Origin: Escherichia coli
GTDB taxonomy: Bacteria; Pseudomonadota; Gammaproteobacteria; Enterobacterales; Enterobacteriaceae
Strand: one strand, 5' to 3'
Assembly (NCBI RefSeq): GCF_045037415.1
Contig: NZ_CP173438.1
Length of the DNA: 64,000 bases
In this document: piece by piece, positions 1 to 64,000 of the stretch
How positions within the stretch are numbered: the first letter of the stretch is position 1
How the letters are laid out: each line of letters begins with the position of its first letter
Made by a program: the position numbers and the translations under genes
The notes under the pieces: model-generated
The model's input: only the letters and a program-made list of their open reading frames with translations
Database searches by the model: none
Told to the model about the DNA's origin: nothing

Positions 1-245
1 AACGGCAGCAACGTTTCAATCGGATGGTTACCGGTCGAGAACAGTTTTCCGTTATCGGTCGGCAAATAACGTTCGTCCGCGGCGATCACCAGAATTTTAT
101 GTTTACCGCGATACGGTTTTGGATAGTCCACGCCATCAAGATCAGAGACGGGACTCGTATATTGGCTAAGCGAATATTCTGAAGGGAAGAACGCATTATC
201 TTCAGCAATATCGACCTGCGGGTTTTTACTTGTTTGAACAGTCAT
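1..245 (-). CDS. hchA: Hsp31 glyoxalase/chaperone HchA, 5' part only (gene continues beyond window start)
   Basis: Minus-strand ORF with ATG at 243-245; N-terminus [38 protein letters not shown] recognised as HchA. Confidence 0.85.
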
Positions 246-837
246 AGTGTATTCCTTATTGTTGCTTAGTTAGGGTAGTCACTATATTTGCGACTGAGCT
301 GGTCGCTATTTTTAACCAGGCTGAAAAATTGAGTCAATATATCGAAAGCGGTAGTTGGCGGGCATAAGTATGTAATGATGATGCTGCACTGGTGTTGAAT
401 ATTATTCACGCCAAACTTTCCTTATTGAGTAACGTCGTCGCAAGTGGCCTCAATGATTTTAGACCATTATCAGAGGTTTGGGGGCGATGGGGAGAGATTT
501 AGTGCTGTGGAATGTTGTGGTACTGATGAATATTTATATCCCGGATTGGTAGGGAAAAAGTTTTTTTCATGCACTATTTTTGCAAATATTTCTATATGGG
601 AAGCGGTTTTGTTGCGGATTAATTCATAAAGAAATGCATTTGGGTGTTGGCTGGAAGAGACGCTGGTAGATTTTATTGAGCCAGGAGGGGCGGGGTAATG
701 TGCTGTATCGATATGCTTTGGCAATTGCGTGTGCCGCAGATGGAGATGAAATGCCAATAAAAAAGCCTGAGTTCGATGAGGGACGAACTCAGGCTGGTGT
801 TATGTTTTACAGTAACACGCCTCGGCGCGTTGGCTGA

Positions 838-1953
838 TTAGAACTGGTAGACGATACCAACTGCAAACTGGTCATCAGCTGCTGCGCCAGTAATGGCGGC
901 GTCATCTTTATCCAGCATGTTGAATTTGTATGCAGTATAAACGTTCATGTTCTTATTGAAGTAGTACCAGGTACCAACTTCAATGTAGTTCACACGGTCA
1001 GCGTCAACATATCTATGTCCAGGTACACCTTTGATATCTTTACCTTTAGAGTACACATAACCTAAGGACGGACGCAGACCAAAGTCGAATTGGTACTGAA
1101 CAACCGCTTCAAAGTTCTGGGTTTCATTGATAAGTTGATCACGCATTATTGTATTGCCTTCTTGATCGGCAACACCTGTATCAATAGAACCCGGAGTCAT
1201 ATTACGAGTTTCACCGTACATTACAGCTGCGTAGACATTGTTCGCGTCATACTTTGCAGCCAATGACCACAGTTCAGCATTTGAACCGTTTCCATCGGCA
1301 ACTTGATCGTTGGTGCGATCAGATTTGCTATATGCACCAACGATACCAAAACCATTGATGTTATAGTCTACAGACAACGCATAGCCGTCACCATTTTGTT
1401 TCTTAGTGCTACGGTTGCTGTTTTTGCCTTGGTACTGAATCGCAAAATCAAGACCATCAACCAGGCCAAAGAAATCAGAGTTACGGTAGGTTGCAACACC
1501 GTTGGTACGACCGTTCATGAAGTTGTCAGCGGAAGCCCAGGAATCGCCACCCCATTCAACTAACATATCGGTATAAGCTGCGGCATCATAAGCAACACCG
1601 TAGTTACGGCCATAGTCAAATGATCCTAACTCGTTATATTTCAAACCGGCGAAGGTTAAACGGGTTTTTTCTTGGTTTTCACCTTCAGGCTTGCTGGCGT
1701 CGAGGTTGTATTCAAACTGACCGAAACCAGTCAGTTCGCTGGTGATTTGGGTTTCACCTTTAACACCGAAACGAGCATAGGAGGTATCTTCGTTTTCGCT
1801 GTTATTATCATCAGTATTTGACCAGATGCGTTCGCCAACCATCTTGCCGTAAAAATCAACTTTATTGCCATTTTTATTATAAATTTCAGCCGCATTTGCT
1901 GCGCCAGCAACTAATAACGCCGGGACCAGCATTGCCAGAACTTTTCTTTTCAT
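838..1953 (-). CDS. yedS: OmpC/OmpF-family outer membrane porin, intact
   Basis: Signal peptide [21 protein letters not shown], porin-like beta-strand sequence and C-terminal ...AVGIVYQF; sits between hchA and yedR. ORF track start 2022 trimmed to the MKRK ATG. Confidence 0.85.
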
Positions 1954-2262
1954 TATGTATTCCCTTGTGATTATAATCTTCATGAATATATCAATAAGTG
2001 CTGTTATCCAAAAAAAGCACATTTGGATACTATTCTATGAAGTTCATTTTATTTTAAAGATTACATGTAACAAATGTATTTAAAAGATTTCAAAATGTTT
2101 CTAATCTATTTAATATAATTCATAGTTATGAATTCTGAATATAAATATTCACGAATATTATGGATATATATCAATATGTTATGAGTTGATCGAAAAAATA
2201 GGGAGTATCAATGATTGTTGCGCTAAACGGCTGGTGTGATCTCGCGCACATTAATGAAGGCA

Positions 2263-2288
2263 TAAAAAAAAGCCGGCATCATGCCGGC
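2263..2288 (-). terminator. Rho-independent terminator (minus strand)
   Basis: GCCGGCATGATGCCGGC hairpin followed by an 8-nt U-run when read on the minus strand; no protein gene lies upstream of it. Confidence 0.55.
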
Positions 2289-2360
2289 CCAAAAAATATA
2301 AACAAGACGATAAAAGGCTAATAACGGAGGCATGATGACACAGAAAAATAAAAAGGTATA
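2263..2360 (-). ncRNA. Candidate small RNA ending at the orphan terminator (position matches the RseX locus between yedS and yedR)
   Basis: Orphan minus-strand terminator in the yedS-yedR intergenic region; 5' end not determinable from sequence. Confidence 0.3.
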
Positions 2361-2500
2361 ATTGTAATCAGTACCAATATATTGATTGAATGAATTAATA
2401 AAGCCGAAATCAAAGATAAATAACATCGTTCAAATCGATTTTTCCTGTATTCACCGCCGTTGCGCAAAATTTATCTATTTGTTCAAAAAATGATTGAGTC

Positions 2501-2884
2501 TTGACTGGCTCATCCAATGTGGAAAAATGTGACTTTTATCACATAATAGTTCTAAGTCTGAATTTTCCGGGTTATCTCAAAATGGAATACGGTTCGACAA
2601 AGATGGAAGAGAGACTCTCTCGCAGCCCTGGCGGCAAATTGGCTTTGTGGGCTTTCTATACATGGTGTGGCTATTTCGTCTGGGCAATGGCGCGATACAT
2701 CTGGGTGATGAGCCGGATCCCCGATGCCCCCGTGTCGGGATTTGAAAGTGATTTAGGATCTACCGCGGGGAAGTGGTTAGGAGCATTGGTCGGATTTCTG
2801 TTTATGGCCCTGGTTGGTGCCTTGTTAGGCGGCATTGCATGGTACACCCGACCTCGTCCCGCACGTTGCAGACGCTATGAATAA
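2501..2884 (+). CDS. yedR: Inner membrane protein YedR
   Basis: Two hydrophobic segments; conserved position before yedJ-dcm. True start may be the internal MEYGST methionine near 2582. Confidence 0.7.
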   Translation: MTGSSNVEKCDFYHIIVLSLNFPGYLKMEYGSTKMEERLSRSPGGKLALWAFYTWCGYFVWAMARYIWVMSRIPDAPVSGFESDLGSTAGKWLGALVGFLFMALVGALLGGIAWYTRPRPARCRRYE

Positions 2885-2923
2885 AAACTGCTAAGGTTGC
2901 GACTCTTTGGCAACGGAGCGCGT

Positions 2924-3619
2924 ATGGAGTTACAACACTGGCAGGCACAGTTCGATAACTGGTTGAAAAACCATCATCAACATCAGGACGCGGCGCATGA
3001 CTTGTGTCATTTTCGCCGTGTCTGGGCTACGGCACAGAAACTGGCGGCAGATGACGATGTCGATATGCTGGTGATTTTAACCGCCTGTTATTTTCACGAT
3101 ATCGTGACCCTGGCGAAAAATCATCCGCAACGGCAGCGTTCTTCAATCCTGGCGGCAGAAGAGACGCGTCGCCTGCTCCGTGAAGAGTTCGCGCAATTTC
3201 CGGCGGAGAAAATTGAGGCCGTTTGTCATGCCATTGCCGCTCACAGTTTCAGCGCGCAAATCGCCCCCTTAACAACGGAAGCTAAAATCGTCCAGGATGC
3301 GGATCGGCTGGAAGCCCTGGGGGCGATTGGCCTGGCGCGCGTATTTGCCGTTTCAGGGGCATTGGGCTTGGCGCTGTTTGATGGCGAAGATCCGTTCGCA
3401 CAGCATCGCCCGCTTGATGATAAACGCTACGCGCTGGATCATTTCCAGACAAAGTTACTGAAATTACCGCAAACCATGCAAACCGCAAGAGGCAAGCAGC
3501 TGGCACAGCACAACGCGCAATTTTTAGTCGAGTTTATGGCGAAGCTCGGTGCCGAACTGGCGGGGGAGAATGAAGGTATCGATCACAAGGTGATAGATGC
3601 GTTTTCACCCGCTGGCTGA
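2924..3619 (+). CDS. yedJ: HD-domain phosphohydrolase YedJ
   Basis: HD motif (CYFHDI); start set at [10 protein letters not shown]. Confidence 0.85.
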
Positions 3620-3685
3620 GCGCGTGGCCCTAAACGGCAGTAATTATGTTAACCTGTCGGCCATCTCAGATGGCCGGTTAAATCT

Positions 3686-5104
3686 ATGCAGGAAAATATA
3701 TCAGTAACCGATTCATACAGCACCGGGAATGCCGCACAGGCAATGCTGGAGAAACTGCTGCAAATTTATGATGTTAAAACGCTGGTGGCGCAGCTTAATG
3801 GTGTGGGTGAGAATCACTGGAGCGCGGCAATTTTAAAACGTGCGCTGGCGAATGACTCGGCATGGCACCGTTTAAGTGAGAAAGAGTTTGCCCATCTGCA
3901 AACGTTGTTACCCAAACCACCGGAACATCATCCGCATTATGCGTTTCGCTTTATCGATCTATTTGCCGGAATTGGCGGCATCCGTCGCGGTTTTGAATCG
4001 ATTGGCGGACAGTGCGTGTTTACCAGCGAATGGAACAAACATGCTGTACGCACTTATAAAGCCAACCATTATTGCGACCCGGCGACGCATCATTTTAATG
4101 AAGATATCCGCGACATCACCCTCAGTCATCAAGAAGGCGTGAGTGATGAGGCGGCGGCGGAACATATTCGTCAACACATTCCTGAACACGATGTTTTACT
4201 GGCCGGTTTCCCTTGTCAGCCATTTTCGCTGGCTGGCGTATCGAAAAAGAACTCGCTCGGGCGGGCGCACGGTTTTGCCTGCGATACCCAGGGTACGCTG
4301 TTCTTTGATGTGGTGCGCATTATCGACGCGCGTCGTCCGGCGATGTTTGTGCTCGAAAATGTCAAAAACCTGAAGAGTCACGATAAGGGAAAAACGTTCC
4401 GCATCATCATGCAGACGCTGGACGAACTGGGCTATGACGTTGCCGACGCAGCAGATAACGGGCCGGACGATCCGAAAATCATCGACGGTAAACATTTCCT
4501 GCCGCAGCACCGTGAACGCATCGTGCTGGTGGGTTTTCGTCGCGATCTGAATCTGAAAGCCGATTTTACTCTGCGTGATATCAGCGAATGTTTCCCTGCA
4601 CAGCGAGTGACGCTGGCGCAGCTGCTGGACCCGATGGTTGAGGCGAAATATATCCTGACGCCGGTGCTGTGGAAGTACCTCTATCGATATGCGAAAAAAC
4701 ATCAGGCGCGCGGTAACGGCTTCGGTTATGGAATGGTTTATCCGAACAATCCGCAAAGCGTCACCCGTACGCTGTCTGCTCGTTATTACAAGGATGGCGC
4801 GGAAATTTTAATCGACCGCGGCTGGGATATGGCCACGGGTGAGAAAGACTTTGACGATCCGCTGAATCAGCAACATCGTCCACGTCGGTTAACACCTCGT
4901 GAATGCGCGCGCTTAATGGGTTTTGAAGCGCCGGGAGAAGCGAAATTCCGCATTCCGGTTTCGGACACTCAGGCCTATCGCCAGTTCGGTAACTCGGTGG
5001 TCGTGCCGGTCTTTGCCGCGGTGGCAAAACTGCTTGAGCCAAAAATCAAACAGGCGGTGGCGTTGCGTCAGCAAGAGGCACAACATGGTCGACGTTCACG
5101 ATAA
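3686..5104 (+). CDS. dcm: DNA-cytosine C5 methyltransferase Dcm
   Basis: C5-MTase motifs [11 protein letters not shown] and PCQPFS (catalytic Cys), ENV motif; 472 aa. Confidence 0.95.
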
Positions 5105-5555
5105 GGCCACCCGCAGCAAAAATATGCGCGCGATTGCCACGCGTGATACGGCGATTGAGAAGCGCCTCGCCAGTTTGTTAACCGGGCAGGGCCTTGCGTT
5201 TCGCGTTCAGGACGCCAGTCTGCCCGGACGCCCGGATTTTGTCGTTGATGAATATCGCTGCGTGATATTTACCCACGGCTGCTTCTGGCATCATCATCAC
5301 TGCTATCTGTTTAAAGTGCCTGCGACTCGAACCGAGTTCTGGCTGGAGAAGATAGGTAAAAATGTTGAACGCGATCGCCGCGATATCAGTCGCTTGCAGG
5401 AACTCGGCTGGCGCGTACTGATTGTCTGGGAGTGTGCGTTACGTGGGCGCGAGAAGCTTACGGATGCGGCGCTTACCGAGCGTCTGGAAGAGTGGATCTG
5501 CGGCGAAGGTGCCAGCGCGCAGATCGACACGCAGGGGATTCATTTACTCGCTTGA
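5085..5555 (+). CDS. vsr: Very short patch repair endonuclease Vsr
   Basis: [28 protein letters not shown]...; overlaps the dcm 3' end in another frame, the known dcm-vsr arrangement. Confidence 0.95.
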
Positions 5556-6464
5556 TGCATCCTGAATAACTGGCGCGACAACGGGTTTGGCCGGGAAGAG
5601 ATATTTTCCCAACGTGACCAGTACCACCGCGAAGACAATTACGCCGAGCGCCAGCCATTCAATCTTCGACAGCGTTTCGCCACCCAGTCCCGTACCCAGC
5701 AAGACCGCGACCACCGGGTTAACGTAGGCGTAGCTGGTGGCGAGAGCCGGACTGACGTTGCGGATTAAATACATATAAGCGTTAATGGCGATAATCGAAC
5801 CAAACAGCGCCAGATAGCCGACCGCAAGGAAGCCTGAAAGGGAAGGGAGCGCCGTCAGTTTTTCACCCGCAATCATCGACGCAATCATTAACACCACGCC
5901 AGCCGCCAGCATCTCAATCGCACCCGCCATCATCCCTACAGGTAAGGTAATGCGCGAGCCATAAACCGAGCCAAACGCCCAGCTAATCGAGCCGATTAAA
6001 ATCAGAATCGCGCCCCATGGATTGCCGCTTAAGTTTCCACCGCTATTGAGCATGATGATTCCGGCAAGCCCAATGGCGATACCCACCCATTCCAGTTTGC
6101 GCGTTTTAATGCCAAACAGGCGGCTGAAGCACAGGGTAAAAAGGGGCACGGTTGCAACCACTACGGCGGCGATGCCGGAAGGAACATTTTGATGTTCGGC
6201 AACCGTCACCATGCCATTACCGACAGCCAGCAATAACAGGCCAATCAGCGCGGCATTGAGCAGCGGACGTAGCGGGGGAAGTTTGTGTCCGCGCAGTAGC
6301 AAAAATGCCAGCAATAAAATACCGGCTGCCAGGAATCGAACGCCCGCCATCATTAACGGAGGCCAGCTTTCCACGCCAATCCGAATGACAAAATAGGTTG
6401 AGCCCCAAATGATATACAACGCAAACAGCGCGCCAAAAAGCGGTAACAACTGGCGGAAACGCAT
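5544..6464 (-). CDS. yedA: EamA/DMT-family transporter YedA
   Basis: About ten hydrophobic helices, 306 aa, conserved position after vsr. Confidence 0.9.
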   Translation of the reverse strand: MRFRQLLPLFGALFALYIIWGSTYFVIRIGVESWPPLMMAGVRFLAAGILLLAFLLLRGHKLPPLRPLLNAALIGLLLLAVGNGMVTVAEHQNVPSGIAAVVVATVPLFTLCFSRLFGIKTRKLEWVGIAIGLAGIIMLNSGGNLSGNPWGAILILIGSISWAFGSVYGSRITLPVGMMAGAIEMLAAGVVLMIASMIAGEKLTALPSLSGFLAVGYLALFGSIIAINAYMYLIRNVSPALATSYAYVNPVVAVLLGTGLGGETLSKIEWLALGVIVFAVVLVTLGKYLFPAKPVVAPVIQDASSE

Positions 6465-6636
6465 AATCCCTCACGGCTGAAATAAAAAGGTGGTTCATAG
6501 TAAACGTGAAAATCATTCTGCTGGCGAGAGATATAATTGCACTTGATTGTTAAATAAATGTTGACCTGTGAAGCAAGTATCAGAGCTGCCGTTTTTGCTT
6601 CATACTTACACCCTTCAACAATAAAAATGAGAGGGA

Positions 6637-7554
6637 ATGCTTTTGGCCGGGAGTAGTTTACTGACGTTGCTCGATGATATCGCCACACTGCTGGACGATA
6701 TCTCCGTGATGGGCAAACTGGCGGCGAAGAAAACCGCCGGTGTATTAGGGGATGACTTATCGCTCAATGCGCAACAAGTTTCAGGCGTGCGGGCCAACCG
6801 GGAACTTCCCGTGGTCTGGGGCGTGGCGAAAGGTTCGCTGATCAATAAAGTGATTCTGGTGCCGCTGGCGCTGATCATCAGTGCGTTTATCCCGTGGGCG
6901 ATTACGCCACTGTTGATGATTGGCGGCGCGTTTCTCTGCTTTGAAGGGGTAGAGAAAGTGCTGCATATGCTGGAGGCGCGTAAACATAAAGAAGATCCGG
7001 CGCAGAGTCAGCAGCGTCTGGAGAAGCTGGCGGCGCAGGATCCGCTGAAGTTTGAAAAGGACAAAATAAAAGGGGCGATTCGTACCGATTTTATATTGTC
7101 TGCGGAAATCGTCGCCATCACGCTGGGGATTGTGGCAGAAGCGCCGTTGCTTAATCAGGTGCTGGTGCTTTCAGGCATCGCGCTGGTAGTGACCGTGGGC
7201 GTCTACGGTCTGGTAGGGGTTATCGTTAAGATTGATGACCTGGGGTATTGGCTGGCGGAAAAATCCAGCGCGCTGATGCAGGCATTAGGTAAAGGGTTAT
7301 TGATCATTGCGCCCTGGTTGATGAAAGCGTTATCGATTGTCGGCACGCTGGCGATGTTCCTCGTCGGCGGCGGGATTGTGGTACATGGTATTGCGCCGTT
7401 GCATCACGCCATTGAACATTTCGCCGGGCAGCAAAGTGCAGTGGTGGCGATGATATTACCGACTGTTTTAAATCTGATTCTTGGATTTATCATCGGCGGC
7501 ATCGTGGTGCTGGGAGTGAAAGCCGTAGCGAAAATGCGCGGTCAGGCACATTAA
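6637..7554 (+). CDS. yedI: Inner membrane protein YedI
   Basis: 305-aa membrane protein in conserved context. Confidence 0.85.
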
Positions 7555-7632
7555 TACTCGCACAGGCTATTATGCAAAATTCGCCATCTTCAACTAAGGT
7601 GAACAAGTTTCACTCGAAAAAAGGAGGCGAGT

Positions 7633-7815
7633 ATGAGCTTTATGGTTAGTGAGGAAGTTACGGTTAAAGAGGGCGGCCCGCGGATGATTGTCACTGGATA
7701 CTCCAGCGGTATGGTTGAGTGTCGTTGGTATGACGGGTACGGGGTCAAGCGGGAAGCTTTTCATGAAACCGAGCTTGTTCCGGGGGAGGGGAGTCGTTCT
7801 GCGGAAGAAGTTTGA
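7633..7815 (+). CDS. yodC: Small protein YodC
   Basis: 60-aa ORF with RBS AAGGAGG upstream. Confidence 0.7.
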   Translation: MSFMVSEEVTVKEGGPRMIVTGYSSGMVECRWYDGYGVKREAFHETELVPGEGSRSAEEV

Positions 7816-7985
7816 AAGGGTATCATTAACACCAGGCCGGATCACATCCGGCCTGGTGTCCCAATGCCTGCAATGAATGATAGTCGCGTCTTATCATGCC
7901 ACCATTATAAAATTATCGCTGTTTTGCGGTACGCTATCGCCGGGTTATGCCAGAATCATAAAAAAGCAGGTTGGGAGTCGTCAGG

Positions 7986-10603
<2,618 letters not shown>

Positions 10604-10687
10604 TCACATTTCTATTCATAAGTAGCGTTAATCATTCATAGCGCGAATATTTTCTTGTCAGCGAAAAAAATTGCAGATAAGGTGATG

Positions 10688-10774
10688 AACACATCAGATT
10701 TCCTGGTGTAACGAATTTTTTAAGTGCTTCTTGCTTAAGCAAGTTTCATCCCGACCCCCTCAGGGTCGGGATTT
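10688..10774 (+). ncRNA. dsrA: DsrA small regulatory RNA
   Basis: AACACATCAGATTTCCTGGTGTAACGAATTTTTTAAGTGCTTCTTGCTTAAGCAAGTTTCATCCCGACCCCCTCAGGGTCGGGATTT recognised as DsrA, including its terminal hairpin and U-run. Confidence 0.85.
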
Positions 10775-10787
10775 TTTTATTGTGCAT

Positions 10788-11015
10788 TCAACGATTCACT
10801 TCAGAGACGCTGAAGTCATGAATATCCAGTTCGAAGGCATCCGCCAATTCACGCCATGTATGATATTCACGTCCATCGACGCTAACGTGTTCAGAATCGT
10901 TCTGGCTGCGATGAACTTCGCTTTCGCTAATTTCATTGATCGCCGCCAGCAGGGCATCGACATCGACGCTGACCTCACGTTTTGCGGTATCGCTGTACTC
11001 TTTTGCGGTTTTCAT
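10788..11015 (-). CDS. yodD: Stress-induced small protein YodD
   Basis: MKTAKEYSDTAKREVSVDVDALLAAINEISESEVHRSQND...; between dsrA and dsrB. Confidence 0.75.
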   Translation of the reverse strand: MKTAKEYSDTAKREVSVDVDALLAAINEISESEVHRSQNDSEHVSVDGREYHTWRELADAFELDIHDFSVSEVNR

Positions 11016-11087
11016 CATCTTTCCTCGCAACCGTTACTCTGTTGTTGCCGCCAGTCGTTAAGTCCGCCTGGCATCTCTTAAGTATAG

Positions 11088-11366
<279 letters not shown>

Positions 11367-11409
11367 TCTTATTCAGCCTGACTGGTGGGAAACCACCAGT
11401 CAGAATGTG

Positions 11410-12033
11410 TTAGCGCATGTTGACAAAAATACCATTAGTCACATTATCCGTCAGTCGGACGACATGGTAGATAACCTGTTTATTATGCGTTTTGATCTTA
11501 CGTTTAATATTACCTTTATGCGATGAAACGGTCTTGGCTTTGATATTCATTTGGTCGGAGATTTGAATGGTTCCCTGACCTGCCATCCACATTCGCAACA
11601 TACTCGATTCGGTTCGGCTCAATGATAAAGTCGGCATATTTAAAAACGAGGTTATCGTTGTATCTTTTTTCAGAATATCGCCAAGGATATCGTCGAGAGA
11701 TTCCGGTTTAATCGATTTAGAGCTGATCAATAAATTTTTTCTGACCAATAGATATTCATCAAAATGAACATTGGCAATTGCCATAAAAACGATAAATAAC
11801 GTATTGGGATGTTGATTAATGATGTGCTTGATGCGCTGACTGTTAGAAGCATCGTGGATGAAACAGTCCTCATTAATAAACACCACTGAAGGGCGCTGTG
11901 AATCACAAGCTATGGCAAGGTCATCAACGGTTTCAATGTCGTTGATTTCTCTTTTTTTAACCCCTCTACTCAACAGATACCCGGTTAAACCTAGTCGGGT
12001 GTAACTACATAAATCCATAATAATCGTTGACAT
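11410..12033 (-). CDS. rcsA: Colanic acid capsule regulator RcsA (LuxR-type HTH)
   Basis: 207 aa, [31 protein letters not shown]..., C-terminal LuxR HTH. Confidence 0.95.
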
Positions 12034-12322
12034 GGCATACCCTCACTCAATGCGTAACGATAATTCCCCTTACCTGAATATTTCATCATGACTAAACGGA
12101 ACAACATGGGTCACCTAATGCGCCACTCTCGCAATTTTTCAGGCGGACTTACTATCCCGTAAAGTGTTGTATAATTTGCCTGGAATTGTCTTAAAGTAAA
12201 GTAAATGTTGCGATATGTGAGTGAGCTTAAAACAAATATTTCGCTACAGGAGTATCCTGGAAGATGTTCGCAGATATTATTTTTCGGATAATCCTTAGGG
12301 TAGCATGATAAACGTTACGGAA

Positions 12323-13108
12323 TTATATTAATGGTAATTCACTAATAATATCAGCCAGCAAATTAAAAATTTCACTGAATAAATGTTCGCAAAAAGGCGC
12401 AATTAACGGCATTAATGCCGCCATTAAAGAGATGCCGACAGTCAGAGTTAATGGAAATCCAATAACAAAAATGGATAATTGCGGGGCCATACGATTCAGT
12501 AAACCTAATGCCAGATTCAGGGTCAGCAACAGAGTAATGAGCGGTAACGCCAGCATCAGCCCGTTAAGGAAAATCAAACTCCCTGCTTTGGTGAGTGCCA
12601 GAAACGCATTGCTGTTCAACGGTTCGCTACCAATCGGCAGGGTGTGAAAGGTATCGACCAGCAGTGAAATCAACCATAAATGACCGTTAAATGTCAGGAA
12701 CAGCAGTAATGCCAGCATATCCATGATGCGCGCTAAAACGGGCATATTGAGATGGCTGCCAGGATCGACAAATGTCGCAAATGACAGCCCCATTTGCAGA
12801 CCGATAATTTCGCCAGCGGTTCGCACAGCGGCAAAGGCAAATTGCATGGTAAAACCAAGCGCAATGCCGATCAGGATCTGCTGCACGGCCAGCCACAGAG
12901 CAAAGAACGAAAAAACAGGAACATCGTTGGCAGGTAATGATGGGGCAATGGCGAACGTGATCATCATTGCCAGACCCAGTTTTACCCGTTTCGGCACGCT
13001 GCGTTCGCTCAGAATTGGCGCGGTAGAAATGAGCGCCAGCACGCGCAGTAACGGCCAGAAGTACAGGCTTAACCAGGAAAGCCATTGATCGCTTGTTACC
13101 TGCATCAT
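12323..13108 (-). CDS. fliR: Flagellar export apparatus protein FliR
   Basis: 261-aa polytopic membrane protein, last gene of the fliL operon. Confidence 0.95.
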
Positions 13109-13116
13109 TGTACGGC

Positions 13117-13386
13117 CTACCCGATGATATACGGCAGGTTAGTGAACAAGGTGCGGACGTAATCCAGCAACAGATTGAGCATCCACGGTCCGGCAATAAT
13201 AATGGCGATAAATACGGCGATGATTTTTGGAATAAACGACAGCGTCATTTCGTTGATCTGCGTGGCGGCCTGCAAAATACTGATGATAAGACCCGTGACC
13301 AGCGCCACCAGCAACAGTGGGGCAGCCAGTGCCAGCGCGACTTTCATCGCTTCAGTCCCCATCATCATGACCGATTCAGGTGTCAT
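13117..13386 (-). CDS. fliQ: Flagellar export apparatus protein FliQ
   Basis: 89-aa two-TM protein. Confidence 0.95.
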
Positions 13387-13395
13387 TTTGCCTCT

Positions 13396-14133
13396 CTAGC
13401 TGTAAAAGCTCTGCGCCAGCGAACCGACCAGCAATTGCCAGCCATCCACCAGTACAAACAGCATCAGTTTAAAGGGCAGAGCAATGGTGGCTGGGGGAAC
13501 CATCATCATCCCCAATGCCATCAACACGCTGGCAATCACCAGGTCGATAATCAAAAAAGGGATGAAAATCGTGAAGCCTATCTGAAATGCGGTTTTCAAC
13601 TCGCTGGTCACGTAGGCCGGGAGCAAAATGCGCATCGGCACAGCTTCAGGCCCCTGCAACGGGCCGGTATTCGCCAGTCTGGCAAACAACCCTAAATCCG
13701 CCTCGCGGGTCTGACGCAGCATAAACTCACGCAGCGGCTGCGCCCCTTTTTCCAGCGCCTCCTGCATTGAGATTTTCTCTTCGCTGAATGGCTGGTACGC
13801 ATCGACATAAATTTTGTCGATCACTGGCGACATAATAAAAAAGGTCAAAAACAGTGCCAGTCCCAGCAATACCTGGTTAGGTGGCGCGGAGGGCGTTCCC
13901 AGCGCGTTACGCAATAAACCAAAAACAATAATGATGCGGGTGAAACTGGTCATCATCAGTAAAATCGCTGGAATGAACGTCAACGAGGTGATGAACACCA
14001 GCGTCTGCACCGGGAGCGACCAGCTTTGTCCACCGCCAGGTAGCGGCTGGCTGGTGATACCCGGCAGTTGCGCGAAGGCGAGGGGCGTAATCAGCCAGAG
14101 AAGGACCGGTGCGACAGAAAACAAACGACGCAT
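13396..14133 (-). CDS. fliP: Flagellar export apparatus protein FliP
   Basis: 245 aa with signal peptide and conserved FliP sequence. Confidence 0.95.
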
Positions 14134-14501
14134 CAGGATCTCCCGCCACGCTTAAGCAAATTTTTCATGACCGACTGAAAATCGGTCTGCGGTATCTCCT
14201 CCGTTGGTGCTGAAGGGGGAAGTTTATGTAGCAGATTGATTTGCCCTGCGGTAACGCCGAGCACCAGCCGTGCATCTTCCACATCGACCACCACGACCCG
14301 TTCACGCGCGCCCAGCGAAGCACTGGCGCTAATTTTCAGACCGTTAACGCCAGTGCGTTTAGGGGCAAATCCCAGCCGTTTTACCAGCCAGGCGGCAGCG
14401 AGGATCAGGGCAATAATGGCGATGAGTGCGCCGCTCACCTGCAGCAGTGGCGCAGCAGAAACCGGCGCGGAAGATTGCACAGTAGCATGGTTATTCATCA
14501 C
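14133..14501 (-). CDS. fliO: Flagellar protein FliO
   Basis: 122-aa single-TM protein between fliN and fliP. Confidence 0.9.
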
Positions 14502-14914
14502 TAACGGCTCAGGCGGCGCATCCGCTCGGACGGGGTAATGATATCGGTGATCCGCACGCCATATTTATCGGCAACAACCACCACTTCGCCCTGGGCGATT
14601 AAATAACCGTTGATCAGAATATCCAGCGGTTCGCCCGCCAGACCGTCCAGCGCCACGACTGATCCTTGCGTCAGACGCAACAGCTCTTTGATGGTCATCC
14701 GCGTACGGCCCAGCTCGACGGTCAGCTTGACCGGAATATCCATAATCAGGTCGATATCCTGCAACGTTCCGCTGACATCTCCGCCGCCAAATTGCTGGAA
14801 CATTGCGTCGGCAGCGCTTTTTCCGCTGGTTGATTTTTGCTCGCTCAACGCTTCAGCCCACATATCGTCCATTGCGCCGTTGTTGTCATCGGCCGGATTA
14901 TTCATGTCACTCAT
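14501..14914 (-). CDS. fliN: Flagellar motor switch protein FliN
   Basis: 137 aa, C-terminal SpoA-type domain. Confidence 0.95.
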   Translation of the reverse strand: MSDMNNPADDNNGAMDDMWAEALSEQKSTSGKSAADAMFQQFGGGDVSGTLQDIDLIMDIPVKLTVELGRTRMTIKELLRLTQGSVVALDGLAGEPLDILINGYLIAQGEVVVVADKYGVRITDIITPSERMRRLSR

Positions 14915-15915
14915 TTGGGCTGTTCCTCGTTCAGAGAATTTAAAATCGGGTTAATCAAATGTTCTATCCGTAACGCATACTGACCGTTGAGAGTGCCGTA
15001 CTGACTGGTCAGAACCGGGACGCCGTCAACATGGGCGATGATGCGATCGGGTTTTTCTATCGGCAGGACGTCGCCGGGTTTCAGTTTTAAAATCTGCGAC
15101 AGGCGTAGCGAGATATCGGCAAAGTTGGCCACCAGTTCCAGCTGTGAATGCTGCACCTGGCGCACCAGGTTATCGCGCCAGTTCTGATCTTCATTACGCG
15201 AGTTTTCCAGCGGCGGGTTAACCAACAATTCCCGTAGCGGCTCGATCATGCTGAATGGCAGGCAGATATTAAATTCGCCGGTCAGGTTGCCAATCTCCAC
15301 ATGGAACGGCGTGTTAACCACAATGTCGTTCGGCGAGGTGGTGATATTGGTAAATTTCACCTGCATTTCCGAACGCACGTACTCAACTTCCAGCGGATTA
15401 ATCGCTTTCCAGGCGTCGCTATAGCCTTCAAGCGCCAGCTTTAACATGCGGTTGATGACGCGCTGTTCGGTATGAGTAAACTCGCGACCTTCCACTTTGG
15501 TCGGGAAGCGTCCATCGCCGCCAAACAGGTTATCCACGGCGATAAACACCAGGCTCGGCGAGAACACCACCAGCCCTGTGCCGCGCAGCGGTTTAAGGTG
15601 GATAAGGTTCAGGTTGGTCGGCACCGGCAAGTTGCGGGCAAATTCATGGTACGGCTGAATGCGGATGGCCCCGACGGTAATGTCCGGGCTACGGCGCAGC
15701 AGGTTGAACAGCCCCATACGAAAATGGCGGGCAAAGCGCTCATTAATGATTTCCAGCGCCTGCAAACGTTCGCGCACAACCCGTCGTTGGGTATTCGGAT
15801 CGTACGGACGAATGTCACTTTCGCCGCTAACACTGGCTGTCGGTTCGTCTTTGACTTCGCTGTCACCATTCAACAGCGCATCAATTTCAGCTTGAGAAAG
15901 AATACTATCGCCCAT
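14911..15915 (-). CDS. fliM: Flagellar motor switch protein FliM
   Basis: 334 aa starting MGDSILSQAEIDALL; the longer ORF in the track is an upstream extension. Confidence 0.95.
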   Translation of the reverse strand: MGDSILSQAEIDALLNGDSEVKDEPTASVSGESDIRPYDPNTQRRVVRERLQALEIINERFARHFRMGLFNLLRRSPDITVGAIRIQPYHEFARNLPVPTNLNLIHLKPLRGTGLVVFSPSLVFIAVDNLFGGDGRFPTKVEGREFTHTEQRVINRMLKLALEGYSDAWKAINPLEVEYVRSEMQVKFTNITTSPNDIVVNTPFHVEIGNLTGEFNICLPFSMIEPLRELLVNPPLENSRNEDQNWRDNLVRQVQHSQLELVANFADISLRLSQILKLKPGDVLPIEKPDRIIAHVDGVPVLTSQYGTLNGQYALRIEHLINPILNSLNEEQPK

Positions 15916-15919
15916 GTCG

Positions 15920-16384
15920 TTATCGCAGAATAAAAGCGGTATACAGCACGTCGGTGACATCCTGTTTCGGTTGCCCGGCAACAAGCGGGGTGGAAAGTGT
16001 GGTTTTAATCTCGGCAATCAGGTTTTTCTTGCCTTCTTCTGTCGCCAGTACGGCAGCATCCTGACGTGAAAACAGTAACAGCAAGCGACTACGGACTTCC
16101 GGCAAATACTCACTCAGCCGCGAGCGGGTTGCTTCATCTTTCAGTCGCAGGGTTATGCCGATATAAAGCACGCGATCCGCATCGCCCAAATTGACCGTAA
16201 AGGTATCCAGCGCATAGAAGACCGGGGAGGGCACGACGCGTTGCTGCGCTTTGTCGTCAGCGGCAACCTGATGCGAATGCCAGTAGCTGTAACCTGCGCT
16301 GGCACAGGCCGCGAGGGTAATGAATACCAGAATCGGGATCCAAAGCGATCGCTTGCTTTTCTTGCTTATCGCGTAATCAGTCAT
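15920..16384 (-). CDS. fliL: Flagellar basal-body-associated protein FliL
   Basis: 154 aa, single N-terminal TM. Confidence 0.95.
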
Positions 16385-16488
16385 GTGTTGCGGTCTTCCT
16401 GTGTCGCTACTGCTTATCGGCTAATTATCCTGCGTCTTGAGCGCAACAAAGCGGGGAAAAGACGCGGATTACGGTGCTACCTCTGACG

Positions 16489-17616
16489 TTAGGCGAAAAT
16501 ATCAACGCCGCTGTTGCCTGTTACACGCCCTTGTAAAGAGACGGGAACCGGAAGCGTATCGTCGTCTTCCCCCGTCAGAGGTTCATGGTTTGCTGTGCGT
16601 TGGCTTTGCTGTTGCTGGGAAGCGGCCTGCTGCTGACCACTAAAGCTTTCGCCACTAATGTTGCTTTGCCCTAACTGAATGCCACTTTCGGCCAGCTGCG
16701 TACGCAGTACCGGCAGCGCTGCTTCCAGGGCTGCGCGTACGTGCTGATGCGGTGAAATCATCTGGATCTGCGCCTGGTTATCATCCACTTTGAGGGAAAT
16801 TTGCACTTCACCTAAATCCTGTGGGTGCAGACGCAACTCTGCACTTTGTTGCCCCTGGCGGGTGAACAGCGAAATATGCTGGCTTAATGATTGTTGCCAT
16901 TCGTGAGAACCCAGCGGTGCACTCAAAACAGGCGCGGCGACGGTGGGCAGTGGCTGTGTCTGGTGTGGAGTGATTAGCGGGCTGGCGGCAGCAGTCACCG
17001 GCGAAGGTGTGCTGATGACTTCCGCTTTACTCTGGGCTTCTGCTACCAGCGGTGTTAATGGCTGAGCTGGTGTGCCGGGGGCGTCATCAGGCTGTGCTGT
17101 TGTGAGTTGCGCAGAAGTCAGTTTTGTGAAAAGCGTTGGTTTCTCTGCCGGTAACACGGTTGACGGTGCATCAGTCACTTTGGGCGTATTGTCAAAACCC
17201 GGCAACATCGCAAAAAGGGCGCTCAGGCTTGCGGTGACGTCTTCATTAAGATCATCCGCTTTTTCGTCTTTTGTCGTATTTTTGTCAGCCACCGCAGCCA
17301 ACGTCATCGTCTGAGCGGTGGTTAACGGTGTTGATGTGGATTGTTCGTCGTTGATGACAGGCAGTGTTTCATCCACGGGGATCAGTAAATCCGCTTGTTG
17401 CGCGTCGGAAACAATATCGCTGATCAGCGGCTCGCCTTTTGTCGTGGGCTTATCTGTTGCCACCAGCAACTGGGGGGCCGCTTTGTCGGTAGTTGTCTCG
17501 CCTGCTAATGCTTCGCTCAACAACGCGAGAAAATCTTGTGCAGCATCGCTGGCTTTGCCGCCAGGCAATGTGGTGGTGTCAACGTCGGCGGTAATTAAGG
17601 GCGCTAAGCGAATCAT
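16489..17616 (-). CDS. fliK: Flagellar hook-length control protein FliK
   Basis: 375 aa, Pro/Thr/Gln-rich. Confidence 0.95.
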
Positions 17617-18056
17617 TCAGGTTTCCTCATGGCGGCGCGCTGGGCGAACTCATCCATCTTTTTCTGATCGAGGCGGTTTTCTGCAAGCAGTGCCGCCGTG
17701 GATTGCCGTTCCTGCAGTGTCTGCCAGGCCTGCAAACGTTGTTTCTTTTCTCGCCAGCTGTTCAGGGCAATGTCAACTTTCTGCGTCCACTGATTAAGTT
17801 GCTGGCGATGCTGAGTAATGGCTTTTTCCAGCGTCTGGATAAACTGCTGATAGTTGATCCAGCGGTTGCTGGTCATCCCGGCACTCATATCGCTATTGAG
17901 GTTATTGCGATATTCATTCTGATAATCGATCAGCATTTTGAGCTGTTCTTCCGCCTGCTGACATCCGCGACGCATTTCACCCAGCAGGCGCGCGGCATCC
18001 TCTACCTCTTTTTCTGCCAGATCTTTCAGGGTCGCCAGCGCGCCATGTTCTGCCAT
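17613..18056 (-). CDS. fliJ: Flagellar export chaperone FliJ
   Basis: 147-aa coiled-coil protein. Confidence 0.95.
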
Positions 18057-18074
18057 CTGCCGTTATCTCCTGGG

Positions 18075-19447
18075 TTATGACACTGTCGGGAAAATACGCT
18101 CCAGCCCCTGGAGAGACGCTTCCCAGTCCGCGCGTTCAAAAATGCCTTGTTGCAAATAGCCCTCCAGCTGCGGCCACAGGGCGATGGCTTTGTCGAGCAT
18201 CGGATCGCTGCCTTTGGCATACGCGCCGACGCTAACCAGATCTCGGTTACGCTGAAAACTCGACAACAGCTGTTTGAAGGTGCGCACTCGTGCGTAATGT
18301 TGCTCACTGATCAACGCCGTCATTGCGCGGCTGATCGACGCTTCAATATCGATAGCCGGATAGTGCCCGGCTTCCGCCAGTCGGCGAGACAGCACAATGT
18401 GACCGTCGAGGATGGCCCGCGCGGAGTCGGCAATGGGGTCCTGCTGGTCATCGCCCTCGGTGAGCACGGTATAAAACGCGGTAATCGAGCCGCCGCCGCT
18501 AATGCCATTTCCGGCACGCTCGACCAGTGCCGGTAATTTGGCAAACACCGACGGTGGATAACCTTTAGTAGCAGGTGGTTCGCCAATCGCCAGCGCAATT
18601 TCACGCTGGGCCATCGCGTAGCGGGTGAGGGAGTCCATAATCAGCAACACATGCTGACCACGATCGCGAAAATCTTCGGCAATGCGCGTGGCATAGGCGG
18701 CACCTTGCATTCGCAGGAGCGGAGAAACATCCGCCGGAGCGGCAATCACCACTGAGCGTGCACGTCCTTCGGCACCGAGGATATTCTCAATAAAATCTTT
18801 TACTTCGCGCCCACGTTCACCAATCAAACCCACGACAATGACATCGGCGCGGGTGTAACGTGCCATCATCCCCAACAGCACACTTTTACCAACGCCGGAC
18901 CCGGCAAACAGCCCCATACGCTGCCCGCGCCCGACGGTAAGCAGGGCATTGATTGGGCGCACGCCGGTGTCCAGCACATGTTCAATCGGTGTACGTTGCA
19001 ATGGGTTAAATGGCGGGGTAATCAGCGCACCGGTTTCCGTCGTATCGGGGGAGGGGAGGCCATCGAGCGGTTTACCGCTGCCGTCCAGAACACGACCTAA
19101 TAACGCCGGACCGAGCGGCAACTGCTTGCCGCTTTGCAGCCCTTCTGCCGAAATGTTTTTGGCATATACACGCGCGCCGGGCAGGACACCTTCCACTTCC
19201 TCCAGCGGCATTAAAAACAGCCGTTGACCGTTAAAGCCGACGACTTCGCTTTCTACTTCGTGCGTTTTGCTGCCGTTCTGGCGCTCAATGACACAGGTTG
19301 CGCCGAGCGGCAATTGTAATCCGGTGGCTTCCAGCACCAGCCCGGTAGCGCGGGTTAATCGCCCGTAGCGACGTACCGCAGGCAACTGCGCCATTTTGGC
19401 TTCAAAGTTATCTAGCGTGGTTAGCCAGCGAGTCAGGCGCGTGGTCA

Positions 19448-19448
<1 letters not shown>
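18075..19448 (-). CDS. fliI: Flagellum-specific ATPase FliI
   Basis: 457 aa, Walker A GSGVGKS. Confidence 0.97.
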
Positions 19449-22773
<3,325 letters not shown>

Positions 22774-22987
22774 CGCGCACCTCGTGGCTGATTATGGACG
22801 GCGTTATTGGCAAAGTGGAACAAGACTCACTCCCGGGTCAGCAAACTCGAAAAATTGACGCTCCCATTATTTGTGCTTTCGTTTTTTTCTATCCGCCAAT
22901 AAACCCGTTTTTTTGTTGCTATTTAGCGCCTTTGTCTTATTGACTTACTGGTAGGCTTTGCTATCAGAAATTATCCGGGAGACGAAA

Positions 22988-23302
22988 ATGTCAGCGATAC
23001 AGGGGATTGAAGGGGTTATCAGCCAGTTACAGGCTACGGCGATGAGTGCGCGTGCGCAGGAATCACTGCCGCAACCGACCATTAGTTTTGCCGGGCAGCT
23101 GCACGCCGCGCTCGATCGCATAAGCGATACACAAACAGCCGCCCGCACGCAGGCAGAAAAATTCACCCTCGGTGAACCCGGCGTGGCGCTAAACGATGTG
23201 ATGACCGATATGCAAAAAGCCTCAGTTTCTATGCAAATGGGGATTCAGGTGCGTAATAAGCTGGTGGCGGCGTATCAGGAAGTGATGTCCATGCAGGTGT
23301 AG
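22988..23302 (+). CDS. fliE: Flagellar hook-basal body protein FliE
   Basis: 104 aa starting [18 protein letters not shown]; divergent from fliF. Confidence 0.95.
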
Positions 23303-23645
23303 GTTGTGTAACCTGTTGACTATGCTTGTTTAATTATATCCGATCCCACAGCGTGGGGCATGGATGGGCAAACTCACTCAATTTCTGGTTTAAAATGGAT
23401 ACCTGATCCTGGTTGTTTTCTGCCATCCACGATCCGTAAACGCGATAACATGTTTTGTCTTCGCTTTGCTCCCAGGAAGAGTGAACTCTTTCGTTAGCCT
23501 GGGGTTCCTTCTGATCATTATTGTTCCTGCCTTTATCTCTTGCCACGCCAGAGCCCCCTGGATACACATACACCAGGATGAAAACAGTGAGTTGTGTTCA
23601 AACTGTAGTACAATTCTCTCCAGTATGAACAGGAAAGAATATGCT

Positions 23646-23978
23646 ATGAACCCTTATATTTATCTTGGTGGCGCAATACTTGCAGAGGTCATTGGTACAA
23701 CCTTAATGAAGTTTTCAGAGGGGTTTACACGGTTATGGCCCTCTGTTGGCACAATTATTTGCTATTGTGCATCATTCTGGTTATTAGCTCAGACGCTGGC
23801 TTATATACCTACAGGGATTGCTTATGCTATCTGGTCAGGAGTCGGTATCGTTCTGATTAGTTTGCTTTCCTGGGGATTTTTTGGTCAACGACTGGACCTG
23901 CCAGCTATCATAGGCATGATGTTGATTTGTGCCGGTGTGTTAGTCATTAACTTGTTGTCACGAAGTGCACCGCATTAA
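23646..23978 (+). CDS. emrE: Small multidrug resistance (SMR) efflux protein EmrE
   Basis: 110 aa, four TM helices, MNPYIYLGGAILAEVIGTTLMKFSEGF...; essential Glu in TM1. Confidence 0.9.
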   Translation: MNPYIYLGGAILAEVIGTTLMKFSEGFTRLWPSVGTIICYCASFWLLAQTLAYIPTGIAYAIWSGVGIVLISLLSWGFFGQRLDLPAIIGMMLICAGVLVINLLSRSAPH

Positions 23979-24146
23979 AAAATAATTATCCTTGAGATAA
24001 CAGGAATCTGATTTGTGCATATTATGGCTAATGTTCGGGGCACCTTTATAATTATGATTGCATTTGCGCGATCATTGCGCCTTTATGCATAATGAGATCA
24101 AGGCACATCAAATAAAATAACGATAGGTCACAACAATGAGGTTTTT

Positions 24147-24698
24147 ATGAAAAAACTTATCGTTTCAAGTGTATTGGCATTCATAACATTTTCTGCGCAG
24201 GCCGCAGCATTTCAGGTCACTAGTAATGAAATAAAAACAGGAGAGCAACTTACAACGTCTCATGTATTTTCTGGATTTGGGTGTGAAGGTGGTAATACAT
24301 CGCCCTCATTAACCTGGTCTGGTGCTCCTGAAGGCACCAAAAGCTTTGCCGTAACTGTGTATGATCCAGATGCTCCTACAGGCAGTGGATGGTGGCACTG
24401 GACTGTTGCTAATATTCCAGCAACTGTAACATATTTGCCCGCTGATGCAGGAAGACGTGATGGTACAAAACTTCCGACTGGTGCTGTTCAAGGCCGAAAT
24501 GATTTTGGTTATGCAGGATTTGGTGGAGCATGTCCTCCCAAAGGAGATAAACCCCATCATTACCAGTTTAAAGTATGGGCTCTAAAAACTGATAAAATTC
24601 CTGTGGATTCTAATTCCAGCGGAGCGTTAGTTGGTTATATGCTTAATGCCAATAAAATTGCAACCGCTGAGATAACACCAGTTTATGAGATAAAGTAG
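24147..24698 (+). CDS. ybcL: Periplasmic PEBP/RKIP-family protein YbcL
   Basis: Signal peptide MKKLIVSSVLAFITFSAQA; PEBP-like motifs (DPDAP, GWWHW). Confidence 0.85.
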   Translation: MKKLIVSSVLAFITFSAQAAAFQVTSNEIKTGEQLTTSHVFSGFGCEGGNTSPSLTWSGAPEGTKSFAVTVYDPDAPTGSGWWHWTVANIPATVTYLPADAGRRDGTKLPTGAVQGRNDFGYAGFGGACPPKGDKPHHYQFKVWALKTDKIPVDSNSSGALVGYMLNANKIATAEITPVYEIK

Positions 24699-24707
24699 GG
24701 TAAGAGT

Positions 24708-25505
24708 ATGCTGGCAAAAGATAAGACTAACCTAAAGATTGAAGAAATACGGATGCATAAACATCATGAGATTCACAGGGTTAAGCCTCTTATGCCAGCT
24801 TTATGTCGTATCCGTCAGGGAAAAAAAGTTATCAATTGGGAGACGCATAGTCTAACTGTTGATAATAATCAGATAATATTATTTCCCTGTGGATATGAAT
24901 TTTATATTGCGAATTATCCAGAAGCAGGTCTTTATCTTGCAGAAATGCTTTGTTATCCCATTGATCTAATTGAAAAGTTTCAAAAATTTTATGCGATAAC
25001 TGATCAAATTCGTAACACGACAGGTTTCTGCTTACCTCAGAACCCCGAGTTAATATATTGTTGGGAGCAACTAAAAACATCTATTTCCCGAGGCTTCTCA
25101 ACGCAAATTCAGGAACACTTAGCAATGGGCGTTCTACTTTCATTAGGAGCACATCATGTTAATTGTTTACTTTTATCAGATAGTAAACAATCATTAATAA
25201 GTCGTTGTTATAACCTAATGCTATCCGAACCTGGAACAAAATGGACAGCAAACAAGGTAGCGAGATATCTCTACATTTCTGTTTCCACATTGCATCGCCG
25301 TCTGGCAAGCGAGGGAGTAAGTTTTCAAAGTATATTGGACGACGTGAGGTTAAATAATGCGTTGTCTGCTATACAAACGACAGTAAAACCCATCAGCGAG
25401 ATTGCCAGGGAAAATGGTTACAAGTGTCCTTCTCGTTTTACTGAAAGGTTCCATAATCGTTTTAAGATAACACCAAGAGAGCTAAGAAAAGCGTCCAGAG
25501 AGTAA
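24708..25505 (+). CDS. ybcM: AraC-family transcriptional regulator YbcM
   Basis: C-terminal AraC-type HTH; follows ybcL as in the DLP12 prophage. Confidence 0.8.
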
Positions 25506-25829
25506 AAGTATTTTATGAAGGAGCAACAGCATCGATTTTTATTTTGGAAAATAAATACGGCATACTCAACCTATTGGAGTCTGAACAATCCGGTGACTTC
25601 TGCGCTAATCGGGGACGTTTCTAAGCACATATAATTGATACTATCTTCCTCCATCACAATTTCAGAAATGCACGTGTGATTTTTTTGCATCCGGCGTTTG
25701 GACTATGTGGAGCTCAAGAGTGGGAAAGTTACAAGAGGTTGAGGGGATAATTAAAGGGATGCTTATGACATTAGATATCCGGTTAGGTACGGATATCGTT
25801 GTTATTAAATCTAGTTGATACGTTAAGAT

Positions 25830-26186
25830 GCAGCTACTGACAAAATAGCCAGGACTCCACAAAACGCCTTTGTCGTAATACCTGACTGCAATATCTGGTC
25901 GATCTCGTCGCAGTAACCTACTCGATACGCCTTTGAGGCTGTTTACCAGACTGGATATCGCCAGTTTGGGAGGATAGTTAATTAACAAATGGACGTGATC
26001 TGGTCCGCCATCCATTTCAACCCGTTCAGCTTCAAAATCAGCACATACATTTGAAAAGTAAGTGCGTAGTTTTTCTGTCGCGTCATGGTCAAAAATCTGA
26101 CGTCGGTATTTAGTAACGAAGACCAGGTGAACATGCTTCAGGAAAACACAATGCCTTCCGCGTCGGATATCGGTTTCTTTTTTCAT
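25830..26186 (-). pseudogene. tnpA: IS200/IS605 Y1 transposase TnpA, C-terminal region apparently replaced
   Basis: MKKETDIRRGRHCVFLKHVHLVFVTKYRRQIF...HVHLL (HuH motif) ...GYFVSSC; the ORF then continues into unrelated sequence, so the C-terminal catalytic-Tyr region seems missing. Confidence 0.6.
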
Positions 26187-26208
26187 AGGCCAAAGTATGA
26201 TTTGGCCC

Positions 26209-26493
26209 ATGAAACGACTACAGGCATTCAAATTCCGGTTAAGACCAGGTGGTCAACAGGAGCGTGGAATGAGGCGCTTCGCAGGCGCATGTCGTTTCGT
26301 TTTCAATCGTGCTCTGGCGCTTCAGAATGAGAATCATGAGGCCGGTAATAAATACATCCCTTACGGGAAAATGGCTTCCTGGTTGGTTGAGTGGAAAAAT
26401 GCCACTGAAACGCAATGGCTTAAAGATTCGCCCTCACAGCCATTGCAACAGTCACTGAAAGACCCTGAGCGGGCTTACAAAAACTTCTTCCGG
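26209..26493 (+). pseudogene. tnpB: TnpB (IS605 OrfB), N-terminal ~95-aa fragment only
   Basis: MKRLQAFKFRLRPGGQQERGMRRFAGACRFVFNRALA... typical TnpB N-terminus; RuvC-like and Zn-finger regions absent. Confidence 0.65.
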
Positions 26494-26917
26494 CTTCGTC
26501 ACCACGCTCAAACGGTGTGCTACCTATCGCGGCTATAAAAACAGCTTGTCCATCAGCACGATAGATAAAATAAGGCTGCTTTTTGTCGCCTTCTTTTTTC
26601 CACTCAAACCAGCCATCGGCAAAACAGATTGCCCGACCATGTTGCCAGAGCGGTTTAAACATGTGACTGGTTGCGGCAGTTTCTACGCGGGCGTTAATCA
26701 GCGGCGGTTTATCCCACCATCCGGGAGCATATCCCCAGAAAACCGGATCCAGATGAAGGTGTTCATCACGTTCACTGAGCAGAAGGACTTTGGTTCCCGG
26801 CGCGACGTTGTATCTGCCAATAGGTTCGGGATCGTAGGGAATATCGCGTTCAATATCTTCCGCGAGAAACGCGAGGTAATCTTCACGCGTTTGGGATTGG
26901 GCAAAGCGTCCACACAT
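26491..26917 (-). pseudogene. yedK: SRAP-domain protein YedK (abasic-site processing), 3'-truncated at the IS junction
   Basis: N-terminus MCGRFAQSQTREDYLAFLAEDIERDIPYDPEPIGRYNVAPG... with catalytic Cys2; homology ends after about 142 residues, then a short unrelated tail. Confidence 0.7.
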
Positions 26918-27025
26918 AGAAACCTCCTGAGAGCACACTGAAAAGAATAGGAGAGAGGGCGGGTAAAATCTATGTGATAGAGAGGTAACGATGTTCCCGC
27001 TGTGGGCCACAGCGGGAATGAGGGA

Positions 27026-27259
27026 TTACTTCTGAATTAAATAACGAATGGTCGGCCCGTCTTGCTGAATATCCAGCACCGTATAGCCGTGATTACGCGC
27101 ATCCAGTGGAATATTATTGATCGACTGCGGACAGTCGCTCACCACTTCCAGGATCTCCCCTTTTTTTAACTGCGGCATCGCCTCAAGGGTTGCGACTGCC
27201 GGATAAGGGCAGGGTTCACCCACCATATCAAGACGGTAATCAGGAACGATATTTTTCAT
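27026..27259 (-). CDS. yedF: TusA-like sulfurtransferase YedF
   Basis: 77 aa, CPxP motif (GEPCPYP). Confidence 0.9.
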   Translation of the reverse strand: MKNIVPDYRLDMVGEPCPYPAVATLEAMPQLKKGEILEVVSDCPQSINNIPLDARNHGYTVLDIQQDGPTIRYLIQK

Positions 27260-28461
27260 GCGATCTCCTTAGCAGTCTGCGGTGCCGCACGGCGGAAGAA
27301 GCGTTTTTCCCAGCCAATAATCAACATTAGAGCAGCAAACAACAGCAAATATGTCACCAGCAGGCCGCCCATCGGGCCAAAGGTTTTCAGCAGGTTGATT
27401 TTGTCCCAGTCGGTGGCCAGCGCCGGAGCGAAATCATCCCAGTAGTACGCCAGAATCGTTGAGCCGATCACGTTGCCCAGACCGACCCACCAGTAGTGCA
27501 CCTGGCCTTCTACCGCGCGGTACATCCAGCCGGTTTCGCAGCCGCCTGCCAGCACGATGCCAAAACCAAACAGTAAACCACCAATTACCGCGTTTGGTCC
27601 CGCCCACATGATTTTGGGTTCAACGCCTAACTGTACGTAACTGAAGATCCCGATGGCACTTACCGCCATACCGATAATGATTGCTTTCGCCATATGGGTA
27701 CGTCCGGTGATCCACATATCGCGGAACGCCGAAGTAAAGCAGATTTGCGCACGTTCAATCAGTAAACCAAAGCCGACGCCAAACAGCATTGCCAGCCCCA
27801 GTTTGGGCTGGTTCATCGCCGTCAGCAGCGCCCAGCCCAGCATGCCGAAAAAGACCAGCATCCCGAGACGAAAACGACGCCGCGCCTGATCCGGTTTTTG
27901 CGTCAACGGTGAGGCAGCAGAAACTTTCTGCATTTTCACGGGAATACGGAAGATGGGCAGAAGGGTAAAGCGCGCGCCAAACCATGAACCAATGGCAGTG
28001 GCGATGGCAAAGAACCAGGCGTGCAGCGAGAACTGTGGAATTCCGGTAAAGAACGCCGCCAGGTTACAGCCCATTGCCAGACGTGCGCCAAAACCGGCGA
28101 TAATACCGCCAATGATGGCCTGCATAATGCGGATACGGCTGCGCGGCATGCGCAGTTTGACATTGTTGGCCCACAGCGCTGCGGCAAAACAGCCGCCAAA
28201 CATACCGAGGATCATCATTCCGTCGATGCGGGTTAATGGCGATCCTTCCAGATGGATAATTTTAAAATAACCCCACTCTTCAGCATGGACGCCGAACAAC
28301 TGCAGGAGCTGACCGCCCCAACGGGTAAATTCACCCGTGACTGCCCAAAAGGTGCCAGTGATGCCAAAATAGTAAGTGGAGAGAATACCCGCCGCGATGA
28401 CCGCGGGGATGGGCGCCCAGAATTTAATCAACCAGGCGTGTTTGAATTGCTGCCATGACAT
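27256..28461 (-). CDS. yedE: Inner membrane selenium/sulfur-compound transporter YedE
   Basis: 401-aa polytopic membrane protein overlapping yedF. Confidence 0.9.
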   Translation of the reverse strand: MSWQQFKHAWLIKFWAPIPAVIAAGILSTYYFGITGTFWAVTGEFTRWGGQLLQLFGVHAEEWGYFKIIHLEGSPLTRIDGMMILGMFGGCFAAALWANNVKLRMPRSRIRIMQAIIGGIIAGFGARLAMGCNLAAFFTGIPQFSLHAWFFAIATAIGSWFGARFTLLPIFRIPVKMQKVSAASPLTQKPDQARRRFRLGMLVFFGMLGWALLTAMNQPKLGLAMLFGVGFGLLIERAQICFTSAFRDMWITGRTHMAKAIIIGMAVSAIGIFSYVQLGVEPKIMWAGPNAVIGGLLFGFGIVLAGGCETGWMYRAVEGQVHYWWVGLGNVIGSTILAYYWDDFAPALATDWDKINLLKTFGPMGGLLVTYLLLFAALMLIIGWEKRFFRRAAPQTAKEIA

Positions 28462-28644
28462 GAATGTAGCCTCTGAACTCAGAAGGTTTGAAACAAGAGT
28501 CGCGAATCATACACCATGCAAATTTATTTTCGGGGTAATAATTCACAAAAATAATGGTTAGATCAAATTTCTCTCTGAACCTGGAAAGGCTGGCGACATC
28601 AGGGCTTTAATGCCACAATCCTCTTTTCTTCTCATGCAGGACGA

Positions 28645-29061
28645 ATGATGAAAAAACTCGCAATTGCAGGTGCGCTCATGTTGCTGGCGGGCTGTGCCGA
28701 AGTCGAAAACTATAACAATGTCGTGAAAACCCCCGCGCCGGACTGGCTGACGGGTTACTGGCAGACCAAAGGGCCGCAACGTGCGTTGGTCAGTCCGGAA
28801 GCGATAGGCAGCCTCATTGTCACTAAAGAGGGCGATACCCTGGATTGCCGTCAGTGGCAGCGGGTGATTGCCGTGCCGGGTAAGTTGACATTGATGTCTG
28901 ATGATCTCACTAACGTTACCGTAAAACGTGAGCTGTACGAGGTTGAGCGTGACGGTAACACCATTGAGTACGATGGTATGACGATGGAGCGTGTGGATCG
29001 CCCGACGGCAGAGTGTGCCGCCGCGCTGGATAAAGCGCCGTTACCGACGCCACTGCCGTAA
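28645..29061 (+). CDS. yedD: Lipoprotein YedD
   Basis: Lipobox LLAGC, 138 aa. Confidence 0.85.
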   Translation: MMKKLAIAGALMLLAGCAEVENYNNVVKTPAPDWLTGYWQTKGPQRALVSPEAIGSLIVTKEGDTLDCRQWQRVIAVPGKLTLMSDDLTNVTVKRELYEVERDGNTIEYDGMTMERVDRPTAECAAALDKAPLPTPLP

Positions 29062-29094
29062 TGAAATCTCCCCGGCTTGCCGCCGGGGATGGAT

Positions 29095-41413: not shown

Positions 41414-43242
41414 GTGATCAGTTTGACGCAAAAGCGTTTTTAAAAACCGTAACCAGCCAGCCAGGCGTTTATCGCATGTATGATGCTGGTGGTACGGTTA
41501 TCTATGTCGGCAAAGCGAAAGACCTGAAAAAACGGCTTTCCAGCTATTTCCGTAGCAACCTCGCTTCGCGCAAAACCGAAGCGCTGGTCGCCCAGATCCA
41601 GCAAATTGATGTAACGGTTACTCATACAGAAACCGAAGCGCTGTTACTGGAACACAACTACATCAAACTTTATCAGCCGCGTTACAACGTTTTGCTACGC
41701 GATGATAAATCATATCCTTTTATCTTCCTGAGTGGCGATACCCACCCGCGTCTGGCGATGCATCGTGGAGCGAAGCATGCCAAAGGTGAATATTTCGGCC
41801 CGTTCCCGAATGGCTATGCCGTACGTGAAACACTGGCGCTACTGCAAAAGATTTTCCCCATTCGCCAGTGCGAAAACAGTGTTTATCGCAACCGCTCGCG
41901 TCCGTGTCTGCAATATCAGATAGGGCGCTGTCTGGGGCCGTGCGTTGAAGGACTGGTGAGTGAAGAAGAATACGCTCAGCAGGTCGAGTATGTGCGCCTG
42001 TTTTTGTCTGGCAAAGATGATCAGGTGCTTACGCAACTCATTAGTCGTATGGAAACTGCCAGCCAGAATCTGGAGTTTGAAGAAGCGGCGCGGATTCGCG
42101 ACCAAATTCAGGCGGTGCGACGTGTCACCGAAAAACAGTTTGTTTCCAATACCGGCGACGACCTTGACGTTATTGGAGTGGCGTTCGATGCGGGTATGGC
42201 TTGTGTCCACGTATTGTTCATTCGTCAGGGCAAAGTGCTCGGCAGCCGCAGCTATTTCCCGAAAGTGCCTGGCGGTACGGAACTGAGCGAGGTGGTGGAA
42301 ACCTTCGTAGGTCAGTTCTATTTACAAGGCAGCCAGATGCGCACCTTACCGGGTGAGATCCTGCTCGATTTTAATCTTAGCGATAAAACGCTGCTCGCCG
42401 ATTCCCTTTCAGAACTGGCGGGACGCAAGATTAATGTTCAAACCAAACCTCGTGGCGATAGAGCGCGTTATCTGAAACTCGCGCGTACCAATGCGGCGAC
42501 GGCCTTAACCAGCAAACTTTCGCAGCAATCTACCGTTCACCAGCGGCTGACCGCGCTTGCCAGCGTGTTGAAATTGCCGGAAGTGAAGCGGATGGAGTGC
42601 TTTGACATCAGCCATACCATGGGTGAACAAACCGTCGCTTCCTGTGTGGTGTTTGATGCCAACGGCCCGCTGCGTGCGGAGTATCGGCGCTATAACATTA
42701 CTGGCATCACGCCGGGCGATGATTACGCGGCGATGAATCAGGTGCTGCGTCGGCGTTATGGTAAAGCTATCGACGACAGTAAGATCCCGGATGTGATCCT
42801 TATTGACGGCGGCAAAGGCCAGCTTGCGCAGGCGAAAAATGTTTTCGCCGAACTGGATGTCTCATGGGATAAAAATCATCCGCTGCTACTTGGCGTTGCC
42901 AAAGGAGCAGATCGTAAGGCTGGGCTGGAAACGCTGTTCTTTGAGCCGGAAGGTGAGGGATTTAGTTTGCCGCCAGATTCTCCCGCGCTGCATGTTATCC
43001 AGCATATTCGCGATGAATCACACGATCACGCGATTGGCGGGCACCGTAAAAAACGGGCGAAGGTCAAAAATACCAGTTCCCTGGAAACCATTGAAGGCGT
43101 CGGGCCAAAACGTCGGCAAATGTTGTTGAAATATATGGGCGGTTTGCAAGGTTTACGTAACGCCAGCGTCGAGGAAATTGCAAAAGTGCCGGGTATTTCG
43201 CAAGGTCTGGCAGAAAAGATCTTCTGGTCGTTGAAACATTGA
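41410..43242 (+). CDS. uvrC: Excinuclease ABC subunit C UvrC
   Basis: 610 aa, N-terminal GIY-YIG ([24 protein letters not shown]). Confidence 0.97.
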
Positions 43243-43298
43243 TGTCTCTGTAGCAACATAGGGGTAATCTTACTGACAACAGATAGTTACCCGTCATT

Positions 43299-43847
43299 AT
43301 GCAATTTAATATCCCTACGTTGCTTACACTGTTCCGTGTCATCCTTATCCCATTCTTTGTATTGGTCTTTTATTTGCCTGTCACCTGGTCGCCGTTTGCC
43401 GCCGCGCTCATTTTCTGCGTCGCGGCGGTGACTGACTGGTTCGATGGTTTTCTGGCACGCCGCTGGAATCAGAGTACCCGGTTTGGTGCTTTCCTTGACC
43501 CTGTCGCAGATAAAGTTCTCGTGGCTATCGCCATGGTGCTGGTAACCGAGCATTACCACAGCTGGTGGGTGACCTTACCGGCAGCAACGATGATCGCCCG
43601 TGAAATTATTATTTCTGCGCTACGCGAATGGATGGCGGAGTTGGGTAAACGCAGTAGCGTGGCTGTCTCCTGGATTGGAAAAGTGAAAACCACTGCCCAG
43701 ATGGTGGCGTTGGCATGGCTGCTGTGGCGTCCGAATATTTGGGTTGAGTACGCCGGTATTGCACTTTTCTTTGTGGCTGCGGTACTGACTCTGTGGTCAA
43801 TGTTGCAATATTTGAGCGCTGCGCGTGCAGATTTGCTTGATCAGTGA
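43299..43847 (+). CDS. pgsA: CDP-diacylglycerol--glycerol-3-phosphate 3-phosphatidyltransferase PgsA
   Basis: 182 aa, CDP-alcohol phosphatidyltransferase motif. Confidence 0.95.
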
Positions 43848-43998
43848 TCGTTTCGGCGCAATTTTCAGCAAACGATCAAAAGTGGTGAAAAATATCGTTG
43901 ACTCATCGCGCCAGGTAAGTAGAATGCAACGCATCGAACGGCGGCACTGATTGCCAGACGATAATAAAATCAAGTGATTAACTGATTGCTTGATGAAT

Positions 43999-44074
<76 letters not shown>

Positions 44075-44127
44075 GTTTAAAAGGCATCGGCGTCAGCGGA
44101 TGTCTGGCTGAAAGGCCTGAAGAATTT

Positions 44128-44201
44128 GGCGCGTTAACAAAGCGGTTATGTAGCGGATTGCAAATCCGTCTAGTCCGGTTCGACTCCGGAACGCGCCTCC
44201 A
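44128..44201 (+). tRNA. cysT: tRNA-Cys (anticodon GCA)
   Basis: GGCGCGTTAACAAAGCGGTTATGTAGCGGATTGCAAATCCGTCTAGTCCGGTTCGACTCCGGAACGCGCCTCCA. Confidence 0.95.
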
Positions 44202-44213
44202 CTTTTTTCCCGA

Positions 44214-44300
44214 GCCCGGATGGTGGAATCGGTAGACACAAGGGATTTAAAATCCCTCGGCGTTCGCGCTGTGCGGGTTCAAGTCCCGCTCCGGGTACCA
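44214..44300 (+). tRNA. leuZ: tRNA-Leu (anticodon TAA), long variable arm
   Basis: GCCCGGATGGTGGAATCGGTAGACACAAGGGATTTAAAATCCCTCGGCGTTCGCGCTGTGCGGGTTCAAGTCCCGCTCCGGGTACCA. Confidence 0.95.
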
Positions 44301-44343
44301 TGGGAAAGATAAGAATAAAATCAAAGCAATAAGCAGTGTCGTG

Positions 44344-44368
44344 AAACCACCTTCGGGTGGTTTTTTTG
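44344..44368 (+). terminator. Rho-independent terminator after the tRNA cluster
   Basis: AACCACC-TTCG-GGTGGTT hairpin followed by a T-run. Confidence 0.8.
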
Positions 44369-44430
44369 TATCTTCTTTCTCATTTCCGAAGATGCGTCCG
44401 AAGATGATTTTTCTCTGGACGCATCATCAT

Positions 44431-45447
44431 TCATTTTCTCTGGCCACCAACTACGGGCACTACTTTAACTTTCCGGTCATATGCTGCTGTCTGTCGCGGG
44501 TTCTTATGCCCGGAAATTGCTTGCTTCTCTTCCAGGCTGCCTTCCAGATCAGAGATACCTTTTGCTTTCAGATCATGAAATGTGAAGTCTATTTGCAGAT
44601 GAGGATATTTTTCCTGTGCTGCCGCTTTGACATCACGCCAACGAGAGTTAAAACCATCACGGGTATACTTGCCACCGGTAGTTTGATGAATCACAAACAG
44701 GCTACTGATTCCCGTTTTTAATGGCAGAGAACGAGCCAGAGCTATCGCTTTCTGCAGACGAGGCGACCAGGCTTTGATTTGCTTAACGCCGGTTTTTCCC
44801 TGACGAATGTAGATCCCGGAATCGAACAGCTGGTCTTTCTGCAATGAAAGTACATCACTCTGTCTGGCCACGCATAAGTAGGCAATCTCCATTGCTACGC
44901 GAACAACATCAGGAGACACTTCATAAACGGCCTGATATTCTTCATCCGTAATATAACGTTCGCGAGCTTTCTCTTTAAACTGTTTAACTCCCTGACAAGG
45001 ATTCCTCTGAACATAACCTCGTTCATAACCCCAACGGAATACCCGGGACATAAAGCTTTTTTCCCTGTTTGCCTGAGTTCGGCTTGATAAACCGCGTTGA
45101 TCCATATAGCGCCGAATATGTTCAGGTTTGATTTTATCCGGGTCGATCTTCCCGAAGACAGGCAGAACTTTTCCGGAATATTTTGTGTAGTCTTTCCGGG
45201 TTTCGACTGCCAAATCCATAAAATCAGGGGAGGTCATGAATTGTTCCGTGAGCGCCTGAAAAGTATTTCTTTCTTTTTCGTCACCGACCGCTTTTTCATA
45301 TGCCAGCCATACGGCTGATCGTGGTGCATCCAATGCGCACAGGCGTATCGCTTTGTTATCTTTATTCCTGAATTCGTAGGCCGCTTTGCCCTGGTAAACA
45401 CGAGGCGGCATCCAGTTATCTGCTGGGTTCTTTCTCTTTCCGGCCAT
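44431..45447 (-). CDS. int: Phage tyrosine integrase (lambda Int family)
   Basis: C-terminal catalytic region ...HDLKAKGISD...ISGHKNPRQTAAYDRK...; N-terminus MAGKRKNPADNWMPPRVY resembles the lambda Int arm-binding start; start codon ambiguous (45447 or 45477). Confidence 0.85.
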   Translation of the reverse strand: MAGKRKNPADNWMPPRVYQGKAAYEFRNKDNKAIRLCALDAPRSAVWLAYEKAVGDEKERNTFQALTEQFMTSPDFMDLAVETRKDYTKYSGKVLPVFGKIDPDKIKPEHIRRYMDQRGLSSRTQANREKSFMSRVFRWGYERGYVQRNPCQGVKQFKEKARERYITDEEYQAVYEVSPDVVRVAMEIAYLCVARQSDVLSLQKDQLFDSGIYIRQGKTGVKQIKAWSPRLQKAIALARSLPLKTGISSLFVIHQTTGGKYTRDGFNSRWRDVKAAAQEKYPHLQIDFTFHDLKAKGISDLEGSLEEKQAISGHKNPRQTAAYDRKVKVVPVVGGQRK

Positions 45448-45679
45448 TAAATATTGCTCCAAAATCAGGTTCATCATCTTTTCGCGTCGTCACCTCCTGT
45501 AAATTGCGAAATTTTATTGGGTTCATGAAATGGCCCCAGGTTGTTTTTGGGTGTCCGTCAGCCCTTTCCATGAAGAAAATTCCAGCCCGGCGAAGAGCCT
45601 CACATTGCTTTGATTTAAGTGGGCTTCCCGTCAGCTCGACCATTTCTTCTCTGGTGATTATGTCGTGATCGCTTTTCAT
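45416..45679 (-). CDS. xis: Excisionase-like DNA-binding protein (DUF4224-like)
   Basis: ITREEMVELTG...ALRRAGIFF...GHPK motif pattern; overlaps the integrase 5' end as is typical for xis-int. Confidence 0.55.
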   Translation of the reverse strand: MKSDHDIITREEMVELTGSPLKSKQCEALRRAGIFFMERADGHPKTTWGHFMNPIKFRNLQEVTTRKDDEPDFGAIFNGRKEKEPSR

Positions 45680-45869
45680 GGTCTTTCCTCATTATGTAGC
45701 TTATTGCGTCATCTGCCTTCTGGCAGGCACGGGCAATATCAGACTCGGTCAAAGTCTGTTTCCTGACGCTGGCCGACAGTCGACCAATTTTGATATCAAA
45801 TGCGGAGAGCAGAGTTGCTCCCGGTTGCCATCGCAGCATTGTGATCCTCCGGTGTCTGGTGAATCGCAA
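45615..45869 (-). CDS. Hypothetical small prophage protein (uncertain; overlaps the xis-like ORF in another frame)
   Basis: 84-aa ORF only; no recognisable domain. Confidence 0.25.
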   Translation of the reverse strand: MRFTRHRRITMLRWQPGATLLSAFDIKIGRLSASVRKQTLTESDIARACQKADDAISYIMRKDHEKRSRHNHQRRNGRADGKPT

Positions 45870-45888
45870 TGCTAGCGATGGTGAGTTT

Positions 45889-46071
45889 TTATTTCTGATT
45901 AGGCGTAATCAGTTCTTGTGGGGTGAATGCCGATTTCTCCCGAGTGACCTTAATGTTTTCTGGCAGGTGTAGCCCAAGTTCGCAGCGGCTCCGTGCTTCA
46001 ATAATGCCATTGGTACCATCGGCAAGTACCAGGTGAACCGCGTCACCACGCTTTAATGTGAGTTTAAGCAT
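45889..46071 (-). CDS. Hypothetical small prophage protein
   Basis: 60-aa ORF whose stop abuts the downstream gene's start. Confidence 0.4.
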   Translation of the reverse strand: MLKLTLKRGDAVHLVLADGTNGIIEARSRCELGLHLPENIKVTREKSAFTPQELITPNQK

Positions 46072-46640
46072 TAGCGTATCCTCAGTGACCGTTCGCCGCG
46101 TTCCAGATGTGCGCCTGGTACCGGGTTTAATAACTCGGCTGGTGGTGTTTCTCCACGCGCCAGTATTTCGGCGGCAACCGCCTCCGCAGATTCAATCACT
46201 TCTTTAATGGCTCGCTTGTTTGGTGTAATAACCGTTTCTACATCAACAAGTGACACGCCCTCATACTCATCCGGGATCTTATCTTTGCTATCGATAATTA
46301 CCCGGATAGTCCCCTGTGCATCAGTAAATGTGTTTTTTGCGGTTTTCAGTTTATCCAGGCCAGCAGCTTGCAGGCAGGTGAGCATATGCTTTCGAATTGC
46401 TTTTTCCTTGCCTTCAAAGGACGTCTTACGGGTTGCCAGGCGAGACATTTCTTCAGCGCAGGTATTGGCATTGCCCTGTAAATTACGGCAGATGACCATC
46501 ATGGCGTCCAGTTTGTCTCCCAGTTCTCCTTCCATGCCTTCAAGCGTGTCGGCGATCATCTCTGGCGTCAGTTCATCGGCGGTTTCTAACAGGTCAATCA
46601 GACTGGCATATTCTTTTGCAATAGCGATAGCAGTGCTCAT
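46071..46640 (-). CDS. Hypothetical prophage protein (possibly Gp157-like), immediately downstream of the SSAP gene
   Basis: 189-aa acidic helical protein; stop/start overlap with flanking genes suggests one operon. Confidence 0.55.
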   Translation of the reverse strand: MSTAIAIAKEYASLIDLLETADELTPEMIADTLEGMEGELGDKLDAMMVICRNLQGNANTCAEEMSRLATRKTSFEGKEKAIRKHMLTCLQAAGLDKLKTAKNTFTDAQGTIRVIIDSKDKIPDEYEGVSLVDVETVITPNKRAIKEVIESAEAVAAEILARGETPPAELLNPVPGAHLERGERSLRIR

Positions 46641-48853
46641 GCTGTTTGCTCCTGTGCAGCGGTAAGGGCGGCGAGGCGTTCAGTTTTAATGTCGGTGATA
46701 CGGCGCAGACGTGATCCCAGATACGATGAATATTCTTTATCGCCTTTGGTTTCCGCTGCTTTCCTGTGTACATCCACTTCGCGGGCGATGAGGCCAAATA
46801 CCTTGTTTACTTCGTTGGCGGTTACCGCGGCGGCCAGCGTATTGGCAACGTTGATAAGCTTCTCATCCAGTTCCTTACGCAGACGGGTAGCATCTTCCGC
46901 ATTCTCGCTGGCATTCTTGATATCAAACTCAGCTTTATTCCTCTGGCGGTATTCCGGATTGTCGTACAGGCCCATGAAAATATCGGCGCTGAATCCGAGA
47001 GGGGATAGCGCTTTCTTAACAGCATCCGTCCAGGATTTCTTCGGTGCTTCGCCGTCGCTTGTTGGTCCGTATTTAGTGTCGTAGATATAAGGTGTGCATC
47101 CGTAAGCCTCGGACTCACCGCGTACCCCATTCAATATGTACCAGACTCTCACTTTCATGGTGTGGTGCATTTCACATAGGTACCCGCCAACACCGTCTTG
47201 AATCAGATCCCATTCTATTTTTTCACCAACCTGTTTTTTGCGAACTATTGGTGCGCCTTTATCAAAGCGCTCCTCCAGCACCTCTACCCCCCAGCCAATA
47301 CCAAATGGCCCAAATTCGCGAGTCGCTTTCATCGCTATATAAGTGCCGTTGATGGATGTGCCGCCGCCATTCTGAGAGAAAGCACTGGTGAAGCGCTCAT
47401 CGGTTTTGAATACGTTCTTCCACAATGCCAGGTTATCCGTGTCATCTGAGTCCTTTAACTCCGTTTCGATAGCTGAGATTGCATTCTGCCGCTTGTGCTC
47501 TTCGGCATGGATCCGCTCAACCAGCGCGTCAACGTTCTGCACCAGATCCTTTACCTGCTCGCTAAGTTGTTCTTGTGGAGGAGTCTCTTCTGCCAGGGTA
47601 ATAGCTGCAGGTTCCCTCTGTGATACGGCGTTATTTTCAGGTACGTCATACACATGGCGAGGCGTGACAAACTGCTCACGCAACTGCTGCAAACTACGTT
47701 CTCCAGCATTTGCAGCTTCGCTTTTTTCGCCCTGATTTGAGGGTGTTTCTGACATCATCCCATCAATTGAGAATCGTCCGCCGCCGTGGTTGGTGACTTT
47801 TACATCATCCTTGGGTGCTGCTTCCTTTGGCTTCTCTTCAACAGCATTTGCATCACGCTGCCCGTTAGCTTGCAGCCAGTTGTCGATGTGACTGCGCAGG
47901 GATTGTGGGAAGTGGTACGTGTCTTTTGCGGGGGCGCTCTGAATAACACCGAATACTGATGCGCGGTCATAGGCAAGGATCTGATCCGTTGTGCGCAAGG
48001 CCATTGACCAGCGTTTAAAATCTTCCCTGTCCTGACTGATTATTTCGTCTGCCGCTTTCAGGATGCTGGGGGTGATTTTTTCCGGGGCAACAGGTAACAG
48101 GGCGCAGGCAATTTCACGATCCAGAGTGGCGTGAGTCTGTTTGTAAGGACGTGCGGATGCTGTTTCTGGTTTTACCTCCGGCAGCATTTCATCTCGTTTA
48201 CCGGGATTCTCTACCCATTTTTTTATAAATTTGGAGATAGTCCAACTGGTCGGGTTTTGTTCCTGGGTATCGCAACTTGCCAAAATTGCATGTACCAGAT
48301 TATTCAATCCAGCAATATGCATGTACTCGATGGGCTTACACGCCACCATGGCATCAAGAACGATGCGGTTAAACGCGTCAACCTCATCCTCACTGTCAGT
48401 ATCACTGTTATCGAGCATCTCCAGGTATTCACGCGTCTGCACAAGCAATTCACTGTCGACTTCGTTGGCGTCGTGGCTGAACAGCAGAACGGCGGCGAAT
48501 CGTTCACGAGCCGGCAGTTTCATCAGGTCGCTAACCTGTGAGATATCTGCTGAACTGCAATCTGAATCAACAGGAGTGTTAACTACCCATTTTTCGCCAT
48601 CAAAACTGTGTTCTGTGGCAAACGTCTCATCAAACTCACCGACGCCTGGGCGCGGTTGGCCCGGGGCATCTTCCCAGATTTTAGGTTTGAAATAGTTGTC
48701 GCCGTGGTCAGGGTAGGCTTCCCACAATTTGCCGATGATGATGTTCTCGGCAACTTTTTTGTTAGGGGCGGCGATGGCGATGGCCAGCGCCGGGATCGCG
48801 CCGTTTTTGAGCGCGCCTTTTTTCGCTTCTAACAAGCCGTTAAAAATGGTCAT
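46637..48853 (-). CDS. Large recombination protein: unassigned N-terminal region plus C-terminal Rad52/Sak-like single-strand annealing domain
   Basis: C-terminal FGPFGIGWGVEV ... TDAVKKALSPLGFSADIF pattern typical of Rad52-family SSAPs; acidic low-complexity linker mid-protein; 738 aa. Confidence 0.7.
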   Translation of the reverse strand: MTIFNGLLEAKKGALKNGAIPALAIAIAAPNKKVAENIIIGKLWEAYPDHGDNYFKPKIWEDAPGQPRPGVGEFDETFATEHSFDGEKWVVNTPVDSDCSSADISQVSDLMKLPARERFAAVLLFSHDANEVDSELLVQTREYLEMLDNSDTDSEDEVDAFNRIVLDAMVACKPIEYMHIAGLNNLVHAILASCDTQEQNPTSWTISKFIKKWVENPGKRDEMLPEVKPETASARPYKQTHATLDREIACALLPVAPEKITPSILKAADEIISQDREDFKRWSMALRTTDQILAYDRASVFGVIQSAPAKDTYHFPQSLRSHIDNWLQANGQRDANAVEEKPKEAAPKDDVKVTNHGGGRFSIDGMMSETPSNQGEKSEAANAGERSLQQLREQFVTPRHVYDVPENNAVSQREPAAITLAEETPPQEQLSEQVKDLVQNVDALVERIHAEEHKRQNAISAIETELKDSDDTDNLALWKNVFKTDERFTSAFSQNGGGTSINGTYIAMKATREFGPFGIGWGVEVLEERFDKGAPIVRKKQVGEKIEWDLIQDGVGGYLCEMHHTMKVRVWYILNGVRGESEAYGCTPYIYDTKYGPTSDGEAPKKSWTDAVKKALSPLGFSADIFMGLYDNPEYRQRNKAEFDIKNASENAEDATRLRKELDEKLINVANTLAAAVTANEVNKVFGLIAREVDVHRKAAETKGDKEYSSYLGSRLRRITDIKTERLAALTAAQEQTA

Positions 48854-48883
48854 TGGTCTTTCCTCATTACAGGTCAGTGGTTT

Positions 48884-49204
48884 TTAGTAGGGGAGCTCAT
48901 CGGTATCTGGCGTGTATTCGATGCAAAGTAACTGCTGGATTTTGTCATCGATAGCAGCAATACGCTGTTGGGCGTCGGCGACTGTTTTCTGTTTTTGTTC
49001 ACGCAGTTGCTCGACCTGTAAACCGATGATGTCGATTGGCTCGGGCTGGTTAACGGTAATTTCAATTTCGCGGCTTTCCAGAAGGATGTACCTGTCTGGA
49101 AAATTTTTTGACATATCAACAGTCGCAACAAGCAGCTTTTCGTGGCTGAAAGTTGAAGTTGCATAATGAATAAAGAGTGTTACTGGGATGGTGCGCGCTT
49201 CCAT
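48884..49204 (-). CDS. Hypothetical prophage protein
   Basis: 106-aa ORF with perfect RBS CCAAGGAG before the ATG. Confidence 0.55.
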   Translation of the reverse strand: MEARTIPVTLFIHYATSTFSHEKLLVATVDMSKNFPDRYILLESREIEITVNQPEPIDIIGLQVEQLREQKQKTVADAQQRIAAIDDKIQQLLCIEYTPDTDELPY

Positions 49205-49209
49205 AGCGA

Positions 49210-50214
49210 CTCCTTGGTAATGTATACTCAGAGCCGATCAGCGAATATTGATCAGCTTCCATAGCGTCAGTGTCGTTGGTCTTTCCTCATCACAAGTTTG
49301 GTCACTTGTGATAAATCCGAATGGTTTGGTCGCCGTTCGGGGTAACTGGCCCGCCTTGTGCGGGTCTTTTGCTATCTAAAGGGTGCCGGTTACGTTTCCG
49401 GCGTCGTTATGTTTCCATTACGACCGTACAGGGCTGGTCAGGCCCGGGCTGGTCTTTCCTGTTTTGAGCTGGTCAGGCTCATGGTCAACGCTGGTCAGGC
49501 GTGGTACTTCCTCCGGTCTTTCCCTGGTGTCACGCTGCGGGTTTGGCCTCTCCTGTTGGGGACTCAGGCACAGCGATAAAACCTGGCTGTGTGAAAAAAT
49601 GGCCCATCGTGCGGACTGGGCAAAGACTAAACACAGCAAATTGATGATGGGCGCCCGGAATCGAACCGGGTAACGGGCAGGGAGTTCCCGTTAAACACCT
49701 GTTCACCACAACCGGGAGCGCACTCCGCCATTTCAAAATTTAACGACAAAGCTCAAAGTTGAGTCGATGAAGTGCGCTCTCGTGTTGTAGCCAGGACTCT
49801 TCCCTGGTGGTCACACCGTATCGCCTTGATGGTGAATCAATCGCTCATACCTGGCTGTGGCTTGCACATTCCGGCTACCTGCTATGGAGACAACGCGTTA
49901 AGGCTCCGCTTCCATCCAGACCGCTTCGACACATGTGCCATATGCCGGTGAAGTCTTTCCCTCTGTCACCGTGTTGGCGCCGACGCGCAAAATTTGGTGC
50001 CGTCTTTCCGGCTGTCAGAACGTGTTTCTGAACAACTGCCGCTGGGTAAGCGTTGTTGATGAAAGTGACTTTACAATTTGTATTTGTAATGGTCAATGTG
50101 TTTTTAAAAAATAATTTGTAGTTAGGGGCAAAAAAATATTCACTGTGTAAAGGTGTTTTTGTGTTAGGGGAAAGTTGCATGCCAGCAGCGGCTGGCCTGG
50201 AAATTTGAACTGAA
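49210..50214. repeat. About 1-kb prophage noncoding region rich in short direct/inverted repeats (GCTGGTCAGGC and GGTCTTTCC families)
   Basis: No convincing ORF on either strand; GCTGGTCAGGC at 49433, 49468, 49491; TCTTTCCCTGGTG-like units near 49516, 49797, 49953. Confidence 0.6.
50071..50125. promoter_or_regulatory. Operator-like repeats downstream of the repressor gene (OL-like)
   Basis: TTACAATTTGTATTTGTAAT and ATAATTTGTAGTTA, related to the repeats in the cI/cro intergenic region. Confidence 0.4.
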
Positions 50215-50629
50215 CTATTTTGTCTGGTTTTTGGCTTCAAGTAGTTCTTTTAGCAGTAGATCGAAGTGCTCTCTTTTTTCTTTTAGCTCATTGATTAATT
50301 TATTTTTTTCGCTCTCAGGCAGTCCTCTGAATAGTTGCAGTAGAGCCTGTTCTTGCGGGGTTAGTTCTTGATTGTAATTACCCGGGTGTAGTGTGGATTC
50401 ATCCAAATATTCCCCTTCATTCATGAAGAAAAAATGAACAGGGTATCCGGTCACTTTTGCTAGCTTGTCTAATTTATCTTTTCTTGGAGTTACCCCATTA
50501 CACCATGCCTGAACTGATTGAGCCGTAACCCCAATATGGCGAGCTAACTCAGATTGAGAACCAGCCTAAGTCTTTTAGAATCCGTTGTAGTCGGCTAGCA
50601 AAAGCCATGTTTTTCGTTTTTGTGTTCAT
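50215..50629 (-). pseudogene. cI-like XRE-family HTH repressor, disrupted by a +1 frameshift
   Basis: N-terminal stub MNTKTKNMAFASRLQRILKDLGW then stop; the HTH continues SQSELARHIGVTAQSVQAWCNGVTPRKDKL... in the next frame; deleting one T in TGGTTCTC near 50558-50562 restores a single ORF. Confidence 0.7.
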
Positions 50630-50727
50630 ACCGTAAGGATACAAGGTTTAATTGTAGGGAGCATTGCAAATATAATTTGTAATTACAGTTATTGTTTGTA
50701 ATGATGACGCGGACACAAGGAGTCCAT
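50630..50727. promoter_or_regulatory. Divergent immunity promoter/operator region (OR-like) between cI-like and cro-like genes
   Basis: Perfect 10-bp palindrome TGTAATTACA at 50678-50687 plus TTGCAA and TTTGTAAT repeats; TATAAT-like -10 element. Confidence 0.55.
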
Positions 50728-50958
50728 ATGGATAAACAACTGCAAGACAAAATTCTTTCCGTAATGAGTCAATCCGAGTTAGGGCGGCGATTAGGGAAAA
50801 AACCACAAACGGTAAGCCTCTGGTTCAAAGGACGGGTTCCCGGTGAAGAGGTTTTGCGCACATCTGAAGCTCTTGAATGGCGCGTGACCCCTCATGATCT
50901 TAGACCGGATCTTTACCCAAACCCAGATGACAGCTTGCCTAAAACGGAAGCAGCTTAA
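50728..50958 (+). CDS. Cro-like HTH regulator (YdaS-like)
   Basis: MDKQLQDKILSVMSQSELGRRLGKKPQTVSLWFKGRVP HTH; AAGGAG RBS; divergent from the repressor. Confidence 0.7.
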   Translation: MDKQLQDKILSVMSQSELGRRLGKKPQTVSLWFKGRVPGEEVLRTSEALEWRVTPHDLRPDLYPNPDDSLPKTEAA

Positions 50959-51016
50959 CTGTTGGTGAGCCCCAAATCTGATTAAGCGTAATCAATTTTT
51001 AGCGACAGGAGACGCT

Positions 51017-51493
51017 ATGGAAAACCAAGAGGAATTACAAAAAGAGATTTTGACCTGGGCGGCAAGGGCAGGGCAGGAACTCGTCACGATTGAAATCTGC
51101 CGGGCCTGGTTCAGTCAGGGACGCAATGATGAGTTGAGACTACATGAATTTGAGGACGCGGACGGCAACGTGGACTGGAGAGCCATCAACAACAATCGGC
51201 AGAAAATCTTTCGCTGGTTACGTGGCGAGACAACGGCGGCGCGCCGAAAAACTCAGGTGCTGGCCAGTGTGATGAAAGCCGTGCTACCCGCAGAACGGCG
51301 GGCACGTCTGGAGTCGCCGGGCGATCCCGTTTTGCTGGCAACGCTGGCGGCAAAAGAAGGGGTGGAAGCGATTAACGCTGTACATCTCCACTTCGCGCCA
51401 GAGTTAACTATTCAGGAAATTGACGAAGCAATAGCGGCGCTGGTAGCGACGCGAGGAGCAGTGATACGCACTGCGCAAGACCACCATGCATGA
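51017..51493 (+). CDS. Hypothetical early regulatory protein (CII/YdaT-like position)
   Basis: 158-aa ORF with AGGAG RBS following cro-like gene. Confidence 0.5.
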   Translation: MENQEELQKEILTWAARAGQELVTIEICRAWFSQGRNDELRLHEFEDADGNVDWRAINNNRQKIFRWLRGETTAARRKTQVLASVMKAVLPAERRARLESPGDPVLLATLAAKEGVEAINAVHLHFAPELTIQEIDEAIAALVATRGAVIRTAQDHHA

Positions 51494-51532
51494 GCGCCTG
51501 ACCAGCGTTTAACTTATACCGAGGAAAGACCG

Positions 51533-51757
51533 ATGTTAAGACATATTGACCGCATTACCTGGCGTAACGGCTGGCACCTGAATGGACGCCCGGCACATGT
51601 TGCAGAGATCCGCCCCATATTCGATGGCCGCGTCGCAGCTGCACGTTCTGTATGGGAAAAGTACGAAGAAGAAAAAGCGAAACTGCGTGAGCAAAATCTC
51701 TCTGGCGCTGCCTATGAGGCTGGCTGTCGCGTTCTCTCAGAGGCTTTGGGCATATGA
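51533..51757 (+). CDS. Hypothetical small prophage protein
   Basis: 74-aa ORF preceded by the conserved CGCCTGACCAGCG...GAGGAAAGACC motif. Confidence 0.5.
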   Translation: MLRHIDRITWRNGWHLNGRPAHVAEIRPIFDGRVAAARSVWEKYEEEKAKLREQNLSGAAYEAGCRVLSEALGI

Positions 51758-52509
51758 ACATCCTCCCGTTACTTGATAGACCCATAGCCTTCCAGAGAAG
51801 TTTTATCCGTCTTGAAATGGGCGTGACTGCCGCATTGTTTCTGTCGCAGTTGACGTACTGGACAAACAGAACAACTGACGACGGCTGGGTATATAAAACC
51901 CAGGATGAGTGGGAAGAGGAAACAGGGCTTTCACGATACGAGCAGGAGGGCGCGCGCAAAAAACTACGTGGTCTCGGCGTCTTGCTGGAACGTAAACAGG
52001 GCTTGCCTGCCAGGCTGTACTACAAAATCGATAATGATGTGTTGTGCCAGCTACTTACGTCCGCATACAAGGATGCGGAAAAACCACATACAGGTGAGGG
52101 GAAAACCACCAGGCCTGTACGTGGAAAACCAACAAACATTCTTACAGAGAATACTACAGAGATTATTACTGATGGTGAATCGGCTGACGCCGACACCCAA
52201 CAACCTGCCGACCAGAGAATAAATTATCAGGTGATACTCGATACCTATCACGAGATTTTGCCAGAGATGCCACCAGTGAAAATCCTCACTGACGGCAGAA
52301 AAAAACACCTTCGCACTTTCTGGAAAAAATTCAATTTCAATGAGTCCCGTTGGCGGGCCTATCTGGAATTTATCGGTGGCAATTGTCGCTGGATGCTGGA
52401 GGACAGGCCAAATGGCAGGGGAGGATTCTGGCGGCGTAAAAATCTTGATTATCTGATTACCGAACGCTGCTATGTTTCGGTCAAGGAAGAACGCGCAAAT
52501 GATAAATAA
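51754..52509 (+). CDS. Phage replication initiation protein (O-like / replisome organiser)
   Basis: N-terminal winged-helix-like region and conserved phage C-terminus (...GGFWRRKNLDYLI); immediately precedes the helicase. Confidence 0.65.
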   Translation: MNILPLLDRPIAFQRSFIRLEMGVTAALFLSQLTYWTNRTTDDGWVYKTQDEWEEETGLSRYEQEGARKKLRGLGVLLERKQGLPARLYYKIDNDVLCQLLTSAYKDAEKPHTGEGKTTRPVRGKPTNILTENTTEIITDGESADADTQQPADQRINYQVILDTYHEILPEMPPVKILTDGRKKHLRTFWKKFNFNESRWRAYLEFIGGNCRWMLEDRPNGRGGFWRRKNLDYLITERCYVSVKEERANDK

Positions 52510-53914
52510 CGCGATTGCACTGTACAGCGTTGACGCAGAACAGGCTGTTCTGGGCTGTCTGATGCTGAATACCGACCACGACAGAACCAATGCGGTATTT
52601 GCGTTACTGAAACCGGAAACGTTTTATATCAATGCGCATCAGGTTATCTACCGGGAGATCAAAGGATTATTTCAAGCTGATAAACCAACTGACCTGATAA
52701 CACTGACCGAACTGATGGAATCGAAGGGGCTGTATGAGCGCGTGGGGGGATTCGCATACCTGGCTGAAATGAGTAAGGCGGCGATTCCGGCCTCAATGGT
52801 CAACTACGCGAAAATTGTACGTGAAAAAGCCATTCTTCGTTATGCCGTGGAAAAGTTGAATTCTTGTCTGGAGATTATGATCCAGCCTGCAGATATGACT
52901 GCTACTGACAGGATCACCGCCGTTCAGCAAGTGATTGGGCAGGTGGCCGAACATTCCCGTACCGGGCATAAGGGCGGTTTGCGTCCGGCAAGTGAAGTCG
53001 TCGATGACTGGATAGATGACCTTGAGCGCCGTTTCAATGATCCAGCACATGCAGCCGGACTAACGCTCGGAATCGAAAGCCTTGATCGCTTAATGGCACC
53101 AAAGCAGGCGTTAAGAGGTTCATTGGTCGTTATTGGTGCCCGGCCAAAAATGGGCAAGACAGCCGCGTTTAATAAAATTGCGGTGCATTTTGCTCTGAAT
53201 CATCGTTTGCCGACGCTGGTATTTAGCCTGGAAATGACTGACAGAAGTCTCATTGAACGCATGGTTGCGCAGGAAGCAAAGGTCAATTCGGAGATTTTTT
53301 ATCTTGGCCCTAACGATGAATCTGAATTGAGTCTCGCAATAGCAAAGGCGGGGGAGATTGCCGAATCCAACATGATGATTGACAGCACGGCAGGTGTAAC
53401 CCTTGCGCATATTGTCGCTGAATGTCGAAAAGTTAAACGGATGCGTGGCTCGGTTGGCCTGGTGGCAATTGACTATTTGACGCTGATGAAGACCGAATCG
53501 GCAGAGCGTAGGGATATTGCGTATGGCGATATCACAACCGGTTTGAAGAACCTGGCAAAAGAGCTGGATTGTGTTGTGGTCCTGCTGACGCAACTCAACC
53601 GAAAGCTTGAAGAACGTGCCGATAAGCGGCCTAACCCGAGCGACAGTAAAGATACCGGGCAGATCGAACAAGATTGCGATGTCTGGATTGGCCTCTATCG
53701 TGATGCTGTTTATAACGAAAATGCCGACCCAAATCTCATGGAAATGTTGCTACGTCTGAACCGCGAAGGACCATCGGGAACAGCCTATGCCCTGATGAAA
53801 AATGGCTCAGTTATTGATATCAGCGATGAGGAGGTTTATCGCCTTACCAACGACCGCTCAGAAAAAAATAAACGTTATTCCCGTAGCGATAATTCTCGCA
53901 CAAATGAATTTTAA
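52499..53914 (+). CDS. Replicative DNA helicase, DnaB family (phage-encoded)
   Basis: DnaB N-terminal domain (AEQAVLGCLML...), Walker A GARPKMGKTA, RecA-like core. Confidence 0.9.
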   Translation: MINNAIALYSVDAEQAVLGCLMLNTDHDRTNAVFALLKPETFYINAHQVIYREIKGLFQADKPTDLITLTELMESKGLYERVGGFAYLAEMSKAAIPASMVNYAKIVREKAILRYAVEKLNSCLEIMIQPADMTATDRITAVQQVIGQVAEHSRTGHKGGLRPASEVVDDWIDDLERRFNDPAHAAGLTLGIESLDRLMAPKQALRGSLVVIGARPKMGKTAAFNKIAVHFALNHRLPTLVFSLEMTDRSLIERMVAQEAKVNSEIFYLGPNDESELSLAIAKAGEIAESNMMIDSTAGVTLAHIVAECRKVKRMRGSVGLVAIDYLTLMKTESAERRDIAYGDITTGLKNLAKELDCVVVLLTQLNRKLEERADKRPNPSDSKDTGQIEQDCDVWIGLYRDAVYNENADPNLMEMLLRLNREGPSGTAYALMKNGSVIDISDEEVYRLTNDRSEKNKRYSRSDNSRTNEF

Positions 53915-53952
53915 CCACGCCTGACCAGCGTGAAATAACCGAGGAAAGACCA

Positions 53953-54363
53953 ATGACCACCACTCCAGGCAAATTAGAGTACCCGTCGGACAAAGGACAC
54001 ATAGACGACGGTAAAAACTATCTCGACGTCATTTTGTGGAATATGAACGTCGGGCCACGTGCGCGCACTCGCGCGGTTTTTGTGCCAAGACCTAAAGCAG
54101 GCAATTTTTCAACCCCTGCTAAGCCTGCCCGTCAGGCATCCGTAGCCGCAGCGCCAGCAGTGAAACGTAAGGGCAAAACGCACACCGGGATCGCGATTCG
54201 CAGAAATGGTGAGCGGCAAGTGAAACTCCACGAAACAGCGACAACCTGGTGTGCCTCACCGCATGAAACTTACGACAAGATAACCGGGCAGCGCATTGGC
54301 GCGCCTGGTCGCTGCCGCCTGCTGCTGAGTTCCATCACTCCGATAGCAAAGAAAGGGGCGTGA
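53953..54363 (+). CDS. Hypothetical prophage protein
   Basis: 136-aa ORF preceded by the conserved intercistronic motif. Confidence 0.5.
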   Translation: MTTTPGKLEYPSDKGHIDDGKNYLDVILWNMNVGPRARTRAVFVPRPKAGNFSTPAKPARQASVAAAPAVKRKGKTHTGIAIRRNGERQVKLHETATTWCASPHETYDKITGQRIGAPGRCRLLLSSITPIAKKGA

Positions 54364-54364
54364 T

Positions 54365-54601
54365 ATGGCCGGGCAATCAGATTACCTGCCGCCCGGCTTA
54401 CCACACAACCGCGCCAAATGGCCCCAGGAATACCAGCTTAAAGAGCACTACGACATGCGAGCGGCGGCGCTGATCCGCCAACTCTTTGAGAAACGTATTC
54501 CGAGGGGAAGCGTGATTGAGCAAATCGGAATGACGCCAGATACGTACCGGGAATTTTTCAGAGAGCGTCTGAACTACTGGAGAGGGGTGATGGAACAATG
54601 A
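54365..54601 (+). CDS. Hypothetical prophage protein
   Basis: 78-aa ORF, start abuts upstream stop. Confidence 0.45.
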   Translation: MAGQSDYLPPGLPHNRAKWPQEYQLKEHYDMRAAALIRQLFEKRIPRGSVIEQIGMTPDTYREFFRERLNYWRGVMEQ

Positions 54602-54909
54602 AATACAAACGGTGGGTGCGTGCGGAAGTCGTAATCATCAAACAATGTGCGGGCAGCATGACAGTTGAACGTATAGGGCAGCTTATTGGCAGAACCGGTG
54701 CAGCGGTACGCACAAAAGCGCGCGAGCTGAAAATCTGTATGTATCTGCGGGGTAATTATCACCAGTCAGTGAAATACCTCCAGGAAGATATCGAGCTGGC
54801 AAGGGAATTACATCAGTCGGGTATTAATCGCCAGGATATCGCAGAAAAACTCGAAATGCCGATCGGAGCGGTGAATCAGTTTGTTTATTTTGAGCGGAGA
54901 ATTTCATGA
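54598..54909 (+). CDS. Hypothetical prophage protein with HTH-like segments
   Basis: 103-aa ORF; stop/start overlaps on both sides. Confidence 0.45.
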   Translation: MKYKRWVRAEVVIIKQCAGSMTVERIGQLIGRTGAAVRTKARELKICMYLRGNYHQSVKYLQEDIELARELHQSGINRQDIAEKLEMPIGAVNQFVYFERRIS

Positions 54910-55130
54910 AAGAACTTTTTCTTGCATTTGTGCCCCGGTTTATTAATGACCAGATCGCACTGACTGATAATGGTGAACAATATGAAATTGCCTGCAGCAT
55001 GGTGGATGTGAATCCTGGCGAACGGTATGACGCGATGTGTGACCTGAAAATATTTACCTGGCTGGGTTGGGCTATTCCGTGTGGAGAACCAACCAATATT
55101 CGTCCGTTTGAGAGCAGGGAGGCTGTATGA
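54906..55130 (+). CDS. Hypothetical prophage protein
   Basis: 74-aa ORF. Confidence 0.4.
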   Translation: MKELFLAFVPRFINDQIALTDNGEQYEIACSMVDVNPGERYDAMCDLKIFTWLGWAIPCGEPTNIRPFESREAV

Positions 55131-55317
55131 GTGAATTGAAAATACGTCGCAAGGCAATAGCACGCGTTAAAAATCTATTACCAGTGCCTGTCAAATATCG
55201 TTTTTGTGGTGGGAATGTACGGATTGGTACGGATGTATGGTGATTGCGGAGTGACGTAAAACGAATCGTTGTGGGTGTAATATCGTCAATATCATTGGTT
55301 TCCCGGAGGGAAAGGAC

Positions 55318-55539
55318 ATGTTTGGCGATAAACTGGAGTTACCACGGAACGGGCGGATAGTGCTCTATATTTCAGATTACAAAGTAACCCGGGCTGAGGT
55401 GTTGGAACCGGAAAAACATCTGGTCACGTTACCGGACATTATTGAGTTGTATAAGCGGGTCGGATATGTGGACTTGCATCGCGATGATGTTCCCGTTGAG
55501 TGTATGGAATGTGAACACCGGAGGTTTGAAGTTGATTGA
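55318..55539 (+). CDS. Hypothetical prophage protein
   Basis: 73-aa ORF with GGAGG-like RBS. Confidence 0.45.
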   Translation: MFGDKLELPRNGRIVLYISDYKVTRAEVLEPEKHLVTLPDIIELYKRVGYVDLHRDDVPVECMECEHRRFEVD

Positions 55540-55763
55540 ATTGACTTAGAAAAAGTCCGGGGCTATAGTTTCCGCGCAGCCGCAAAATCGGTTGCCGGGA
55601 TTGGCGTCCCGGATATCTAAGTGACGCATAGCCGCGTTAGCGGTTTTTTTATGTGTTAGGCACGGCCACATTCGCATTATGGTGGGCTGTGTGGGGGCTT
55701 CTGTGGAAGCGCCGGGTTCACTTAGCCGGTTACGCCAACCCTGCACAGCTCACCACCAGATGA

Positions 55764-56600
55764 TTGGCGTCGCTGGTGGTGATGAAAAAAACACTAAGTG
55801 AGGCCACTGCGATGACAGTCCAAATATCTGCGGAATCCCTTTCTCCGCTACATCATAACCAACTTCCCGTCATCACTACTGAATTGCTTGCCAGTTTGTA
55901 TGGCACGGAAGTAAATGGTATCCAGCAAAACTTCAAGCGCAACATCGCCAGATTTGTCGTAGGAAAGCATTTTTTTAAGCTGGAAGGTAATGAATTACGC
56001 GACTTCAAAAACAGACTGACAGATAGTCAGTCAGTTGCTAAACATACCCGATCCCTCATTCTCTGGACAGAACGCGGCGCAGCTCGCCATGCCAAAATGC
56101 TGGAAACAGAACAGGCCTGGGAAGTTTTCGAAAAGCTGGAAGATTGTTATTTTAGCCAGCGTCCAGAGAGGCGGAGTACAACTACCGATGACCGTACTCC
56201 CTTGCGTGATGCCGTTAATATACTGGTCGGCAAGAAAGGCATGATGTATCCCGATGCCTACACCATGATTCATCAACGCTTCGCCGTCTCTCACATAGAA
56301 CAACTGTCACAGACGCAAATGTTAGAGGCGATTGAATACATCCACTGCCTGCTACTCGATGAAAATCACCCAACCATTCCAGATTTTTCTTTTATCACCA
56401 CTATCAAAAATGGAAAAGTGACCGGGATGCGCCATGTTGCCAAAGGCGAACATCTGATGACCTTTGACGCTTTCAAAGAGATCGCTGAGCGGGCAGGGTA
56501 TCTGGTGATCCACAGCGACAATCTGCGAAGTATGACACTGGATAAATTGATGGTAATGGGGAAAAAGTCGGCTATATCCGTTGCTAATTCAGCATTTTGA
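55764..56600 (+). CDS. ORF6N/KilA-N-domain protein (antirepressor-like)
   Basis: N-terminal ...LPVITTELLASLYGTEVNGIQQNFKRNIARFVVGKHFFKLEGNELRDF... pattern; start codon uncertain. Confidence 0.6.
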   Translation: MASLVVMKKTLSEATAMTVQISAESLSPLHHNQLPVITTELLASLYGTEVNGIQQNFKRNIARFVVGKHFFKLEGNELRDFKNRLTDSQSVAKHTRSLILWTERGAARHAKMLETEQAWEVFEKLEDCYFSQRPERRSTTTDDRTPLRDAVNILVGKKGMMYPDAYTMIHQRFAVSHIEQLSQTQMLEAIEYIHCLLLDENHPTIPDFSFITTIKNGKVTGMRHVAKGEHLMTFDAFKEIAERAGYLVIHSDNLRSMTLDKLMVMGKKSAISVANSAF

Positions 56601-56628
56601 CAGGTTGTTTGGGGCGGAAATACTCTAT

Positions 56629-56696
56629 TTGCGCTTAAAAAGGTATTTGACCACGACCAGCACGAGACCGAATACCTCTGTCAAAGTACCGCCCAT
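56629..56696. repeat. Direct repeat copy 1 (68 bp): 3'-end remnant of a membrane-protein gene
   Basis: 63 of 68 positions identical to 60051-60118; minus strand encodes a 23-codon remnant MGGTLTEVFGLVLVVVKYLFKRK preceded by a stop. Confidence 0.85.
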
Positions 56697-56774
56697 ATAA
56701 AACAGTTACATATGCACTTGATGACTAAGCTGGCACCAGGTTAACACCTGGCGCCAGCTTGAAGGAGACTTCAG

Positions 56775-57698
56775 TTATTGGTTTCTGAGGAAAGCGATTC
56801 TTGAAAGGGTCATTTGCGTCTGGCAGTCGACCATTTTCTTGACTTCAGCATCTGTTCCCTGCATTGAAACTTTACCGCACATAGCATCCTTAGTTTTGAT
56901 CCACTGACGCTGAGAAGGCAGCAAATCTTTTTTCTTCGCCGGGGTTAACTTGCTCCAGACGGTACTCAAATCAGAGTCGGCATTCGCAAATGCCATTCGG
57001 GACTGATCAAGGTTGTCAGCTTTTTGCGGCTGAAGTTGTGCCTGTCTCTCTATTTGCTTCTCCGCCTCATACTTAGCCTGTTCTTGCGCCCTGAGTTGCA
57101 CCTGTTGTTCCGCTTCAATTTGACTCTGTTGGGCATCCTTAGCCTGCTGGATTTTCTGCTGCTCAACGATCGGGGTGATAATGGAAAGCGATGTCAGTAA
57201 AGCGGCGCCCACTGATATCGGATTATCAGTAGAGGTTTTTACAAAAACGTTTTTCTGATCGTCGGTCGCCTGCACGGTGTAGGTGATACGTTTTGAAAAG
57301 GCGTTTGCGTTGTTCTCCAAAAACAGGCTTTCCATTTGCTTATCGAGATTACGATTAAAATTCTTTCTGTAAGCATCTGAAAGCTGGACGTACTCGTTCG
57401 CAGATAGAGTCATCGTCACGGTCCCTTCACAAGTTTTCATTGTGCTGCCCGTGTCACTTGATGTTGTGGAGATCTCAGAGATGGCTAGTTTGATCTTGTC
57501 CAGTGTGCTTCGTTTGGTCTGATTAGTGACATCAGGGTATTTATCGACCTGTTCAGAGAGTCCTTCATAAGCAGATTTTTTTAATAAATCCATGAGAGCT
57601 GACTGGGTTATTTCCGAAGAACAACCGATCTCATCTTTTTTGTTATCACAGCCTGTAAGGGCAATGGCGAGTAAGAGTACTGAGTATTTTAATCTCAT
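56775..57698 (-). CDS. Prophage lipoprotein with LprI/DUF1311-like C-terminal region
   Basis: Lipobox LTGC after signal peptide MRLKYSVLLLAIA; Gln-rich coiled-coil middle; C-terminal two-Cys region ...WIKTKDAMCGK...MVDCQTQMTLSRIAFL. Confidence 0.65.
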   Translation of the reverse strand: MRLKYSVLLLAIALTGCDNKKDEIGCSSEITQSALMDLLKKSAYEGLSEQVDKYPDVTNQTKRSTLDKIKLAISEISTTSSDTGSTMKTCEGTVTMTLSANEYVQLSDAYRKNFNRNLDKQMESLFLENNANAFSKRITYTVQATDDQKNVFVKTSTDNPISVGAALLTSLSIITPIVEQQKIQQAKDAQQSQIEAEQQVQLRAQEQAKYEAEKQIERQAQLQPQKADNLDQSRMAFANADSDLSTVWSKLTPAKKKDLLPSQRQWIKTKDAMCGKVSMQGTDAEVKKMVDCQTQMTLSRIAFLRNQ

Positions 57699-58885
57699 GA
57701 ATTCCCTTTAGAGTAAGGATTGGTTTTTAAGACGCGGTCTGTAATCAGTCCCGAGAGCTACAGTAAACAACGCTGAGCACTGAACGCATCACAGGTAAGG
57801 TAAAAGGTGATATCGGCAAAGGCTGTGAAACCTTTAATTCAACAGATGGGAACGGTATGCGCAGGATCCTGTAACGACGCTCCCAAAACCGGAAACCTGT
57901 AAGGCATGTTTTCGCTGCTGAACTTAATATACGAACCTGCACTATCATGAACATATTTTATATCGTTATACCCCGAGTGATTGTGCCCGGCAATGGATAG
58001 TGTCCTGGAGGAACTATTTCTACTGTAAAAGGTAGATATTTAATTTCAGTTTTGAATTATTCCCTGCTGTTAATAACAATGGCTGTATATGGCACCGAGT
58101 AGGCATTTTTTCGCTTACTGAAGGGCAGCTGTGAGCGAGGAACAGACTTTCCCTACTTCGTTGAGAGTACACCTAGTACAATCAAGGCTAAATGATAAAA
58201 ATATACAAAATATCATATTTATGATATATATAATGGCATTAATCTTATTCTTGGATTACGTTGAAAGGGTAATATTATATTTGTGTAACATAGTTTAGAT
58301 AACAATGCCGTTATGGGGGGGGAAAGACATTTCAACATATTAGCTTTGTATCTAACGCTCATGTAGATCTCGATTTTGAACTTAAAGAACAATTATTTTT
58401 TAGAGAGCAAGGTATTTTTGGGGAACAAAAACATAAAGTAATGGAGAGAGGAGAATGTATCAAAAAATCATCGATTTAATTTAGATTGTCCGTATAGTTG
58501 GGGGTAAGTCGAATCGCTGGGCTACATGGAATATTGTGTCAAGTAAAAATATATTTCAATCTTGCAATAACCGATTGTTGAAAATAATGTCAAATCTTAA
58601 TGGTGAATGGGGAGAATATAATAAACATGAGTCGATATTATGCAAATGGATTTAAATATTTTATACCCGAAGACATAGGGTTTCGAGAGTTCGATGAGAC
58701 TACTTTGAATGCTTTCGAATTTGCTGGCTAAAACATATAGGTTATATCTTACATCTGTTTGTAATGGAGCGTAGATGCGACAAGCTACACCATAATAATC
58801 ATATTATGATATATTGTTAAGTTGTTATGGCATTAAATAAAATTATGTCATTTTGTTAACCAAGCAAGAATCAAAGGACTTTTAG

Positions 58886-59584
58886 ATGGGTACGGCATTA
58901 ATTTCAAGCTTTATTAGTGGTGCAATAGCTATAATCTCTATTGCTATATCTACTTATAATCAGAATAGAATAAACAAGCTCAATGAATCACTGGATGTAA
59001 GGAGAAAACATCAGTACTATATTGAACCGTTAATTCGCTCAGCTTCAGACTTACAAAGCCGTATTTATAATATATTAGAATTGGGGTTCATTGAAGAGTT
59101 TTATCATAATGGGAATAAGCGCCAACAAGATTATGTTATCAACAATACTGTTTTTCTTTTTTCCCAGTTTTTTGCATGGACAGAAGCTGCCCGCATAGAC
59201 ATTCAATACCTTAGCCTAGAAAAAAATAAAAAAATGAGGGAGTTTATTAGATTACAGAACAATATTAACTCATTAATCCAAACAGACGTCTTTGGTCAGT
59301 ATTTTATGTTTTTCATAGGAGAGCAGAGAGCTATTGCAGAAAAGATGCTGATATCAACAGATACTGGATTTGATTGCATAGGTTACGGCAGTTTCACAAA
59401 GGAAAATTGCTTTATCAATGAGCCATTTTTTTTAGATTTAAACAATGAAGTGATAAATATGACAAGAGATATCGGAATTTATAAAGAAAGGCTAATCAGA
59501 ATACAGCACGCGTTAATCGATTTAATTAATTTTCTTGATCCTGGCATGATTCGATTTGACGGAAAAAAATATGGAAAAATATAA
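58886..59584 (+). CDS. Hypothetical single-pass membrane protein (232 aa), AT-rich foreign-looking gene
   Basis: N-terminal TM helix MGTALISSFISGAIAIISIAISTY then ~200-aa soluble region with no recognisable motif; AAAGGA RBS. Confidence 0.6.
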   Translation: MGTALISSFISGAIAIISIAISTYNQNRINKLNESLDVRRKHQYYIEPLIRSASDLQSRIYNILELGFIEEFYHNGNKRQQDYVINNTVFLFSQFFAWTEAARIDIQYLSLEKNKKMREFIRLQNNINSLIQTDVFGQYFMFFIGEQRAIAEKMLISTDTGFDCIGYGSFTKENCFINEPFFLDLNNEVINMTRDIGIYKERLIRIQHALIDLINFLDPGMIRFDGKKYGKI

Positions 59585-59769
59585 CCCAGATGATTCGTAT
59601 CAAGGTAAGTTGCTATATGTATCAATTTAATTATGGTTGGGTGAAATTTATGTTAATAGTAGCGGAGGGTTAGTTAAAATATGCTCTCAGTGATTTTTGG
59701 ATAGTTCTTTTATTTATCATTGAAAGTAAATATGTATAGCTTCAAGATTTACAAGTGAATCTGTTTATT

Positions 59770-59801
59770 GACAGTCCGCTTATGGCACAGAGCGGACTGT
59801 C
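59770..59801 (+). terminator. Hairpin, possible terminator of the 232-aa gene
   Basis: Inverted repeat GACAGTCCGC...GCGGACTGTC; weak downstream T-run. Confidence 0.4.
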
Positions 59802-60046
59802 ATATTAAATTTGGCTCCACGCCATAGATGTGTCAGCTCATATCTTATCTAATACACACAATAACTTTCTCATTCTTGGAGAATTATTTTTTTAAGGGTA
59901 GGTGTTGACGTTAGAGCAAAAGAATGGTGATTTTTTTGATGTGTATTACGTTGGAACTGATGGGAATAACTATCTGTTTTCAACGCACTGCTAATTTATC
60001 AAGGCCCTTTGATCAGGGCCTTCGAAAGACTGTTGGACCGAGAGAG

Positions 60047-60652
60047 TTACTTGCGTTTAAAAAGGTATTTTGTCACGACCAGCACGAGGCCGAATACCTC
60101 TGTCAAAGTACCGCCCATGTACAACTGTAGTGTTAAATCCTCAAATTCCAGCTTACCTGCGCCGTCGGCAATAAATACACCATTCATTATCAGAAGTTGG
60201 AAAGCAAGGATAATCAGGAACCATTTCCCGTATCGTTTTTTTAGAGCGATTTCTGCTTCAAAATCTTTGTTGTTGAGTTGTTTGCGCTCATGCTCGGTAT
60301 CAAGTGAATTCACCTGTTTCACAGATGTGAACTCGGTCAAGATTTTACTCTCAGTACGGGTGACTTGTTGAGAGGGTGTAGCAGTTGGAATTCTTTTGCT
60401 AGACGCAGCTACAGCCATTTTGCGAGCTTCGGCAGCTCTTTTTCTGGCTATTCCGCGAATACGGACAGCCGTTTTTTTGGGGGCGTGCGAAACCTTTGGC
60501 TGAGGTGAAGCTTCGTCAGGAGACTGAACCGGAGTTTCATCGTCCTCCGGCTCAACCTCTTCTGCTAACTGACGGTGTAGGTTGAGGGAATCCTTCAGTC
60601 TGCGTGCTACTTCCTGTTTGAAACGGCTGTTAAAATCGTCATCCGATGGCAT
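60047..60652 (-). CDS. Hypothetical membrane protein: charged, disordered N-terminal region plus C-terminal two-TM hairpin
   Basis: WFLIILAFQLLIMNGVFIA and GGTLTEVFGLVLVVTKYLF hydrophobic segments; start 10 nt after the upstream stop. Confidence 0.65.
   Translation of the reverse strand: MPSDDDFNSRFKQEVARRLKDSLNLHRQLAEEVEPEDDETPVQSPDEASPQPKVSHAPKKTAVRIRGIARKRAAEARKMAVAASSKRIPTATPSQQVTRTESKILTEFTSVKQVNSLDTEHERKQLNNKDFEAEIALKKRYGKWFLIILAFQLLIMNGVFIADGAGKLEFEDLTLQLYMGGTLTEVFGLVLVVTKYLFKRK
60051..60118. repeat. Direct repeat copy 2 (68 bp): authentic 3' end of the 201-aa membrane-protein gene
   Basis: Encodes C-terminus ...QLYMGGTLTEVFGLVLVVTKYLFKRK of ORF 60047-60652. Confidence 0.85.
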
Positions 60653-60661
60653 TTTAAAGCG

Positions 60662-61150
60662 TTACCCCAACCTCAAGTTCTTTAAACGATAAGTCATCGC
60701 ATCGTCAGATACGCCAAAATAATGCGCCATTATATAACTTGGTTGACCGTCAGCGTGCAGTTTTCTGACCTCATCTACCGGCATCAGAAGTTCTGCTGCG
60801 AACTTGTTTGCAAAAATTTCATCAGGATGCGTTCCGGCGCTTGCGGTTTCGCCACGTAAATCAACGTACTCATATTCATCGCTATGCGATGCTTGCCGGG
60901 CGATGTAATGCCCCAACTCATGCCCACATGAAAAACGTTGACGAACTTTGTTGTCATCACTGTTTAGAAAGATCGCTGGATCTTGATCTTTTTGTTTAAT
61001 CAGTGCGCCAGAAACTTTCCCAGGAAGATCGGTAATAAAAACATCTAATCCCATGTCGTGAGCAATTTTCGCTGGATCAACAGGGAAACCACGCCCGCAC
61101 CAGAACGTGTCCAGCACTCGCCGGGCGTGCTCTCTTGGGTTGGTAGCCAT
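60662..61150 (-). CDS. ImmA/IrrE-family Zn-metallopeptidase (COG2856-like)
   Basis: HEXXH motif in SCGHELGHYIA; 162 aa; GGAGG RBS. Confidence 0.75.
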   Translation of the reverse strand: MATNPREHARRVLDTFWCGRGFPVDPAKIAHDMGLDVFITDLPGKVSGALIKQKDQDPAIFLNSDDNKVRQRFSCGHELGHYIARQASHSDEYEYVDLRGETASAGTHPDEIFANKFAAELLMPVDEVRKLHADGQPSYIMAHYFGVSDDAMTYRLKNLRLG

Positions 61151-61526
61151 AGCTCCTCCAGTTACTGCATTACGATTATTGGTTGAAATATAGACAGCAT
61201 GTTCCGTACCACATTCCTGTAAAAGTGCAAATTCTGCACTTCTGGTACGATATTAACTGTTAGTAGTAAAGTCTTCCAGATAAATCACTTTAAAATCTTG
61301 TGAATTGCTTGCTTTTTACGCTGTATTGTGGATGGTTCAATGTTTCCAGTAAAAACATACATGATAATCATGAGTTTAGTGTTTTTTTAGGCGTCTATAT
61401 GTTTCTGGAAAATACAGGTCTAACCTGATCTTATCGTTGAGATTTTTTGTACTCAGTATGCGTGAACGATTCGACCAGGTGACTGTGTACGTGAAGAAGA
61501 CCGCCCTTAATATTTTAAATGTGCAA

Positions 61527-61542
61527 CCCCTCAGAAGAGGGG
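61527..61542 (-). terminator. Hairpin downstream of the 77-aa gene, possible terminator
   Basis: CCCCTC-AGAA-GAGGGG followed on the minus strand by an A/T-rich tract. Confidence 0.4.
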
Positions 61543-61548
61543 CTACTC

Positions 61549-61782
61549 TCACTTCTGCAGTATCTCGCCAATACCTGCCAGATTCTCGTCCATCTTGTCA
61601 CCGTTTTCGATAAGGATGGAGTTGAGCCGATTCAGTTGCATAGCAATTTCAAGTTTGATTAAGGTATCCACCGATACACCAGTTTCTTTTGCTAACTTAG
61701 TAAGAGCCGCAGCTCGATTGGCTAAATTAAAATCATCGAACTCATAACGACTTCTGCACGGCTGGTTGCCTAACGTACCCAT
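61549..61782 (-). CDS. Hypothetical small prophage protein
   Basis: 77-aa ORF with GAGGA RBS. Confidence 0.5.
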   Translation of the reverse strand: MGTLGNQPCRSRYEFDDFNLANRAAALTKLAKETGVSVDTLIKLEIAMQLNRLNSILIENGDKMDENLAGIGEILQK

Positions 61783-62025
61783 AGTGATTCCTCATGATAT
61801 AAAGACCCAACAATATAAATTACCAGGCACATCATAAGATAGGGTTCCAGCCCATATTTTCAAATATTTGCAAGTATCACCGTTCAGTCTAAAAAGTTGG
61901 ATGATGATTTAACGAGCCATAACAAAACCCTGCCTCGGAGGTTTTTTCTTTTTTATAGAACTCAGCGGCGTGAAAACGAATAATAAATTGTGCAAATAGT
62001 GCAGTTTTTATTATTCGAGGTAATT

Positions 62026-62667
62026 ATGAAAACCTTCTATGAGGACTGGCCTGAAACTTTCGTTAGCCGGTTAGATATGTTACGGGCGTTGGATGATCGC
62101 GGTTCGACCCGGAGGCTCTATCTTGAACGGACCGGGGCAATATTTGACGCTCTGGCAGAAGAGATACGTACAGTCGTTGCCGGGCATCCTGAAATCGACG
62201 TGAGTGAACTTGATATCGGGCCGCTGTATCGCTATTACAAACGTGGAGAAAAGGGGAATCCGCTGGCTGACTTACTTATTGAGTTGGCTCCACCAACTTG
62301 TGAACGGGTTCGTATATCTCCTGAAGTGTACATAATCCCGTATCTGTTTTTTGCACTGTTGATAGCGCAAGGCGCTGACAACGATGCCCGCGATTTTTTC
62401 AATATGATGATGCGACCGTTAATCATCGCCTACCGTTTCAAACAACTGGCGCGATACCTGGGAACAAAGGGCGGAGGACGACCACAGCACAGATTAAAAA
62501 GCGAAGCCATTGAACTGGCTGATCGTTTTTTTACTGAAAACCCGACAGCGCCATTATCGCGTGGCGTGCAATACATATCCGGTATTTTTGTGGCGAAATA
62601 CTCTGACCCACCTGCAGCGTCGACGATTAGAAAATGGTTAATTCCAATTTACAGGAGTGATAAATAA
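62026..62667 (+). CDS. Hypothetical prophage protein
   Basis: 213 aa from MKTFYEDWPETF with GAGG RBS; no recognisable motif. Confidence 0.55.
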   Translation: MKTFYEDWPETFVSRLDMLRALDDRGSTRRLYLERTGAIFDALAEEIRTVVAGHPEIDVSELDIGPLYRYYKRGEKGNPLADLLIELAPPTCERVRISPEVYIIPYLFFALLIAQGADNDARDFFNMMMRPLIIAYRFKQLARYLGTKGGGRPQHRLKSEAIELADRFFTENPTAPLSRGVQYISGIFVAKYSDPPAASTIRKWLIPIYRSDK

Positions 62668-62818
62668 TGACCATAAACGGTTTAATCCCCTATAAAACCG
62701 TTTAATAAAATTCACGACGTGAATATAATTGTTCATTATTCCCTCATTGTATTTGGCGTTATGACAAATGCCATAAAATACTGTATAAATATACAGGTTG
62801 TGGCATTGGGGGGAAGAC

Positions 62819-62998
62819 ATGAATATTCAAGAATCTATAGGCGAACTACCGGAAACATGCCGGGCTGTTATCAAGCGTAAGGACGGACACATCGTTGGTG
62901 TGCGTGTTCTGACCGATGATGAGCGGATTGCCAGCCTGATGGCGTTTCTCGAGTTGGCAGAAATAGCTGGATATACTATTACACCCCCTGACGCGTAA
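62819..62998 (+). CDS. Hypothetical small prophage protein
   Basis: 59 aa from MNIQESIGELPE. Confidence 0.4.
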   Translation: MNIQESIGELPETCRAVIKRKDGHIVGVRVLTDDERIASLMAFLELAEIAGYTITPPDA

Positions 62999-63075
62999 AA
63001 CACGGTATAATATCGGTGCTGGATTGAACACCCGGCATCATTTTCTGAACACTGCCGCGCCACCTGGAGTTAACC

Positions 63076-63672
63076 ATGGCGCAGCATTCATTTATCAGGG
63101 TATCCGGCGGTTCGCTAATACCCGCGACACCAGACACGCAACGCTGGTTGACTGAACGAGTCAAACCAGGTGCTGTTGTGTATGCAGATTTCAAACAGGC
63201 GCGTAATCCCGCGTTTCATCGTAAATTTTTCTCACTTCTCAACCTGGGCTTTGATTACTGGCATCCGTCCGGAGGGGCTATTTCTCCTGCGGAGCGCGAA
63301 CTGGTTCACGGCTACGTTAAGTTACTGGCGTATTACGGTGGACACGGTGATGTCATGGCAGAGCTGGCTGATCAGTATCTTCTCGATGAGTCGGAAAAGC
63401 GCGCGGGGAGTATCAGTGCGGTGAAGTCGTTCGAGGCGTTTCGCGCATGGGCGATTATGGAAGCTGGGTTTTATGACGTTCATCAGATGCCAGACGGCAG
63501 TTTGATGCGCGTACCTCGTTCAATCTCGTTTGCAGCGATGGACGATCTTGAGTTCGGTCAACTGTATTCAGCCGTTTTAGATGTGCTGTGGAATTATATT
63601 TTGTTCCGCACATTTGCCTCTCAGGAGGCCGCTGAAAATGCCGCCGCGCAGCTGCTGGATTACACATCATGA
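63076..63672 (+). CDS. Conserved lambdoid-phage protein of unknown function
   Basis: 198-aa ORF with GGAG RBS. Confidence 0.55.
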   Translation: MAQHSFIRVSGGSLIPATPDTQRWLTERVKPGAVVYADFKQARNPAFHRKFFSLLNLGFDYWHPSGGAISPAERELVHGYVKLLAYYGGHGDVMAELADQYLLDESEKRAGSISAVKSFEAFRAWAIMEAGFYDVHQMPDGSLMRVPRSISFAAMDDLEFGQLYSAVLDVLWNYILFRTFASQEAAENAAAQLLDYTS

Positions 63673-63962
63673 AAAAAATCGACCTGAGAAAAGCTGCACG
63701 CAGTCGCGCTTGTACTGTGCGTATCCCCGGTGTGTGCAATCACAATCCTGAAACCAGCGTACTGGCTCATTATCGTCTCGCCGGAACGTGCGGCACAGCC
63801 ATCAAACCTCACGATATGCAGGGCGCTATCGCCTGCAGTGCGTGTCACGATGCCATCGACGGACGTACAAAAACGGATTACGAGCACGACTCATTGTTGT
63901 TGATGCACGCTGAGGGAGTTTTCAGAACACTGGCTATCTGGCGCGATGAGGAGTTTATCTGA
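63669..63962 (+). CDS. Cys-rich lambdoid-phage protein (putative Zn-binding)
   Basis: Paired cysteines at CTVRIPGVC and CSACHD; start overlaps upstream stop. Confidence 0.5.
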   Translation: MKKIDLRKAARSRACTVRIPGVCNHNPETSVLAHYRLAGTCGTAIKPHDMQGAIACSACHDAIDGRTKTDYEHDSLLLMHAEGVFRTLAIWRDEEFI

Positions 63963-64000
63963 TGAGTAACGAGTATTTATTGGAATATACCCGCATAAAA

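What the first reader, a model, noticed from the sequence alone, without database searches (positions are those of the whole stretch)
60047..61150. Translationally coupled ImmA/IrrE-type Zn-peptidase plus 2-TM membrane protein: candidate uncharacterised defence/exclusion module
A standalone HEXXH metallopeptidase (no fused or adjacent XRE HTH partner) sits 10 nt upstream of a protein with a long charged, disordered N-terminus and a C-terminal two-helix membrane hairpin. The pair lies in AT-rich prophage cargo, and the 3' end of the membrane-protein gene is the repeated boundary of a neighbouring cassette. ImmA-family peptidases normally pair with a cleavable HTH repressor; pairing with a membrane protein is unusual and fits a toxin/effector-plus-protease logic. 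This is inference from architecture, not a match to a named system.
Basis: partly seen in the sequence, partly recalled or inferred. Interest (0 to 1): 0.75.

Follow-up and report, generated by a model that had tools for sequence, protein, structure and literature searches.

The report
Rosmer-type protease plus membrane toxin pair
The two genes are real and always travel together, but they are an E. coli prophage copy of an already described toxin–antitoxin/anti-phage family (RosmerTA, the type tested in Gordonia phage Kita), not a new kind of system.

Summary
Both genes exist as described, on the minus strand. One is a 162-aa M78/ImmA peptidase (60662..61150, HELGH). Nine nt downstream is a 201-aa protein (60047..60652) with an N-terminal helix, a roughly 85-aa disordered charged linker and a C-terminal two-helix membrane hairpin. 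An 81-nt copy of the gene's 3' end lies 3.4 kb away.

The pair sits in an E. coli lambdoid prophage, in variable cargo between the replication and nin/Q regions.

The pairing held at every locus checked with enough sequence to judge. These span enterobacterial prophages, P4-like elements, Mu-like phages, Gram-positive-type phages and actinophages.

The peptidase's closest phage relative is Gordonia phage Kita gp32 (43% identity). This is RmrA(D25), the antitoxin of a RosmerTA system validated by Ernits et al. 2023. Kita's downstream toxin RmrT(D5) depolarises the membrane. It aligns with the hairpin here and matches the family profile, whereas unrelated membrane proteins score nothing.

Most likely function: a toxin–antitoxin/abortive-infection module with a pore-forming toxin held in check by the protease. 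This is inferred by homology and was not tested here.

It differs from canonical Rosmer in lacking an HTH domain and in its long linker. PADLOC's Rosmer toxin models do not detect it.

Verdict: new member of a known kind, of modest interest.

The parts
60662..61150 (-). rmrA-like gene: a standalone 162-aa M78 (ImmA/IrrE) zinc peptidase and the putative antitoxin. It has HELGH at residues 77-81 and a likely third zinc ligand at E111. It has no HTH domain.
   Evidence: ORF. Pfam PF06114 at 1.1e-17. PADLOC capP at 2.4e-25 and RmrA at 5.8e-12, peptidase part only. phrog_87 metallo-protease. 43% identity, E 1.4e-41, to Kita gp32 = RmrA(D25). Catalytic residues invariant.
60653..60661 (-). The 9-nt gap between the peptidase stop codon and the toxin start codon (CGCTTTAAA). 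It suggests one operon and possibly translational coupling.
   Evidence: Relatives have gaps from -8 to +11 nt.
60047..60652 (-). rmrT(D5)-like gene: a 201-aa putative membrane-depolarising toxin.
   Evidence: ORF. phrog_5346 only, with no Pfam, PADLOC or PDB match. 48 clusters of close homologues. 1097 representatives match the C-terminal profile. Homology to Kita RmrT(D5).
60557..60640 (-). Toxin residues 5-32: a conserved cytoplasmic N-terminal helix (VL..LK.TLNQHRQ in enterobacterial members).
   Evidence: Alignments A1 and A4. AF2 helix with pLDDT 84-90.
60299..60556 (-). Toxin residues 33-118: a hypervariable, charged, Pro/Ser/Ala-rich disordered linker. Its length ranges from about 0 to 100 aa in homologues.
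   Evidence: Length variation in A1 and A4. pLDDT 46-58.
60062..60298 (-). Toxin residues 119-197: a juxtamembrane helix plus TM1 (119-164), a short loop, and TM2 (172-197). TM2 carries the invariant T182, E185, G188, L197 and F198. This is the conserved core of the family.
   Evidence: Hydropathy. AF2. Invariant columns, Kita included. Profile search.
61151..61548 (-). A roughly 400-nt untranslated stretch upstream of the peptidase, presumably holding the promoter. No consensus sigma-70 site and no LexA box were found. A weak terminator-like hairpin lies at 61427-61415.
   Evidence: The stretch is not conserved between loci.
56625..56706 (-). A dead 26-codon 3' fragment of a second toxin gene, 89% identical at DNA level to 60048-60128. 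It is a recombination scar marking the other edge of the 3.4-kb LprI-like plus AT-rich cassette.
   Evidence: The same scar occurs in L037-L043, and a similar one in L036, where the pair itself has been replaced by other cargo.

Best explanation
The pair is an HTH-less RosmerTA-type toxin-antitoxin/abortive-infection module of the same subtype as the RmrA(D25)-RmrT(D5) system of Gordonia phage Kita. It is carried as exchangeable cargo by an E. coli lambdoid prophage.

Shown here:
- The two genes form a tightly spaced operon that is conserved as a unit across very different mobile elements.
- The peptidase keeps an intact zinc active site.
- The partner is a C-terminally membrane-anchored hairpin protein that is homologous to Kita RmrT(D5).

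Inferred by homology to the Kita experiments:
- The 201-aa protein inserts in the inner membrane and, when unchecked, oligomerises and depolarises or permeabilises it, stopping all macromolecular synthesis.
- The peptidase is the antitoxin and keeps the toxin harmless in the lysogen.
- Infection by certain phages upsets this balance, so the infected cell is shut down before the phage completes its cycle. This protects the lysogen population and the prophage.

My own inference, untested: because the catalytic residues are invariant, neutralisation is probably proteolytic rather than simple binding. The likely target is the toxin's cytoplasmic N-terminal helix or disordered linker. The trigger would then be anything that blocks the peptidase or its synthesis.
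For: - **Pairing.** An M78 peptidase lies directly upstream on the same strand in every locus with a full toxin gene and upstream sequence. These are K. oxytoca, Serratia, a second E. coli type and Salmonella; Pectobacterium, Pseudoalteromonas, Silvimonas and Salmonella Muenchen, found from the peptidase side; 16 of 16 IMG/VR loci; and 3 of 3 distant representatives, with 4-8 nt overlaps.
- **Position.** The module's location varies: next to int/attachment sites, between Q and lysis genes, in the nin region, and in P4-like elements. This is how morons and defence cargo behave.
- **Peptidase homology.** Apart from an identical E. coli phage fragment, the best hit in 50,697 phage records is the group of Gordonia phages that includes Kita gp32 (tblastn 5e-31; blastp 43% over 157 aa, E 1.4e-41).
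- **Toxin homology.** blastp gives 32% identity over 57 aa, E 1.1e-6. hhalign gives probability 79%, E 1.5e-5 over 64 columns. A second-iteration HMM scores Kita RmrT(D5) at 36.2 bits, E 4.7e-4 for a 1.84-billion-protein search space. Two other membrane proteins encoded beside related peptidases score 0 bits or less.
- **Gene order.** It is the same as in Kita: peptidase first, then toxin.
- **Published function of the Kita pair** (PMC10440598). The toxin abolishes translation, transcription and replication, and it depolarises and permeabilises E. coli membranes. The antitoxin partly neutralises it. The native operon protects E. coli against phages Bas54 and Bas59.
- **Catalytic site.** H77, E78, H81 and E111 are invariant.
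- **Surroundings.** The locus behaves as a cargo hotspot: in L036 the pair is replaced and an NsnA/PD-T4-2_A-like gene (4.6e-41) lies nearby.
Against: - Nothing was tested experimentally for this E. coli pair.
- The toxin homology rests on about 60-75 residues that are mostly transmembrane, with moderate E-values.
- PADLOC v2 RmrT models do not match the toxin even at E up to 1, and RmrA models match only the peptidase half. Standard tools would therefore not call this locus Rosmer.
- Canonical RmrA proteins carry an N-terminal XRE HTH domain that is absent here.
- In the Kita study the antitoxin neutralised the toxin only partly, and the complex could not be modelled (pDockQ 0.05). How the peptidase acts is unknown even for the reference system.
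- Defence in Kita was narrow, covering 2 BASEL phages.
- No promoter was identified upstream.
Confidence: 0.7

Rival explanations
1. The parts are the same but the logic is reversed. The 201-aa protein is made as an inactive pro-toxin, auto-inhibited by its N-terminal helix and linker. The peptidase is a sensor-activator which, like CapP, IrrE or ImmA, is switched on by a phage or DNA-damage cue. It then cuts the linker and releases the active pore.
For: The peptidase's best PADLOC and PDB matches are to CapP (2.4e-25; 7t5t at E 1.7e-4). By published work on that family (named from my own knowledge, not tested here), CapP is a signal-activated protease. The long disordered linker between a conserved helix and the membrane core looks like a protease substrate. 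The catalytic residues are invariant.
Against: In the homologous Kita pair the toxin alone is immediately toxic and the peptidase reduces toxicity (PMC10440598). rmrA genes could not be deleted, or are essential, in other Rosmer systems (preprint 10.1101/2022.05.11.491447; preprint 10.64898/2025.12.09.693261). Many family members have almost no linker (111-125 aa proteins). The peptidase lacks CapP's C-terminal domain, since only profile positions 3-151 of 242 are matched.
Confidence: 0.12
2. The module is a selfish addiction/stabilisation cassette, or a membrane-level superinfection-exclusion factor, with no abortive-infection role. It persists because losing it kills the cell, or because the membrane protein blocks DNA entry.
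For: It has toxin-antitoxin architecture and lies on mobile elements, at integration-site ends and inside prophages. It is highly conserved in 456 E. coli genomes. The recombination scars show that it moves as a cassette.
Against: The Kita homologue does defend against phages when cloned away from its element. Chromosomally integrated prophages gain little from post-segregational killing. The neighbouring cargo slots hold defence-type genes.
Confidence: 0.12
3. The peptidase is the prophage's ImmA-like induction protease, cleaving the prophage's short HTH repressor. The membrane protein is an unrelated passenger.
For: ImmA-family proteases do this in ICEBs1 and some phages (summarised in PMC10440598). 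This prophage's annotated repressor candidate is a short HTH protein.
Against: The peptidase is never found without the membrane partner and is never next to a conserved HTH gene, in elements with quite different regulatory regions. This prophage has its own antirepressor machinery: an ORF6N antirepressor preceded by C4/isrK antisense RNA, and a perfect LexA box in front of a small phrog_340 gene. No LexA box lies upstream of the pair.
Confidence: 0.03
4. The pair is a lysis-timing device: a holin-like membrane protein with a protease regulator.
For: The partner is a small two-TM protein. Some homologous pairs sit beside lysis genes, for example Serratia between Q and holin and several metagenomic phages next to endolysin or holin genes.
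Against: In this prophage the annotated holins and endolysin lie downstream of Q, several kb away. In other hosts the pair sits next to integrases or in satellites that have no lysis genes. Kita RmrT arrested growth without a drop in OD.
Confidence: 0.03

Closest known systems
RosmerTA of Gordonia phage Kita: RmrA(D25) = gp32 (YP_009301393.1) and RmrT(D5) = gp33 (YP_009301394.1); Ernits et al. 2023, PMC10440598
   Same: Both have a standalone M78 peptidase without an HTH domain, 43% identical here. Both have peptidase-then-toxin order with the genes touching. Both toxins have a short acidic or helical N-terminus and a homologous C-terminal two-helix membrane hairpin with a shared T..E..G...LF signature. 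Both are phage-borne.
   Different: The toxin here is 201 aa against 119 aa, because of an inserted disordered linker of about 85 aa and a longer conserved N-terminal helix. The hosts differ (Proteobacteria versus Actinobacteria). Toxin identity is only about 30% over the hairpin. No experiments exist for this version.
Canonical RosmerTA (Millman et al. 2022; PADLOC RmrA and RmrT models)
   Same: Both are two-gene toxin-antitoxin systems with a Zn-peptidase antitoxin. Both are found on mobile elements and in defence contexts.
   Different: Canonical RmrA is about 360-400 aa, with an N-terminal XRE HTH domain. Here only the peptidase half matches (profile positions about 166-266 of 363). PADLOC RmrT models do not match the toxin.
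CapH/CapP regulators of CBASS and other defence operons (PDB 7t5t)
   Same: The M78 peptidase domain gives the best PADLOC and PDB sequence match.
   Different: There is no CapH HTH partner, no CapP C-terminal domain and no downstream defence operon to regulate. Here the partner is a membrane protein.
ImmR/ImmA of ICEBs1 and related phage repressor/antirepressor pairs
   Same: It is a small standalone ImmA-size M78 peptidase on a mobile element.
   Different: There is no adjacent ImmR-like repressor. The conserved partner is a membrane toxin, and the module moves independently of any regulatory region.
Membrane-depolarising toxins of Panacea (PanA-PanT) systems, e.g. B. choladocola PanT(D11)
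   Same: Both are small toxins with a cytoplasmic N-terminal segment and C-terminal TM helices, neutralised by a protein antitoxin encoded alongside. The Kita authors used this toxin as the functional comparison.
   Different: The antitoxin domain differs (DUF4065 Panacea versus M78 peptidase). No sequence relationship was tested here.

Membership tests
RosmerTA, Kita subtype (NetFlax D25:D5) | The antitoxin is a Peptidase_M78 (ImmA) protein homologous to RmrA(D25). | tested here: met
   blastp gives 43% identity over 157 aa, E 1.4e-41. tblastn gives 5e-31, the best non-identical hit in the phage collection. Pfam PF06114 matches.
RosmerTA, Kita subtype (NetFlax D25:D5) | The toxin is homologous to RmrT(D5), with a C-terminal membrane region. 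| tested here: met
   blastp E 1.1e-6. hhalign probability 79%, E 1.5e-5. The iterated HMM gives 36.2 bits, E 4.7e-4 at Z = 1.84e9, with negative controls at 0 bits or less. Invariant T182, E185, G188, L197 and F198 are shared with Kita. The caveat is that the region is short and mostly transmembrane.
RosmerTA, Kita subtype (NetFlax D25:D5) | A conserved bicistronic arrangement: peptidase first, then toxin, with the genes adjacent or overlapping. | tested here: met
   The gap here is 9 nt. Kita's genes overlap by 4 nt. All loci surveyed show the arrangement.
RosmerTA, Kita subtype (NetFlax D25:D5) | The toxin is toxic and depolarises the membrane, the peptidase neutralises it, and the operon protects against phage. 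| not testable with these tools
   This is known only for the Kita pair (PMC10440598).
Canonical RosmerTA as detected by PADLOC v2 | RmrA has an N-terminal XRE HTH domain fused to the peptidase. | tested here: not met
   The protein is 162 aa. PADLOC RmrA models align only to their peptidase part, and Pfam finds only PF06114.
Canonical RosmerTA as detected by PADLOC v2 | The partner matches an RmrT model. | tested here: not met
   No RmrT hit was found at E up to 1.
CapH/CapP | An adjacent CapH-type HTH repressor and a regulated defence operon. | tested here: not met
   No HTH gene is conserved next to the pair, and upstream DNA is not conserved.
CapH/CapP | A full-length CapP, with the peptidase plus its C-terminal domain. 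| tested here: not met
   The match covers capP profile positions 3-151 of 242 only. The PDB 7t5t chain is 291 aa and only residues 79-152 are matched.
ImmR/ImmA antirepressor module | The gene is encoded next to its cleavable HTH repressor in the element's regulatory region. | tested here: not met
   The pair lies in the nin-region cargo, about 9 kb from the prophage's HTH genes. In other elements it lies at attachment-site ends or near lysis genes.
Holin/antiholin lysis cassette | It is located in the late lysis operon with an endolysin. | tested here: not met
   The annotated holins and endolysin lie downstream of Q, outside the pair.

The most novel reading that the evidence does not exclude
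The HTH-less peptidase may neutralise the toxin catalytically, by continuously cutting its cytoplasmic N-terminal helix or hypervariable disordered linker. That would make it a true 'protease antitoxin'. The fast-evolving linker, 0-100 aa even among close relatives, would then be the sensor surface that phage products protect or mimic to set off the toxin. A second, independent point is that the near-invariant 3' end of the toxin gene serves as a recombination handle by which lambdoid prophages swap neighbouring defence cargo. Dead 24-35-codon copies are left at cassette edges.
Probability: 0.2. Interest if true: 0.55.

Novelty: new member of a known kind. Interest (0 to 1): 0.3.

Why it matters
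About 8% of complete E. coli genomes (456 of 5426) carry this exact module, which many of the best-matching records show to be human isolates. It is annotated only as 'ImmA/IrrE peptidase' plus 'hypothetical protein'. PADLOC's Rosmer toxin models do not match the membrane protein, and its RmrA models match only the peptidase half.

Linking it to the Kita RosmerTA system gives it a testable function. It also shows that the RmrT(D5)-type toxin family is large, at about 1100 clusters at 50% identity, and crosses phyla. It has no Pfam entry.

The E. coli version lives in a tractable host with its natural phages. That makes it a convenient place to settle the open mechanistic question for Rosmer systems: whether the peptidase neutralises by cleavage, and what the trigger is.

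It does not open a new category of system.

Tried and rejected
- **Conserved HTH or small gene upstream of the peptidase.** Upstream regions of three loci share nothing beyond the RBS. The 77-aa ORF at 61549..61782 belongs to the phage backbone: it is retained in L036, where the pair is replaced. It has no defence-model match.
- **SOS control of the pair.** There is no LexA box near it. The only perfect box in the window is at 62781-62796, in front of another gene.
- **Consensus promoter for the pair.** None was found on the minus strand between 61151 and 61548.
- **Direct protein search of the toxin against the phage collection.** There was no match. The link to Kita came through the peptidase instead.
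- **Toxin against Pfam, NCBIfam, PADLOC and PDB sequences.** Nothing meaningful was found.
- **NetFlax supplementary tables.** The E. coli accessions WP_000224749 and WP_001138663 are not in the held text. One file was truncated, so absence is not proven.
- **Rousset et al. E. coli papers.** I checked for this pair and it is not described there.
- **IS1 insertions in some strains.** I checked whether they inactivate the toxin. They lie downstream of it.
- **Fused peptidase-linker-toxin AlphaFold run.** I considered this and dropped it. The tool reports no inter-residue contacts, and the published Kita complex prediction was unreliable (pDockQ 0.05).
- **Che9c gp33 and a P2-like gp42.** These membrane proteins lie beside related peptidases but are not homologous to this toxin. 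Related peptidases can therefore pair with other membrane partners.
Full report
**1. What is in the sequence**

Two ORFs lie head to tail on the minus strand. One encodes a 162-aa protein (60662..61150) and the other a 201-aa protein (60047..60652). They are separated by 9 nt, CGCTTTAAA.

The first protein carries HELGH at residues 77-81. It matches Pfam Peptidase_M78 (IrrE N-terminal-like) at E 1.1e-17 over residues 32-157, with no other domain. It also matches phrog_87 'metallo-protease'. In PADLOC it matches capP (2.4e-25, profile positions 3-151 of 242) and several RmrA models (best 5.8e-12, peptidase part only). The only solved structure found by sequence is CapP, 7t5t (E 1.7e-4).

The second protein has no Pfam, NCBIfam, PADLOC or PDB match. 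It belongs only to phrog_5346, which has no assigned function. Hydropathy gives two hydrophobic segments, 142-166 and 175-193. An AlphaFold2 model built on 41 homologues has mean pLDDT 68. It shows a confident N-terminal helix (5-32), an unstructured stretch (33-118, pLDDT about 46-58), and two helices (119-164 and 172-197) joined by a short loop.

**2. Setting**

The region is an E. coli lambdoid prophage. A 2.4-kb query around the pair matches 456 of 5426 complete E. coli genomes, 416 of them at 99% identity or more.

In an annotated copy, the pair is labelled 'ImmA/IrrE family metallo-endopeptidase' plus 'hypothetical protein'. It lies between the replication genes and the DUF1367/DUF1364/Q antiterminator block, with the holin and endolysin genes further downstream.

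The pair itself is 44-49% GC. Its neighbour at about 58000-60000 is 30-34% GC.

Positions 56626-56706 and 60048-60128 are 89% identical over 81 nt. The distal copy translates to LFYMGGTLTEVFGLVLVVVKYLFKRK*, preceded by a stop codon. It is therefore a dead 3' fragment of another copy of the same gene. The two copies bracket a 3.4-kb insert that holds an LprI-family lipoprotein gene and the AT-rich 232-aa ORF.

In IMG/VR, one related prophage (L036) keeps the flanks and a similar scar but has other genes in place of the pair. Its neighbouring slot holds an NsnA/PD-T4-2_A-like DUF262 gene (4.6e-41). Another prophage (L022) has different cargo in place of the AT-rich gene. The locus therefore behaves as an exchangeable cargo hotspot.

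**3. Is the pairing conserved?**

Starting from the membrane protein, a word-indexed search found 48 clusters. All those that carry an organism name are from Enterobacterales or Plesiomonas. These proteins share a conserved N-terminal helix, a linker of very variable length, and a nearly invariant C-terminal 90 aa.

Contexts were read for four divergent members: K. oxytoca, Serratia marcescens, a second E. coli type and Salmonella. All have a 162-aa M78 peptidase directly upstream. The module's location differs between them. It lies between a tRNA/attachment site and an integrase in three cases, and between the Q-like antiterminator and the holin in Serratia. The DNA upstream of the peptidase is not conserved between three of these loci (this window, K. 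oxytoca and Serratia). There is therefore no hidden third gene or HTH partner.

Starting from the peptidase, homologues drop from 75-89% identity to a broad shelf at 45-60% identity. Four of these were read: Pectobacterium, Pseudoalteromonas, Silvimonas and Salmonella Muenchen. Each has a 111-145-aa gene 0-6 nt downstream, or overlapping by one base. The products end in the same two-helix motif.

A profile of the C-terminal 92 residues was scored against 1.84 billion representative proteins. It found 1097 proteins at E of 0.001 or below and 247 at 1e-10 or below, mostly 100-170 aa long. Three distant members were looked up. All had an M78 peptidase gene overlapping the toxin start by 4-8 nt, in Mu-like or Gram-positive-type phage contigs.

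In IMG/VR, 16 of 16 loci with a complete toxin gene and upstream sequence have the peptidase directly upstream.

I found no exception to the pairing. The module is two genes, and it is widespread.

**4. Link to a known system**

A tblastn search of the peptidase against 50,697 phage records gave one identical E. coli phage fragment. The next hits were a block of Gordonia phages that includes Kita (44% identity, 5e-31).

Kita gp32 and gp33 are the RmrA(D25) antitoxin and RmrT(D5) toxin of the RosmerTA system studied by Ernits et al. 2023 (PMC10440598). The accessions YP_009301393.1 and YP_009301394.1 were confirmed in that paper's supplement and in the phage record.

That paper reports the following:
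- The toxin abolishes translation, transcription and replication.
- It rapidly depolarises and permeabilises E. coli membranes.
- The antitoxin neutralises it only partly.
- The native antitoxin-toxin operon protects E. coli against BASEL phages Bas54 and Bas59.
- The ImmA domain is a hub antitoxin that pairs with many toxins, and it often, but not always, carries an HTH domain.

Pairwise, the two peptidases are 43% identical over 157 aa (E 1.4e-41). The toxins align over the whole hairpin: residues 144-199 here against 57-113 in Kita, 32% identity, E 1.1e-6.

Transmembrane segments can give spurious similarity, so I tested the toxin link further:
- hhalign of the family alignment against Kita gp33 gives probability 79%, E 1.5e-5 over 64 columns.
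- An HMM rebuilt from 156 family members scores Kita gp33 at 36.2 bits, E 4.7e-4 even for a 1.84-billion-sequence search space.
- Two other membrane proteins encoded next to related peptidases, Che9c gp33 and a P2-like gp42, score 0 bits or less against the same HMM.
- The columns T182, E185, G188, L197 and F198 are invariant across the family, Kita included.

Given the clear orthology of the adjacent peptidases and the identical gene order, I regard the toxins as homologous. The residual doubt is that the shared region is short.

**5. Mechanism**

*Shown here:*
- The operon is conserved and tightly spaced.
- The zinc site is intact, with H77, E78, H81 and E111 invariant in 19 peptidases at 35-100% identity.
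- The partner is a membrane hairpin with a buried invariant glutamate.
- The cytoplasmic part consists of a conserved helix and a hypervariable disordered linker.

*Inferred from the Kita experiments:*
- The membrane protein is a pore-forming or depolarising toxin.
- The peptidase is its antitoxin.
- The module acts as an abortive-infection defence.

*My own inference:* the catalytic residues would not be invariant if only binding mattered. Neutralisation is therefore probably proteolytic, acting on the toxin's cytoplasmic part. The trigger would be loss or inhibition of the peptidase.

The reverse logic, in which the peptidase activates a pro-toxin, is less likely. The Kita toxin is toxic on its own. 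In addition, rmrA genes are undeletable or essential in other Rosmer systems.

**6. Other rivals**

*Induction protease.* A role as the prophage's ImmA-like induction protease is unlikely. The peptidase always travels with the toxin and never with a repressor. The prophage has other antirepressor machinery: an ORF6N antirepressor preceded by C4/isrK-type antisense RNA, and a perfect LexA box in front of a small gene at 62798..62998. No LexA box precedes the pair.

*Lysis role.* This does not fit the pair's position in this prophage. It also does not fit its presence in satellites and at attachment-site ends.

*Pure addiction or exclusion.* This cannot be excluded without experiments.

**7. Membership and novelty**

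The Kita subtype of RosmerTA is defined by a standalone M78 antitoxin, a D5-type toxin, and antitoxin-then-toxin order. All sequence-level features of that subtype are met. The functional features cannot be tested here.

Against canonical Rosmer as encoded in PADLOC v2, two features fail. There is no HTH domain on the antitoxin, and no RmrT model matches. Annotation pipelines therefore leave the pair unnamed.

It is not a CapH/CapP, ImmR/ImmA or holin module; the individual tests are listed in the membership table.

The finding is a new, uncharacterised member of a known kind. The E. coli/enterobacterial branch is distinguished by its long, rapidly varying linker and by the recombination scars left by its conserved 3' end. 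Interest is modest.

Noticed in passing
window 62781-62796 and 62798..62998 (+): A perfect LexA box (CTGTATAAATATACAG) is the only zero-mismatch CTGT-N8-ACAG site in the 64-kb window. It lies just upstream of a 60-66-aa ORF (phrog_340). The same PHROG also matches the C-terminal part of the ORF6N antirepressor. It is probably an SOS-controlled small antirepressor for this prophage.
   Followed up: partly
window 55563-55760 (+), upstream of ORF 55764..56600: Rfam finds isrK (80 bits), C4 antisense RNA (75 bits) and its a1/b1 target (53 bits) directly upstream of the ORF6N/anti-repressor gene (phrog_4792). This is a P1 immI-like antisense-RNA-controlled antirepressor module.
   Followed up: no
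window 58886..59584 (+), within the 30-34% GC island at about 58000-60000: A 232-aa ORF (phrog_5606) has an N-terminal hydrophobic segment and a weak PADLOC match to RTasTM, the membrane partner of DRT systems (1.8e-5). It is followed by a strong hairpin terminator at 59769-59802. The slot holds different genes in related prophages (L022, L036). It may be single-gene defence cargo.
   Followed up: partly
window 56775..57698 (-): A 307-aa lipoprotein-like ORF is annotated elsewhere as 'lysozyme inhibitor LprI family' (phrog_5094). It lies inside the 3.4-kb insert bracketed by the two copies of the toxin 3' end.
   Followed up: no
window 56625-56706; loci L036-L043: Dead 24-35-codon copies of the toxin gene's 3' end recur at cassette edges in related prophages. 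In L036 this is so even though the intact pair has been replaced by other cargo. This suggests that the near-invariant 3' end serves as a recombination handle for cargo exchange.
   Followed up: partly
L036:3339-4397 (-): In a related IMG/VR prophage, the slot next to the scar holds a DUF262-type gene matching PADLOC NsnA (4.6e-41) and PD-T4-2_A (1.9e-19). Upstream is a 182-aa ORF with an RxxxxH-like motif. This supports the view that the nin-region slot is a defence hotspot.
   Followed up: partly
window about 61215-61240 (minus-strand upstream region of the peptidase): By eye, a 7-bp inverted repeat (AAGTGCA-N5-TGCACTT) lies about 70 nt upstream of the peptidase start. The K. oxytoca locus has a different palindrome at a similar distance. 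The repeat finder, at its thresholds, did not list it. It could be an operator or chance.
   Followed up: partly
L017 (Mycobacterium phage Che9c gp32/gp33) and L018 (P2-like phage gp41/gp42): Peptidases 45% and 37% identical to this one sit upstream of membrane proteins that are not homologous to this toxin. One has a single C-terminal TM helix and overlaps the peptidase gene. The other has two TM helices and lies 211 nt away. The same antitoxin lineage may therefore have swapped membrane toxins.
   Followed up: partly
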